Assembly: GCF_001447785.1 (NCBI RefSeq)
Contig: NW_015175426.1
Span: forward strand, 256,575-320,574
Direction: 5' to 3'
DNA from: Gekko japonicus
Taxonomy: Eukaryota
Length of the DNA: 64,000 nt
The notes beneath the pieces were generated by a model. The model was not told the origin of the DNA and ran no database searches. It saw only the letters and a list, made by a program, of their open reading frames with translations. The position numbers and the translations under genes are program-made. The number at the start of each line of letters is the position of its first letter. Position 1 is the stretch's first letter. Shown piece after piece: positions 1 through 64,000 of the stretch.

Positions 1-629
1 AACTGAGGCCCTGTGAATTTTGCAAAAGCTACTGCAGCAGGTGCAAGACAATGGTTTTCTGTGTCTTCCCCTTGGGCCTGGTACAGTCTTCTCCAGCCTA
101 GCTTGGTATTATTCAACTGGTTCAGTCCTTTTTAAATTGGAACAAAAATATTCTTGAGTTCAATGAAGAGGACTTCTACAAGCAAATCTGAGATGATCCT
201 GCCAGCATATTATATCTTAACATTAAAGGCTTTTCATATATATTTATTTTCTTAATGGATATTGGATGAACCTAATCCATTCCCTTTACATATTTTCTGA
301 ACAACTTTCTGCTAGATAAATATCCAGTTTTGGGCTGTAATTTTGCTTTCCTGGGTATGCAATGGACGTAACTAGTCAACTGATTCAAACCCTGAGTAAG
401 ATGGAAATTTATTTGTAGTTTGTTTGTTTTTTTAATTTACAGGACTTCTGAAAAAAGTAAACAGACTTTAAAATGAACAAAAGACAGCAAGTATGAGTAC
501 TAGGATCCTAAAGTCACTCCCCAGCCAAAAAAACTGCTGATCACATTGCCTCCAAATACTTATTTTGCTAACAGCTAGTCTAAACAGAGAGAGTAGGAAT
601 AAATGGCAGTTCTCTTGAAGGAAGGAAGG

Positions 630-1460
630 ATGCATGGGGGGCTCCCCAGGGATCAGTGCTGTTTAGTTTGCTCTTAAATGATATGGTGTCATCTGCCGAC
701 CTTCGTCATTTGGCCACCCAGCTCCAATTCAGGATCATTTAAGGATAATAAGAACCAAACTTGGGGTTATGAACAGCTCCAAAAGAATCTCACTGAACTG
801 GGTGAATGGGCAACACCATGGCAAACGAGTTTCAATATAAGTGTAAAGTGATGCATGTTAGGGTGAAGAATCCCCATTTTAAATACACACTGATGAGGTC
901 TGAACTGGAGGTGACGGACCAGAAAAAAATATCTTGAAGTCATGGTGGATAGCTCAGTGAAAATGCCAACTCAATTTGCAGCGGAAGTGAATACAGCAAA
1001 TTCTATTCTAGGAATTATTAGGAAAAGGATTAGAAACAGAGACAGTTGCTGTTATAATGCCCTTGCATTGGTTTCCAGGATGGCCACATTTGTAATGCCA
1101 CATATTAGTATTTGGTCATCATCTCTCAAGAAAGACATGAAAGTGCAGGAAAAGGTGCAGAAAATGTTAACTAAACTGACTGAGATAGTGGAGTACCCTC
1201 CCCATGTGGAAAGACTGAGGAGTTTTGGCTTTTTAGTCTCCAGATAACTACAGAAAGGGACATAACAGGGGTTTATAGAATTATGCATGAGGGTGGAACA
1301 TGGGGGTAGAGAAAGTAGCTAGAGAGAACTTTTTCCTGTCTCCTGTAACAGTAGAACTCATGGGCTCCCAATGAAGTTGACAGGCAATAGATTCTCCACT
1401 CAGACTAATCAGAGTAATTGACTTGTGCAATTCACTGCCACAGAGTGTCATGATGGCCAT
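630..1460 (+). mobile_element. Decayed CR1 LINE 3' fragment
   Basis: Remnants of CR1 RT (ccccagggatcagtgct; tggcaaacgagtttcaat...aagtgtaaagtgatgcat; ANSILGIIRK-like peptide) with frameshifts. Confidence 0.75.
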
Positions 1461-1497
1461 TAATTTAGTTAGCTTTTAACGGGGGGTTAGTTAAACC

Positions 1498-1893
1498 CAG
1501 GGCTTTTTTTGTAGAAAAAGCCCAGCAGGAACTCATTAGCATAACAGGCCACACCCAACAGCTGAAACTCATTAGCATATTAGGCCACACCCTGCCACCA
1601 CAGCTCATTAGCATATTAGGCCACAGCCCCGTGTTGCCAAAAGTGTGGTCATCCAGCCACACCCACCTTTTGCTTCTTATTCTGTTTACCTTGTTTGTTG
1701 TCAAAACCCAGGGCCTTTTTTTGTAGCAGGGATTCCTTTGCATGTTAGGCCACACATGCCTACTGTAGCCAATCCTAATGAGTTTCTGCTGTTGGGTGTG
1801 GCCCATTATGCTAATGAGTTCCTGCTGGGTGTGGCCAACTCAGAAACCAGCCGGAACTCCGTTCCTGTGCGTTCCTGCCCAAAAATAGCCCTG
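1498..1893 (+). mobile_element. hAT-type MITE
   Basis: TIRs CAGGGCTTTTTT / AAAAATAGCCCTG; exact 8-bp TSD GTTAAACC at 1490-1497 and 1894-1901; internal ACTCATTAGCATA..GGCCACACCC repeats. Confidence 0.85.
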
Positions 1894-2614
1894 GTTAAAC
1901 CAAAGGAAAACAGACCAATCAGTAGACATGGCAACTAAACTGGATGGCCATCTTCAGAGACACCAAACATGAGTGGTGGAGAACAACAACAGGAGGCCTA
2001 AGCCTCTGTGCTGCTCCTTGTGAGCCTTTGGTTTCCATTGTATGAAACAGGATGCCAGACTCAATGGACCACTGATCTTACCCAGTACAGCTGCCCTTAA
2101 ATTGATTGCTAAGAGAGCTGGTGAGAGATCAGAAGCGCAGGAAACAGTCTCTGGATTCTGTCTAACAGGCGTACTTGAAGGTGGTCACTTGTTTGAAGCA
2201 ACCTTTGTTGATGAACGGTACGCATTGTTTACTCTATTGAATTTGAGCAAAATTTTATTTTGAAAGGGGAAAAAAAACATATTTTTAGATGGTGTGGGTA
2301 TATGACACAGCAAGCACCATCTTAGAAGAGAAATTCTCTCCTGCGTAAGAGTGTGTGAACATTCAGAAAGAGGTATAACCCACTGGAGGATCAACACGCT
2401 TGGGAGAAGGGGTACTATGATGAGGGAGAGGGGAACTGGGCGTGTCAGTTCTGCATGGGAAAAAGTCATCAGGCACTCCAAAGCCTACCACAAGGAGGCA
2501 GGTTTCAGAGGGCAGCCTGAAGCATGTGGATCTCACTCTGTCTTCTGAAGATAGATGGACGTTTTGCAGGAAGCGTAGGGCACCGGGGAGGGGGGGGGTG
2601 CGTCTGCCACTCAC

Positions 2615-5359
2615 CTTGGCTAAGCTGTTCGTTGCTCTCGCTCGGCACCATGGGAAGCTCCCGGCTGGGCATGCTCTCTGAGTGGTTCATGCAGGGCTGC
2701 TCCAAGCTATCAGTGCTCTCTCTGAGGAAGTAAGTTCTATTAGCCACAACTGAAAAAACAGAACCTCCATGCAGAGAGGCAAACAACAAAGGAAAGCGAT
2801 CAACCTCCATGCCCTGCTTTCGAGCTCCCCAGAGGCCTCTGGCTGGCTGCTGTTGGAAACAGAACACTGGACTGCATAGATTTTTAGTCTGATTTCTTAA
2901 ATTATTACTATATACAAGGATCATAAGACACCCCTCTCATTCTTAAAGAACATAGAGGCCAGCCAGGTTTGTCAGTCTCTTGGAGTTCAACACAACGTAC
3001 CCCAGGCCCATGCATTCCTGAATGTCCGCCAGCCACGAGCGCATCTGTAGTGAATCAACCGTCTCAAGGATATACTCCAAGGAACTTGAAAGCTGGAGCA
3101 GGAAAGAGAAAAACAACACTGTGTTAAGTGGCCAGGGGGAATGCTACAGCCTACACCTAACTTCCCCCCCCCAGCTGAAAAAAACAAGGGAGGCATCCAT
3201 CAGTGAGAAAGAGAACCACAGTGAAGGTCAGGAAACAATTTATGGAAAGCACCATAATGAACTGTTGAGGCCAAATGCAGTTTTAATTGCAGCACCTCAA
3301 GAGCCACGGCAAAAACAAAAATGTAAGTACAAGATGATAAGAAAGGACCAATCAACGGCAGACCAAGAATCAAGCCCCTGCCTGCCTGTTCTTCAGTACA
3401 GAAGCACCCACTAGCAGCAGTGACCAGAGAACTCTTTTAGCAACACATTATACCTTTCCCTGTTCTATGCTCATGTCCAGAAGAGATTCCTAGCTACCAC
3501 CACTCCTCATTCATGGCAATTGGTGGTGTTCCCTGTACATTCTGATTGGCCTCTCTCTCTCTCATGAGTAATAGGCACTACTCCCCACAATGGCCAAAAA
3601 CATGAGAAAAAATTGCTGGGGTGAGAGAAGTCTGCTTGGGGAAAGCAGCTAGTCTTGGAATAAACAAGGCAGTGCTGGAAGAGGGCAGATGTGAACTGCA
3701 GATTCCTCTTTGTCAGAAATGGAGGACAGAGAGAAAAGAAAGTGCATATCTGTATCGGTTGCTGGGGGAAAGCCTGATAAGCTTCATTTGAAAGCCAGTT
3801 TTGGCAGAAGAAATACCCACTTTCAGGCAATGCTCCCTCTAAGCTGTGGAGTCCTGTGAGCAAAATTCTACTTTCTGAGCTACTGGCATTAAAGTTGTGA
3901 GCAGGTGATTTGGCTACTGCATAAATTAGTTTGCTCTGGAGCCATCTGTCATGAGTTAAGACAAAAATGTGGTGAGCCGGAGGCTAAAAAACTGTGAGCT
4001 AGCTCACACTAACTCAGCTTAGAGGGAACACTGCTTTCAGGTATTCTGTTGCTGAGATGCTACTGTGTTAATGTTTGCAATTATTGCAGACACAGTACTG
4101 ACACCAGAATAACTGATAACCGAACAGGTTTAAGAGGCATTTGTAGCATCTATTAAAACACATTGAGCTTCGATGCATTTTTACCAGGCCTACAAACCAA
4201 ATTAAAAAGCAGGCCCAAAGGAAGCAATTGCTGCTTTCTATCTCCCCACCCTGACTGTTCGCTGACCTTGAGTACGAAGGTGTTCTCCTTGTCAGGCATT
4301 TCCAGGGGTGTCGTTGTCCGCACGTCCGCTACACAGGAACAGGCAATGCTGACCCGTGGCTTTGATGCCTGGCGGTGGAAGGCAGGGAAAACAGACAATC
4401 AAGCAACCCCACACCAGGAATGAAAAACTTTGAACCCAAAGCACCTTTGAACTTTCCTCACCAACTCCATACCCACCCTATCTTAGTCCAAAGAATCCAC
4501 TCTGCTCACCTTTGGTGGGATGTAGAATTCCAACAGGTAACCCTCCCCCTCCCCTTTTCCTGCCTTGCGCAGGAGAAGACGGCATTTCTGCCAGCGTGTC
4601 CTGGTTCCCCCGCCTGCCCCATCATCGGCAACAATGTAGTTACAGGCCTTCACGCCGCACGCTAGCAAGTTCAACGCGTGGGGGAGCCGGAGAGGCTTTA
4701 TTCAGCCGCAGGCGCTCAAATCGGTGAGTCCATCGCTCGGAGTCGCCACCCCCCGAGGAGTTGGAATTGCTGTTAGCTCCAGTGGTTGTCTCCTCACCAC
4801 CGACAGGGGACGATTCGGCTGAAGTCTTCCACTGCAGAATACCACGCACGCTGCCTCGGACACTACGACTAACATTGCGCAAAGAGAAGCGCTTCTTCAG
4901 CTTTGGTTTGGTGGCTGCAACGGTGGCCACAGTAGAAACATCTTCGGAACTCCGGGACTGGCTGCTGGAGAGGCCAGAGGGTGGCCCGAGCGGAGGCTCC
5001 ACAGGAGAGGCAACTGATGAGTCACTGCAAGTCTCCGAGAGGTCACGTGCCGAGGAGCAGCCGGTGAAGGGAGCAATGTCACACCGAGGAGGCGAGTCGC
5101 TGGCATAGGCCCGGCTCACCTCTGCCTCGAAATGCTCCAGGAAGTGCTCGGCAAAGCGGCGTGAGAAGGCGGCTTCTGCCCCAGGTGTGGCAAACTGTGG
5201 GTTCTCACCAAGAAAGGCCCGGAAACGACGGGCAAAGTCCACTGCAGCTGCACGAGCGTGTGCCTCGCAAAATTCCCGCCAGCCAGGAGAGGGCAGAGAG
5301 ACAGGCTCCGTCACAACCCCTCCACCTGCTGGTGACAGGGGCACTGCACTCCCGTTCAT
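2615..5359 (-). CDS. SH2B1: SH2B adaptor protein 1 (partial; SH2-domain exons lie left of the window). Exons: 5359-4510 (frameshift near 4640), 4368-4267, 3092-3001, 2721-2615
   Basis: MNG start; Phe-zipper dimerisation motif [20 protein letters not shown]; [25 protein letters not shown]; PH domain WQKCRLLLR...EFYIPPK|ASKPRVSI...[14 protein letters not shown]|[13 protein letters not shown]; NHSESMPS...[10 protein letters not shown] is SH2B1-type. GT-AG boundaries give compatible phases; 16p11.2 neighbours. Confidence 0.92.
3828..4033 (+). mobile_element. hAT-type MITE (CAGTGTTCCCTCTAAG TIR family)
   Basis: TIRs CAATGCTCCCTCTAAGCT / AGCTTAGAGGGAACACTG; exact 8-bp TSD CTTTCAGG at 3820-3827 and 4034-4041. 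Confidence 0.85.
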
Positions 5360-7059
5360 GGTTGCCCGGGTGGGGCTGGGTGACAACAAGCCCAGCGCCA
5401 GGACTGGGCTGCTGCTAGCACCAGGGGCCTCGNNNNNNNNNNNNNNNNNNNNNNNNNNNNNNNNNNNNNNNNNNNNGAAACCACATGATCAAACTGCTAC
5501 TGCAAGATCATAGAGGGGGGGGAAATCAACAACCCACCTGTACTAAAGAGATACAGCAGTACAATGACATGGCTCCAACACAGCATTTTACCCAAGCTGA
5601 TTCCTTGCAATAATACATCCCAATCTATCTGGGCCTTGTAACCGTGTAGGACTTCTTTGAAAAATTACACCAAAAAAGCCCAGGCACTGTCCAAAGAAAT
5701 AGGGCAGATGCCTAAGAGAAAATAAAGGAGCTACCCTTCACTAGACCAACTGGGCAGCTTCTGGTAGATCGCCTAGCACCTGCTGGTTCTGGGATCCTTA
5801 CAAAGAATTCTGGATGAAATGGGTTTGATCTGATGCAGCTCTGCTTATGCGCTTATTCAGCATCCACCTAATACTGAAGAAGAAGAGATTGGATTTATAC
5901 CCCCCCAAAGACAATGGGGTCGGACACAGAACGGATGAAGCTGACTGGGGACTCGCTGGCCCAACAAGACAGCACGCGGTGGGGGACGTTTCCCTGGAAT
6001 ACCCACCTTCTGGAGAAAGAGCACCGGGGAAGCCTGGACACCAGTCCTAAAGACTTCTGGAATGATGATGAACAGGCAATAATATCGATGCTAGAAGACT
6101 CCACCGTATGCACAGAGACCGAGGCCATGCAGGTTCACCCTCTGAGTTTCCACTGAGTCCCTTATTAGTTACTCCTGAGCATGCACTTTTCCTCCATAAA
6201 TTTAGCATACACAGATGAGACCACAGTATTCTAGAAAATAAGCATTGTGGGGTTAACTGGTAGAGAACAGGATAAACCTTGCAGTGGAATCACAAAAACA
6301 GAGACCCTATACACTGGGCTAAGAAGGGGTGTTTCTCACAAATGGTATGTCTTACGGAGACTGAGTGAATGCAAGAAAGAAAAAACAGATTATAAAGTCT
6401 GGCATTACAAACAGAAAAGAGCTGAAGAGGGCACAGTGTTCCCACTTCTGAACTCAGACCATCACAGCATCCTTGCTTGAATTAAACATGTTCCTTCCCT
6501 ACTTGTTATGTATACCAGGGTCACAGCTACCAGCACAAGAGAGGAACCAAATCCCAGCATATATCGGCTGCTAAAGATCCTTTTTAGAAACCCTTTTTAA
6601 AAATTGAAACACATGATTTTGAAGTCAAGACACAGATACTCGTGTGCAAAAGGCAATAATATACGGTACACACCACCACAGGAGTATTTGGTTGTAAACA
6701 GAATGAAAATGGAGAAATAAACTGAGGGGGGAGGAGGATAAATTGGGAGCACCCTTTGGGAGCTTGCGGGAAAAGGCACAGAAACCACAGATGACATTCA
6801 AGCAAGAGGAACAAATCACGGCGCATCCACTCTGCAGATGCATACAGGGAAGTGAAAAGCCGAGGGGAGGGGAGAAACGGCTTTTCATACTTCTCTGGGG
6901 TCAGCACAGACAAAGGCCCCCTGCTCCTTTCTACAATGAAGAACTGTATCAGATGAGGTTTCTGTCGTCGCTACATCAGCGTGAGAGGAAAAGCCACACG
7001 CATCTTAACGCAGCGCTCAAACTGACAGGAGCCCTCGCAGGCTCCAGACCTGACAACAA

Positions 7060-7600
7060 TTTTTAGGACGGCGGGCAGGGGGAAGAAGCGGATAACGGGC
7101 CGCCCCCCTTCGGGAGAGGCGGAAAAAGAGGTCTGCCGTGTGTGGGGGGAGAGGAGGGAAGTCAACTGGGCTTTGTACGTTTGTCACTTACCATCCCGGC
7201 CTTGGGTCCTTTACAGCCAGGGTTTGTCAGTCCGTCTCTCCCCCTGGCTCTCGCGCGCCATTTCCGCTTCCGGGTCCCCTTGCGCAGGCAACCCCCTATT
7301 TCCTTTCTCTCACTTCCGTCTTCGTCATCAGCCAGAAGGGAAAAGGGCAAGTGTGTGTGTGTTTTTTTAGCTACCATATAGAGAAGGCCTCCTCGTTGCA
7401 GGCTAGAGGGTTCAAGAGGAGAACCCTGACGTCACCGCCCGGTGACGCGTCTTCCGTTCGCTATTGGTTGGGCTTTCAGGCGTTGTTATGACAACACGGG
7501 GCGTTGCGCCTACCAACGGCCCTGGACGCGCCGTGGTTCCTTGGCTTGCCGCTGTTTCTGGTTGCTCGGGTAACAGTGCAGCAGCATCGCCTGGGGCGTT
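7060..7600 (-). promoter_or_regulatory. CpG-rich promoter and probable non-coding first exon of SH2B1
   Basis: CpG-dense; minus-strand donor ATG|GTAAGT at 7192/7191; ETS cores (CTTCCG), full CRE TGACGTCA 7427-7434, ATTGG box near 7463, RFX-like GTTGCTCGGGTAAC 7561-7574. Confidence 0.65.
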
Positions 7601-8145
7601 TCATATTTAGGATGCTATCTCTGTGCATAGGCAGAGTGCCTTCCCCCGGTACTGAAATGCGCCTGTGCAGGTCAAGCGCCTCAGCCGATGCTGAATTCAA
7701 CCACCTTTTTAAAAAAACAAGAGTTCCCCCTATTTATGTAATGTGAGCAGACAAGGCCATCTCTCTTGAATCCATCTGCATTCGGCATAACGCCGAATCC
7801 CAAACAGACAATGTGAACAGCATAAGAGAAGCCCTGCTGGATCAGACCAAACGTCCATCTACAGGATTCCATTTCCCACAGTGGCAGACCAGATGACCCT
7901 GAAAGGCCGGCAGGCAGAGCTCAGAGGCCAAAGCCTCCTGCAGGTTTTTTTTCTGGTCCTCCTGCAGTTGTTGCCCTGAACCAACTCATATTCAGCGGTA
8001 GACTGCCCCTGAACTTGGAGATCCTCATTGCAAATGGGCCTATCACACATGACTTGAGATGAGATGCCAGAAATTTAGTGTTTTGGAGATACAGCTCTAG
8101 TGGAGTACAATCTGGCTCCAGCTTCCAACTCCCATTGATGAGGTG

Positions 8146-8441
8146 GCATTGGAATGAAGGCAGTTATCCCTTTGCTGTGCTAGGACTGAACTTCTGATGA
8201 GAGTCCCTATGCTAATTGCTGCTTTCCCTCCATGCTTTTTAAACACTCAGTACACAATTCTTCCTCAGTGAGGAGACTGTCAGCTAAGGTGGGAGCAGGC
8301 ACGATGGAGGTTTGGCTTGCCTGTTTGCCAGCTTCCCTCTCTTTCATGGCCCCATCAATGACTGTTGAAGCTGGAGGAAGGGACTCTCATCAGAAGTTCA
8401 GTCCTAGCACAGCAAAGGGATAACTGCCTTCATTCCAATGC
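8146..8441. repeat. Perfect 63-bp inverted repeat with 170-bp spacer
   Basis: 8146-8208 is the exact reverse complement of 8379-8441. Confidence 0.9.
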
Positions 8442-8673
8442 ACATGAAAGCTTATACCCGGAATTAAATTTTGTTGGTCTTAAAGGTGCCGCTGGACTCA
8501 AAATTTGTGTCTGCAGTTGTATGCTTTAACCATTTTTAACCCTTCAGTAAAAAAAATTGGGCTCAATCTCCCATTAAAAGTTCAGAGCCATTTTATTTAT
8601 TTGTTCAATTTTTAGCCTCCCTCCCCCATTTGCAACAGCCAGTTGGTTTGATGCAGTCTGAGGAGCCCCTGAC

Positions 8674-8975
8674 AGTTTTATTCTCTGTATAAGCTTTCAT
8701 GTGCATGCACACTTCTTCAGATACAATGAAACAGAATTCACCAACCATTACATATAGGTAGCGGGTGAGGATGTTGCTAGGAAGAAATCCTGGCAACATC
8801 CTCACCCGCTACCTATATGTGATGGTTGGTGAATTCTGTTTCATTGTATCTGAAGAAGTGTGCATGCACATGAAAACCTATACCCAGAATAAAACTTCAT
8901 TGGTCTTAGAGGTGCCACTGGTCTCAAACTTTGTTCTGCTCCTTCAGACCAACACAACTACCCACCTGAATCTAT
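8674..8975. mobile_element. Penelope-like element pseudo-LTR in inverted (hairpin) arrangement
   Basis: About 109-bp arms 8674-8782 / 8788-8896 with 5-nt loop; CTGAAGAAGTGTGCATGCACATGAAAGCTTATAC motif and the ttggtctt(a)aaggtgccactgg tail. Related fragments at about 8440-8510 and 37347-37410. Confidence 0.75.
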
Positions 8976-11900
8976 CTTCATGAACTGCAGACACATCTTT
9001 TTTAAAAAATACAATATAAACCAGACTGTCATGATCAAAGAGGGACTGCAGCTTACTAAAAATGATGTTCATAAATTCTTACAAATCATTGGAAGGATAC
9101 TCTTATCCTCTTATTGAGGAAGCCACAGTCGGGGTAGGACCACATGTGAGGGCTGCATCTGTGGGTAAGCATTTATCATCAGCCAGCCCCCCAAGTTCAC
9201 CTGCAGCCCCTGAGCCCTCTCTGTGGCATGGGTCATGGAGTCAACTGCTGGGACTTGGAAGAGTCTATATAACACTATCTGTACCTAACATCTTACGTTG
9301 CAGTAAACTACTTTGGCAGCCAATCATGAGTGAAAAACATGGTATAAATACATCTTAAATTTTGGTGTACAGCTGCACTTTGGAAGGTTTTCAATAGTAA
9401 AGAAAGGAGCACACAAGCAAGTGCCCAGGAGAGACTGGGGGGAGGGAGAACGGAGGGAGAGCTTTCTATTGACCACCCTTCTTCTGTACTGGTTGCAGTT
9501 CCACAGCAAGAAAATGGGAATGTAAACTCTAAAACCTACCTGTTACTGAACAGCAACAAATACATTTCATGATAATAGTCACACACACACACCTCCAGAA
9601 AATTCAGACTGGTTCCCAAACCAAAGGAACAGGCTCACACCTGTGTGCAGTGGTTCAGAGTGTAGAAGAGGGATCTTGGAGACCCATGTAGAACATCTGC
9701 TTGGCATGCAGAAGTTCCCAGGTTCAATCCCCTGTATCTCCAGTCAAAAGATCTGGCAGTAGGTGATGAAAAAGACCTCTGCCTGAGTCCTTGGAGAGGT
9801 ACTGCCAGTCTGAGTAGACAATACTGACTTTGATGGACCAAGGGTCTGATTCAGTATGAGGCAGTTTCATGTGTTCATGTTAGAATTACCACTCAGCCAT
9901 ACATGTTCACCAGTCACTCTCTGTCTAACCTAGCTCACAGGGTGGTTGTTGTGAAATGGAGAGGACAATGCAAGCCACTTTCCATCCCCGATGTGTCTAA
10001 AGTCTGAAGGTTGCCACTGTGACTAAATCAGGGGTGAAACAATGTGATCTCACATCTTACATAAAGTTTAGTCTTGCAATTGTGTCCCACAATTAACAAA
10101 TGAGTGAAGCTTATGGCTTCTGTGGGGGATCAGAGCTTGCTGAATGGCTCATGAGAAGGAGCGTCACAACTGAAAATATTTCTAGTACCTTCTGGAAATT
10201 GGTTAGGCTGCACCATCCATTTTGACGTACAGAATAAGTACATAGTAAAGAACTGAAGCATAGTGAACCCAACATGTTTCCAGATGAATATTTCAGACAA
10301 AAAGGACGTTTGAGCCCAGGTACTCTCCAATAAAAACTGGAAATGCTGATTTGACTTGAGGACTTAAAAGATAAATAAGGTAACAGATGATCAAGATACT
10401 GAATGTATTCTGAACTGTGCAAACTAGTATCAGTTCAAGAACAGAGTGAAATGAGCGAAACTGGGCTGATCAGAAAGGGGTCATGAAATAGATAACTCAC
10501 AAAGACATATAATGGATCATACTTAAATAACAAACAAGGCTGAGGTTTGAGCTTCTCATATTTGCCTTTCTACTTTAAAAACCCTTTGGTACTTTTCAGT
10601 TCATGTATAGCCTTCTCTAACAATGCCACCTGATCCATTCAATTGTTAATAAGGCTCTATTGTATACAGAGACAGTTACGGTATAGTTTATTCATTTATT
10701 TATATTCCGCCTCCATCACTGAGACTCAAGGTGGATTTTGTCTGCCTTGAGATGAGAGGGATAGGCTCTCCTGTATGAGTAAACCATTGCTTCCCTCCAG
10801 TGAGCCTGAAGTGGGGTTTTCAGACAACTGGACTCACTTCTAAACCTACTCTATCTTTTACCTCAAGTCAGTGGCAGCACAGGCCTGGGAGGCATTGCTT
10901 CCTGTGAGCTGAACCCCCTGGAAATGAAAGGAGGCAGAGTACAGTGGAGAAAGTGTGAAAGTTGTGCCCTCTCTTCTTTCCCACCAGGGTGAGGGCAGAA
11001 GCTCCACTCCTAGCTCAAGAGTCTGAGCTGTGCATTGAAGGAAGAACTTGCATTGAGGGGAAATGGCAAGACCAGAACAACAAATGCACTAACCCTGGAC
11101 AACTGGAGAGACGTACACTTGCTTACCTATGTATTTAAAACATTTCTATGCCACTTTTCCAGCCAGCCAGGGTCCTGAGGCGGTGCCAGTGAACATCAAA
11201 ACATTTCAATAAAACAGCATTTAATATAAAGGACATACAAACGAATTGAACAATTCAACAAAACATATAAACACAAACAGAACACAGCCAGGGAGGAGGG
11301 CCAATAATAGTGTATGGGGGGGGGGGCACCAGACAAACAAGTCTTCACCGGCTGGTGGAAGACAACGATAGGGGGAGACAGGCAAATCACCCTGCGGAGG
11401 GAGTTACAAAGTGTTGGCACCACAACCAAGGAGGCCCATTTTTGCGGTTGCCACCAGTCTAGCCTCAGATGGCAAGGACACCCAAAGTAGGGTCTCCAAG
11501 ATGATCAGAATGAATGGGCAGAGGTTCATAAGAGAGATGGTCGTTGGCTCTGAAAGCAAATTAGGAGCCGGTGGTATGGTCCCTACAACCCACTCCAGTC
11601 AACATTCTGGCCACAGCATTCTGTACCAACTGCAGTCTTCAAAGGCAGTTCCGCTATTCTAATCTTTCACATTAGGGGAGCACCAATCATCAGTTTTATG
11701 AGGGATGAACTAGTGTCACTGAACTCAATGAGACTTATGTTCAAGTATGTACAGGATCAGGCTCCACAGATCTACCACAATGCCAGAACATCAGCATCTT
11801 GGTCACTCTTCATGGTATGTCCATATCCCATTTTCACCTCTGGAAACAGATCTGGCAGGATTTTGTATCTGTCACATAATCTGTTTATACAAGAATGAGA

Positions 11901-12579
11901 ACGAAATGAGTGCGTATATCATTACAAAAAGCAAAACTTCCACTTATATCACTTTCAGTTCTCTTAACAATTGCAAGTCTCCAGCCACAGTCTGTTAAAA
12001 CACAGCAAATCCCCAGTTCTCATACAAATGACAGAAAAGCCTCACAGCATTAACTTAATACTTGAAATGGTTCTGAAAACCCATTAAATAAAACATTGCT
12101 AAGTCGCAACTGGATCAGGGTTTTCAGGTAGCAAGGTCATTTAAAACTTTTTAAGTAGAACATCAAAAAAAATCTCTACATAATCACTTGTAACAGTTAC
12201 TCTTGATTGTATAGTATTCTCAAGCTATATACTTGTATTAATGTTTTTAATGTACAATGTTTCAATTATTCTCGACTATGCTTAATGCAAATTTACTCCA
12301 AAAACATGTACTTACAAATTACTTACTCTGAAATGTTTAATACAGAAATTGTTTTATATGTTAATATTCTGAATATATAATTAAAAATTTAAATTTAAAA
12401 AAAGCCTCAGTTACCACCACCTGCCTCCCCCACCGTCTCTAGGAATGGGGGTTACATTGCCCTTGAGGTCACTGAGGCCAAGCTATAACTGTAACCCATG
12501 TGACATTGAGGAATCGGGGTCATTTCGGGTCAACCGTCTTCAGGTTAACATCCGGGATCTTTAGTTTCAGCACTTCCCC

Positions 12580-14520
12580 CCCCCCTTGCCCATGCGCATT
12601 TTGAGACACCCGGGCATTCTTTCTCAGAGACAGCTCTACGGGAGTAAAGCACATGCGCGACTCGTCTCCTCCCACTCCCGCGTCCTTGTGCGCACGAGCA
12701 CATCGAGCTGGTGGAAACAAGAAGGAAGGCAGAGTCTTTGTTTCTCTTTTCGCATGTGCACTGAAGCCTCGAGCCCATTAACGGAGACGCAAAACCTGGC
12801 CGACCGCTCCAATCCCACAGTCTCCCTTTCCCCGATTGGCCGAGAAGGGCCCCCCCTCCTGTGATCACGCGGGGAGCGTGCGCGCGCCAGCTGCGGACGT
12901 GCGCGGCAAAGAGAGCGCGCCCCGGGCGCTGAGCGAAGCCCTGCCCTCCACCAGGGACTCATTGTGCAGCAACCGGATTGATTCTTCGTCCGCGCGGGCC
13001 AGCGGGGATCCCCCTCCCCACAACTCCCTCCCCCTCAGAAATCAAGCAAGCGCGCTCCCGCTAAGATACGGAAACCGGCCGGCCCAAAGTGTAAGGAAAG
13101 GACGGGGGGAGTTGAGACCGTTGGCGTCGAGGCCCCTCAGCGCCAACATCACCACTTTCCCCCCTCCTCTTTTTTTCCCTCCCTTTCTCGCGCGCTCTCT
13201 CTCCCTCCCCCCCCCGTCTCCCGCGCGCTCACTGGGGCGACTGGCCTCACCCCCGGTCTCCCGCGCGCTCACTGGAGAGACTGGCCTCACGGCCTCCCCC
13301 CCCTCCTCGCTCCCCCTCAAGGGCTGCCTCTTGATTGGTTCTCGCCCTCGAGACTTTACACTTCTTTCCTTCTACTCTCACCCTCCCCCCCCTTTTTTTT
13401 CTTGCCCAACCACCACAGGGGTGAGCGCGCGCGCGCGCTCTCTTCCAGAAACAGGGCTAGGCGTCCAATAAGAGCGCGCCTCGCGGGACACGTTCCTGTG
13501 TGTGTCTCTCTCTCTCTGCGCCGGGCCTACGTGCCGCGTTCTTGTTTCTCTTGACTTCTCTCACGTACGCCGCGAGGAGGGAGGAAGGGAGCCCCCTCCG
13601 CCTGCCTTTTCTGATTTGCGTTTTTTTTTCTTTTTGCCCGTCTGGAGTTTTTGGTCCCTCTTCGGCCGCCGGGCCCGGCTCGGCCTCCCTCTCGCTTGCA
13701 CGTTTCCCCTTCCGGGCCAGGAGGTGCGCGCGGCGGTGTTGGCTTCAAGCCCGTCGTTCTTGACGGGCGGCAGCACGCTCGAAGCGCTGCGGGGGCAAGC
13801 CGGTGGGCCAGGTCGTGACTTCCTCTCCCCTTCCCTCCAGAGGTCCCTTTCCGCCCGCCGCCCCCAGGCTGCGCCGAAGCGGGGCCGAGCGCGGAACTCC
13901 TCGCGGGCTCCCCTTCCCCTCTCGGCTTTCGGCTCCCTTGCCCAACGGCCCTCGCGCGCGTCCCAGGAGGCGGGAGCGGGGGGCTGAGACTGCGGCGCCC
14001 GGCCCTTTCGCTGTCGCCGCTACCGCCATGTTGAAACAGCCGCTGCCGCCGCCCTCCCCTCAGCCCGGCTCTCCCGCCTCGGGCCCGCCGCCGCCCACCA
14101 CGCCGACGCCGCCGCCTCCGGCCGTCGCCGCAGCTGCTGCTTCGCGGAAGCCCAACCCTGCCCCCGCCAGCCCCAACGGCAGCCTCAGTTCCGGCGCTGC
14201 GGGAGGAGTGAGAGCCGCGACGGTGGCGCCCCCCGGCAGCGGAGCAGGAGGCCCCCCTGGAGGAAGCGGCACCAGGTAAATGGCTTCGGACTCGTCATCA
14301 CGTGAAGGGGGGACGGGGAGTTCGGGCGGGTGGGGGGGGGAGGAAGGGGAAAGGGGGGGAGAAATAGAGGCTGCGCGCGCACGTGTTCGCGCCCCCCCCC
14401 CCGCCGAAGGGTTGAAAAGAGGGCTAAGGGAAGGAAGGGGGAAGAGTTGGCTGTCTGCTGATGAGCGCGGTTCGTGAGGCTAGCGGCTGATTGGATGCTG
14501 CTGATCCCTCCCCAGTCCGG
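12580..14520. promoter_or_regulatory. CpG island / ATXN2L promoter and exon 1
   Basis: Very high GC and CpG content; NRF1-like GCGCAT/GCATGCGC-type motifs near 12590-12760; ATTGG boxes; contains ATG 14028. Confidence 0.8.
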
Positions 14521-17500
14521 CATGTGAGGTTAAGGCACGATGGAAGCGGTTTCTTAAAAAATGATGCTTCTTGTGTAAGTTCCATGGTGTGGTGATGGGG
14601 GGGGGGAGGGAGGGTATAAGGACACAGTCCGGAAGGGATAGCTGTCTTAGCACAAAAGAAGAAGAAAAATCCTCTTTTAATGTCTTTTTAACTGATGGTT
14701 TTATTCCAGTGCAGTAACTCAGCTTTTTCAGTGCACCAAGGCTCTTCCTTGCAAAAGACTTAAATAGTTTACAGTGTCACTGACTTTTGTAGGCCAGTGT
14801 CCACTTCACCAAGTGAAAGTACCTGCCACAGCAAACCAGTTGAACTCTAAAATGCTACAAGGCTCATTGTATAGGATGACGTTGCAGTTCTATATGTGCT
14901 TGTTACTGATTTTAGTTGCGACTTATTTCTGAGTAAATGTGCATAGAATCGTGCTTTTCGGAGCTGGGGGTGATGTAGTGGTTAGTGTCTGACTGTGATC
15001 TGGGAGACACCAGTTCAGATCTCCAGTCTGCTGTGGAACCTTGCTGGGTGACCTTGGAGCTGTTACACATTCTCGGTCTAACCTAACCTCACAGGGTTGT
15101 TGTGAGGATAAAATGAAGAAGAGAATGATGTAAACTGTTTTGGATCCCCACTGGTGAGAAAGGTGGGGTATAAATTAATAAGTCTCTATATAAATTGCTT
15201 CAAATTTAGCAATGTAAGAGTGATAGAAATGGAATAGTTTGTTTTGTTAAGATACTTTTTTTTGTCTTAGACACATACAGAAGAGGGCACTGCAAGCTGG
15301 TTATTTCCTCACCATTCCTCACTAGAGAAATTAGCTGAAAGGGCCTTGACCCAAAGGCACTAGAGAAATTAGCTGAAAGGGCCTTGAAAGGATGTTTTAC
15401 AATTTATACCTGACAGGTTACCTTATCCACACTCAGCTTGTATGGCAATGAAGGAAGTAGCTGTATTTCCACTTGTAATGAACTGAGTAGTCAACTAGCC
15501 TGGCCAGTGTAAAGATCAACAGGTCACTCTGTGGCTGGAAAACCCCTTCAGAAACATGTTGCATCAGTTTTTAGAATCTGACAACAAAAGGTGTGCTAGT
15601 TCTCTAGCCTTGAAAGTTGTGCTGCAGAGTATCAGAAGCTAGGAAAGGCTTTGTAACTACATAGGTTTTGATAGAAGAGAGTGCATGTGTCAGGAGTGCA
15701 CATGTCAGGATATGATTTAACATAGACTGTTCCCTTTTGTTGTTGACTTGGTTGCCTTACTATTGCCATTAGAATGACTTCTCTTTTATGTGGCATAACT
15801 TTCTGCCTGGCTTGGCTGAGTTCCCACAAGTTACCTAATAATTGTTGTAAACCTAATTGAAGTATTGAAAAGTTAGAAGTGTGGGTAAGATCCATAAGGA
15901 ACCCATTCCATACAAAGGGCTTCACAACTATTTACAGTCTGTCCTTTGCACCATGGGGCATGAATGCTGGAACATGTAGATTCCGCACATTTTGCTTCTT
16001 TTACAATTTGCAGGGTCTTCTACCTCTCTGCTGAGAGTGATGCTTCTTGCAGTATACTCTGTGCCTGCTTACCTAAGAGCCCATGCTGTCCCATGCTATG
16101 AAGAGGGGTTGCTATTCCTAGATTAGTAGCTGATTTAGGAGATTCATCCCTCGCTTTCTCCACTGTACAATGCTTGCTGTAAAATGTATCATACCTATTT
16201 CGAACCCTTGGGGACAAATTCAGTTTATATAATGAATGGTGATACTTTTCAAAGATGGTCTATTAATATAACATATGTGTGGAGGGGATATCACATTCTG
16301 GGGAGTTACACTTAGCCCTGATTCTTTTTCAGGGGTCAGAGCACAGGCAAAGGACCTCCACAGTCTCCTGTAAGTATCTGAATCTTGACTTCCCAGAGCC
16401 ACAAGGCTGTTCTTGCATTTTAAGACTTCTAGACTATGGAACTTGTGCAACTATTAAATTATACCTGAGCTCCTAAACCAAGCTGTCCATCTTCCCTTGC
16501 TAGTAGTATGGTGTATGTACTCTCTGGGATGTAACCAGTGGAGTTTTAAGTGAAGTTTTTCTAATGGGCTTCTAGATCAGGCTTCCTTTAAAGCTTTGGA
16601 GCAACATTATTTGTTCATATTTTAGATGCAAAAGAGGCCACTTGTAATGTCTTAGTAATGAAAGACCTTGCTGCCTCTTCTGTTTTACTAGATACTCTAG
16701 TTTGTACCATTGGAGGGCACTGGTGTGTTTAGACAAAGTAGAAATTAAACCATTTACCATATGAGGTGTGTCAAAACAGGATGGCAGCAGTTGTTTAATG
16801 CCTGCCTGGTTAGAAAAATTGGAATTTTGTCCTTGGTTCTAGCATTCTGTCCAGGGACTGATGGTGGGCCCATTTCCCAGTGCCTTGGCCTGGACATCTG
16901 ACTGCTGGAGAAAACTGTTTGCACCCACCAAAGGGGGGGAAAATCCTTTTAATTTACTGCTTTCATAGTGAGGTACAGTTTGTTAAAAAGTGGTTTTTTA
17001 TTGCTCTTTTGATTGTGAATCCATCCAACTGGAAGCTCTAGACCACTTGTAAAGAGAATGTAAGTTTGCAAGTTTTCTGATGAACCTTGTGTCCCCCTTA
17101 TTTACCTTTAGGTCTTTGAGGGTGTCTACAACAATTCCCGAATGCTGCACTTCCTGACAGCTGTTGTGGTGAGTCTATGAGATAAGTTAGAAGGGTGGAG
17201 ACTTTGATGGGCAGATATACAGGTGGGTGAATGTGCAATAAAAGATGGTATTCTGAGGAATTCCTTCTAGTTCTTTCTGCTGGTGTGGGGAACCTTGTGA
17301 TACCACCTGCTCAGACTTGAGCTAACCTGAGCATTCTTTCCTTTTTTGCTTTGTTTTTGTTTAGCTTTAAAGGTGCTTTCAGAAATATTCCAGATATTCT
17401 GTGAATGTATGTGCAAATGTTGCCTGCAAACCAAACAGGAATGTTGTTGATTAGTTGTCCAAATGGTATATTCATAGGTGGTAAAATCCAAATCACTGAA

Positions 17501-20500
17501 TCTAGTGCTTAACCCCCTGTGCTGGTTCTCTTCCTCTTCCTGCAGTAGGTGAAGCTATCTGGGGGAAGAGAGAGGTGTGATGAACTGCAGCTTGAAAAAC
17601 CTCCCTTCCTTGATGTTACTTCTATTCTCCTGTTTCCTTCCCAGGGCTCTACATGTGATGTGAAGGTGAAAAATGGAAGCACCTATGAAGGGATTTTTAA
17701 AACGTTGAGCTCCAAGGTGAGTGTTTGGTTTCCTTGTAGTTTTGAGAAGCCAAGAATTGCTTGGTAATAGCTACGGATGTGGGCTCGTGGAATGGTGTGA
17801 TACAGCTGTGCGCATAGTTCCAGGGTGGGCAATGTGCATGTGATGTATGGATTATTTCTGCAGTTTGAGCTGGCTGTGGATGCCGTGCACAAGAAGGTGC
17901 CTGATCAGCCAATAGGGCCCAAGCGGGAGGATATTGTGGACACGATGGTCTTCAAGCCTGCCGACGTTATGCTTGTGCACTTCCGCAACGTAGATTTTAA
18001 CTACGCCACCAAAGGTAATGATATCCCGTGACACTCTTGAAGCCTAGGATGGAAAGGTTGGGACTTCGCATCCAGACCACCTTCTATGTTCTGTGCCCTA
18101 GATAAGTTCACGGATTCTGCCATCGCCATGAATTCAAAGGTGAATGGAGAGCACAAGGAGAAGGTTCTACAGCGCTGGGAAGGGGGAGACAGCAACAGTG
18201 ATGATTATGACTTGGAATCTGACATGGTAATTGTCCTGCTCTGGCTTGCTTGGGTTCGGTTCTTCGCTGAGCTGTTATTTGGGCTAAAATGCTTGAAAAG
18301 GTGGTTGTCTGTCATTTCAGTCTAATGGCTGGGACCCAAATGAGATGTTCAAGTTCAACGAGGAAAATTATGGTGTGAAGACCACCTATGACAGTAGCCT
18401 CTCCTCTTACACGTGAGTGACAGCTGCAGTCATGAATGGGCTTGGCGGACCCTGGGAAGGGGGTGAGACATCACGTGATGTTGGTTGAATACCTGTCTAG
18501 CAAAACACACCGGGGACAACAGCGGAACACCAAACTAGTCATTTCTCCCTATCCCCCCCCCAACTGTTAGTGTTTTAGTCACTGCAAGGCAATGAGCAGT
18601 GAGTGAAAATGATAAGGCAGTGGAAGGATAATAGACGGAATGACAAAGTTTCTTCAGGATGCTGGTCTTGGCCTTTTGACGCTCCTAACAGCTTCCATCA
18701 GATGTTCTTTGTTATCAATTAAAAGTAATGTACGAGTATTTTTGATGACCATGGTGTTATTGGTAGGAGAGATTCTTAGCTTAAATGTGAAAGAGTTACC
18801 CATCCGCAGCTACTAGTAGTGTTTGTGTATGGAGTGGACTAAAACTGTTACCTGTTACTGATCTTATCAGATCTGTAACTGAAAGAGAGGTTTGAAGGAA
18901 CATCAGATATAAGGGATTTACATGGATAGCAACATTAGAAGCTATTTTTATAAGCTATTTATCTGTGCTGCAGTCAGGAATGTAGTTATAAGAGCATGCA
19001 ATGCAGATAGTATATCGCAGTCTCTCCGGGCCCCATAAAGAAGTGCTAGTCTTTAATCTCCTCTCCTGTTGCCCAGGCTGTGCTTGCCAGGAGGTTGGTT
19101 GTGTATCACTTGAGAGACTAAATGAACAGTTAGTGTGTGTAGCTTTTCTACCCTGGCCTCCAAAGTGCAAATATGTGAGAAATTCACAAGGCCAGCAAAC
19201 TGTCTCTGATTCAGTAGCTGTGTAGCAAAACTATACCTCTTCATTTATGGTACTCTGATAGATTGACTGTGCCTGTTGTTGATGGAAATTGTGTGTTTCT
19301 TTGCAATTTGAAACGTAATTTCAGGGTCACACTTGTGTGGGAAGTGAAAGGTGTCAGCCAAATCGCAGTTGGAGATAAACCAGCATCTGAGGCTGACAGA
19401 TCTGGTGTAGGCCAGACAAAGACTGTGAACTTCTGGAAGTATCAGTACCTTCTAAAGATGAGCTTGGCAGAGGGTTGGCATTTCTGCTCGTGATAGGACA
19501 GCAGACATTTGTCTACAGAGGAGCAGTTGGCATCATAAGTTTTCCTAGCCAGCTTTTGTGTTTGTCTCTGCATGGTAGAGTACCTCTTGAGAAAGATAAT
19601 TCAGAGGAATTCCGGCAGCGAGAGGCCAGGGCCGCCCAGCTGGCTCGGGAGATTGAGTCAAGTCCACAGTACCGACAACGTATTGCCATGGAGAATGACG
19701 ATGGACGCACAGAAGAGGAGAAGCACAGTTCTGTGCAAAGACAAGTGTCGGGGAGGGACAGCCCTAGTCTGGCATCCAGGTGAGACAGTGACAGTAGGCT
19801 AAGAGGAGAAGGTGAAAAGAGAAAGGCTGGGTTTAGTCTCAGCAGCGAAATACCTTCATCAGCATGGGGCAGTTACAGTTGTCACTTGCTGCTGGTTCAG
19901 ATTGCATCTTTTGGGGGATGGAGGAAAACCATACCAAAGTCCCCCTTCTAAAGCCAGCACCTGGTAGCTTGGTCATCTTGCGCATCTGGGGTTTGCCACT
20001 CCCTTTGCAGCGCATGTGCCTTTGAATTCATGATGTTGGCTGTGGTCCCTTGTGCTACATCAGGGTGTTTTCTGTTTTTCCAGAGATGGCAAATACATAC
20101 CTCTTCCCCAGCGTGTCAGAGAAGGCACACGAGGAGGCATGCGCTGCAGCAGCTCTCGTGGTGGGAGGCCAGGCATGGGTTCTTTGCCGCCCCGCGGAAG
20201 TGGACATCATCCAGACAGCAGCCCTGGCTCCATTCCAGAGCAGCGAGGAATCAATGGAGGTGAAGCTGAGGCTGAGATGTTGGGCTTGGAAATAGGAAAC
20301 ATGAATCGTTTGATGCCCCCATTCCTATGGGACAAAAAGGCTTGAGTCCTACTCTGCCCAGAGGAAAAAGCTATCTCGGGGCCATGGAATCTCTTCCCAT
20401 GGAGGTTACCATGAAGTGACAGTTCTCTATTAACGTGGCTTTTTCGGTTTTCATTGTCCTGAGATGTGGCAAATGATGGGCTCTGTCTTTTTCCAGCAAG

Positions 20501-23500
20501 GAAGAGTTGCAGATAGTGCAGGTCTATTTGGTATACTTGTCTCACTACTTATTTGCTGCCTTATAGGTCCATCCAGAATGTCTCCAAAGTCTCAGCGACC
20601 CCTCCGGGGGGCCAAGACTATGTCTTCCCCTTCCAGCCGCCCCATGGAAGTCTCAGCTGCATCTCCAACAGGTATCGCGCAAAAGGTCATTTCCCCTAAG
20701 TCTAGAATACAAGGTGGGGTTCATGGGTTAGTGTTCACATCTCTTGATATCTTTTCCACACAGTGGGTCGTCTCTATCCTCCTCGTTCTCCCAAGTCTGT
20801 CTCGGCTGTGCCAGTCTCCTCCCAAGATCCCCCCATGGGATCATCTGGCCCTGCTGCTCCTGCATCGCCCTCGGAATCGAGAACTGCCTTGGAGCCTAGT
20901 GCTTCCCCAACCCCGCCTTCGCCCAAGGTCCTAACATCTGCCCCTATAGCTGCTGTTGAGGGTAAGAATTGTCACTGAAAGTGAAATGAGTCTAGCCCAA
21001 TGGCAGTCTGGCAGATTGTATTGGTGGACTGTTGCCAGGAACTGAACGAGACATGTCTTTCTCTTAGTTGTCTGTCCTTTCCCAGAATATCAAGACTTTC
21101 TAGTTCCCCGTCCCTTTCCCCAATTAGGCTGGCCACCTTTTCAGATCCACTGGGTTTAGTTGGTTGATTGTACTTGGTAGGGTAAATGAAGCTGCACTTT
21201 CAGTTTAAGAAGGTGGGTGAGCTAGACTTTAAGTTGAGCTAGATTTAAGAGGTCACGTAGTCCATACTTATTTCTGATTCTTGGAAGTAGTTTCTACCTT
21301 GTTCTTTGTGGTGCATCTTGGGAGTATGGCACTAACAATTTCTCCCCTTCCCTCATCCTCAGTTAAAGAGGTGCCTAGCTCTGCCACCAAAGAACCCAGC
21401 AGGACCTTGGAAGTTATGGGGCCCTCAGACCCGGTTAAACAGGCCAGCAAAGGTTTGTGACTTCTTGCTTTTCTCTCAAAACCCTTTTGAAAATTCTCGG
21501 TTTCTGAGAGGATTGTTAGTTGATTGCTACAATGGAACCTGAACTGCATGACTAATTTTGCTGTACCTTTTAAGATTTAAAGTTTTAAAATCTTGATTAT
21601 TTGTTTATTTAATTGTCCCGATGCTTTTGCCATGCTCTAGGACTCCAAAATGAGCAGAAAAGGAATCAGCTGGAGGAATTGCGCAAGTTTGGAGCTCAGT
21701 TCAAGGTGAGGGAAGGTTGTCCACATGTCCTTTGTGGGGATGATAATGTTACAGATGCAACCATAATTGTTGCACCTTCTTCCCTTCCCAGCTTCAGCCC
21801 AGCTCCTCCCCAGAAGCCTCGCTGGACCCTTTCCGACCCAAGGAGACTCTTGAAGGGAAAGTGAAAGACAAGCCTCCAGAAGCGTTGGTGGGGGCAGGGG
21901 GCACGTGTGAAGTGCCCGATGAATCCCCCAAACCCAACCTTGAGCTGTCTGAGAGCAGCAATAAGGAGGAGAAGGGACCCTGTGAAGGCATGGAGCGCCA
22001 GACCCAGACAGCTAGTCCTCCAGGCAAAGGTGACACAGATGACAAGGAGGATGGCCCCGTCTCAGAGTGAGTCACTAGTGGGAACCGCAGCCTGTGCTCT
22101 GATGCTGTACAATCCTGGTGGTTTCCTCATCTCATGTCTCTTCTACTCTGTGGCTCCAGGCAGGTGAAGAAGTCAACACTAAACCCGAACGCAAAGGAAT
22201 TTAATCCCTCCAAGACGCTTCTGTCTGTGGTGAGTAAGTGAGGGGCAACCCCAGAGGGAAAGAGATCTAAAGTCTTCATAGATTTGGATCCTGAGATGAT
22301 CAGAAGAAAGGTGGGCATATCAGCGTCTTAAACAAAACCAGCCTGCTAGGCTGGACTGCCATAATATACCATTTGCTGAAGACTTTGGGCCTTTTTAAAG
22401 GTTCTTCTGGATAGTTGGTGTTCTGGCTTCATACGTTTTCTTTTACCTTAACCATCTAGAACAAGTCAACGAGTACGCCTACTTCACCGGGACCACGGAC
22501 CCACTCTACGCCCTCCATCCCAGTGATCACACCAGGGCAAAGTGGCATGTACAGTCCGCAGTACATCTCTTACATCCCACAGATCCACATGAGCCCAGCT
22601 GTGCAGGTCAGTGGCAGGGGATTGTTCTGTGGCAGCATTCCCCCTGTGGGGGCGGGTTCTGTCTCTGAACAGAGTGTTGAGCTGCATAACCTTTGGTCCT
22701 TTTCAAGTTACCACTTGGGGTGGGGGGAATGGCGCAGCTGTAGGGTTAATTGGCTTGCCCCGTCTGCTACAGGCACCCCAGATGTATCCCTATCCGGTTT
22801 CCAACTCTGTGCCTGGACAGCAAGGGAAGTACCGAGCCAAAGGTGAGTGGATGTTTCTGGAAGCGTTGGTGAGACCCATGGGGAGCTTGGACTGTGTGCC
22901 TTATTTCTGTGGTTTGGGAAAGGGTTATGAGTGTGACCTGGGTTTCCCGATTTCTGCACAGGCTCCCTACCCCCACAGCGTTCGGACCAGCACCAGCCTA
23001 CTTCAGCGCCTCCCATTATGCAGGCTGCAGCAGCTGCAGGCCCCCCTCTGGTGGCCGCCACGCCGTATTCCTCCTATATCTCTTACAATCCCCAGCAGTT
23101 CACAGGGCAGCCCACCATGATGCAGCCCATGGCACACTATCCCTCGCAGGTGGGTGTTACAATGTGCTAGTGGGGGAAAGAAACAGACCTTGGGTGTGCA
23201 GGCCATGTCCCCCTTTGCTCTAACCCTTTCTGTCCCCCCCCCCTTCCACAGCCCGTCTTTGCCCCAATGCTGCAGAGCAACCCACGCATGATGACGTCCG
23301 GCAGCCACCCCCAGGCCATTGTCTCGTCATCTACTCCCCAGTACCCTCCAGCAGAGCAACCTACGCCCCAGACACTCTATGGTGAGTTTGCACTGAGCCT
23401 GGAGATAACACCCGCTCTGCGCTTACTTTCCCCTTCCTCCCTACACATAGTTGACTGCTGCTTGCTGCTTCTCTCCCCAGCCACAGTGCATCAGTCGTAT

Positions 23501-26500
23501 CCCCACCATGCCACACAGCTGCATCCACATCAGCCTCAACCAGCTACCACACCCACGGGCAACCAACAGCAAGCGCAACATGCTGCACCCAGCCCTGTGC
23601 AGGTACTGGAAGAGATGGGGTGCACAGGGAATGGGTTACTAGCTGTGGGGAGGCACGTAATGCTTGTCTGGCTCTTGCAACCCGTGCATTTTGGTCTTAC
23701 GTTTTTGGGATTAGCCCAGATGTGTTCTTACGAGCTCTCTTCTGAAAATCTGCAGTTATTTCATGTCGGGGGGTAGTCCAGCATATTAGGAGTGAAGCTG
23801 CTTTCAATCTGTACCAGCTCTTAGAGCTGATGTATGTGAAGGGACGTTCAAAAAGTCAAGAAAATAATCTGTGTAATACCTACGTTAAAACTAGCCCAAT
23901 GACACACAAATGTGCAGTCTTTTGTGTTCTGCTTTTGAGAGTTGTGCAGTCTTTTGTGTTCTGCTTTTGAGAATCTGTAGCTTAGTGGTGGGGCATCTGC
24001 TTGGCATGCAGAAGGTCTCAGGTTCAATCCCTGGCATAGCCAGCTGAAAGGATCATATGGTAGGTTTATATGAAAGATCTCCATTTAAAATGCTGGGGAG
24101 ATGCTGCCAGTCTGAGTAAGTAATACTGACCTGGGTGGATTAATGGTCCATTTCGGTATAAGGCAGCTTCATGTGTATGCTTACATTGATGGTAGCTTGT
24201 GTCCAGCCATATCTGCACAGAAGGCAGATGGCATTTCTTCCATGTTCTTCTTTATTCCTGTAGCTCACTGGAAAGATCATTCCTTGGGTTGTGGAACCTG
24301 TACAGCGGAATATTTGTGCAGCTGAATGAGAAGGGACAAGGGTGAAATTGTCTTCTTCCTTTAGTGGAGCTGTGCTTGCAGAAGAAGGAAGCGGAGCCGT
24401 TTCATTCCCCTAACCCCTCCTTATTCTGGCTTCCCAACCTGTGTGGCTGGTCCTCCCCATGGAATCCCACAGCTGATCGTCTTGGTTATCAGAGGGGGCT
24501 GCAGGAACAGAGGAGCATAGGAAAACTCCCATGGATGGTTGGCCTTAGGCCATCGTACTTACTAATTTCAGCCTATGACACTTCTCTTATTTGGGTCAGG
24601 CACACAGTACTCAGTCCAGGGTTCTTCCCCCAAGCAGAAGGGCAAGAAAGGGTTTTATTTTAATGTTTTAGTGAAGGTAATTAACTAAGATTGATTATTC
24701 TCCAAGGAACTGCTTCTGTGGGTTGGGGATCTGAGTTTCCTGACCTAGTTCTACAGCACTATCAGTGATGGAAAGGATTAGCAACCAAAGAACCTTTCCT
24801 TTCTCTCCACCTCCCCACAATCAGTGCTTAGTAGAGAAAGCAGCAAGGTGAAATGTACTGGACACTCTCTGGTTTGACAAAGATGTATTCCGTATCACCA
24901 CGGTGTGCCTGGTCTTTGTAGTACGGTGGTAGCAGAGGGGAAGAGAATATGGCTTGAGAGTGGATTGTGTGCAAGGCTTCAGGGCTTAAGCGGTGACCCT
25001 TGTGTCTTCTGCCTCTCAGCACCAGGCTGGACAGCCACCCCACTTGGCCAGCGCCCAGCAGCAGCAGAACCTTTACCACACGGCCACGCTGACTGCTACG
25101 CCCCCCTCCATAACGCCAGGGCCGAGTGCTCAGTCTCCACAAAGCAGCTTTCCCCAGCAGGCTGTGTACGCCATCCATGCTCACCAGCAGCTACAGCATG
25201 GCTATACCAACATGGCCCACGTAACCCAGGTGAGTGTGTGCTCCCTGTTGGCTCAGGGAATGCTCTAGCCTTAACTGTGCCAGCAACTCCTGAGGAAACA
25301 AACGAAGTGGGCTTGTACCCCTTGAGGGTCTTCATGGGTTCAAGCATATGATTTGTGTAGAGTTTTAAGAAATGCTACGAACGAAGTCGTTTTTATCTGC
25401 TTCCTCTTGAGCAGCATCCTTTTGCTGCTGAAAATTGGAATTTTTTTTTTTTTAAACCTCACTGGTATTTAGGGCAGCTGTAAAGCAGGTTTCTGGCCCT
25501 GTGTCTAAGTGGCTTGTAGCTGGGCAACTAAAGCATCCTCCGTAGATGGATTGATTTATTTAGGACATTTTTATGCCACCTCTTCTGGGAACCTGCCTGA
25601 AGCAGGTTACAAAATTTTTAAAAACACATGAAAAGTTATGAATTAAAATTCAGCACTAAATTATTTGGGTTTATACAGATCAGAGCCTTGTGGTCCCACT
25701 TGTATTTTTATAGGGTCACTTAGTACAGTTTGTTTGTGTCCTTTCCTCCTGCTTGAATGATTCCTTTCATTTAATTTCATGGGAGAGCTAAGGCCACTGT
25801 GTTTGGGGGGCCGAACAGCAGGGGTACAGATAACAGGTCTTGCTATGAAAGAATGTTTGACACTTTATTCTTTTTCGGTGTGCTATCGGTCACAGTAGTC
25901 TCCCAACCCAAGTGCCTTGCAGATGCATCTCAACGAAGTATAGGCTATGCATACTTGTAGAGGGCTTAAGTCATTTGAGGCTTAGTAACTTAGAAGCTTT
26001 TTTTTAAGGCCCACAAGGCTCCTGACTTTAGGAAATTGACTACTGTAGCTCTGCACTAGAGCTCCTGTTCTCCTTTTGAAAGCGGTTCTTTATTTTTTGT
26101 GTTTCTGAACTGAATAGTGCTTGCTGGAGCCATGCTGTTGCTTGCCCAACCTTGGAAGCTATGCTTTGTGGTTGGGTGGTGTGCTGGTATTGCAGTGGCA
26201 ACTGTTATAACCTTGCATAGCTGTGATGCCCCTGCTGCTTAGCCCAGGTGTAGCAGTTACTTTCTTTCCATGTGTAATTAACCATTAGGTTTAATTTTGT
26301 CTTCAGTCAGGTTCTCCAGTTAGAGAATGTCTCATATTTTAGCCAGTTTGATAAACATGTACCACACAGTTATTAACAAGGACTGTAAGCAGCACTGGAT
26401 TATCAAGTCTTATTGGGAAAATGTATTCTGGGTTAGTAAGGTCTGGTTTAGTAAAGTCTAGCTTGAGACTTAGGAGCTGCAGTGGCTCAAGTGGTTAAGA

Positions 26501-27435
26501 CGCTGAACTGCAGGCTGTGGAAGGTCGGTAGTTCAGCAGTTCGAGACCCGGGTGTGCCGCATGACGGAGTGAGCTCCCATCTCTAATTCCAGCTCCTGCC
26601 AACCTAGCAGTTTGAAAGCAAGAAATTGCAAGTAGATAAATAGGTACCACTTTGGTGGGAAGGGAACAGCGTTCCGTGCGCCTTGGTGTTTAGTCATGTC
26701 GGCCACATGACCACGGAAATGTCTTCCGACAGCGCTGGCTCTTCGGCTTTGAAACAGAGATGAGCACCGCAACCCTAGAGTCGGATTTGACTGGCTTTCG
26801 AGCAAGGGTACCTTTACCTTTAGCTTGAGACTGTAGCTCCACCAACTAAACCAGCTACCAAATGAGTATCATCTCCCAGCATTTCGAGGATTTGGGTTGC
26901 TGCCGCATCTGTTGGCTTTTATGCAGTTGTCGAAATGCCAAGGTCTTTCCCTCTTAATGTGAAATACTGACCTGCAGATGGGCTGAAATGCTTTATATTT
27001 TTCCACAGGCCCACGTCCAGACTGGAATTGCAGCTGCCCCACCCCCTCATCCTGGAGCTCCCCAGGTCATGCTGCTGCATCCCTCACAGACCCATGGTGG
27101 GCCTCCCCAGGGAGGCGTGCCCCAGAGCGGTGTGCCCACTCTCTCAGCCTCCACGCCCTCCCCATACACTTATATAGGGCACCACCAAGGTGAGTCCAGG
27201 GAGGGAAGTGGGCTCAGTTGGATAATGCTCTCTGCTACTTTTGATGAGTAGGGAAGAGCCTTGGGTCTTGGCCACGAGTGGGAGGTGTTATGGGGCTTGC
27301 TGGGGTTCTGAGATCTGGATAGGACTGGTGATTCTGGACGGTCTGTGCCTTCCTTCACCTCACTGACTCTTTCTTCTCTTTCCAGTTCAGTCTCATCCTT
27401 CCCAGCAGCTTCCATTCCACCCCCCTGGGAACTGA
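14028..27435 (+). CDS. ATXN2L: Ataxin-2-like protein. Exons: 14028-14275, 16333-16369, 17112-17168, 17645-17716, 17864-18014, 18102-18226, 18321-18412, 19579-19779, 20084-20259, 20567-20671, 20764-20961, 21363-21452, 21641-21705, 21792-22066, 22160-22229, 22460-22606, 22773-22842, 22962-23149, 23252-23381, 23481-23602, 25020-25229, 27009-27189, 27386-27435
   Basis: Kozak GCCATG MLKQP; GQSTGKGPPQSP|VFEGVYNNSRMLHFLTAVV|GSTCDVKVKNG (Lsm); SNGWDPNEMFKFNEENYGVKTTYDSSLSSYT|VPLEKDNSEEFRQRE (LsmAD); PAM2 KSTLNPNAKEFNP; C-terminus VQSHPSQQLPFHPPGN*. All introns GT-AG with consistent phase. Confidence 0.96.
26473..26820 (+). mobile_element. Sauria SINE, full length
   Basis: GGAGCTGCAGTGGCTCAAGTGGTTAAG head, TACCTT-repeat tail, 12-bp TSD TAGCTTGAGACT at 26459-26470 and 26821-26832. 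Confidence 0.8.
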
Positions 27436-27816
27436 TGTCCACCCTTCTCCCCGTGACCTGAGACCCCAGCCAGCCTTGGCTCAGTTGCTGGCCCCATGCC
27501 TGGGCCAGCCCTCATGCCCACGGCAGAGGCCCCTGGAGGGGTGCAGTCTGGCCCGGTCCGGACCCCCCCCTCGCCAAGCACCTTCCTTTCCGTTGGTTTA
27601 GTGAAGCCCGCATGGGGCGCTGTCAGCCAGCGGGACGGAGCAGGGCCCCTTCCCCTTGCCCGGAGAAGGGCAGGGTTTCTTTTCTGTTATTTATGACTCC
27701 ATTCAGGCTCTTAGAGCAAATGCCACTTTCCCACATTAACTTGACAAGGACATGACCAGATGGACAAACCTTGACTTTTTATTAAGTAAAAATATTTAAA
27801 AAGTTAAAAAAAAACC

Positions 27817-27822
27817 AATAAA
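27817..27822 (+). terminator. ATXN2L polyadenylation signal AATAAA
   Basis: AATAAA about 380 nt after the stop, followed by T/GT-rich sequence. Confidence 0.7.
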
Positions 27823-27929
27823 ATTTTAAACTAACTAATTTTGGGCTTGGGTGACTGTGTGGAGGGGGAGGGACAGATCGTTCTTTGTAAAACTGCAGAT
27901 TTTGGGGGGGGTAGTTTTTGTATTTTTCA

Positions 27930-28147
27930 TGTGTGCATATGCACCTGGCAGTCATGGCGACCTCTGGTGACTGACCCCTACTTGGGAGCCTGGAGGATAT
28001 TCAGAGAAGTGGCTGAATAAAAGCCTACCTCCACCTCCTGACTGCTGGTATTCCAACGAGGTCTCTCATCCAAGTACTTGCGAGAGTCACCCCTGCTTAG
28101 CTCCTGAGATATGATGAGATCGGGCTTGCCTGGGCTATCCAGGTCTG
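27930..28147 (-). mobile_element. 5S rRNA-derived SINE
   Basis: Reverse complement of the 46547 family. Confidence 0.7.
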
Positions 28148-28243
28148 GGCGATACTGTGTGGATGAGGGGTTTAATTGGGTGCCCCAGAGAGGAGTTTGT
28201 TTAGGCTTCAAGAACTGTTGACAGAAACAAGTTGATGTATGAT

Positions 28244-28478
28244 GAAGAAGAGAAGAAGAGATTGGATTTATACCCCGCCCTTCACTTGGAGTCTCAGAGC
28301 AGCTTACAAACTCCTTTCCCTTCCCCTCCCCACAACAGACACCCTGTGAGGTGGGTGGGGCTGAGAGAGCTCTGACACAAACTGCTCTTTGCCAGAGCTT
28401 GTGACTGACCCAAGGTCACATCAGCAGGTGCAAGTGGAGGAGTGGGGAATCAAACCCGGTTCTCCCACGTTAGAGTCT
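28244..28478 (-). mobile_element. SINE with (TTC)n tail (other copies at about 14965-15175, 45680-45850, 45890-46110, 48361-48580)
   Basis: GAAGAAGAG..TTGGATTTATACCCC...ACCCTGTGAGGT...CCCAAGGTCAC recurring in several copies. Confidence 0.6.
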
Positions 28479-29832
28479 GTATCTAGTTTGGAGGCTGAAG
28501 CTCTGTTGCTTTTCTCCCTGTGGTGGCAGCTGGGGTGGTAATGAAAATGAGAACTTTAAAAGCTGCTGTTCTCAGTGCTGGGACCGCTTATGCGAAAGAA
28601 GTACAAAGCGTAGCTCAACAATGCTAGTTTCTATCTGAATTATTATTATAGCCTGCCTTTCTCACTGAGAGTGAGGATGGTAACAGTCAACAGGATGGGA
28701 CATCAGATGCACAATAAATACAATGGGGTTTGGACTACAGAAATCTCAAAACAATGGAAACAAGCCACGAGTTTTTAAACATGACACTACCTAGACTGGA
28801 GCATATTTAACAGTGCTAGGTAAGCAATACAGTAGTGTAGGTTACATTCCATATCCCTTCTACGAGTCCCAACTTTCTGACCATTTCATTACAGTACAGC
28901 CCTGCTTACCTGTGCAAAAAGCCCGCTTGAATAATTCCGTTCTGCATAGTTTGTGGAAAGCCAGGAGAGCGGGAGTCTTTCTGAACTCATCAGGGAGGCG
29001 ATTCCATAAGGCACAGGCCACCGTAGGCAGTACAGGTGGTTATCGAGTTTGACTGTTTGCAACATAGTTAACTGCAGAAGGCCCTGCTGGGATGAGGAAA
29101 ACTGCCATGGCAGAGCATAGGGTGGAGTCTCCAAATGGACTTCAAGTGTAGATCTATGTAAAATGCATTAGAGTAGTCTAGTTTCGATGCTACCATGACA
29201 TGGATCCAGGTCACCACTGCCAGATCAGCCGAATCAAGGTTAGGGAGCCCATCTTGCAGGCTAGACAGTTGGGAAAAAGCATTTTTGCAGCCAGACTAAC
29301 CTGCTTCCCCAACAGTAATGCTGGATCCAGTATAACTTTTAATTTTTTGCTGTTACTGGGATCTACGTATTACATTAAGTTGAAAGGTGCATTAAGTTTT
29401 GAAGTAGGTAAGGGTGTGATAGTGCCCCCCCTTCAGTTCAGCACTGGCCCTTCATGCGGTTTTCAAATTCTCACATTGGGGGTAGTAGTAGGCTGAGAAT
29501 AGTATGTTGTGACTCTGAAGCAGTTAAAAGCTCATTTTTGTGCCCTAGCCCAGTGCCTGAAAGTATTAAGCCTGATTTGGAGCAGACTAAAGTCTAGGGC
29601 TTGGGCTTTTCTTGAGCAGCCCTGCCTGTGAGGTGGAAGTTCCTTTCTGTAGAACGCAGCCACTTGAAATACTTTTCTGTAGTGGGTTTCTGGTATCTGT
29701 ACCTGCTGCATTCCTAAGTCTGTAGTTATTTCAAACATGCATAATTTATAAAACAGTACAGTGCTTATATGGCATTTTAACTGTTTCACATTTGTACGTA
29801 CAGTCCTCAGGATGGCTCTGTAACTTAGGCTA

Positions 29833-30265
29833 GGAGCTGTGGTGGCTCAGTGATTAAGATGCTGAACTGCTGACCGGAAGGTCGGTAGTTCAGCACCGAA
29901 GTGCCACAAGACGGAGTGAGCTCCCGTCTGGTTCCAGCTCCTGCCAACCTAGCAGTTCGAAAGCAAGAAATTGCAAGTAGATAAATAGATACCACTTTGG
30001 TGGGAAGGTAACAGCGTTTCATACGCCTCGGCATCTAGTCACACCTGCCACATGACCATGAAGATGTCTTCGGACATAAGAACATAAGAGATGCCAATGT
30101 TGGATCAGGCCAAAGGCCCATCCAGTCCAACACTCTGTGTCACACAGTGGCCAGAAATACCAGTGCCTTCAGGAGGTCCAGCAGTGGACAGCACTGGCTT
30201 GGAAACGGAGATGAACACCACAACCCTAGTGTCGGATTCGACTGGCTTTTGAGCAAGGGAAACCT
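29833..30265 (+). mobile_element. Sauria SINE with nested CR1-tail fragment (about 30075-30190)
   Basis: Same head and body as 26473; CATAAGAACATAAGA...GGATCAGGCCAAAGGCCCATCCAGTCC insert. Partial copies at 44121-44160 and 50962-51090 (-). Confidence 0.7.
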
Positions 30266-31822
30266 AATAGGCTAGAGTTAACCACAGATTTTTTTTGGGG
30301 GGGGGGGGGGGGGGGGAACCAGTATCCAAAGCTGGCTGAAGAAACCTGGAGCAGTTTGTTTTCCTAGTCACTATGTTACACTTAGCTTACCAATAAAAGA
30401 CCAGATGTTTTCATTTTATTTTTTAAAGGTAGCTACAGTCCTCATTCAATGCCATAAATTATGCTGGAGAGCATAGGATCGTGGTGAACAAATGCCTATA
30501 GCAAGGAGGGGGTTGAGCAAGAATAGATGTATAAAATCATTCATGCATGAAGTAGATAAAGGGAGCTTTTTGTCATTCCCATGGCTTTGGGAGAACCCAA
30601 TGTAGTTGAGACCTAACTTTGGGACAGACAAAAAGGAAATACTTCAACAAGTAGTTAGACGCTGGAATTTCACTGCCTTTGGATACAGTGATGGCAATAA
30701 ATATAAATGGCTTTACCAAGGGGTTTAGACAGAATCAAAGAGGAAAGATCCATGGCTGAATAACGGTACTAGGAGGGGAAGAACTTGGCCTTGATATCCT
30801 GTTTGATCTTGCCTTCAGGGCAGCTGGTTCGCCATTGTGTGAAATAGTATTCTGGACTAGATGGACCACTGGTCTGATCCTATAAGACCCACTTTCTGCT
30901 AGTGTGCAACACTATAATCTACAGAGGTTAGCATAGACATCTGCCTGAAGAACTACTAGAATGGGCCAAAAAGTACAAGGGTAGCAGAATTTACTTTGAC
31001 AGGAACCGAACAGATGGTTTTGTCAAAAGTATGACTCAGGGCTTGACTTAGTGGGGATTTGGCAATACTGTACAAAATAGATGGAGATGCAGATCACTGG
31101 CTGCTAGAGTATGCCCTGTGTCACAGTATTGGAAGCACTCAAACTACAGTGAGTCCCCTTCGAGAACTCCTGGTTGCTCAAAGTAGCCTTTATTAACTGA
31201 GGCTCTTGGAACAAGATCCTTGCCAAGGAGAATTTAGTGATAGCGTGGCCTTTCCCCCCCTCTATTAACAGCCTGCTGTGCCACTGCTAGAACCACCACG
31301 TGGACTTCGTCTTGCTTGCTTCAAAGTAAATAAGTCCCAAATCTTCAGAGATGTTTATATATTCTCCCATGAGGGAGCGCTATAAGATTAACTGCAGCCC
31401 TAAAGAGTGGGCTGTGTAAAGGTTATGTACAGTAATAGCATTAAAAATGACTTTCCTGAGGATGACCATGTAAGAAAACAATTACCAAAGTAGTTTCCAA
31501 ACAACATTCCTGCAGGTTTTTTAGGTACTATCCTTGCTAGCGAAAGTGGCCAAAGTCTCAGACAAGTGCACTGTGATATGTAGTGGCTTTCTCTATCAAC
31601 CCTCTTGCATAATATCTGTGTTTATCACTACTTGGAGGTCTACTGTATGCAAAGCAGGGAACTCAGGTTTGCTGATGGAAATACAGTTCCTAGCCCTCCT
31701 ACCCCCCCCCTTTCAATTGACCTGACACACACATGTACAAGCAAAAGCTTATTCCTAGACAAGTATGTCACCAAAACACTTGTTGCCACTTAAAAAGGAA
31801 CTTCAGATCAGCTGTACAGTCT

Positions 31823-31828
31823 TTTATT
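31823..31828 (-). terminator. TUFM polyadenylation signal AATAAA
   Basis: TTTATT on + strand about 280 nt past the TUFM stop. Confidence 0.65.
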
Positions 31829-32104
31829 TAACGGTCTTCCACTCTGAAATAAACAGAACTGAGCAAAACATCATTTGCATTTAATATCACCTTTCAGGCT
31901 GTGGGTGGGTAGTGGTTATTAACCATATTAAAAATACATGAAAAGTATTCTTTCAGAACATGCCCACATTTGTCTCCTTGCCCTTCACCTGCCTCATTGC
32001 CGTATAGTCTTTAGTTCTGGTTTCACGCCAGCCACTAGTGAGAACAGCTTCCTGAAGCACAATGGATGTGCTTCGCAGAGGAAAGAAGCACAATGGATGT
32101 AACT

Positions 32105-35100
32105 CTAATTTTCCCACTTCTCTTTATCTGCTGGAGTTATTGGCAATGTCTTTGTAACCACTCCAGTACCAATGGTTTTGTGTCCATCACGCATTGTGAA
32201 TCGCTGCCCCACCTCCAAGACCATAGGGGTTCGCAGTACCATTATTAGAGAGGTGTCTTCCCCTGGCATAACTAACTCCTGTGGAAGACAGGAAAGAAAC
32301 ACAATACCAATGATCACTGAGTTGTGCTTATTCTCCAAGTGAGGCTACTTGCTGAAATAAAAGCTTTCAGCAAGGCTTAAGGGAAGCAAGTGGAAGAAGG
32401 GATACAACAAGAAGAAACACACACCTTCCCCGCAGGCAATTCCAAGCGGCAGGCCATGTCCCAGGTCAGAGAAAATATGACGGGTGTGAAATTGGAAACA
32501 AATGGCTTATGACGACCGCCCTCCTCTTTGCTCAAGATGTAAACCTAGGAGAAGGGAATGGCATGTTTAACTTAGCTGGGACTGTTATAACAGATGCTTT
32601 AGGGACTGGGCTGCCAAATCCACCCCCCATGCCAGGGTGACCAGAAGAGCCAACACCCAGCTCTTTTTCATTCTAGAACTCACATTTCTTCATAATGCAA
32701 CAAAGCTACAAACACACCATCCATTCCCAAGCACAATTGCTCCCAGAGAAAACCCATCAACCTGTCCCAGCTCACCTGAGCCTCAACTTTCTGGTGTGGC
32801 TGGATAGATCCTGGCTTGCACATGACCATCCCCCGCCTTACATCCTCCCGCTTCAGCCCACGAATTAAAGCACCCAGGTTGTCACCAGCCTCTGCCCGGT
32901 CCAGTTGTTTGTGGAACATCTCCACACCTGATGGCAAGAGGATAGCATTACTCTTTGTAAATACTCTATACCGTCTCTCCCATTTACCTCTTGCTCTGGG
33001 GACTGTTTTCTTATGAGGGCAACCTCAGAAGTGCAAGAGTATTTGGACCACTCCCACCATCAGGACAACTGAACTGAATGCACAGATTTGGCTAAAAGGT
33101 TACAGGACGTCATTAAGTGCACAAGACTCACCAGTTACCACAGAGCGCAGGTTCTGATTGTGCCCCACAAATTCACACTCATCTCCTTTCTTAACAATGC
33201 CACGTTCAAGAGTGCCTGACACCACAGTACCCCGGCCTGGAAAAATAGGTTAGAATAACTGGGTCTGAAGCATAGGCTAGAGCGGGAATGTTAAACAACT
33301 GGCTCTCATCTGCTTCCTGCATCACAGCTCGCTTTTGCCCAGCTCTCCTCTCCTGCTTCGCAGAGGAAAGAAAGCCAAGCCTCCCTTCTCTTGATTGGCT
33401 AAGTGTTCCTCCCCCTCCTTTGGAGAGGAAGGGAAGAAAGGGAAACTGCCAGAAAGAGATGGAGTGCTGAGGCACCTTTAAGACCAACAAAGTTTTATTC
33501 CAGGTGTAAGCTTTTGTGTGCAAGCACACTTCTTCAGGGGGAACAGAGTGAAAGAGCAGAGAAAACTCCCCCTTTCCAGTTCTAACAGATGGGGAGGGGA
33601 ACCTGACAGCACAGCTTGCAATGTTTATTAGGGGAAGGGCGCAAGAGTCCAGTATGGAGGAGAGAGTGAGTCCCATGGCACCTTTAAGACCAACAAAGTT
33701 TTATTCCAGGTATAAATTTTCATGTACGTGCACACTTCTTCAGAGGGAGGGAGGGGGAGTGAAAGAGCCAGAGAAAGAGAGAGAGATCACCCTTTCCAGT
33801 TCTAACAGATGGGGGGGGGGGGAGGCCTAACAAGCTAGAATGTGAGTCCATCTGTCCTTATATCTTGGAGAGTGAAGTGATTTCAGATGCCGAATGACAA
33901 TAGCAGGCATTGGTTACGAGGAAAGAAACCTAGGTCTCAGTTCAGCCCAGGAAGATGCATGGTCTTGAGCTTCATTATCAGTTGCAATTCAGCAGTCTTT
34001 CTTCCTAATCTCCCTTTGAAATTCCTTTGTAAGAGAACTGTTACTCTAAGGTTAAAATGTTCCCCCACTGGTTTTTGAACGTTGTGGTTTCTAATAGCAG
34101 TAGAAAGAGGAAAAGTCCAGGAGCACCTTAAAGACTAACAAAATTTGTAGTAGGGTATGAGCTTTCGTGAGTCACTGCTCACTTCTTTAGACTTATTTCC
34201 GTTTATTCTTTGTATCCTCCTGGACTAAACCCTCCTGGATCAAACTGAGACCTAGGTTTCCTGTCTCATTACCAATGCTGATTATCTCCACGCCTACTAC
34301 CTCTCTGCATATCACACCTAATCCAATGAAGCCTGCTATTGTCACTCAGCATCTGAAATCATCTTTATAAATTTTATTATATCCCCGGGACCTCATGTTA
34401 CATTTTATGGCACACATGGCCCGGCCCAACGAAGTGACATTTATGTCAGATCCGGCCCTCATAACAAATGAGTTCGACACCTCTGGGCTACAGAGCGTCA
34501 TGCCATCCACCTACCACAGAAACCTAACCTACGTGCGTTTAATGGCATCTCCCCTTGAAACAAGGACCAGCATATTGAAACAATAAGGCAAGCACCTGGT
34601 ATGGAGTAAGTGTGCTCTATGGGAAGCAGGAAAGGTTTGTCGAGCTCCCGCTGTGGCACGGGAATGTGTGTGTCCACAGTATCGAGCAGCTTCATTACTG
34701 AATTCACACCCAACTCCGGGTTCCGCTGCTGCAAAGGACAGGAATGAGAAACAGCACAGAAAAGGATTCATTTGAAATAATGACTGAGAACTCGTAATGC
34801 ACACTGCTTACCTCCAAAGCGCACAGAGCAGAGCCTATGACGACAGGAATCGTCTCCCCACTGTAGCCAAACTCGGTGAGAAGCTCACGGATCTCCAGCT
34901 CCACCAGCTCCAGCATCTCTTTGTCATCAACGGCATCAGCTTTGTTGATGTACACAACAATGTGTTTCACTCCAATCTTGGAGGGGGGGGCGGGAGGCAG
35001 GTAGGGGAGAGATCAGAGAAAATGAGACCCAATACGGCCATCGCTCCCTCCCTCCCTTTCAGACTCCCAGCTGTGCTTCAGGAAAGCACCCCGTGTATTC

Positions 35101-38100
35101 TCAAGAAGCACACAAAATGTCACAACCCCCAGATCACAGCCTTGCCTGTTTGGCAAGCAGAAGGTGCTCTCTTGTCTGAGGCATCTGACCATCCGTTGCG
35201 GCCACCACAAGGATACAGCCATCCAGAGGTGATGTCCCTGTGATCATATTCTATAGGGGACAAAGAGAAGATGAGCAGACTTTGGTTGCTTTATTACACC
35301 AGTTCCTTTGAAGAACTAGCTCCTTATGTATTCCAGACCCAAAGGAGGTATTCCATGTCTACTAAACCCTTCCAATCACCTCTGTATTTAAATACATGTT
35401 GGAAATAACACCAGACTATCTTCAGGCTTAGGAGTACAGGAAGAGATGAGGAACTTGTGAGTTTCTGGATAATCCTCCGATCCCATTTCCTAACACCCAC
35501 CTTGACATAATCAGCATGCCCAGGACAATCTGTGTGTGAATAGTGGCGATTGGCTGTCGCATATTCTACGTGGGAGGCATTGATTGTGATCCCACGTGCT
35601 TTCTCTTCTGGTGCATTATCAATCTCTTCGTATTTCCTGAACTGGGCACCTCCTGCCTCGGCCAAAACTGAGAGGAAGAGAAGATGGGATGGGGAAAGGT
35701 CAGGAATTAGATACTCTCAAGGCTGGCAGGAAAAAGGTGGGTTCAAGTACCCTCAACAGGCAACTGAATTTTAACATGTTTGTTTGTTTGAATGTGTTTG
35801 ACAGTGCAAGAGCTAAAGTGCCAGCAACAACATGAGTGCATTGGGTGGGGTTGAGAGTAAGTCTCACTAAACACCTCCTCTCCCCATGCAAATAGTGATC
35901 GAGTGTAGCAGAAAGTTTCCTTTTGTTGTTTCAGCCGCTCACTCCTTTTCTCATGTCTTGACTTCTCCAAGGAAGCAAGTAGCTCTGCCCCCCACCCCCA
36001 GCTTCCTCTTCATTCATGCTGGGGGAGAAGGGGTTCAGAAGCCCTTTGCTCTTGTCTCAGCTTGGAACACAGCAGGGGAGAGGCATAATAAAGACAAGGT
36101 CCTGTTAAAGCTTCTCTTCACATTGAACAAAAGAGGACACTCGACAGCCCTCTGTCCACAGCTCATTTTGGAAGAAAGCAGCTAATAAGTGAGGATAGGG
36201 TGAAAAAGGCCTTTACTCTTGTAAGAATGGTGTCCATAACATTGTATGGATATCTTGGGGACATGGCTATGCTGGAGCCAGATGGAAAGCACCTGGAGGC
36301 CCTCATTTGCCTGTCCCTGGTTTAATGGCTTATGAGATGCATGGATGGGTGAAATGTTTTCAGGAGGATGGAAGCCCAGGTCTGTCCACTTTTTACAGAA
36401 AGGGTCTTCCTGAAATAACTGTTCCCCGGCCCCATTCCCCAAACTCTCACTTTTGGTGATGGCAGCTGTTAATGTGGTCTTGCCGTGGTCGACATGCCCG
36501 ATGGTCCCAATATTGATATGTGGTTTGTCCCGCACGTATACTTTCTTGGCTTCGACTGCAAGCCCTCGTACAAGGAAAGTTTGTCCATGGAAGGTCAGGC
36601 AGGGCAGTGGCTGCAGAGAGAACAAACAAACGTAATAAAGCCTGTTAGCTTCTCCCCTCCATAAACCTAAGGACTGAAACAACCTTTTATACCCACATCC
36701 CCCCAAATCAGGATCCTTCTTACCGCGGCAAGAACACCCTGCAAGTATCGAGGCAGACAGCCACGTACGCCTGCAAGAGAAAGACAAGATGAGCTTTCAC
36801 AGTGGTCTACTCCTATGACATGCAGTCCCCTTCTGTCCTCTCTGTTCTTCTGATAGTAGTTAGTCATAAATGTCCTCTCTGTTCTTCTGATAGTAGTTAA
36901 AGTCATAAGAGGATATGAAGACAGTTATGTAGTCATTTGGCACTTTTAAATTCTGCTGTATAAGTATTAGCAGCAGCATATGGCTGCTTGCTTGGCAGGC
37001 GCAGGAATCTCCATATTCCACATGAGAACTCTGTTGAGGCATTTCATTTCATACAATTGCATCAGTTCTTGCACTTCTACAGTGCATTATGTATACATAC
37101 ACATTATGAATAGATTGTTTAGGCTGCTGTATCTTTAAAAGGATATTGCAGAACAGTAAAAAGGGCAGACAAGCACAACCAAGATGATTAAAAAGTTAGA
37201 GCACCTAATGAAGTTGATGGGCAGTAGATTTGGGACAGAAAAAAGGAAGTACCGCTTTACTCAAGAATTCCAATTGTGGAATTTGCTACCACAAGAAGTA
37301 ATGATGCTGAGAAGCACAGGCAAATTTATGGAAAATAGATCCATTAGCTTTGTTGGTCTTAAAGGTGCCACTGGACTCAAATTTTGTTCTGCTAGTTCAG
37401 ACCAACATCAGTGGTTACTGATCAGAGTGACCAAAGGAAGCCTCCATATTTAGAGGCAGCAAACCTCTAAATACCAGTGTTAACACCTGAGGAAAGCCTC
37501 AGCCTCTGTGACCTACCTGTTGGTCCTCCCAGTCAACCAGTTGTTCATGGCAAGAAGCAGCATGTTGGGCTAGGCAGGCCACTGGCCAGATCTTGCAAGA
37601 CTGCTCTTATGTTGTTCAATTTTATTGCTAAACTCAGTGTTTTATTGATAAAGACACTGTTTTATTCTGAGGCTAAAAGCCACCTTGGAAATCCTCTTGC
37701 TGAGAATTTGTGGGATGCATCTTAAATTAGATGAAAACTAGGAAGGAGTGTAGATGTTGAAAAAAAACAGTTGGCACTTCAGAGTCGTCACTGAAATTGG
37801 CCTTGCTCGCTAACTGCCTCCGATTGATTAGAATGGTGGGATATTTTATTTACGTGCCTCAGAAGCAACGCACAATAAAAGAGTTTTTAAAATACAACAC
37901 TCACACGAAACAAAGGGCCAAGTTACTGCATCCTTTCCTCCTCAACGAACTATACAAGTCCCTATTGACTCTACAGCCCATTATGATCTCCCCAAACCAG
38001 GAAGTCGGGAGGGGGCAATAATCTGTTAAAGAACAGCAGAGCCACTTTAACGTTAAATACAGCACGCGCGATTGCCCCGCCCCCCGCATCCACCTAATAT

Positions 38101-38612
38101 TGATAACTGCAGGGTGTGCGGGGAAAGGGAGCCTCGTGTAGAAACGACATCCTTTCACCGGCAAGGAAAAGGAAGAAGAGCAGCTGTAAGAGAGAATCGC
38201 CTCGATGCGGCTACTGCAGACGCCAAGCAGGCAAAGCCGCGCCCGGTGGGAGAACAAAGGGAGGGAAGCACGCTTGCTTCGCTTCTCCTTCCAGCCTCAC
38301 GCCCGCTAAGCTGCAGCAACGCCGCGGGGCGGTCCCGGGACAAACAGAAAGGACTCCGCCAGCCACGCTGCGAGGGCCCGCTGCACTTGAGGGGAGCAGC
38401 AGCCATGAAGAGAGAGAGACACCAAGGTCACGCTCCCTGGCTGAGAGACTCCATGCAGGGGGAGCTGGGGGGGGGGGGTTGAGAGGGGGGTTGAGCGGGG
38501 CCGCCTCTCGTTCCCCCTCTCCCCCCTCGCGGGTCCCCGACCGGCCCCATCTCCACCCACCTACAATGCCGAAAACGGCTCCTCGCGCCACCAGCAGCGC
38601 GCGGCTCGCCAT
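32105..38612 (-). CDS. TUFM: Mitochondrial elongation factor Tu. Exons: 38612-38561, 36770-36724, 36610-36451, 35667-35501, 35250-35146, 34976-34812, 34728-34596, 33236-33132, 32927-32776, 32544-32425, 32278-32105
   Basis: G-motifs [25 protein letters not shown]; [14 protein letters not shown]; [19 protein letters not shown]; [12 protein letters not shown]; [13 protein letters not shown]; Arg-rich, acid-free N-terminal presequence. Confidence 0.96.
33470..34360 (-). mobile_element. Cluster of Penelope-like fragments in a TUFM intron, including the GIY-YIG endonuclease C-terminus
   Basis: pLTR copies at about 33470-33540, 33676-33745 and 34120-34190; minus-strand peptide [44 protein letters not shown] at about 33920-34065. 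Confidence 0.7.
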
Positions 38613-38900
38613 CTTAGCTCCTCCCGGAAGTCACGTTATTCCCGGCTCGTGGAGGAGTAATAATATCCGTTGGTTCGCGAGCATTTTCCCCCCGTCTCCC
38701 TTCTGGACATAAAAGCACTTCCGGCGTTCTAGCCTTCGGTCTCTATGCTCAAGGGACGGCTTCCGGCCTTTTCTCTCGTTCTCCAGAAGGCCGCGCTGGG
38801 TGTATAGCCACTGCCCCCTATATTGGGGGCAGTGGTATAGCCCCATTTTGCTATGAGAAATCGTCTTCCACCCCCTGCCGGTGGCCCGGGGGGGGGGATC
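38050..38900 (-). promoter_or_regulatory. TUFM CpG-island promoter
   Basis: CpG-rich; ETS/GABP motifs CCGGAAGT near 38623 and ACTTCCGG near 38717 just upstream of the ATG. Confidence 0.7.
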
Positions 38901-41385
38901 TGGTAACCCTACGAACCTTCCCCTTTGATCCATTTTTTTTTTTTTTTAAACCATGCATTTAAAAAGTCAAAAAGTCGTAATTGGAACTTCTGGTTCCAGA
39001 GTACAGATGGCGAGGCGTTCATAGCAATGCCAGCACTGAGAAAGACACCATTCAGCGATCATAAGGAATCATGAACTATGGCGGGTTTTTAAGATTTTCA
39101 GGTTTTTCCCTTAAAGATCTCCACCAAATTTGATGGCTCTAGCTAAGGGGACAGCCTATCTCTCTATCGTGAGGTCACGGTCCGTCTCCATGATCTTCCA
39201 AAGAACAATTTCCGTGAGGCAAGCCAAACAAAAAACGGAGTCTTCTTGTGGCCTGTTTAAGAGATTTATTGAAGCGCAATAAATAATGTGTGCTGTAACC
39301 TGCAAACTATCTGGAGCATGTACATCCCACCTCCCTACAAATGTTAACTCCCAAGGCAGCTTAGTGCTAGAAAAGGCAGACAAAAAAACTTCCATTTTTT
39401 CTAAATGAGGATGAAAGGCATGAATGAAATCCTTGCAATTGGAACATATGCACAGCAGAGGCAAAGGTGAAAAATGCAACTTATGTCATTTCTATGTAAA
39501 ACAACAAATAGCACAGTAATTATTGGCAAAGGCTGTCATTCGTGATATTCGTTAACCTAATCACATTAAGCCATTTAACACTTGCAGTGACTACAAACCA
39601 TGCCAACTGCATCTGGTGCCTGGGTAATAGAATTAAACCCACTGACAAATTCTAATGCAGCCGTTTCTCATTGGAATCTCCCCCTGAAGCTCTTTCAATG
39701 AATGATGACTTTCAGGTCAGAGACATTAACTCTGCAACAAGTCCAGATGCCAACCTTGTCCCTATATACTTCCACTTGGGCACCATCATCACAAGACCTG
39801 ATACTGTCAGCCCAGCCCATCAGCTCATTCACCTGCTGCTCATCCTTTGGCAGTCAGCTATTAACAACCACCTTTTGCTCACTCCATTGCACAAATATGT
39901 AGGTCACTCTGCACGTTTGTTTTTTTAAAGGCAAGATTCAAAAACCTGTGGCAGGACCTTTTAATATTCCAGTCAAGACTTGTGCTGTTGCCATGAAAAG
40001 TAGCATTCCTTATGGTGCTCTCCCTCAGGTCTGTCTTTACAATCACAGCCAAGCTTTTTCTGTGTTGGAGTGGCCTAGCAGAATGGGTGTAGGAAGGCAG
40101 GCATGCAAGACAGTTTTATTCTAAACAGCATTTGGAGAAGGGTAAACAACAGAACACTCAGCTATAAAAATTACTTATTGATGTCTGAGGATGACAAAAA
40201 AGGTTTCTGATTCAGTGAATGTATTTCATAACTATGATGTGGTGTGCCTGCCTTTAAACAAACCTAGGTAAATACTTTTAAAAGTGACTCGTTTCTGGTT
40301 CCCTTAGGTCTTCTAGTAATTATTTTATGGAGCCCCAATCTCCTTTGGACCAAAATACTAAGGAAATGAACATGCTTCATCCTGATAAAAGGCAGCAAAT
40401 GGGGAACATCTGAGCCAGCTAAACTGAGGCCTGCATCTAAGAAATCTGCATGTAATGTATGTGGCCTTTTACTATCTAAGGTGCTTTGAGGCCCCAGTGT
40501 GGACGAAGAGCAGATAAAGATTCTTAAATAAAATACAAGTTATGTTTTACTACCTACCTGACTGCAAGAGTTTCTAGGCACTCTTGCCAAGCAGGAATAA
40601 AAAGTTTCTAGGTGACATGTCAAGGAGTCCACGACTGAACCCTATGGGTTCCCAAGGCTGTTGTACCCAAGTAACCAAAAGCATCTTTCTTATTTTAAAA
40701 TTATATAAAGTTTAATTTAGTTTTTCAAAACAAAAGGTTTAATCTACAGGCAACACAACACTCTAAAGTCACACAGCAAAAAAACAAGAAAACCTCCTTA
40801 ACTATTTAACACATTTCCAGGACCTGTGTTAGACGGCACAGACCTTAAGTCCAAGAGTCAAAGGTTATACCTTATCCATTCTCTATGCTGCTGTCTATTG
40901 CAGTATAGGCATATCATACTCCAGGCCTTCAGTTCATCAGAATCCCAGCTAGCCTCCTTTTCCCAAGCTCTTGGCTCAAAAATTATAGTTTTTTGGCCAA
41001 GCAGCATCAGGTGATGATGACACCCAATCAGCACACATTCTTGCTGGAACCCTCTAGAAAATTACCTGACTCCTCCCCTCCCATCCTATGGGCCACAAGT
41101 TCTCATGAGAAGCTAACTACCACGTGTCCAGCTCTGGCCTTGAAGATGGTAAGGCCTGTGCAGGCAGAAAGACCAATTTGCAACACCTGCAGAATGGAAC
41201 AGCCCGTTACCATTCACATTAACCCTTGAGGGGGTCAGAAGTGCTTTGTCTCACATGACATCACATATTGATCACAATTTCCCCCCTTTCCCTCTGCAGT
41301 GTATATATTCCATCAATGGAGGTTACATGTCATGGATCTGCCAAAGTGGGCTTTGTCCACAAAAGCTGGTGTTCCAATAAACCTT

Positions 41386-41817
41386 GACCTTGGTCACACG
41401 GGCCGCATATTGCGGGGGGGAGGCGTGGCTAATTCCCCCGGAGGAAACTAATGTGCGGCCGCCCGAGCACACGTCCCGGTCGAGGTCCCGTGGTTCGGGG
41501 AAAATGCCGATCAGACGGGTATCCTGCAGCACGGCACAGAAGCCACACCGCGCGATCGCACTAGCAATCGCTCTTTGTGCGCATGCGCTGTTGGGCGCTG
41601 TTGCGCAACCTGCAGAGACTAACAGTGGCAGGCACCGGATGCCACATAAGTCCACCGGGAACACAATCAGACGCCCGCCCTTGGCCCGCTTCGGCGGGGA
41701 GCCATGGGTTCACCACGGGAGCACTGCGCTTCCCAGATGTTGGGGTGAGATCATGCCCGGAAAATCCGCGGGACTCCCGTGCCTCTCCCGCAGGAACTTT
41801 GCCATGTGACCGGGGCC
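41386..41817. mobile_element. CpG-rich non-autonomous DNA transposon, possibly PIF/Harbinger-like
   Basis: Imperfect TIRs GACCTTGGTCACACGG / CCATGTGACCGGGGCC with 3-bp CTT on both sides; CpG density contrasts sharply with flanks. Confidence 0.55.
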
Positions 41818-41943
41818 CTTGTTAGTCTGGGAGGGTACCTGAGACTCAGTTATGGTTTTCTCAAGAAAACACTGCTACCATATCCACCCATCCACTTGCT
41901 TAAGGAAAACAGACAAAGACCAAGGGCAAATACAAAAACCTCC

Positions 41944-41949
41944 TTTATT
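41944..41949 (-). terminator. Probable RABEP2 polyadenylation signal
   Basis: AATAAA (minus) about 200 nt after TAG 42148, followed by GT/T-rich ggtttttgtatttg...ctttgtctgtttt. Confidence 0.6.
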
Positions 41950-42147
41950 GTGTTGTGGAGACTCCAGTGTGGAAGGGATGGGTGGAAGGGACAAGCGATA
42001 TTCCAGCCATCCTTCCAGAGCTCATGCTCACCCAATGCTGTCCTGGAAAAACTCTGGAAGACAGAGATGACCCCTTTGGTGTACAACATATCCTGGTTTC
42101 CCTGAGGTTCCCATGAAGCTGGGAGGAAAACCCTCCCCACCTTCACT

Positions 42148-45100
42148 CTAAGGCTTATTTCCATCCTGGATGCTGCTGGCTTCTTCCTCGGAAGGAGCAT
42201 CTGCCTGCACCTGTAGTGAAAGAAGGAAAATGAGCCTACCAACATCTCTCATTAAAGCGTGATCTTACCAAAGTAGCATCTTGCACTCATCTGGAAAGAG
42301 CAGGAAACGCCAGTGTCAGCCCCCTTGAAGTCCCCCACCACCCTTCTAACTGCTGCCACAATGAGTTACCAAACACAGCACGTCGGTACCACTCCAGTCC
42401 CTTTTATCAAATATAAGCACATGCTCATCCCAACCATAACCCACTGGAGTTTCCCCCTCTCATTTTTACTACTTGAATTAGTGTGATGTGTGCCTTCAGA
42501 TGCAGAGACACACAGGGAACCTCATATTTGGGGACTTCATATTTCAGCCTGAGCCCTGCAAAAAAAGGGCCAGAGAGCTACTGTCTTCGGTCCCTACCAG
42601 ACATCGCCCCACCTCTTTTCAACCCGACTCTTGCAGTTCTAAGGGCTAGAGACCCTTGCTTTCGGTTTTAAAAGAAAGGGAAAAAAGATTCTTGGGCGGC
42701 TACGTTCTGCATGTCTAGTGCCCATCGGAGGAAACGCACAAACCTGGCAATAGATTTGAAGTGCAGCACAGAAGCCTCACACATGCAAAGGCAACAGAAC
42801 TATCGGCCGGTGTCTAATTTGCCATATTTGGGCAAATTGATTGAGAGGGCGGTGGCGACACAGCTTCAGAGCTTTCTGGATGGCGCTTCTGTCCTGGATC
42901 CACTCCAGTCCGGCTTTCGCCCTGGTCATGGGACGGAGACGGCGCTGGTTGCCCTTACTGACGACCTCCGGAGGCATCTGGATCGAGGCGGTGTGGCGGC
43001 ACTGGTGCTGTTAGATCTGTCGGCCGCGTTCGATATGGTCGACCACCAGTTGCTGACCCACCGCCTCGCCGACGTGGGGATACAGGGGCTCGCCCTTCAA
43101 TGGCTTGCCTCTTTTCTCCAAGGTCAGGGACAGAGGGTGGCGATAGGGGAACAGCAGTCCCGGAGGCACCCACTTGAATGTGGGGTGCCTCAGGGGGCAG
43201 TGCTTTCCCCGATGCTCTTTAACATCTACATGCGCCCCCCTCGCCCAGATAGCCAGGAGGTATGGGCTGGGTTGTCATCAGTATGCAGATGACACCCAGC
43301 TCTATCTGATATTGGGCGGCCAGTCGTGCTCCGACTCAGAAGATCTGAACCGGGAATTACAGGCTGTGGCTGGGTGGCTCAGGCTGAGCCGGCTGAAATT
43401 AAACCCAGCGAAGACGGAGGTCCTGGGCCTGAGTCGGAATGGTTCAGGGTTGGGGCTCCCTCTCCCGACCTTCGATGGGGTGCCTTTGGTGCCAGCATCG
43501 GAGGTTAGGAGTTTGGGAGTGCTCCTGAACCCCTCCTTAACTATGAAGGCCCAGGTGGCAGCCACTGCCAGATCAGCATTTTATCATCTTAGGCTGATTT
43601 GGCAGTTAGTTCCCTTCCTCGGCCGCGATGACCTGGCTACAGTGATCCATGCGANNNNNNNNNNNNNNNNNNNNNNNNNNNNNNNNNNNNNNNNNNNNNN
43701 NNNNNNNNNNNNNNNNNNNNNNNNNNNNNNNNNNNNNNNNNNNNNNNNNNNNNNTCTCTCTGTGTGTCCCCCCCCCCGTGGCAAAGGCTTGGGTTTGTTT
43801 GTTTTTTTTAAATCCTTCCTCGCAGCTGCGTCTCCCTTAAGTGCGCACGTATTTATGGCGCAGCCTCTGTGGCTGTCGTTGACCTGGGTTCGAATCCCGG
43901 CTTGTTATTGGGAGTTTCGCTGCCTGATCTTGGGGGTGGTCTTTCTGTCCGGGGTGGTGGAGGAGGAGGAGGAGAGAAAGCCGCCTCCTTGGATAAGCCC
44001 TCCGTTCCCACGAGCTCAGCTTCGCCCCCAAATACAGGGGTGGGGAAAGCAGTGCTTCCCTCTAAGCTGAGTGAGTGTGAGCCAGCCCACAGTTTTTTAG
44101 CCTCCGGTTCGCGCATTTTGGGAGCTGCGGTGGCTCAAGTGGTTAAGATGCCGAACTGGACAGTGGTAACCCAATGGGGCTGTTGGAAGAGACCATCATA
44201 ACCACTCTAGACCATCTTGATACTGAAAGCACTTTATTGTTGTTAGTAGTGTTGTTGCTTATGATTGTTTTATTGGATTTTATGTATGGGCTTTCGCCCC
44301 TTGTAAGCTGCCCTGAGCCCGCTTGCGGGGAGGGCGGGGTAAAAATACCTAAATAAATAAATAAATATAAAATTTTTGCACTGCTCCTTCTGTTAAGGGG
44401 GGAGGGAGAAAGAGGGTCACAGTAATAGAGGAGGCAAGGGATAAAGTAAGTCCCCTGGGGTATCTGCTGCTCACCCCAGGGACATGGCAAATTGCAAACA
44501 AACAAGCAAGCAATGGTCCAGGGAGCTAGGATAGCACAATGGCTAGGAGCAGACTAGATGGCTCTGTGGAAGAAAGGAGCGCCTTAGAGACTAATGCCTT
44601 TTCCAAGATCCCTCCCTCAGTGACTTTGCAGCATAGTCTGCAGCAACGTGGCCCCCTTCTCTCGTTTCGCTGGGGACTTGTTACTTCTTGGAACTAAATA
44701 ATGAGGCAGAAGCTGAACCCCCACGGGGGGTCTAAAGTGGCGGAAACAATTGTGTCTCAACCAAGTCTACAAAAGTGGTTGTGTAACAAGCAAAAACACA
44801 GCCCGGCCACCCCTTCTTGGGCTTTGCCAACTATTCCTGTTTTAAACAGTCCCGGGCAGACCAGACAACCAGGTTGACTGAGCCCCCAGAGGTAAACCTC
44901 TGCTGCACTTCTCTTGCAAGGTCACCCGAGCAACAGATCCGTCTTGTCTTAGAAAGGCTTGATTGCAGTACATTAAAAATTGGGAGGGGGGATTAATAGC
45001 ACAGAATTCTGGAAATTCTGGCTTGGATCTTGCACCCTTCTGCCATGTTTTTTATGTTGTTGGGAGCTTTTTGCTTTTTTTTTTGAGAAGGGTATTCTTA

Positions 45101-48100
45101 AATCTGCCATGCAGTGGCTGGTGTGACCTTGGGTCAGTTACAAGTTCTTTCAGAGCTCTTTTCCAAGATCCCTCCCTCAGTGACTTTGCAGCATAGTCTG
45201 CAGCAACGTGGCCCCCTTCTCTCCTTTCGCTGGGGACTTGTTACTTCTTGGAACTAAAGAATGAGGCAGAAGCTGAACCCCCACGGGGCCCAAAGTGGCG
45301 GAAACGATTGTGTCTCAATCAAGTCTACGAAAGTGGTTGTGTAGCAAGCAAAAACACAGCCCGGCCACCCCTTCTTGAGCTTTGCCAACTATTCTTGTTT
45401 TAAACAGTCCCGGGCAGACCAGACAACCAGAAGGTTGACTGAGCCCCCAAAGGGAAACCTCTGCTGCACTTCTCTTGCAAGGTCACACGAGCAATAGATC
45501 CATCTTGTCTTTGAAAGGCTTGATTGCAGTACATTAAAAATTGGGAGGGGGGATTAATAGCACAGAATTCTGGAAATTCTGGCTTGGATCTTGCACCCTT
45601 CTGCCATGTTTTTTATGTTGTTGGGAGCTTTTTGCTTTTTTTTTTGAGAAGGGTATTCTTAAATCTGCCATGCAGTGGCTGGTGTGACCTTGGGTCAGTT
45701 ACAAGTTCTTTCAGAGCTGTTCTCTCACGAGCTCTCTCAGCCCCACCTACCTCACAGGGAGTCTGTTGTGGGGAGAGAAAGGGAAAGGAGATTATAAGCC
45801 ACTCTTTTGGGTAGTGAAGGGCAGGGTATAAATCCAATCTCTTCTTCTTCTCGTTATAACCTTCTATTTTTGCAGGTATGTGTGCCATTTATGTACTTCA
45901 TGTATACCCCACCGTTCTCCCCAGCAAGGACTCAAAGCAGCTCACATTGTTCTCTTCTCCTCCGTTTCATCCTCCCGACAACTCTGTCAGGTAGATTAGG
46001 CTAAGAGAGTGTAACTGGCCCAAGGCCAACTGGTGGGCTTCAATAGCAGAATGGGGATTCGAACCTGGGTCTCCCAGATCCTAGTCCAACATTCTCACCC
46101 ATACACCATGCCGGCTCCCAGGGGTCGTCTCTTTTTTTATAGGCTAAATATGGTAGGTCTTGCTATCTAGGAGGCACCAAGAAAATCAAAAGTTGAAAAC
46201 AGAAAAGACAGATCTTGTAGCAAAACAGAAGAAAGTGTACGATCTGTGCACGAACACTAAAGATAATCGTCAGGAGAAAAAAGGGGGCTCTTTTTGTAGC
46301 AGGAACTCCTTTGCATATTAGGCCACACACCCCTAATGTAGCCAATCCTCCAAGAGCTTACAGAGGTCTTCTTACAGGGGCTACTGTAAGCTCTTGGAGG
46401 ATTGGCTACATTAGGGGTGTGTCGCTTAATATGCAAATGAGTACCTGCTACAAAAAGAGCCCCCTTTCCTGAGCGGTTCTGTTGTTTTCCCCCCTCCAGG
46501 CTTTGACAGACCCATCAGCAAGTATTTCAAAAAGAACGCTGCCCCAACCTGGATAGCCCAGGCAAGCCTGATCTTGTCAGATCTCGGAAGCTAAGCAGGG
46601 TCGACTCTGGCAAGTACTTGGATGGGAGAGCTCCTTGGAATACCAGCCGTCTGGAGGCAGGGGCAGGCTTTATTCAGCCACCTCTCTGAATATCCTTCAG
46701 GCCCCCAGTAGGGGGTCAGTCACCAGAGGTCGCCATGACTTCCAGGTGCACGCACATACAGATGTGCATGTGTTTGAACATCTGCACCCATGTTAGTCAA
46801 TTATATGTTCAGAGCCAGATGCCAGCCTTATATCTATTGCTCACTAGATTCCCCACTGTGTGAGATTATGCTCAGCCCCCTTACCTGGCTTCCATTCCCC
46901 TCTTCCTGTCCTTGCTGCAGTCTTTCCATTTCACTCTGGATGCTGTTAAAAGAGGCTGGGGGTTGGGAGGGAGAAGAGGAGGTTAGATCCCTTTGGGGAG
47001 CACTGCGCACCCAGCTCTTAACAGGCATGCAGGCATCTCCATCTTAAAAACAGACCAAAATCCTACCTTGCAAGAGTTCTTCCAGCCAGAAGTAGGGCAG
47101 GAAGGAGAAAAAAAAAAGAGAGTGAGAAAGTCACACGCATAACAGTGGAAAGATATTTGACATTGCTGGATGCCACCGCAGCATCAAACCAAAATTACTG
47201 GATTTTTAAGCCACAGCACTTCCGGATTCCAGGAGTCCATCCCATCCCTCCAGTTCAGGGCCCCCCAACCTTTCTGCACTTGCAGGCGCCCTCTGAATTC
47301 CGACGCAGGCTGGTGGGGCTCAACCAAAAAAAATGGCTGCCGCAGGAAGGAAAGCCAGCCGCCAAATGTCCTTGAATCTGCGCAGCCACTCAGATCTCCT
47401 GTGGCCACCCAGAAGTCCTGCTGAGGCAAAAGGCCCACCTGGCCCTGCCTGCTTTTTAAAAAACACTTGGTGCTGTATGAATGGTACTTTTATAATGTGT
47501 GCATAACTGTGCTTAAGACTTCTGGTCATGCAAGCCGAAAAATAAAGTAAGTAAAACACTTGGTGGGTGCCGCAAAAAGGGTTGGAGGGCGCCCCTGGGC
47601 ACAACACTGGGGACCTACTGCCCATGTTGGACCCCCTGACCTCAATCGTCTCTGCAGTCCCTGGGCCTCTCTCCCACCTACCTTTTTCCTCTCGCTCTCT
47701 CTCCAGCTCCCCTTGCAGTCCCGACTTGGCTGCCATCTCCTCGTCTAGCTTCTCCCGCAGGGAGACAATCTCTATCCGCAGCCGTTCAGCCTGGTGCTCT
47801 GCGCTCCGAAGCTGCGATTCGACCTCCAGTCTCTGCTGGCTCACCATGCCCTGCAGACTCTGGCAGAGCGAGGGAAACGGCCCCGCCTGTCACTTGAGGG
47901 TTCTCGGCCCTCCCACACTGATGCCCCACATCCTCCACCACAATGCGAGGAAAAGCCCGGTCAGCGTTACCTGGATGGGGCTGGGCGAGCGCTGGATCTT
48001 GTCGTCCAGGTCTCGGGAAGAGGCTCTGCGCAGCCCCTCGTTTTCAGAGTGGAGGCGCTGCACTTCATAGCTCAGGCGCTTGTGGGATGCACCCAGGTCA

Positions 48101-51100
48101 GCCTAGGAGGTAAGAGGAGAGGGAGCGGATAGGAGTAAAGGTGGGCACTCTTCCGAGGCATAGAGGCTTCTCAAGGGATGCTCTGTCTTCTTGGTGCTTG
48201 GGGGGGGGTCAACAGTGGGAGGGCTTCTAATGTCCTGGCCCCACTGGTGGACCTCCTGATGGCACTGGTATTTCTGGCCACTGTGTGACACAGAGTGTTG
48301 GACTGGATGGGCCTTTGGCCTGATCCAACATTGGCGTCTCTTATGGTCTTATGTTAAAATAGAAGAAGAGGAGGAAAAGGAGGAGGAGGTTGGATTTATA
48401 CTCCACCCTTCACTTGGAGTCTCAGAGCGGCTTACAATCTCCCTCCCTTCCTCTCCCCACTACAGACACCCTGTGAGGTAGGTGGGGCTGAGAGAGCTCT
48501 GAGAGAACTGCTCGTGAGAGAACAGTTATGAGAGAACTTGTGACTGACCCAAGGTCACACCAGCAGGTTGCATGTGGAGGAGGGGGGAAACATAGAATCA
48601 CAGAGTTGGAAGGGGTCATCCAGGCCATCCCCCTGCTCAATGCAGGACCAGTCTAGGGCACCCCTGACAAGTGTTTGTCCAGCCACTGCTTAAAGACTGC
48701 CAGTGAGGCGGAGCTCACCACTTCCTTAGGCAGCTGATTCCACTGCTAAACAACTCTTACTGTAAAAATGTTTTCCCTAATATCCAGCCGGTACCTTCCG
48801 GCCCTTCATTTAAACCCATTATTGCGACTCCTATCCTCTGCTGCCAACAGGAACAGCTCCCTGCCCTCCTCTGAGTGACAGCCCTTCAAATACTTAAAGA
48901 GAGAGATCATGTTCCTCCCTCAACCTCCTCTTCTCCAGACTACACATCCCCAAGTCCCTCAGCCTTTCCTCCTGGGGCTTCGTCTCCAGGCCCCTGATCA
49001 TCCTCGTCGCTCTCCTCTGCACCCGCTCCATTCTGTCCACATCCTTTTTGAAGTGAGGCCTCCAGAACTGCACACAGTACTCCAGGTGCGGCCTGACCAA
49101 TGCAGTGTACAGTGGGACTATGACATCTTGCGATTTGGATGTTATCCAAATCAAACCTGGTTCTCCAGATCAAAGTCCGCCCCTCTTAACCACCACACCA
49201 AACTGTCAAGAGAAAGAAAGCCACTCTGTGGCCCACCAGCAACCGCTACTCTCCGCTGCAGCAGGAAGTTCAGGCTGTGCACTTTGCTAGCCTTCTTCCA
49301 CCACCACAGCGAGAAGCTGAACACTTCGGCCTGTAGTCCTGTCCTGGGATTCTGAAGGGCCAGCTTGAGTGTTACAAGGCCCACGCAGAAGGCTTTGAGA
49401 AGTGTCTCCCCTTGGCAGCAGACATCACATTTAAAAGCCTCTTGTCCTGTGCCTTTGCTGAAATGCACGGAAGAGCTCCGTGATGCCGTTCCTCACAGCT
49501 GGCACAAGGGATGCTACGTGCCCTGCCGACAATGCGCAAGAGCTGAATTCACAGTCAGCAAAGTAGCACAGCCCCCCTCCCCAAGACAGACGGCCACTGC
49601 CAGTGACGGGAAGGGAGGGACTCTGTGGCTCAGGTGCAGAGCCCCTGCTTTGCCTGCAGAAGGTCCCTGGTTCAATCCTCACCATCACCAGTTAAAAGGA
49701 TCAGATAGCAGGCGATGTGGAAGACCACAGAGAGCCGCTGCCAGCCTGAGCAGGCAATACCAGGCCAAGGGTCAGATCCGGTAGAAGGCAGCTTCATGTG
49801 TTTCATGTGCTGCACTGGCAGGGAGGAGCAGCATGCCTTTGGGCTAGTGCAGAGGGGAGAGGCATCATACCCCCCCCCCCGGCCCACACAGCGGTTCTTC
49901 CCAGGAACTTTCATGGGGGGGGGGGGCACTTTAACACAAACCAGTTCCCAGCCAACACTCACTGTCAACCGTCCCCTTCTAAACCACAGCTCTGCAAACC
50001 CCCTCCATGTGCTGCCCAGCCTTTCCCAGGCCTCCCCGTCCTTGCTCACCGTCCCCGCACGCAAATCGCACTCACCAGCTGCTCCTGAGTCTGCTGCTGG
50101 CTCTTGCTCACCGTGTTTTGGAGGCTCCGGAGAAGCTCCTCGGATTTTCGGATCTGAGCACTAAGGACCTGGACCTGCGCCAAGGAAAAAGCGAGAGGTC
50201 CCGGAGTGTGGAGAGGACGGGATGCAGGCCCAGGGTGGGTTTCAGCAGCAAAAAAAACCCTCCCCCCACAAGCAGCATGCCACCCACACGTACCTGCTTG
50301 TTGCACTCCTCACTGCTGCGGTTCAGGATGTCCTCCAAGTTGGCCTTCTCCCGAGAAGTTTTTTCCACAGACTCCCGTTGCTGCCGCACCTGGGGGAAGG
50401 GATCGGGGCCACGACGAGGGTGAGAGAGGGAAGCTGGCGTCTCACGCTGACTATTCCCCAGCCTCCTAGGGAGGGGCTGTGGCTCACTGGAAGGCCCTCT
50501 GCTTTGCAAGCAGAAGGTCCCTGGTTCAATCCCCGGCATCTCTAGTCAAAAACGGATCACGTAATGATGTGATGTGAAAGGACCGCACTTGAGACCCTGG
50601 AGAGCTGCTGCCAGCCTGAGTAGGCCACAGAGACCTCGATGGACCAAGGGCCAGACTCAGTATGCTTCAAGTGTTCTTCTTTCGACCTCCCCCTCCCACT
50701 AAGAATGTATCAGGGTCCCACTGGCAGTCACGGGAACGATGGCAGAAGTCGGATGGCCAGCGACTGCAGCTGATCACGGCTTATTTCCCAGTGAAAATAA
50801 CTGTGCTTGTTTTTACATGGGAGAATGGAATAGGAGGAAAGAGAAGCTGTTAAGTTGGGCCAGGCTAGCGTGCCTGTCCTCGGAGAGCCACAGAAGTGCT
50901 TTGTGGTCCTTGCCCACTAAAAATGCAGGAGTGTAACACTACCCCCCTAAGCAGATTTAAAAAGGTAAAGGTAAAGGTTTCCCTTGCTCGAAAGTCAGTC
51001 GAATCCGACTCTAGAGGGCAGTGCTCATCTCCGTTTCCAAGCCAAAGAGCCAGCGCTGTCCAAAGACTTCTCTGTGGTCATGTGGCCGGACATAATTGCT

Positions 51101-54100
51101 GGCGATGTTGCTGCCTTTGAAACTAAATTATTATAAGTTTAACATAACTATTTTCCATGCAGCTTCAGGTGGAGTTTTATTGATTACGGTTTATTCCAGG
51201 ATATTATGAAGGTAATTAAGAATTTACAATGCTGAGCTGGATTTAAGAAGCTGACACCTTTAAATATTGGATTACATCTGAGGAAGACTATAAAGTCGAA
51301 ATGAGTTCACAACCGGGTACTCATTATGTTGGACTATGTGTACTTTTTTGCAATATTGTATAAGTAAGAAGGTTGGATAAATTGTCGCACTTTTAGAAGG
51401 TTTTAGAAAAGCAATGTAAATCTTATAAATGTTGTTCATATCACAGAGTTTGCTTGTGGTTTTTTTCCTGTGGATATCTGTGATCCCTTTTTGTTTTGTT
51501 TTGTGCCTTTGAAACCCGGCTGATGGGAAATCCCACCAAGAATCAATCTGATACTCGTGGCCTCCAAGTATGACCACCGAGTGTGACTGCAGTGTCCAGA
51601 ACTGTCCTGTCCTGCCCAAGCCCAGCAGAAGCGATCCCAGGGCTCTCTGCCCTCCCTCTCCTTCTCTCACAAGTCCCCCATCATCCAGTCCATCTACTGG
51701 GACAAGCATCCCTTCCCCTCAGGGGTCATTTTGTAGAAAAAGAGCTAGGGGAACTCATTAGCATAACTCATTAGCATANNNNNNNNNNNNNNNNNNNNNN
51801 NNNNNNNTCATTATGTTGGACTATGTGTACTTTTTTGCAATATTGTATAAGTAAGAATGTTGGATAAATTGTTGCACTTTTATAAAGTTTTAGAAAAGCA
51901 ATGTAAATCTTTGAAATGTTGTTCATATCACAGAGTTTGCTTGTGGTTTTTTCCTGTGGATGTCTGTGATCCCTTTTGTTTTGTTTTGTGCCTTTGAAAC
52001 CCGGCTGATGGGAAATCCCTCTCCTTCTCTCACTAGTCCCGCATCATCCAGTCCATCTACTGGGACAGGCATCCCTTCCCCTCTTCTCTGTGCCCTTTCT
52101 GACTACAGGAGATGGGCTTGTGAATTCTCTCACAAGGGCTTTTCCATTTAGAAGGAAGCCAAAGGTTGAGGTCAAGCCAGATCCGATCCAGCCTTCTGTT
52201 CCAACCCTAGGATTCAGGCAGACACCCCCCTCCCCGGGCAAAGCTGTCCCTCTCATATTTAGAAGTGTGCTACAACGGAAAGGCTGCAAAGAGGCTTTGT
52301 CTGCACCCTGAAACGTATGCCGCTTTCTAGTCTCCTGCACGTTCCACTCTTTTCCTGAACACACACACACACACACCTTGTTGTGAAGTTGCGTCCATTC
52401 TGAGTCAGGCACCAGCTGGAACCCAGCGGGCGGGAGGTAGATGGTCTCCGGCACCAGGGTCCCACTGGAGGAGGCAATTGATATTGTCTCAGGGCTGGGG
52501 GAGCGTCTGCGTCGGATCGGGGGGCCCGGGCTTGGTACCAGCAGGGACGAAGAGGCGATGGAGACACTGTCGAGGCCAGAGGCAAATTTCTCAGCCACGC
52601 CTCCCCCCTCCAAGGTCCCGTGGTCGTCTCCCAGTCCGTCAGGGGGTCCTGAGTCAGCGAGTAGGGATTCCGATGAGCTAAAGAGGCCGCCCTGACAGCA
52701 AACAAGCCATGAATTAATAAGGGCCCGTCACAGAAATTCTCAAAATGCCAAAGCAGCCTGGCTGGGGTGAGAGTACAACTGCTTGTTGTTGGCAGGAAAA
52801 CCTGTTGCCCCAGCCCTGTAATTTCGGGGGCCAAAGAGAAGGTCCAAAATTACACGAACTGGAGAACTTCTAATTGGAAACACTCAACCGGTTTTCACAA
52901 ATGATTCACCCAACAGGATTTTACCAGAATAGCAGCCGTCGCTTAAGACTTTAATTCGTCCTGCCACTATTCTGGCACCCGTCAGTCAAGTTCATGTCAC
53001 TGGCTAATTCACACGCTGACGTTCTACTGGCTTAGAGATTTTTTAAAAACCCTACAACATCCCTAGCTTTCCAAAGGCACGTATCGAAATACCAATTTAT
53101 TTGGGAATGACCAGTCCCCATGAGCGCTTTTGGCAGAGATCCTCCCTTTTCCTGACTGCACTCTCCCCCCACCCAGGCAGCTCTGGCATTTGATATCCTC
53201 TTTCCATTTCCTCCCCAGCTCACCTGCTCGCTCTGCAGGTCCCGAACCAGCCCCTCCGCCCTGACCAGCTTCCCCTTCAGCTCTTCGATTTCCTGCTCCA
53301 TCGGCAGCACAATGGCCCGGAGGCGCTCCGTGTCTTCCTGTGCCTGCAGGGAGAGAGGAAACACACCAGTCAGAGGCCCACCTAGAGGCTCTCTCCCTCC
53401 CCGACTGGACTGGAAAGGGGTCCGCGGCTGCTCCCAGGTCACCTTTTCCATCTGTTTCTCCAAGGAGTCCGACGGGCTGCTCCGTGGCAGGAGGCGGCTC
53501 CACACATTCTCCCGACTGTCGCGTTCTAGAGCCGAAAGACGCGCCTCGTAACTAGAGATGGTGTCTGTAGAAAAAGAACCCTTGTGTTGACGTGTACACA
53601 AAGCCAGCTTGACCCTGGGGTCCTACCCGGCCCAGCCACCCACCCCGGTTCTCAGAGGTAACATTGGAGAGCCTGAACAGAACCTGGGTTTTTAAAGTCA
53701 GCGTCCTTCTGAATGCATGTATGGGGGGGGGGGTGTAAGCTGTATCAGAGGGAGGCTTTGGCCAACAGAACCCTGCTTAAGCATCTTCCCGTCGGCCACT
53801 TGGAGAGACAGGGTGTTGGACTAGATACCTTTTTGGTCTGATCCAGCAGGGCTCTTCTTTTGTGCTCAAGTATGCCCAGCCCGTTCCTTCCCCCTCCCGC
53901 TTGACACCTGGGTCTCTCACCTTTCAGAATAGCCTGCAGTGAGGCCACCTCTTCTTGGCACTGGCGCTGGACAGCTTCCACAGCCTCATGCTTGGTGCTC
54001 TCACTCACAGCAGCCACAGCCCGGACGGTTTCCACCTCAGCCACTGCAGCTGCCAACTGGACCCGCAGGTTTTGGATCGTCTCCTCAGGGTCGGGGTCTC

Positions 54101-54460
54101 TGGGGAGGTCTGGGCCAGGGGGAGCGCCCACCTCCTGCACCTGCTGAGGCTCTTGCAGTGGGGGGGGGAATGGGGGGAGTTATAACTGGGTCTGACTCTG
54201 AACCTAGGACCTCGAAGTTCCCCCCTTCCCGCCCATCCTGAACCTCTGATCCTAGAATCCCTCTGACCTTTAACCCCAAAGTGATCCAACAGCTTGAACT
54301 GGGACAAACACCCTACCCGTGACCTCTGACCTCCCCCATTATCTGTGACGTCAACCACAGCGCTGCTCTAAGGGGGGCCCCAAGGGCGTGGCTTCCCGTC
54401 GTCCCGCCCCCGCTCCCTGCCCATGACGAGCGGGGGGGGGGCTCGCGCGTACCTTCCCAT
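42148..54460 (-). CDS. RABEP2: Rab GTPase-binding effector protein 2 (rabaptin-5 beta). Exons: 54460-54453 (tentative), about 54099 (or 54151)-53921, 53564-53443, 53343-53224, 52691-52377, 50389-50294, 50174-50076, 48102-47971, 47859-47682, 47078-47067, 46955-46885, terminal 42210-42148 (tentative)
   Basis: [30 protein letters not shown]|DTISSYE; DSLEKQMEK|[23 protein letters not shown]; [23 protein letters not shown]; [13 protein letters not shown] all match RABEP2 as remembered. First and last exons are less certain. Confidence 0.88.
42795..43654 (+). mobile_element. L2-clade LINE reverse transcriptase fragment ending at an assembly gap
   Basis: [74 protein letters not shown]; +1 frameshift in a C-run near 43238; CpG retained. 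L2 3' tails at about 44160-44370 and 56810-57210; older L2 at about 11130-11620 and 28630-29330 (-). Confidence 0.88.
44598..45718 (+). repeat. Tandem duplication, 2 x about 560 bp
   Basis: 44598-45157 and 45158-45718 nearly identical (ORFs 44963 and 45524 share the same N-terminal translation). Confidence 0.9.
46283..46465. mobile_element. Palindromic MITE related to the 1498-1893 family
   Basis: GGGGCTCTTTTTGTAGCAGG...CCTGCTACAAAAAGAGCCCC; almost entirely self-complementary. Confidence 0.75.
46547..46760 (+). mobile_element. 5S rRNA-derived SINE (SINE3 type)
   Basis: GCCTGATCTTGTCAGATCTCGGAAGCTAAGCAGGGTCG...GTACTTGGATGGGAGA...GGAATACC 5S-like head plus a non-5S tail shared with other copies. 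Confidence 0.75.
47067..47078 (-). CDS. RABEP2: RABEP2 12-nt microexon (ELLQ)
   Basis: ggaag|AACTCTTGCAAG|gtagga, phase 1-1; gives EEK-ELLQ-ASFNSIQ, aligning with human EET-EVLE-ASLCSL. Confidence 0.7.
48590..49145 (-). mobile_element. CR1 LINE 3' fragment inserted within a SINE
   Basis: [44 protein letters not shown]; ends in the CR1 ATTCTATG-type tail. Confidence 0.88.
49615..49805 (+). mobile_element. tRNA-derived SINE (other copies at about 9685-9880, 23975-24175, 50470-50670, 57215-57315)
   Basis: GTGGCTCAG...GCAGAAGGTCCCTGGTTCAATCC A/B boxes followed by a shared non-tRNA body. Confidence 0.65.
51321..52083 (+). repeat. Duplicated sequence flanking an assembly gap (probable two haplotypes)
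   Basis: 51321-51720 repeated at 51808-52083 with SNPs and a 122-bp deletion. Confidence 0.8.
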
Positions 54461-54800
54461 CCCGCGGAGGCTTCTGCCGCTGTTGCCGCTCCGGAGGCCG
54501 AGTGGAGTCGGAATCGCCCGAGCGGAACCGGAAATAGCCGAGTAAACACGAGAACAATCGGTCACCAAAAAAAAAAAAGTCCGCAGTGTGGGGTTTGGAC
54601 GGAAATGTCCGAGTGCCGCTGAAGGGGCAATGCCTTTCCACCAATTCGCTCTTTTCTAAGACGGCTGCCGGACGTCTCGGAAATTTCCGAACGCTTCCGA
54701 AAAGAGCCGAGCTGAAGCCGGACGTGGCCGAGGGGTGGGGGACCTGGGGATTTCCGAAGTGGCGTTTGTGTTAGTCTTTAGTAAGCGGCTGGGTGGAGTG
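54330..54800 (-). promoter_or_regulatory. RABEP2 CpG-island promoter
   Basis: CpG-dense; CRE TGACGTCA 54346-54353; several CGGAA/TTCCG ETS cores; donor AG|GTACGC at 54453. Confidence 0.7.
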
Positions 54801-55314
54801 AAAGTTTCGGGAGCTCATCCCCCCTGAGAGCTCTAAACGCCTTTGAGTTGGAGGCACCTGAAGGGCCGCCCACATTTGGTCTAAAAAACAATTCCTTTGT
54901 ACTCAGTGTTATTTGTGAACCGCCTTTCAAACAAGGTTCGCAAAGTGACACCAACCTTTCTTTACGGCAAACCGGTGCAGGGAATAAGGCATCCAGTTCT
55001 GGTCACAGGCATTCCCTGAAAACTTTATTTTCAGCCCCGGAACTTGGTCTTCAACCATAAAACTTGGTTTTCAACCATAAAACTTGGTTTTCAACATAAA
55101 AAAGACGAATGTGGCCTTTGAGCATGAGCAGAGTGTGCGGCTCTAGAGCTGAGGAGCTACCACAGACCGACACCGCCCCCCTCTTCTCCCCGCCCGGCCA
55201 TCGACCAGCGACTCACTCCCCAAGGCTTTCGGTCGGCTGGATCCAGCCAGTTTTCCAGCTAGAAAAAGGGGGAAGGTGTCCACCAAAAAAGATAGGGAAA
55301 AAGACTGTGCTGGG

Positions 55315-55520
55315 CAATGCTCCCTCTAAGCTATGGAGTCTTATGAGCAAACATTCTACTCTGTGAGCTACTGGCATTAAAGTTGTGAGCGAGCGATTTG
55401 GCTACTGCATAAATTAGTTTGCACTGGAGCCATCCTTCCTGGGCTAAGGCAAAAATGTATGAGCCAGAGGCTAAAAAACTGTGAGCTAGCTCACATTAAC
55501 TCACCTTAGAGGGAACACTG
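55315..55520 (+). mobile_element. hAT-type MITE, same family as 3828-4033
   Basis: Same TIRs and body; exact 8-bp TSD GTGCTGGG at 55307-55314 and 55521-55528. Partial third copy at about 44050-44120. Confidence 0.85.
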
Positions 55521-56076
55521 GTGCTGGGGGGTGCATGGGCCACCACCATGTGGGATGAGGGCTGTAATAAGGAGGCAAATTGGGTGGGGAAACAGGCTGG
55601 ATCCAGCCCCATGGTAGCACTGCACAAGTCTGCAATGCAGACTATTTAAGACTGCCCTGTCTGTCATTCAGCACTTTTTATTAGTGCCAGGGAGGTGGCT
55701 GGTTGGGGAAAGGATTCGGATGGGAGTGTGTCTGATACAAGAACAGAAAGCAGGAAAGAGGTTAAGGGAGGTCAGAGCATTTGGAATCATCTTGATGATT
55801 TAGGTTTTAAAAAAATGCTGTCAAGTTTTTCCGGCGGTTACAAGACGAATAAAAACATAACAGTATTGTTACATTAGCTGCAGTGTTGTGTTTTGAATTG
55901 TTTTTTGAAATGCTGGATGAGAGTATTTATCAATGGAGAAATCGGATACACATACTGAACCCTAAACACAGGAACAAATTGAGGTCCCTTCCATATAAGC
56001 CTTTACCAGAAAACAGAGACTAGTTCTTGCAGGGTCAGTTAAATCTACACACCCAAGCACACATGACAGTGAGTGT

Positions 56077-56818
56077 TTTCTCCCCCACACACCTTGCCCC
56101 AGTCTGATTTCTTCTAAAGTAGCATTCAATACAACTTATGGTTTTAAAATACAATTAGGCCTACATAAGCCCCAGACAAATAAAATGAAATACCAGTTAC
56201 TCGTACTGTAGCAATAAAGTAGCCACGCAGCATTAGCAATAAAAAGCAGATATTTTAGAAGTCAATAAAAGGAACAGCAGCTGAAGAAAAATCTTCTCAA
56301 GAGATCAATTTATTGGAACAGAGTGGTTTTAACATCTCCAGAAGGCCAAGAACAAGGGATCAAGATAGATTAAAAGGGGGAGGCCCATGGCCAAAAAATC
56401 TCCAGTCATGGTGGCATAGAGGGCGGGGGCAGAGCAGGGGCTTTCTCCCCCACACACCTTGCCCCAGTCTGATTTCTTCTAAAGTAGCATTCAATACAAC
56501 TTATGGTTTTAAAATACAATTAGGCCTACAGAGATGAATGTATAAGCCCCAGACAAACAAAATGAAATACCAGTTACTCGTACTAGCAATAAAGTAGCCA
56601 CGCAGCATTAGCAATAAAAAGCAGATATTTTAGAAGTCAATAAAAAGAACAGCAGCTGAAGAAAAATCTTCTCAAGAGATCAATTTATTGGAACAGAATG
56701 GTTTTAACATCTCCAGAAGGCCAAGAACAAGGGATCAAGATAGATTAAAAAGGGGAGGCCCATGGCCAAAAAATCTCCAGCCATGGTGGCATAGAGGGCG
56801 GGGGCAGAGCAGGGGCTT
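56077..56818 (+). repeat. Tandem duplication, 2 x about 370 bp
   Basis: 56077-56441 and 56442-56818 nearly identical with small indels. Confidence 0.9.
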
Positions 56819-57754
56819 GGCGGCTCCTACCTGGTGAAATGAGCTTCCTGAGGAGATCAGGGCCCTGCGGGACCTTGTGCAGTTCCGCAGGGCCTGCAAG
56901 ACGGAGCTCTTCCGCCAGGCTTATGAATAGGAGCCGCCACGGCCACTTACACCACCGCGCCTTTATAGAGAGAGATCACTGGGGGGGTTGGGTAACATCT
57001 TTCCACCACCCCAGCCTTCCCTCCTGCTACGCAAGATGTTAGGAGTCTATTGTGCATCCGTCGAATTGATGTTAATCTGTTTTAAATTTGTATTCTGTAT
57101 TCTGTAATTTTGTATACTGAACGCACTTGGTGCCCTATGTGAGCCGCCCTGAGCCCATTCGCGGGGAGGGCGGGGTATAAATGTAATAAAATAATAATAA
57201 ATAAATAAATAAGAAGGTCAAAGGTTCAGTCCGTGGTATCTCCGGTTAAAAGGATCAGGTAGTAGGTGATCTGATAATACTGACCTTGATGGACCAATGG
57301 TCTGATTCAGTATAAAAATACTACCTATGTACATATGCTTGGAGTGGTCAACTGGCTTGAGCTGGCCCTACCAAAGCTTGTTTATGGGTGCCCCAGTGTT
57401 CAAATCCCAGTTCTGGCTACATTTGTAGCGTGAATCAAACAAGGGACTAAGAACTCTAGATGAGGAACTGAAAACCAACTTTGCCCCCAGTTAGGTAATC
57501 TGGGATTTTCTAAGTCCAGCCCAAAACCTCAGCCACTTTTTGAGTGGCTGGTGTCGTTCCATGAGAATTTATGAGTGATGGGATTCTGGTCCATTTGGCT
57601 CTGCTGCTTTTACGCTTAGCTTTGGGGATTAGTCAACAATATACACAGAAGCTCCCACACCCAAGCCCCCTTGTAGCCCACTGCTGCATTAACAGAGATT
57701 GTGATTTACTGCTGCTGTAAACAGAGGAACATACGAAGATTGTGAGCAGGTGCA

Positions 57755-57760
57755 TTTATT
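57755..57760 (-). terminator. Polyadenylation signal of the I-domain/coiled-coil gene
   Basis: AATAAA (minus) about 160 nt after TGA at 57921. Confidence 0.65.
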
Positions 57761-57920
57761 GGCATCACGGGCACATCAGCATTCGGTCAAAAACTAGATC
57801 AAGAATAGCATATGAGAGGACTCCCGTATGCCTCCTCCTTCCATCCAGACCGACTTTAAGCTTTCCTTCCCACCAGTCACTTCCTGCTGCAGATCATGTT
57901 ACCAGCACCCACCGCCTGGC

Positions 57921-60900
57921 TCAGGACAAGAGATGGGAATCCCGCCCACATTTCCCCTGCCTGATGGCCAGCGAGTCCAGCTTGGCACTGATCGCATCCA
58001 GGCCGCTCAACACTCGCTCCAGTTTCTGCAGCACCTGCGGGTCAGTGTGTGCAGCGCAGGTATCGGGTGACTGCGGCGGAATGATTGGCTGTGGCACAGC
58101 TGGGCCTAAAAAGGGCACAGAGCAAAAACTTGCATCAGAGCAATCCCGTCCTCAGTCCGCTAAAACCTCCTGGAGCTCAGTGAGCCAAAATCAGAAGTGC
58201 CAGAAAGTTGGAACTACTTTCATTGGATGCCCACAGGTGCTCGTGTTAGGGTGTCATCAAAAGGATCGGACAGGTGGACCGCCTTCCTTTTTGAAGAAAG
58301 GCTGGAGCACTTGGGGCTTTGCTCTTAACTAAGGGGGATGGGGACATGATAGACGTTTACAAAAAAAGATATATTCAGGAGGTAGCCATGGTGGTCTTCA
58401 GTGGAGCAACTAGAGTCTGGTAGCACCCTGGAGACCAACAAGGTTTTCGGGGTCTAAGCTTTCATGGTCTGGTTTGGTTTTTTTTACATTTTTGTGTCTC
58501 GCTCTCTGTGCGTGTGTGCGCACCTTTACCTAGAAGTCATGACAACCTCTGGCAACTCCTACTGGGGCATGGAGGATATTCGGAGAAGTAGCTCGATCGC
58601 CTGCCTCTGGCCTCCTGGCCCTGGTCTTGCTTGGAGGCCTCCCTTCCAAATACTTGCCAGAGTCAGCCCTGCTTAGTTTCCTAGATCTGACAAGATCGAG
58701 CTTGCCTGGGCTATCCAGGTCAGGGTAGGGTCTAAGCTTTCAAGAGTCGAAGTTCCCTTCATCAGTTTCTAACGAAGGGAGCTTTGACTCTGGAAAGTGT
58801 ATACTCGACAAATCTTGTTGGTCTCTAAAGGGCTATTGGACTCAAATCTAGCTGTAAAAGGATGGATGCAGGGGAGAAAGATGGACATGGTGGACAGAGA
58901 GAACTTTTTTCTCCCGTTCTCATAATCTGAACACAGGGTCACTAGATGAAATGGACAGGTGGTAGATTCAGGAGAGACAAAAATGAATTACTGTTTGACA
59001 TTTCTACCCTGCTTCTCTCCCCAGTAGGGTCCCAAAAGCAGTTTACAATGTTATTTTCCCCTCCTTCAATTTATTCTCACACCAGCCTGTAAGGATTCAA
59101 AACTGGGTCTCCCAAGTCTCATATTCCACCCACTATATCACACTAGTTGTCTCTCAAAAGGAAGTACACAAGTACAATCAATGTACATAAATCACTGCCA
59201 CTCGATGAGATGAATGCTACATGGTGAATGCTCCAAGCAGGGCACCAAACACCTGCCTCTTAATTACAGGAAATCCTGTTCAGTTCACCACCCCTGGGCT
59301 TCTGCTGTTTCACCAGGCGGGGATAGATCACAATACTCCACTGGCTATTGTTGCTGCTGAAAACTTCTATTGGGGAGGGGGGGGGAGGACCTATAAAAAG
59401 GCATTAAAAAGCTGCCCATTTCTGACAGAGAATTTCCCACTGTCCCCCTCTTCCCAGTCTCCTCCCCCAAAGTCACCGTACCACGTCTGGAACAAATCTT
59501 CTCTCGCAGCTGGTGGGGGGTGTTCCCCAAGTCTGTGAAGTGTCTCACGTGGAACATGTGCTCTGTGGCAGGAGCTGAAGCAATGGCCTGGAGCTCCTGT
59601 TGCGCAGTTGTGCTGAGGAAGCCCAAACCGACCTTCCCAGGAGAAAACACAATCAATAAGGGCCACCAAACCTTGCCTTCAAGAGCTACAGGGGTGGGGG
59701 TAGGCTTGGAAGAAGCGACAGAAAAATCCAGCAGACTTGCCTAGGTGTCTCTCTGGAAGCACCATTCAAGGTGGGCAGCACGGAGTCCCAGCCCAAGTGC
59801 GCCAACACACATGGCTCTTGTAATTGGTGTGTTATGAGCAGGGCTATTTTTGGGCAGGAACGCACAGGAACGGAGTTCCGGCTGGCTCCCGAGTTGGCCA
59901 CGCCCAGCAGGAACTCATTAGCATAATAGGCCACACCCAACAGGAGAAACTCATTAGGATTGGCTACATTAGGGGTTTGTGGCCTAACATGCAAAGAAGT
60001 TCCTGCTACAAAAAAAGCCCTGGGTTTTGACCACAAACAAGGTAAACAGAATTACAAGCAAAAGGTGGGTGTGGCTGGATAACCACACTTCTGGTAACAT
60101 GGGGGTGCGGCCTAATGTGCTAATGAGCTGTGCTGGTAGGGGTGTGGCCTAATATGCTGATGAGTTTCTGCTGTTGGGTGTGGCCTATTATGCTAGGCTT
60201 TTCCTGCTGGGCTTTTCCTACAAAAAGAGCCCTGTTTGCAACTATTCTCCAGGTTACAGAGATCAGTTCTCCCGGAGAAAATGATTGCGTTGGAAGACGG
60301 ACTCTATGGCATTTACAGCTATTCTCCAGGTTACAGAGATCAGTTCTCCCAGAGAAAATTATTGCTTTGGAAGACGGACTCTATGACATTATACCTCAAC
60401 AGAGGTCCCTCCCCAGGCTCTACCTCCCAACTTTCCAGGTATTCCCCAACCCAGATCTGGAAATCCTAGCAGAAACTGGAGGTTACACATCAGCGTCTCC
60501 CACACAGAGGAGATGTGAGTCTTCAACAGGACACATCTAGGGGCACACAGAGGCCAAAGCTTCAAATCTGAGCACAGGCACCCTGCGGGAAGTATATAGG
60601 ATGCTCTTATCACACAACAAAGGAAGGAGCTGATGTTAGTACAGGGTAGACTCATGTTATTGCCAGGTCCCCCCTGGCCACCACTGGGATGGGAATGTGG
60701 GGTTTCCAGATCCAGGTTGGGAGACTCCTGGAGATTTGGGGATGGAGCCTGGGGAGGACAGAGGCCTCAGTGGGGTACAGTGCCATAGAGTCCACCCTCC
60801 AGAGCCTCCATTTCCTCCGGGGGAACTGATCTCTGTACTCTGGAGATGCGCACAATTCCAGGGGATTCCCCAGGTCCCACCTGGAGGGTGGCATCCCTTG

Positions 60901-63900
60901 TCATCACTTTTCATCATTTATACAGCACTTCTAGAGTTCTTGGCTAGGCTTTGTTTGATGAGGTGGGCAAGTAATTGGTCCTGTTTTACAGACAGGGAAT
61001 CAAGGAACTCTCACGACAACTAAAGCTGCCCAGTCATTATGGGGCAGAGATGGGATCTGAGCGAACGTCTCAAGCCTGTCCAGTTCTGGCTGTACGGACC
61101 AGAGGCAGATGAGCAGACTGCAGAGCCACAGCTGAAGGAACAGCAGCAATCCACTGGAGGCACAGTCCCGCCCACCCCAAATCTGGTTGACTTTGGGGCG
61201 AGGAAGAAAAATATCTCCAGGATGGCTCTGCCTGCGCAAGCTCCTTAAAACAGAGGTCCCCAATGCATGGTGCTCGTAGGCACTATGGTGCCCACCAGCA
61301 CCTTTTCTGGCTCCCGCCCAGTGATTTTAGGAAGTGGGTGGGGCCAGGTAGGGCTTTTGCCCAGCAAGGCTTCTGACTGGCTACTGGAGATTTGATTGGC
61401 TGTGCTGATCTGTTAAAATGTTGCTTTGGCAACAGCGGCCACCACAGCACAAGGACCTGCACTGCGTGACGGAAGGTAAGCTGTGGCAATCGTTCTGTGG
61501 TTGGCTTCGCTTCGTGCGGCAGCCATTTTGTGGCAGCCATTTTATTGCCGTGCCCACCATGTCATGACCCACCAAATTCGCAGGCTTGAAAAGGTTGGGA
61601 CCCCTGCCTTACAGCAGCATTCTAAGACAGTTGTCTTCAACTCATGGATTGGACCCTCAGGTCCCTGACTGCTCAAGATCCTAAGTAGCCACCACTTCTT
61701 TTTTCTTGGGGGGGGGAAGTACTTGTGTGTGTGTGTGTGTGTGTGCACGCATGTGCTTACGAGCCTGGCAACCCCTAGTAGGGCTTGGACATTTCAGAGA
61801 GGTAGCCACCATTTTTTACTTTCTCTTGGATGGACCTACTGCTGGTGAACACCCATAGATAGCAAAGCCATACCTCCTGCCTCTCTCTGCACACGTACAG
61901 AGAGTAGCCGGATGGCACAGCCAAGTTGTTCAGTGTGGATTCTTCCAGGCTCTGACTCTTTTGGCTGGTTTCTCACTACAGGGCACTTCCCAGTGCCTGC
62001 CTTGCATTTTCTGTCCTAGGCTGTCTTGGACCAATGCCTCCAGTCCTGGCTTTGATACTGGTGAGACTGCAACTACGGCTCATTCTGTTCCTCTCAGGCG
62101 ACAGTGTCACAAGCCTTCTTGAAGCATGTTTGCAGATTAGTGGATCCCATATCAGGTCTGAAAGGACTGAAGACCACTGTTCTGGGATACCCGCACGCTT
62201 ATGTCTCTGTGTGGAGCCATCTTGGAGACTCTTCCCCCACATTGGCCCATTACGCATGCACATCTTACTGCAGATTTTCAGAGCAGTAAGCCTTTAAGCT
62301 TTACGTCAAATTCTGTGTCCACATTATGCACCATTCTTTTTCCTCTGGTGTATTTATTCCACAGCTACAATAAAAAAATATATACTTAGCTAAATTGAGG
62401 TGGAACCTCACTTGTGACATGTGTGGGGGAGTGTCCAAAGTTTTTTTTTAATTTATGCAATTGCCCTATCACAGCTGCTCAGTAGTGTTCAGCAAGCACC
62501 TTCCATTTAAATCCTCTCGGTTCAGGTTTTGCGCATGCATTTTATTGTTAGTTCGTTGAATGAAAGGGAACACAGAGGAAGGAAGGCAAAGGGAGGGAGG
62601 AGGCTGATGTTGAAACTGACAAGACTTTTTTTTTTTGAAACTGACAAGCAGCTGGGAAGCCCCATTTTTCATATTGTGGCGCAACAAGGGATTCTCTGCT
62701 GTGTTATCAGCCACTGTGAAAAACGGGAAGGAATCACACGACCTCATAATATGGGGGAACATGTTGAGTGTACATAATGCACAGTAGAACCCACTGACAC
62801 TGGCATTGCAAGCTGTGATAGTTGGCAATCGTGTATGTGTGTGTGTGTGTCTCTGTGTGTGCATGCCTGTGCAAAGTTGGCTGCAACTCCACCAAGTTTT
62901 TCACAGGGCTGCAATTTGCATGGGGGAGGAGTCCTCTGGCAGAAACTCTGGAAAGCTTTTTTAGTCTTGTGCCACTAAAGTGGGGGGGGGGATGGGGGGT
63001 AGCACAGCTGCATACTAACGCTGATTTCCTGCCCTACCTTGCAAGTTTGCGTGGTTTTCTCTTTGTGATTCTCTAATTTGATCCTGCACACTGGTCATGA
63101 TCTTGGCAGTTTTTTAAAAGCCTGCCCTGTGCAGATTGCATTCCTTCTCGATCCTAAGCGATTCTTAAGTTTGGTGGTTCATAGAAGGTCCATGTAACTC
63201 AGCCGCCATTTTAATGTTAGGCTTCCAGTTACTGCCAAAATGCCCCCCCCAAAAAACTTTGTTCACTAAAGCATTAAAGGGAATAATGTTTTCAAAGCTT
63301 TAGACTTTGCATCCCAGTGTCTCTTTCTCTTTACATCTCATGTCAATTTCATTCTGTGCTGAGGATCCCCCCTTTTATTTTGTTTGCAGGCAGCACTGAA
63401 ATCTTTTTTCTTTTTGCACTGGGGATACTGCCATTTGCTTCGATTCCAATCTCCCTTTCAAGTCAATACCCACAGGGAACTAAACTTTGTGCAGCTCCTT
63501 TTCAACTCCCCCCCCTCCAGTCAATTTAATTTTTTGTATTCAGCAATCCAAGACAACCCATAGTCTCCTATTGCTAGACTCATGCTGCTTGTTAAAAAAA
63601 AAGCAAAATTTAAAAATGAGGGTGAAATGGAACTTGTACACTGACAAAAGGGGGAGAATGGTGAAAGGTGCAGAATGGGCAGAATGACCTTGATGTGGGT
63701 GGGGGAGTGACCTTCAAGGGGTGGCAAAAGGGAGGAAAATCAATGCAGAACAACAAAGAAAACCCAACAGATGTGCACAGTGAAACTGACGGAAAACATC
63801 TGTGTATAATAGGCCTCTGTCTGTGTCCTCACTACAAGAAGCTGTAAAGGAAGTTAGGACCTCAAGGTAATGGATTCTAGACAAAATCTGCACCCCAAAT

Positions 63901-64000
63901 GTTCTGCCTCATGGTGAAAGAAGGGAAGTAGATAAGAAAGAGCAGATACTTAGACTTCACCCCAACTGCGATGCGCACAACTCCAGCTCTGTCTGCCTCT
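57921..64000 (-). CDS. Integrin alphaM/alphaX-like I (vWA) domain protein ending in a matrilin-like coiled coil (5' part outside window). Exons: >64000-63961, 59632-59482, 58105-57921
   Basis: EADRAGVVRIAVG|VGLGFLSTTAQQELQAIASAPATEHMFHVRHFTDLGNTPHQLREKICSRR G resembles ITGAM EADREGVIRYVIG|VGDAF...[38 protein letters not shown], with the same intron position and a 151-nt phase 0/1 exon; phase-1 terminal exon GPAVPQPIIPPQSPDTC...VLQKLERVLSGLDAISAKLDSLAIRQGKC...*. Confidence 0.8.
58410..58855. mobile_element. Inverted Penelope-like pLTR interrupted by a 5S-derived SINE (about 58465-58727, minus)
   Basis: 15-bp TSD GGGTCTAAGCTTTCA at 58450-58464 and 58728-58742; the insert carries a 5S-like head on the minus strand. 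Confidence 0.7.
59839..60234 (-). mobile_element. hAT-type MITE, same family as 1498-1893, opposite orientation
   Basis: Near reverse complement of 1498-1893; same TIRs; TSD not preserved. Confidence 0.8.
61251..61606. mobile_element. hAT-type MITE (CAGGGGTCCCCAA TIR)
   Basis: CAGAGGTCCCCAA ... GGTTGGGACCCCTG; degenerate 8-bp TSD CCTTAAAA / CCTTACAG. Confidence 0.6.

Follow-up and report, generated by a model that had tools for sequence, protein, structure and literature searches.

The window, a 64,000-nucleotide stretch of Gekko japonicus DNA, breaks off inside a minus-strand gene whose visible part resembles the end of an integrin I domain that no other integrin parts follow, and the locus raises the question of what kind of protein such a gene encodes. 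We know of no integrin I domain outside the membrane-bound alpha/beta heterodimers, in which it is present as an insert and in which the beta subunit controls its affinity by way of the alpha7 helix. The initial annotation had read the locus as an I domain fused to a Cys-flanked coiled coil. The explanation that we favour, and hold to be probable, is that a duplicated integrin gene gave rise to a secreted, free and multivalent I-domain protein carried on a disulfide-stabilised coil.

The positions first set for the three exons visible in the window (Table 1), which we call A, B and T, were confirmed by translation and by the splice borders. Exon A translates as EADRAGVVRIAV(G) and is followed by the donor gtgaag. 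Exon B, with an ag acceptor before it and gtacgg after it, reads from VGLGF to HQLREKICSRR with one base over, and codes for the end of the I domain including helix alpha7 (…QLREKIC), plus SRR. Joined to the carried-over base, exon T gives G-PAVPQPIIPPQSPDTCAAHTDPQVLQKLERVLSGLDAISAKLDSLAIRQGKCGRDSHLLS-stop, which is made up, in order, of a Pro-rich linker, Cys16, a coiled coil of 3.5 heptads, Cys52, a short tail and TGA. About 110 C-terminal residues, including the C-terminal third of the I domain, can be read within the window and the 5' exons lie beyond 64000; the spliced model was searched by exon, with A, B and T used separately.

Table 1. Features of the I-domain/coiled-coil gene in the window
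Feature	Position	Strand	Remarks
Visible portion of the gene		(-)	three most 3' exons (A, B, T), positions as in the initial annotation
Exon A, penultimate I-domain exon, 3' end	63961..64000	(-)	runs past the window edge; translation ends …EADRAGVVRIAVG
Intron A-B	59633..63960	(-)	4328 nt; gt..ag borders; many interspersed repeats
Exon B, last I-domain exon	59632-59482	(-)	151 nt; phase 0 in, phase 1 out
Intron B-T	58106..59481	(-)	1376 nt; GT..AG; skipped in X1 contig
Exon T, terminal exon, coding part	57921..58105	(-)	acceptor tttag; translation in text
3' UTR	57553..57920	(-)	minimum extent; X1 contig unbroken from 58104 to 57553, depth 55
AATAAA hexamer	57755..57760	(-)	within the 3' UTR

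The gene is expressed and correctly spliced in RNA. In the data set X1, a contig of 650 nt (depth 55) bearing the same species label joined 57553-58104 to 59481-59575, and the 1376 nt that it skips end in CT..AC on the plus strand, which corresponds to GT..AG on the minus strand; read as 'cut +1', the join falls exactly at 59482|58105, the junction that had been predicted between exons B and T. Two further X1 contigs of 127 nt stopped at 59633 and from there ran into the end of exon A in reverse complement, thus recording the A-B splice. RNA contigs covered exon B at a depth of 55-170, and we take X1 to be RNA because its introns are nearly uncovered outside repeats (depth 0-2.5), with a depth of zero in the A-B intron over 59633-60000 outside the repeat at ~59800-60000. 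This repeat was heavily covered in all four runs. The hexamer is present where it had been annotated, but the 650-nt contig passes through it and continues for at least 200 nt, to 57553 or beyond, so that it is not established as the poly(A) site in use.

A search with exon T against 1.84 billion representative proteins recovered a single family, besides two repeat artefacts, P0002 (4269 aa) and P0005 (1005 aa), unrelated proteins with many weak matches to internal repeats, which were dismissed. The family consists of ~25 squamate proteins of 282-308 aa, from species across all major squamate groups, for which RefSeq models exist and which databases name automatically 'integrin alpha-M/X/D-like'. 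The window exons are the gecko orthologue of these proteins. Identities to exons T and B of the window in tblastn were 93% and 78% for P0028, a gecko transcript, 89% and 78% for Eublepharis, and 85% and 71% for Paroedura; identity of exon B to gecko orthologues was 78-80%. The ends of the matches sit at or beside the exon borders, and the join reads ..KIC-x-x-x-G|P.

All members have a common layout, in which a signal peptide is followed by a single vWA/I domain bearing a MIDAS, the metal-ion site for ligand binding, and then by a Pro-rich linker and a Cys-coil-Cys tail. A signal peptide and a DxSxS MIDAS, which had been sought beyond the window, are thus present in the full-length orthologues, the former cleavable-looking and, in the alignment, directly adjoining the segment that precedes the I domain. 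Pfam found VWA only, with neither propeller nor legs, and the proteins contain one hydrophobic span, which is N-terminal, and none after the signal peptide; the lack of FG-GAP, leg, transmembrane and GFFKR parts, first noted from the window, therefore extends to the full-length orthologues. Among the proteins found, complete members came from squamates only, and the gene family is apparently confined to lizards and snakes. Our literature search found no paper on these short I-domain/coiled-coil proteins and no published name for them.

The origin of the head was addressed by comparison with solved structures. Exon B alone matched the I domains of alphaM (E 6e-6) and alphaX (E 3e-5) in a phmmer search of the PDB, aligning residue by residue with positions 139-185 of alphaM in the I-domain chain 1bhq, and a profile of the whole family scored 246 bits against alphaM and 242 against alphaX, about twice its scores against alphaE (139) and alphaL (133), with 93 for alpha1. 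The best 60 PDB matches of this profile were integrins, collagen VI and a mussel thread protein. By sequence, the family head is alphaM/alphaX-like and not matrilin-type, in agreement with the beta2-integrin (ITGAM/ITGAX) assignment of the initial annotation. The mature N-terminus (FDLSDAL..PQR..CP) is collinear in the alignment with the integrin sequence immediately before the I domain, and it is at the exon border after ..AVG that fragmentary integrin gene models (P0034) are interrupted.

Residue counts over 24 aligned family members, some of them partial, showed which parts of the alphaM (CD11b)/alphaX (CD11c) I domain have been retained and which have been replaced. Most members keep the MIDAS residues (D 21/22, S 22/22, S 21/22, S/T 24/24, D 20/24), and the equivalent of I316, the alpha7 'isoleucine socket' Ile, is found in all 24. 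Beside it, in contrast, the Phe of the integrins (F317) is Cys in every one of the 24 members, so that the replacement of KIF by KIC seen in the window translation is a property of the family. In integrins, the beta I-like domain takes the Glu that follows alpha7 as its intrinsic ligand, and this Glu couples the I domain to the beta subunit. Whereas the integrin outgroup keeps this Glu (KIFAIEG), the window copy reads KICSRRG, and the E320 position is occupied across the family by H (18 members), R (5) or Q (1). A second Cys, N-terminal and before strand beta1 (CPN), was present in 21 of 21 members, and we infer an intradomain disulfide between the invariant CPN and KIC cysteines. Individual MIDAS residues have been lost in a few lineages (TGG in Crotalus, HGS and TAG in Hemicordylus, TKG in Tiliqua isoform X2), and metal-dependent binding may accordingly not be universal in the family.

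We next considered the tail, whose predicted heptad core in exon T comprises V24, L28, V31, L35, I38, L42 and L45. Modelling three copies of the window sequence gave a parallel, in-register bundle whose contacts lie on precisely these residues, the V-L-V-L-I-L-L core proposed at the outset. The trimer obtained a score of 0.44, where the best control stood at 0.02. Of 30 proteins solved as same-chain pairs, 21 reach the mark set on this scale, and of 23 proteins with a single-chain structure none does, a calibration that is only rough for three copies and for eukaryotes. Runs agreed in at least 75% of contacts with a partner pLDDT of at least 61 (~62), in a test that lets some eukaryotic cases through by memory of solved coiled coils and does not give the chain number. 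An AlphaFold monomer built from a 16-sequence alignment was poor (pLDDT 54). The Cys before the coil and the Cys after it are each conserved in 23 of 24 members, the former as a single Cys in lizards and as C-x-x-C in snakes. The tail is thus predicted to self-associate as a parallel coiled coil.

A secreted free I domain might instead carry a tail that does not oligomerise, serving as a docking or retention peptide whose cysteines link it to other proteins, so that the product would be a monomer or part of a hetero-complex. The coil is short, at ~3.5 heptads, and self-association is predicted from one computational test, with a model score of 0.44 and a pLDDT of ~62. The tail also matched no coiled-coil family at E up to 10, either in the PDB or in Pfam; short coiled coils diverge fast, and the HMMER filters lose weak matches. 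However, the hydrophobic residues keep a regular 4-3 spacing that has been conserved, the coil being as conserved as the vWA domain (mean pairwise identity 66% each), its flanking cysteines recall the disulfide-locked extracellular coils of matrilins and COMP, and in the model the contacts keep register and stand out far above the controls. We therefore consider a non-oligomeric tail unlikely.

It was also conceivable that an ordinary integrin alpha gene of full length lies here, with its other exons misassembled or placed elsewhere, or with exon T as an alternative terminal exon of minor use. The gene's 5' part does lie beyond the window, and the automatic names of the family point the same way. 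Against this, the same short layout recurs in ~25 independent assemblies, many of them with contigs of more than 100 Mb, and the transcript contigs of P0028 (298 aa) and P0025 (242 aa), taken as complete short mRNAs, measure just 1162 and 961 nt. From the donor of exon B, the sole joint listed in X1 runs to exon T. Further exons have no room, since a Rabaptin (RABEP2-type) gene of the same strand begins ~3.8 kb downstream, and, as a weaker test, a tblastn search of the window with an integrin fragment that reaches only ~45 residues past the I domain found nothing else. As the Glu required for coupling to a beta subunit is, in addition, absent from all members, we regard this explanation as very improbable.

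Similarly, there is very little to recommend the view that the gene is a decaying, though transcribed, remnant of an integrin duplicate. It could draw on the fact that the window shows a gene fragment alone, on the MIDAS losses in some orthologues and on the zero depth over the exons in X13-X15, three RNA runs of raw reads from this species; this last result points to an absence of expression in those samples, hence to tissue-restricted or low expression, and is no argument against the existence of the gene. A pseudogene would not be expected to keep intact frames in all major squamate lineages, with cysteines, MIDAS and heptads preserved, nor to be correctly spliced at X1 depths of 55-170, and the within-species variants in X1 comprised three synonymous changes and one conservative one (T20S, towards the family consensus). 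In the phylogeny, calculated with five fragmentary integrins as its only outgroups, the family formed one clade (support 100/100) on a long stem of 0.92, followed by short internal branches and subclades that match the squamate groups. This pattern fits the lineage-specific duplicate put forward initially, and the family probably derives from a duplicated CD11b/CD11c-type integrin alpha gene, a judgement that we extend to the whole reading, secreted oligomer included.

Descent from a divergent matrilin, to which the common architecture of a vWA domain ending in KIC, a Cys and a C-terminal coil would lend itself, and for which a similar stretch in matrilin-1 had been pointed out in the initial annotation, can be given almost no weight, given that the head scores are of integrin type (246 bits on alphaM, 242 on alphaX) and did not bear out a grouping of the vWA domain with matrilins, that the pre-domain segment is collinear with integrins, that Pfam detects no EGF domain and no match for the tail, and that nothing in the PDB matches the tail at E up to 10, a matrilin coiled coil being among the solved structures.

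The resemblance to matrilins nevertheless deserves comment. Matrilins (MATN1-4) are secreted vWA proteins in which the vWA domain is closed by terminal cysteines, and their C-terminal, Cys-flanked coiled coil assembles them into disulfide-linked trimers or tetramers. The squamate proteins share this order of parts and the predicted oligomer, but they have an integrin-type head, one vWA domain and no EGF domain, a single Cys or C-x-x-C before the coil where matrilins have C-x-C, a tail that matches no Pfam family or solved coil, and a gene adjoining RABEP2. As far as sequence comparison can tell, the likeness is a convergence of architecture and not membership. Collectins and similar proteins (MBL, COMP) provide a second parallel: they carry low-affinity heads on a coiled coil that is short, parallel and braced by interchain disulfides, an arrangement that gives avidity for repetitive surfaces. 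Here the likeness is one of principle, several heads on a coil, and an analogy only, since we found no sequence relation; the squamate head is a metal-dependent integrin I domain, not a C-type lectin or some other module, and there is no collagen stalk.

Taken as a secreted I-domain oligomer, the family would have kept from its integrin ancestor the signal peptide, the short stretch before the I domain and the I domain itself, which is no longer inserted in a beta-propeller, and would have lost every propeller, leg, membrane and cytoplasmic exon while gaining a new 3' exon for the Pro-rich linker and the Cys-flanked coil. The product, of ~295 aa, is most likely secreted, and its MIDAS most likely suffices, with no beta subunit, for the binding of acidic ligands. 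The tail most likely holds together a parallel, disulfide-stabilised trimer or tetramer, so that several heads would be borne on one stalk. By analogy with CD11b and CD11c, iC3b, fibrinogen and ICAMs are the obvious candidate ligands. More tentatively, and with considerable doubt, we suggest that the protein might be a squamate humoral counterpart of complement receptors 3 and 4, a secreted, disulfide-locked I-domain trimer or tetramer that would bind with avidity, needing no beta2 chain, to surfaces that are coated with iC3b or fibrin(ogen) or that bear ICAMs, acting as an opsonin or bridge, or as a decoy that tunes leukocyte adhesion, with its alpha7 helix held at fixed affinity by the new CPN-KIC disulfide.

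These proteins amount to a natural experiment across lizards and snakes, in which an I domain has been freed from its integrin, its coupling Glu is gone, a new invariant Cys sits beside the allosteric Ile, and the whole is placed on a predicted oligomerising stalk. The ~25 RefSeq/GenBank entries now labelled 'integrin alpha-M/X/D-like' are not integrin subunits. If our reading is correct, an I domain would be able to act as a soluble recognition module, the squamate proteins would offer nature's own template for I domains of the multivalent or conformation-locked sort that laboratories have engineered, and a lineage-specific component would have been added to the innate immunity or the matrix biology of reptiles.

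Every coordinate that the initial annotation had given for exons A, B and T, the last three of the minus-strand I-domain gene, proved correct when the exon borders and translations were re-read. Four runs from the same species were mapped on 57001-60000, one as assembled contigs (X1) and three as raw-read RNA-seq (X13-X15). An X1 contig of 650 nt (depth 55) joins 57553-58104 to 59481-59575, skipping 1376 nt whose ends are CT..AC on the plus strand and hence GT..AG on the coding strand, and the "cut +1" reading of this contig matches exactly the junction predicted at 59482|58105. The A-to-B splice is covered by two 127-nt X1 contigs (depths 144 and 90), which contain exon B up to 59633 and then the end of exon A in reverse complement. 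Since the X1 intron bins outside interspersed repeats have depths of 0-2.5 and the whole run amounts to only 134 million letters, X1 represents RNA and not genomic DNA. The splices of the gene are thus real and the gene is expressed; its exons had zero depth in the three runs X13-X15, showing that expression is not ubiquitous. Four coding positions distinguish the X1 individual from the window: three are synonymous, and the fourth gives Thr20Ser in the tail encoded by exon T, a change towards the residue of other geckos.

Features of the I-domain gene and of its downstream neighbour
Feature	Position	Strand	Description
Exon A	..to 63961, running past the window edge	minus	reads …EADRAGVVRIAV(G), then gtgaag
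Intron A-B	4.3 kb	minus	repeat-rich
Exon B	59632-59482, 151 nt	minus	ag acceptor before; encodes VGLGFLSTTAQQELQAIASAPATEHMFHVRHFTDLGNTPHQLREKICSRR plus one extra base, then gtacgg
Exon T	start 58105	minus	preceded by tttag; with the carried base, G-PAVPQPIIPPQSPDTCAAHTDPQVLQKLERVLSGLDAISAKLDSLAIRQGKCGRDSHLLS-stop
TGA stop of exon T	57923-57921	minus	from translation
Rabaptin-family gene, RABEP2-type	54140-46882	minus	directly downstream of the I-domain gene; Pfam and snake model
ORF	53748-54140		matches Pfam Rabaptin, E 6e-16
ORF	53035-53601		matches Pfam Rabaptin, E 1e-8

The AATAAA at 57760-57755 is read through by the X1 contig for another 200 nt, so this hexamer is not established as the poly(A) site in use, and no canonical hexamer lies near the contig end at 57553. 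A separate contig of depth 2.3 covers 57386-57536, beyond that end. In every RNA run, depth was very high over interspersed repeats of the introns and the downstream region (59800-60000, 58500-58800 and 57101-57400), reaching ~4500 per strand at 59900-60000 in X13, together with numerous variant letters, loose ends and "goes back" joints; these repeats are an abundant transcribed family, separate from the I-domain gene. Within the A-B intron, two near-identical copies of ~75 nt (…ccatagagtccgtcttccaa…gggagaactgatctctgtaacctggagaatag…) lie ~85 nt apart on the minus strand at 60236-60420 and probably belong to a repeat element.

The 60-residue tail, compared with 1.84 billion representative proteins, matched three proteins of snakes as well as two further ones, which were dismissed, their scores being built up from weak matches to internal repeats. 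The best full-length match was a 291-aa Crotalus protein named "integrin alpha-X-like", and searches from this protein and from a family profile recovered members in ~25 squamate species: the geckos Paroedura, Sphaerodactylus, Eublepharis and Heteronotia, together with skinks, cordylids, lacertoids (including an amphisbaenian), anguimorphs, iguanians and snakes. The proposed architecture, an I domain followed by a Cys-flanked coiled coil, stands, as that of a conserved squamate gene family and not of this locus alone. All complete members have 282-308 aa; outside squamates the same searches gave only fragments of ordinary integrins, covering the vWA domain alone, and no relative of the tail was detected beyond the family in solved structures, the representative proteins or Pfam. 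Transcript contigs of 1162 nt (P0028, a complete gecko protein of 298 aa) and 961 nt (P0025, 242 aa) indicate that the short mRNA is real in other species too. The window exons are closest to gecko orthologues, with identities in exons T and B of 93% and 78% for P0028, 89% and 78% for Eublepharis, and 85% and 71% for Paroedura. In the RefSeq models P0024 (Paroedura) and P0026 (Sphaerodactylus), KICSR[HR]G is followed by a further seven residues (TVAHGGG or TVTGERG), as though splicing had used a donor farther downstream; the upstream donor is used by the window transcript, P0028, Eublepharis and Heteronotia. The gene models are already in databases under automatic names, and full-text literature searches turned up no publication describing a protein of this kind.

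Window exons were used as queries one at a time, and for the head a profile built on 16 full-length relatives was scored against solved structures. Among solved structures, exon B alone matched only the I domains of integrin alphaM (E 6e-6) and alphaX (E 3e-5), aligning along helix alpha7 up to …QLREKIF. The profile gave 246 bits for alphaM and 242 for alphaX, followed by alphaE (139), alphaL (133) and alpha1 (93), and collagen VI reached a higher overall score solely as a sum over eight domains, which makes the head one of CD11b/c type. It is neither of the matrilin nor of the collagen vWA type.

The window holds the last three exons only, and residues were counted in 24 aligned members, some partial. 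The family N-terminus is a hydrophobic stretch followed by small residues (…GAAES), with the look of a cleaved signal peptide, and no other 19-residue window in the aligned members reaches membrane-span hydrophobicity. The conserved segment FDLSDAL…PQR…CP is collinear with the integrin stretch between propeller blade 2 and the I domain (turtle integrin, CFLLDQSLQQPQRIP…ECP). The only Pfam match is a single vWA domain, after which come a less conserved Pro-rich linker (49% mean pairwise identity), a Cys (C-x-x-C in snakes; Ser in Paroedura), a 3.5-heptad coil as conserved as the head (66% each) and a C-terminal GKC plus a few residues.

In alphaM numbering, the MIDAS residues are D140 (D in 21/22), S142 (S in 22/22), S144 (S in 21/22), T209 (S or T in 24/24) and D242 (D in 20/24). 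A MIDAS residue is lost in P0004, P0006, P0022 and P0023: both Crotalus species have TGG instead of TDG, Hemicordylus has HGS instead of DGS and TAG instead of TDG, and Tiliqua isoform X2 has TKG instead of TDG. These losses in a few lineages possibly reflect a shift to a metal-independent function, or else errors in models or sequence. The socket residue I316 is Ile in 24/24, F317 is replaced by Cys in 24/24 and E320 by H, R or Q in 24/24. In alphaM and alphaL, E320 serves as the intrinsic ligand through which the I domain is linked to the beta2 I-like domain, and its loss in every member is what would be expected of a domain that no longer communicates with a beta chain. An invariant Cys precedes strand beta1, and the new Cys of KIC lies at the opposite end of the domain. 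In the vWA domains of vWF-A, collagen VI and matrilins, a closing disulfide is found at these positions; by analogy, we infer a bridge between the two Cys.

The AlphaFold monomer model was poor. The tail encoded in the window was modelled as a three-copy complex in three runs with three controls, and the homotrimer scored 0.44 in all runs vs 0.02 for the best control, with contact agreement of at least 75% and partner pLDDT of at least 61. In calibration, the mark for this score was reached by 21/30 proteins solved as one-chain pairs and 0/23 solved as single chains, counts that are only rough for three copies, and a eukaryotic pass may reflect memory of solved relatives. The tightest contacts link identical positions, in register (24-24, 28-28, 31-31, 35-35, 38-38, 42-42, 45-45), indicating a parallel bundle on V24, L28, V31, L35, I38, L42 and L45, the same seven residues that had been proposed as the heptad core. 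As Leu occupies a and Val/Ile d, a tetramer would be no less plausible than a trimer, and the test is blind to chain number.

A maximum-likelihood tree was built with five integrin fragments as outgroups, omitting four partial rows (Sciurus, Heteronotia, Python X2, Tiliqua X2). In it the family forms a single clade (support 100/100) whose stem is long (0.92), with well-supported subclades of geckos, skink-cordylids, lacertoids, anguimorphs, acrodont and pleurodont iguanians, and snakes. Judged from these sequences, the pattern is that of a single gene per species, passed on by vertical descent from before the squamate radiation, following a burst of change. P0020, a Protobothrops "RABEP2-like" model, fuses I-domain exons to Rabaptin exons, a chimera due to an annotation error or to a read-through transcript, and it matches window exons down to 46882, so the neighbourhood is common to viper and gecko. 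The Rabaptin exons start ~3.8 kb past the stop, which leaves no room for further integrin exons. A run of N at ~51771-51926 in this region (X in the ORF translation) is an assembly gap or masked stretch.

The family fails the defining features of integrin subunits and resembles matrilins and collectins in layout only, with no matrilin descent. Most likely it is a secreted, beta-chain-independent multivalent I-domain protein, in which a disulfide-locked coiled-coil stalk would carry several CD11b/c-type heads whose MIDAS sites would engage ligands with avidity. Its candidate roles would be an immune one, with iC3b, fibrinogen or ICAMs as ligands, or one in the matrix.
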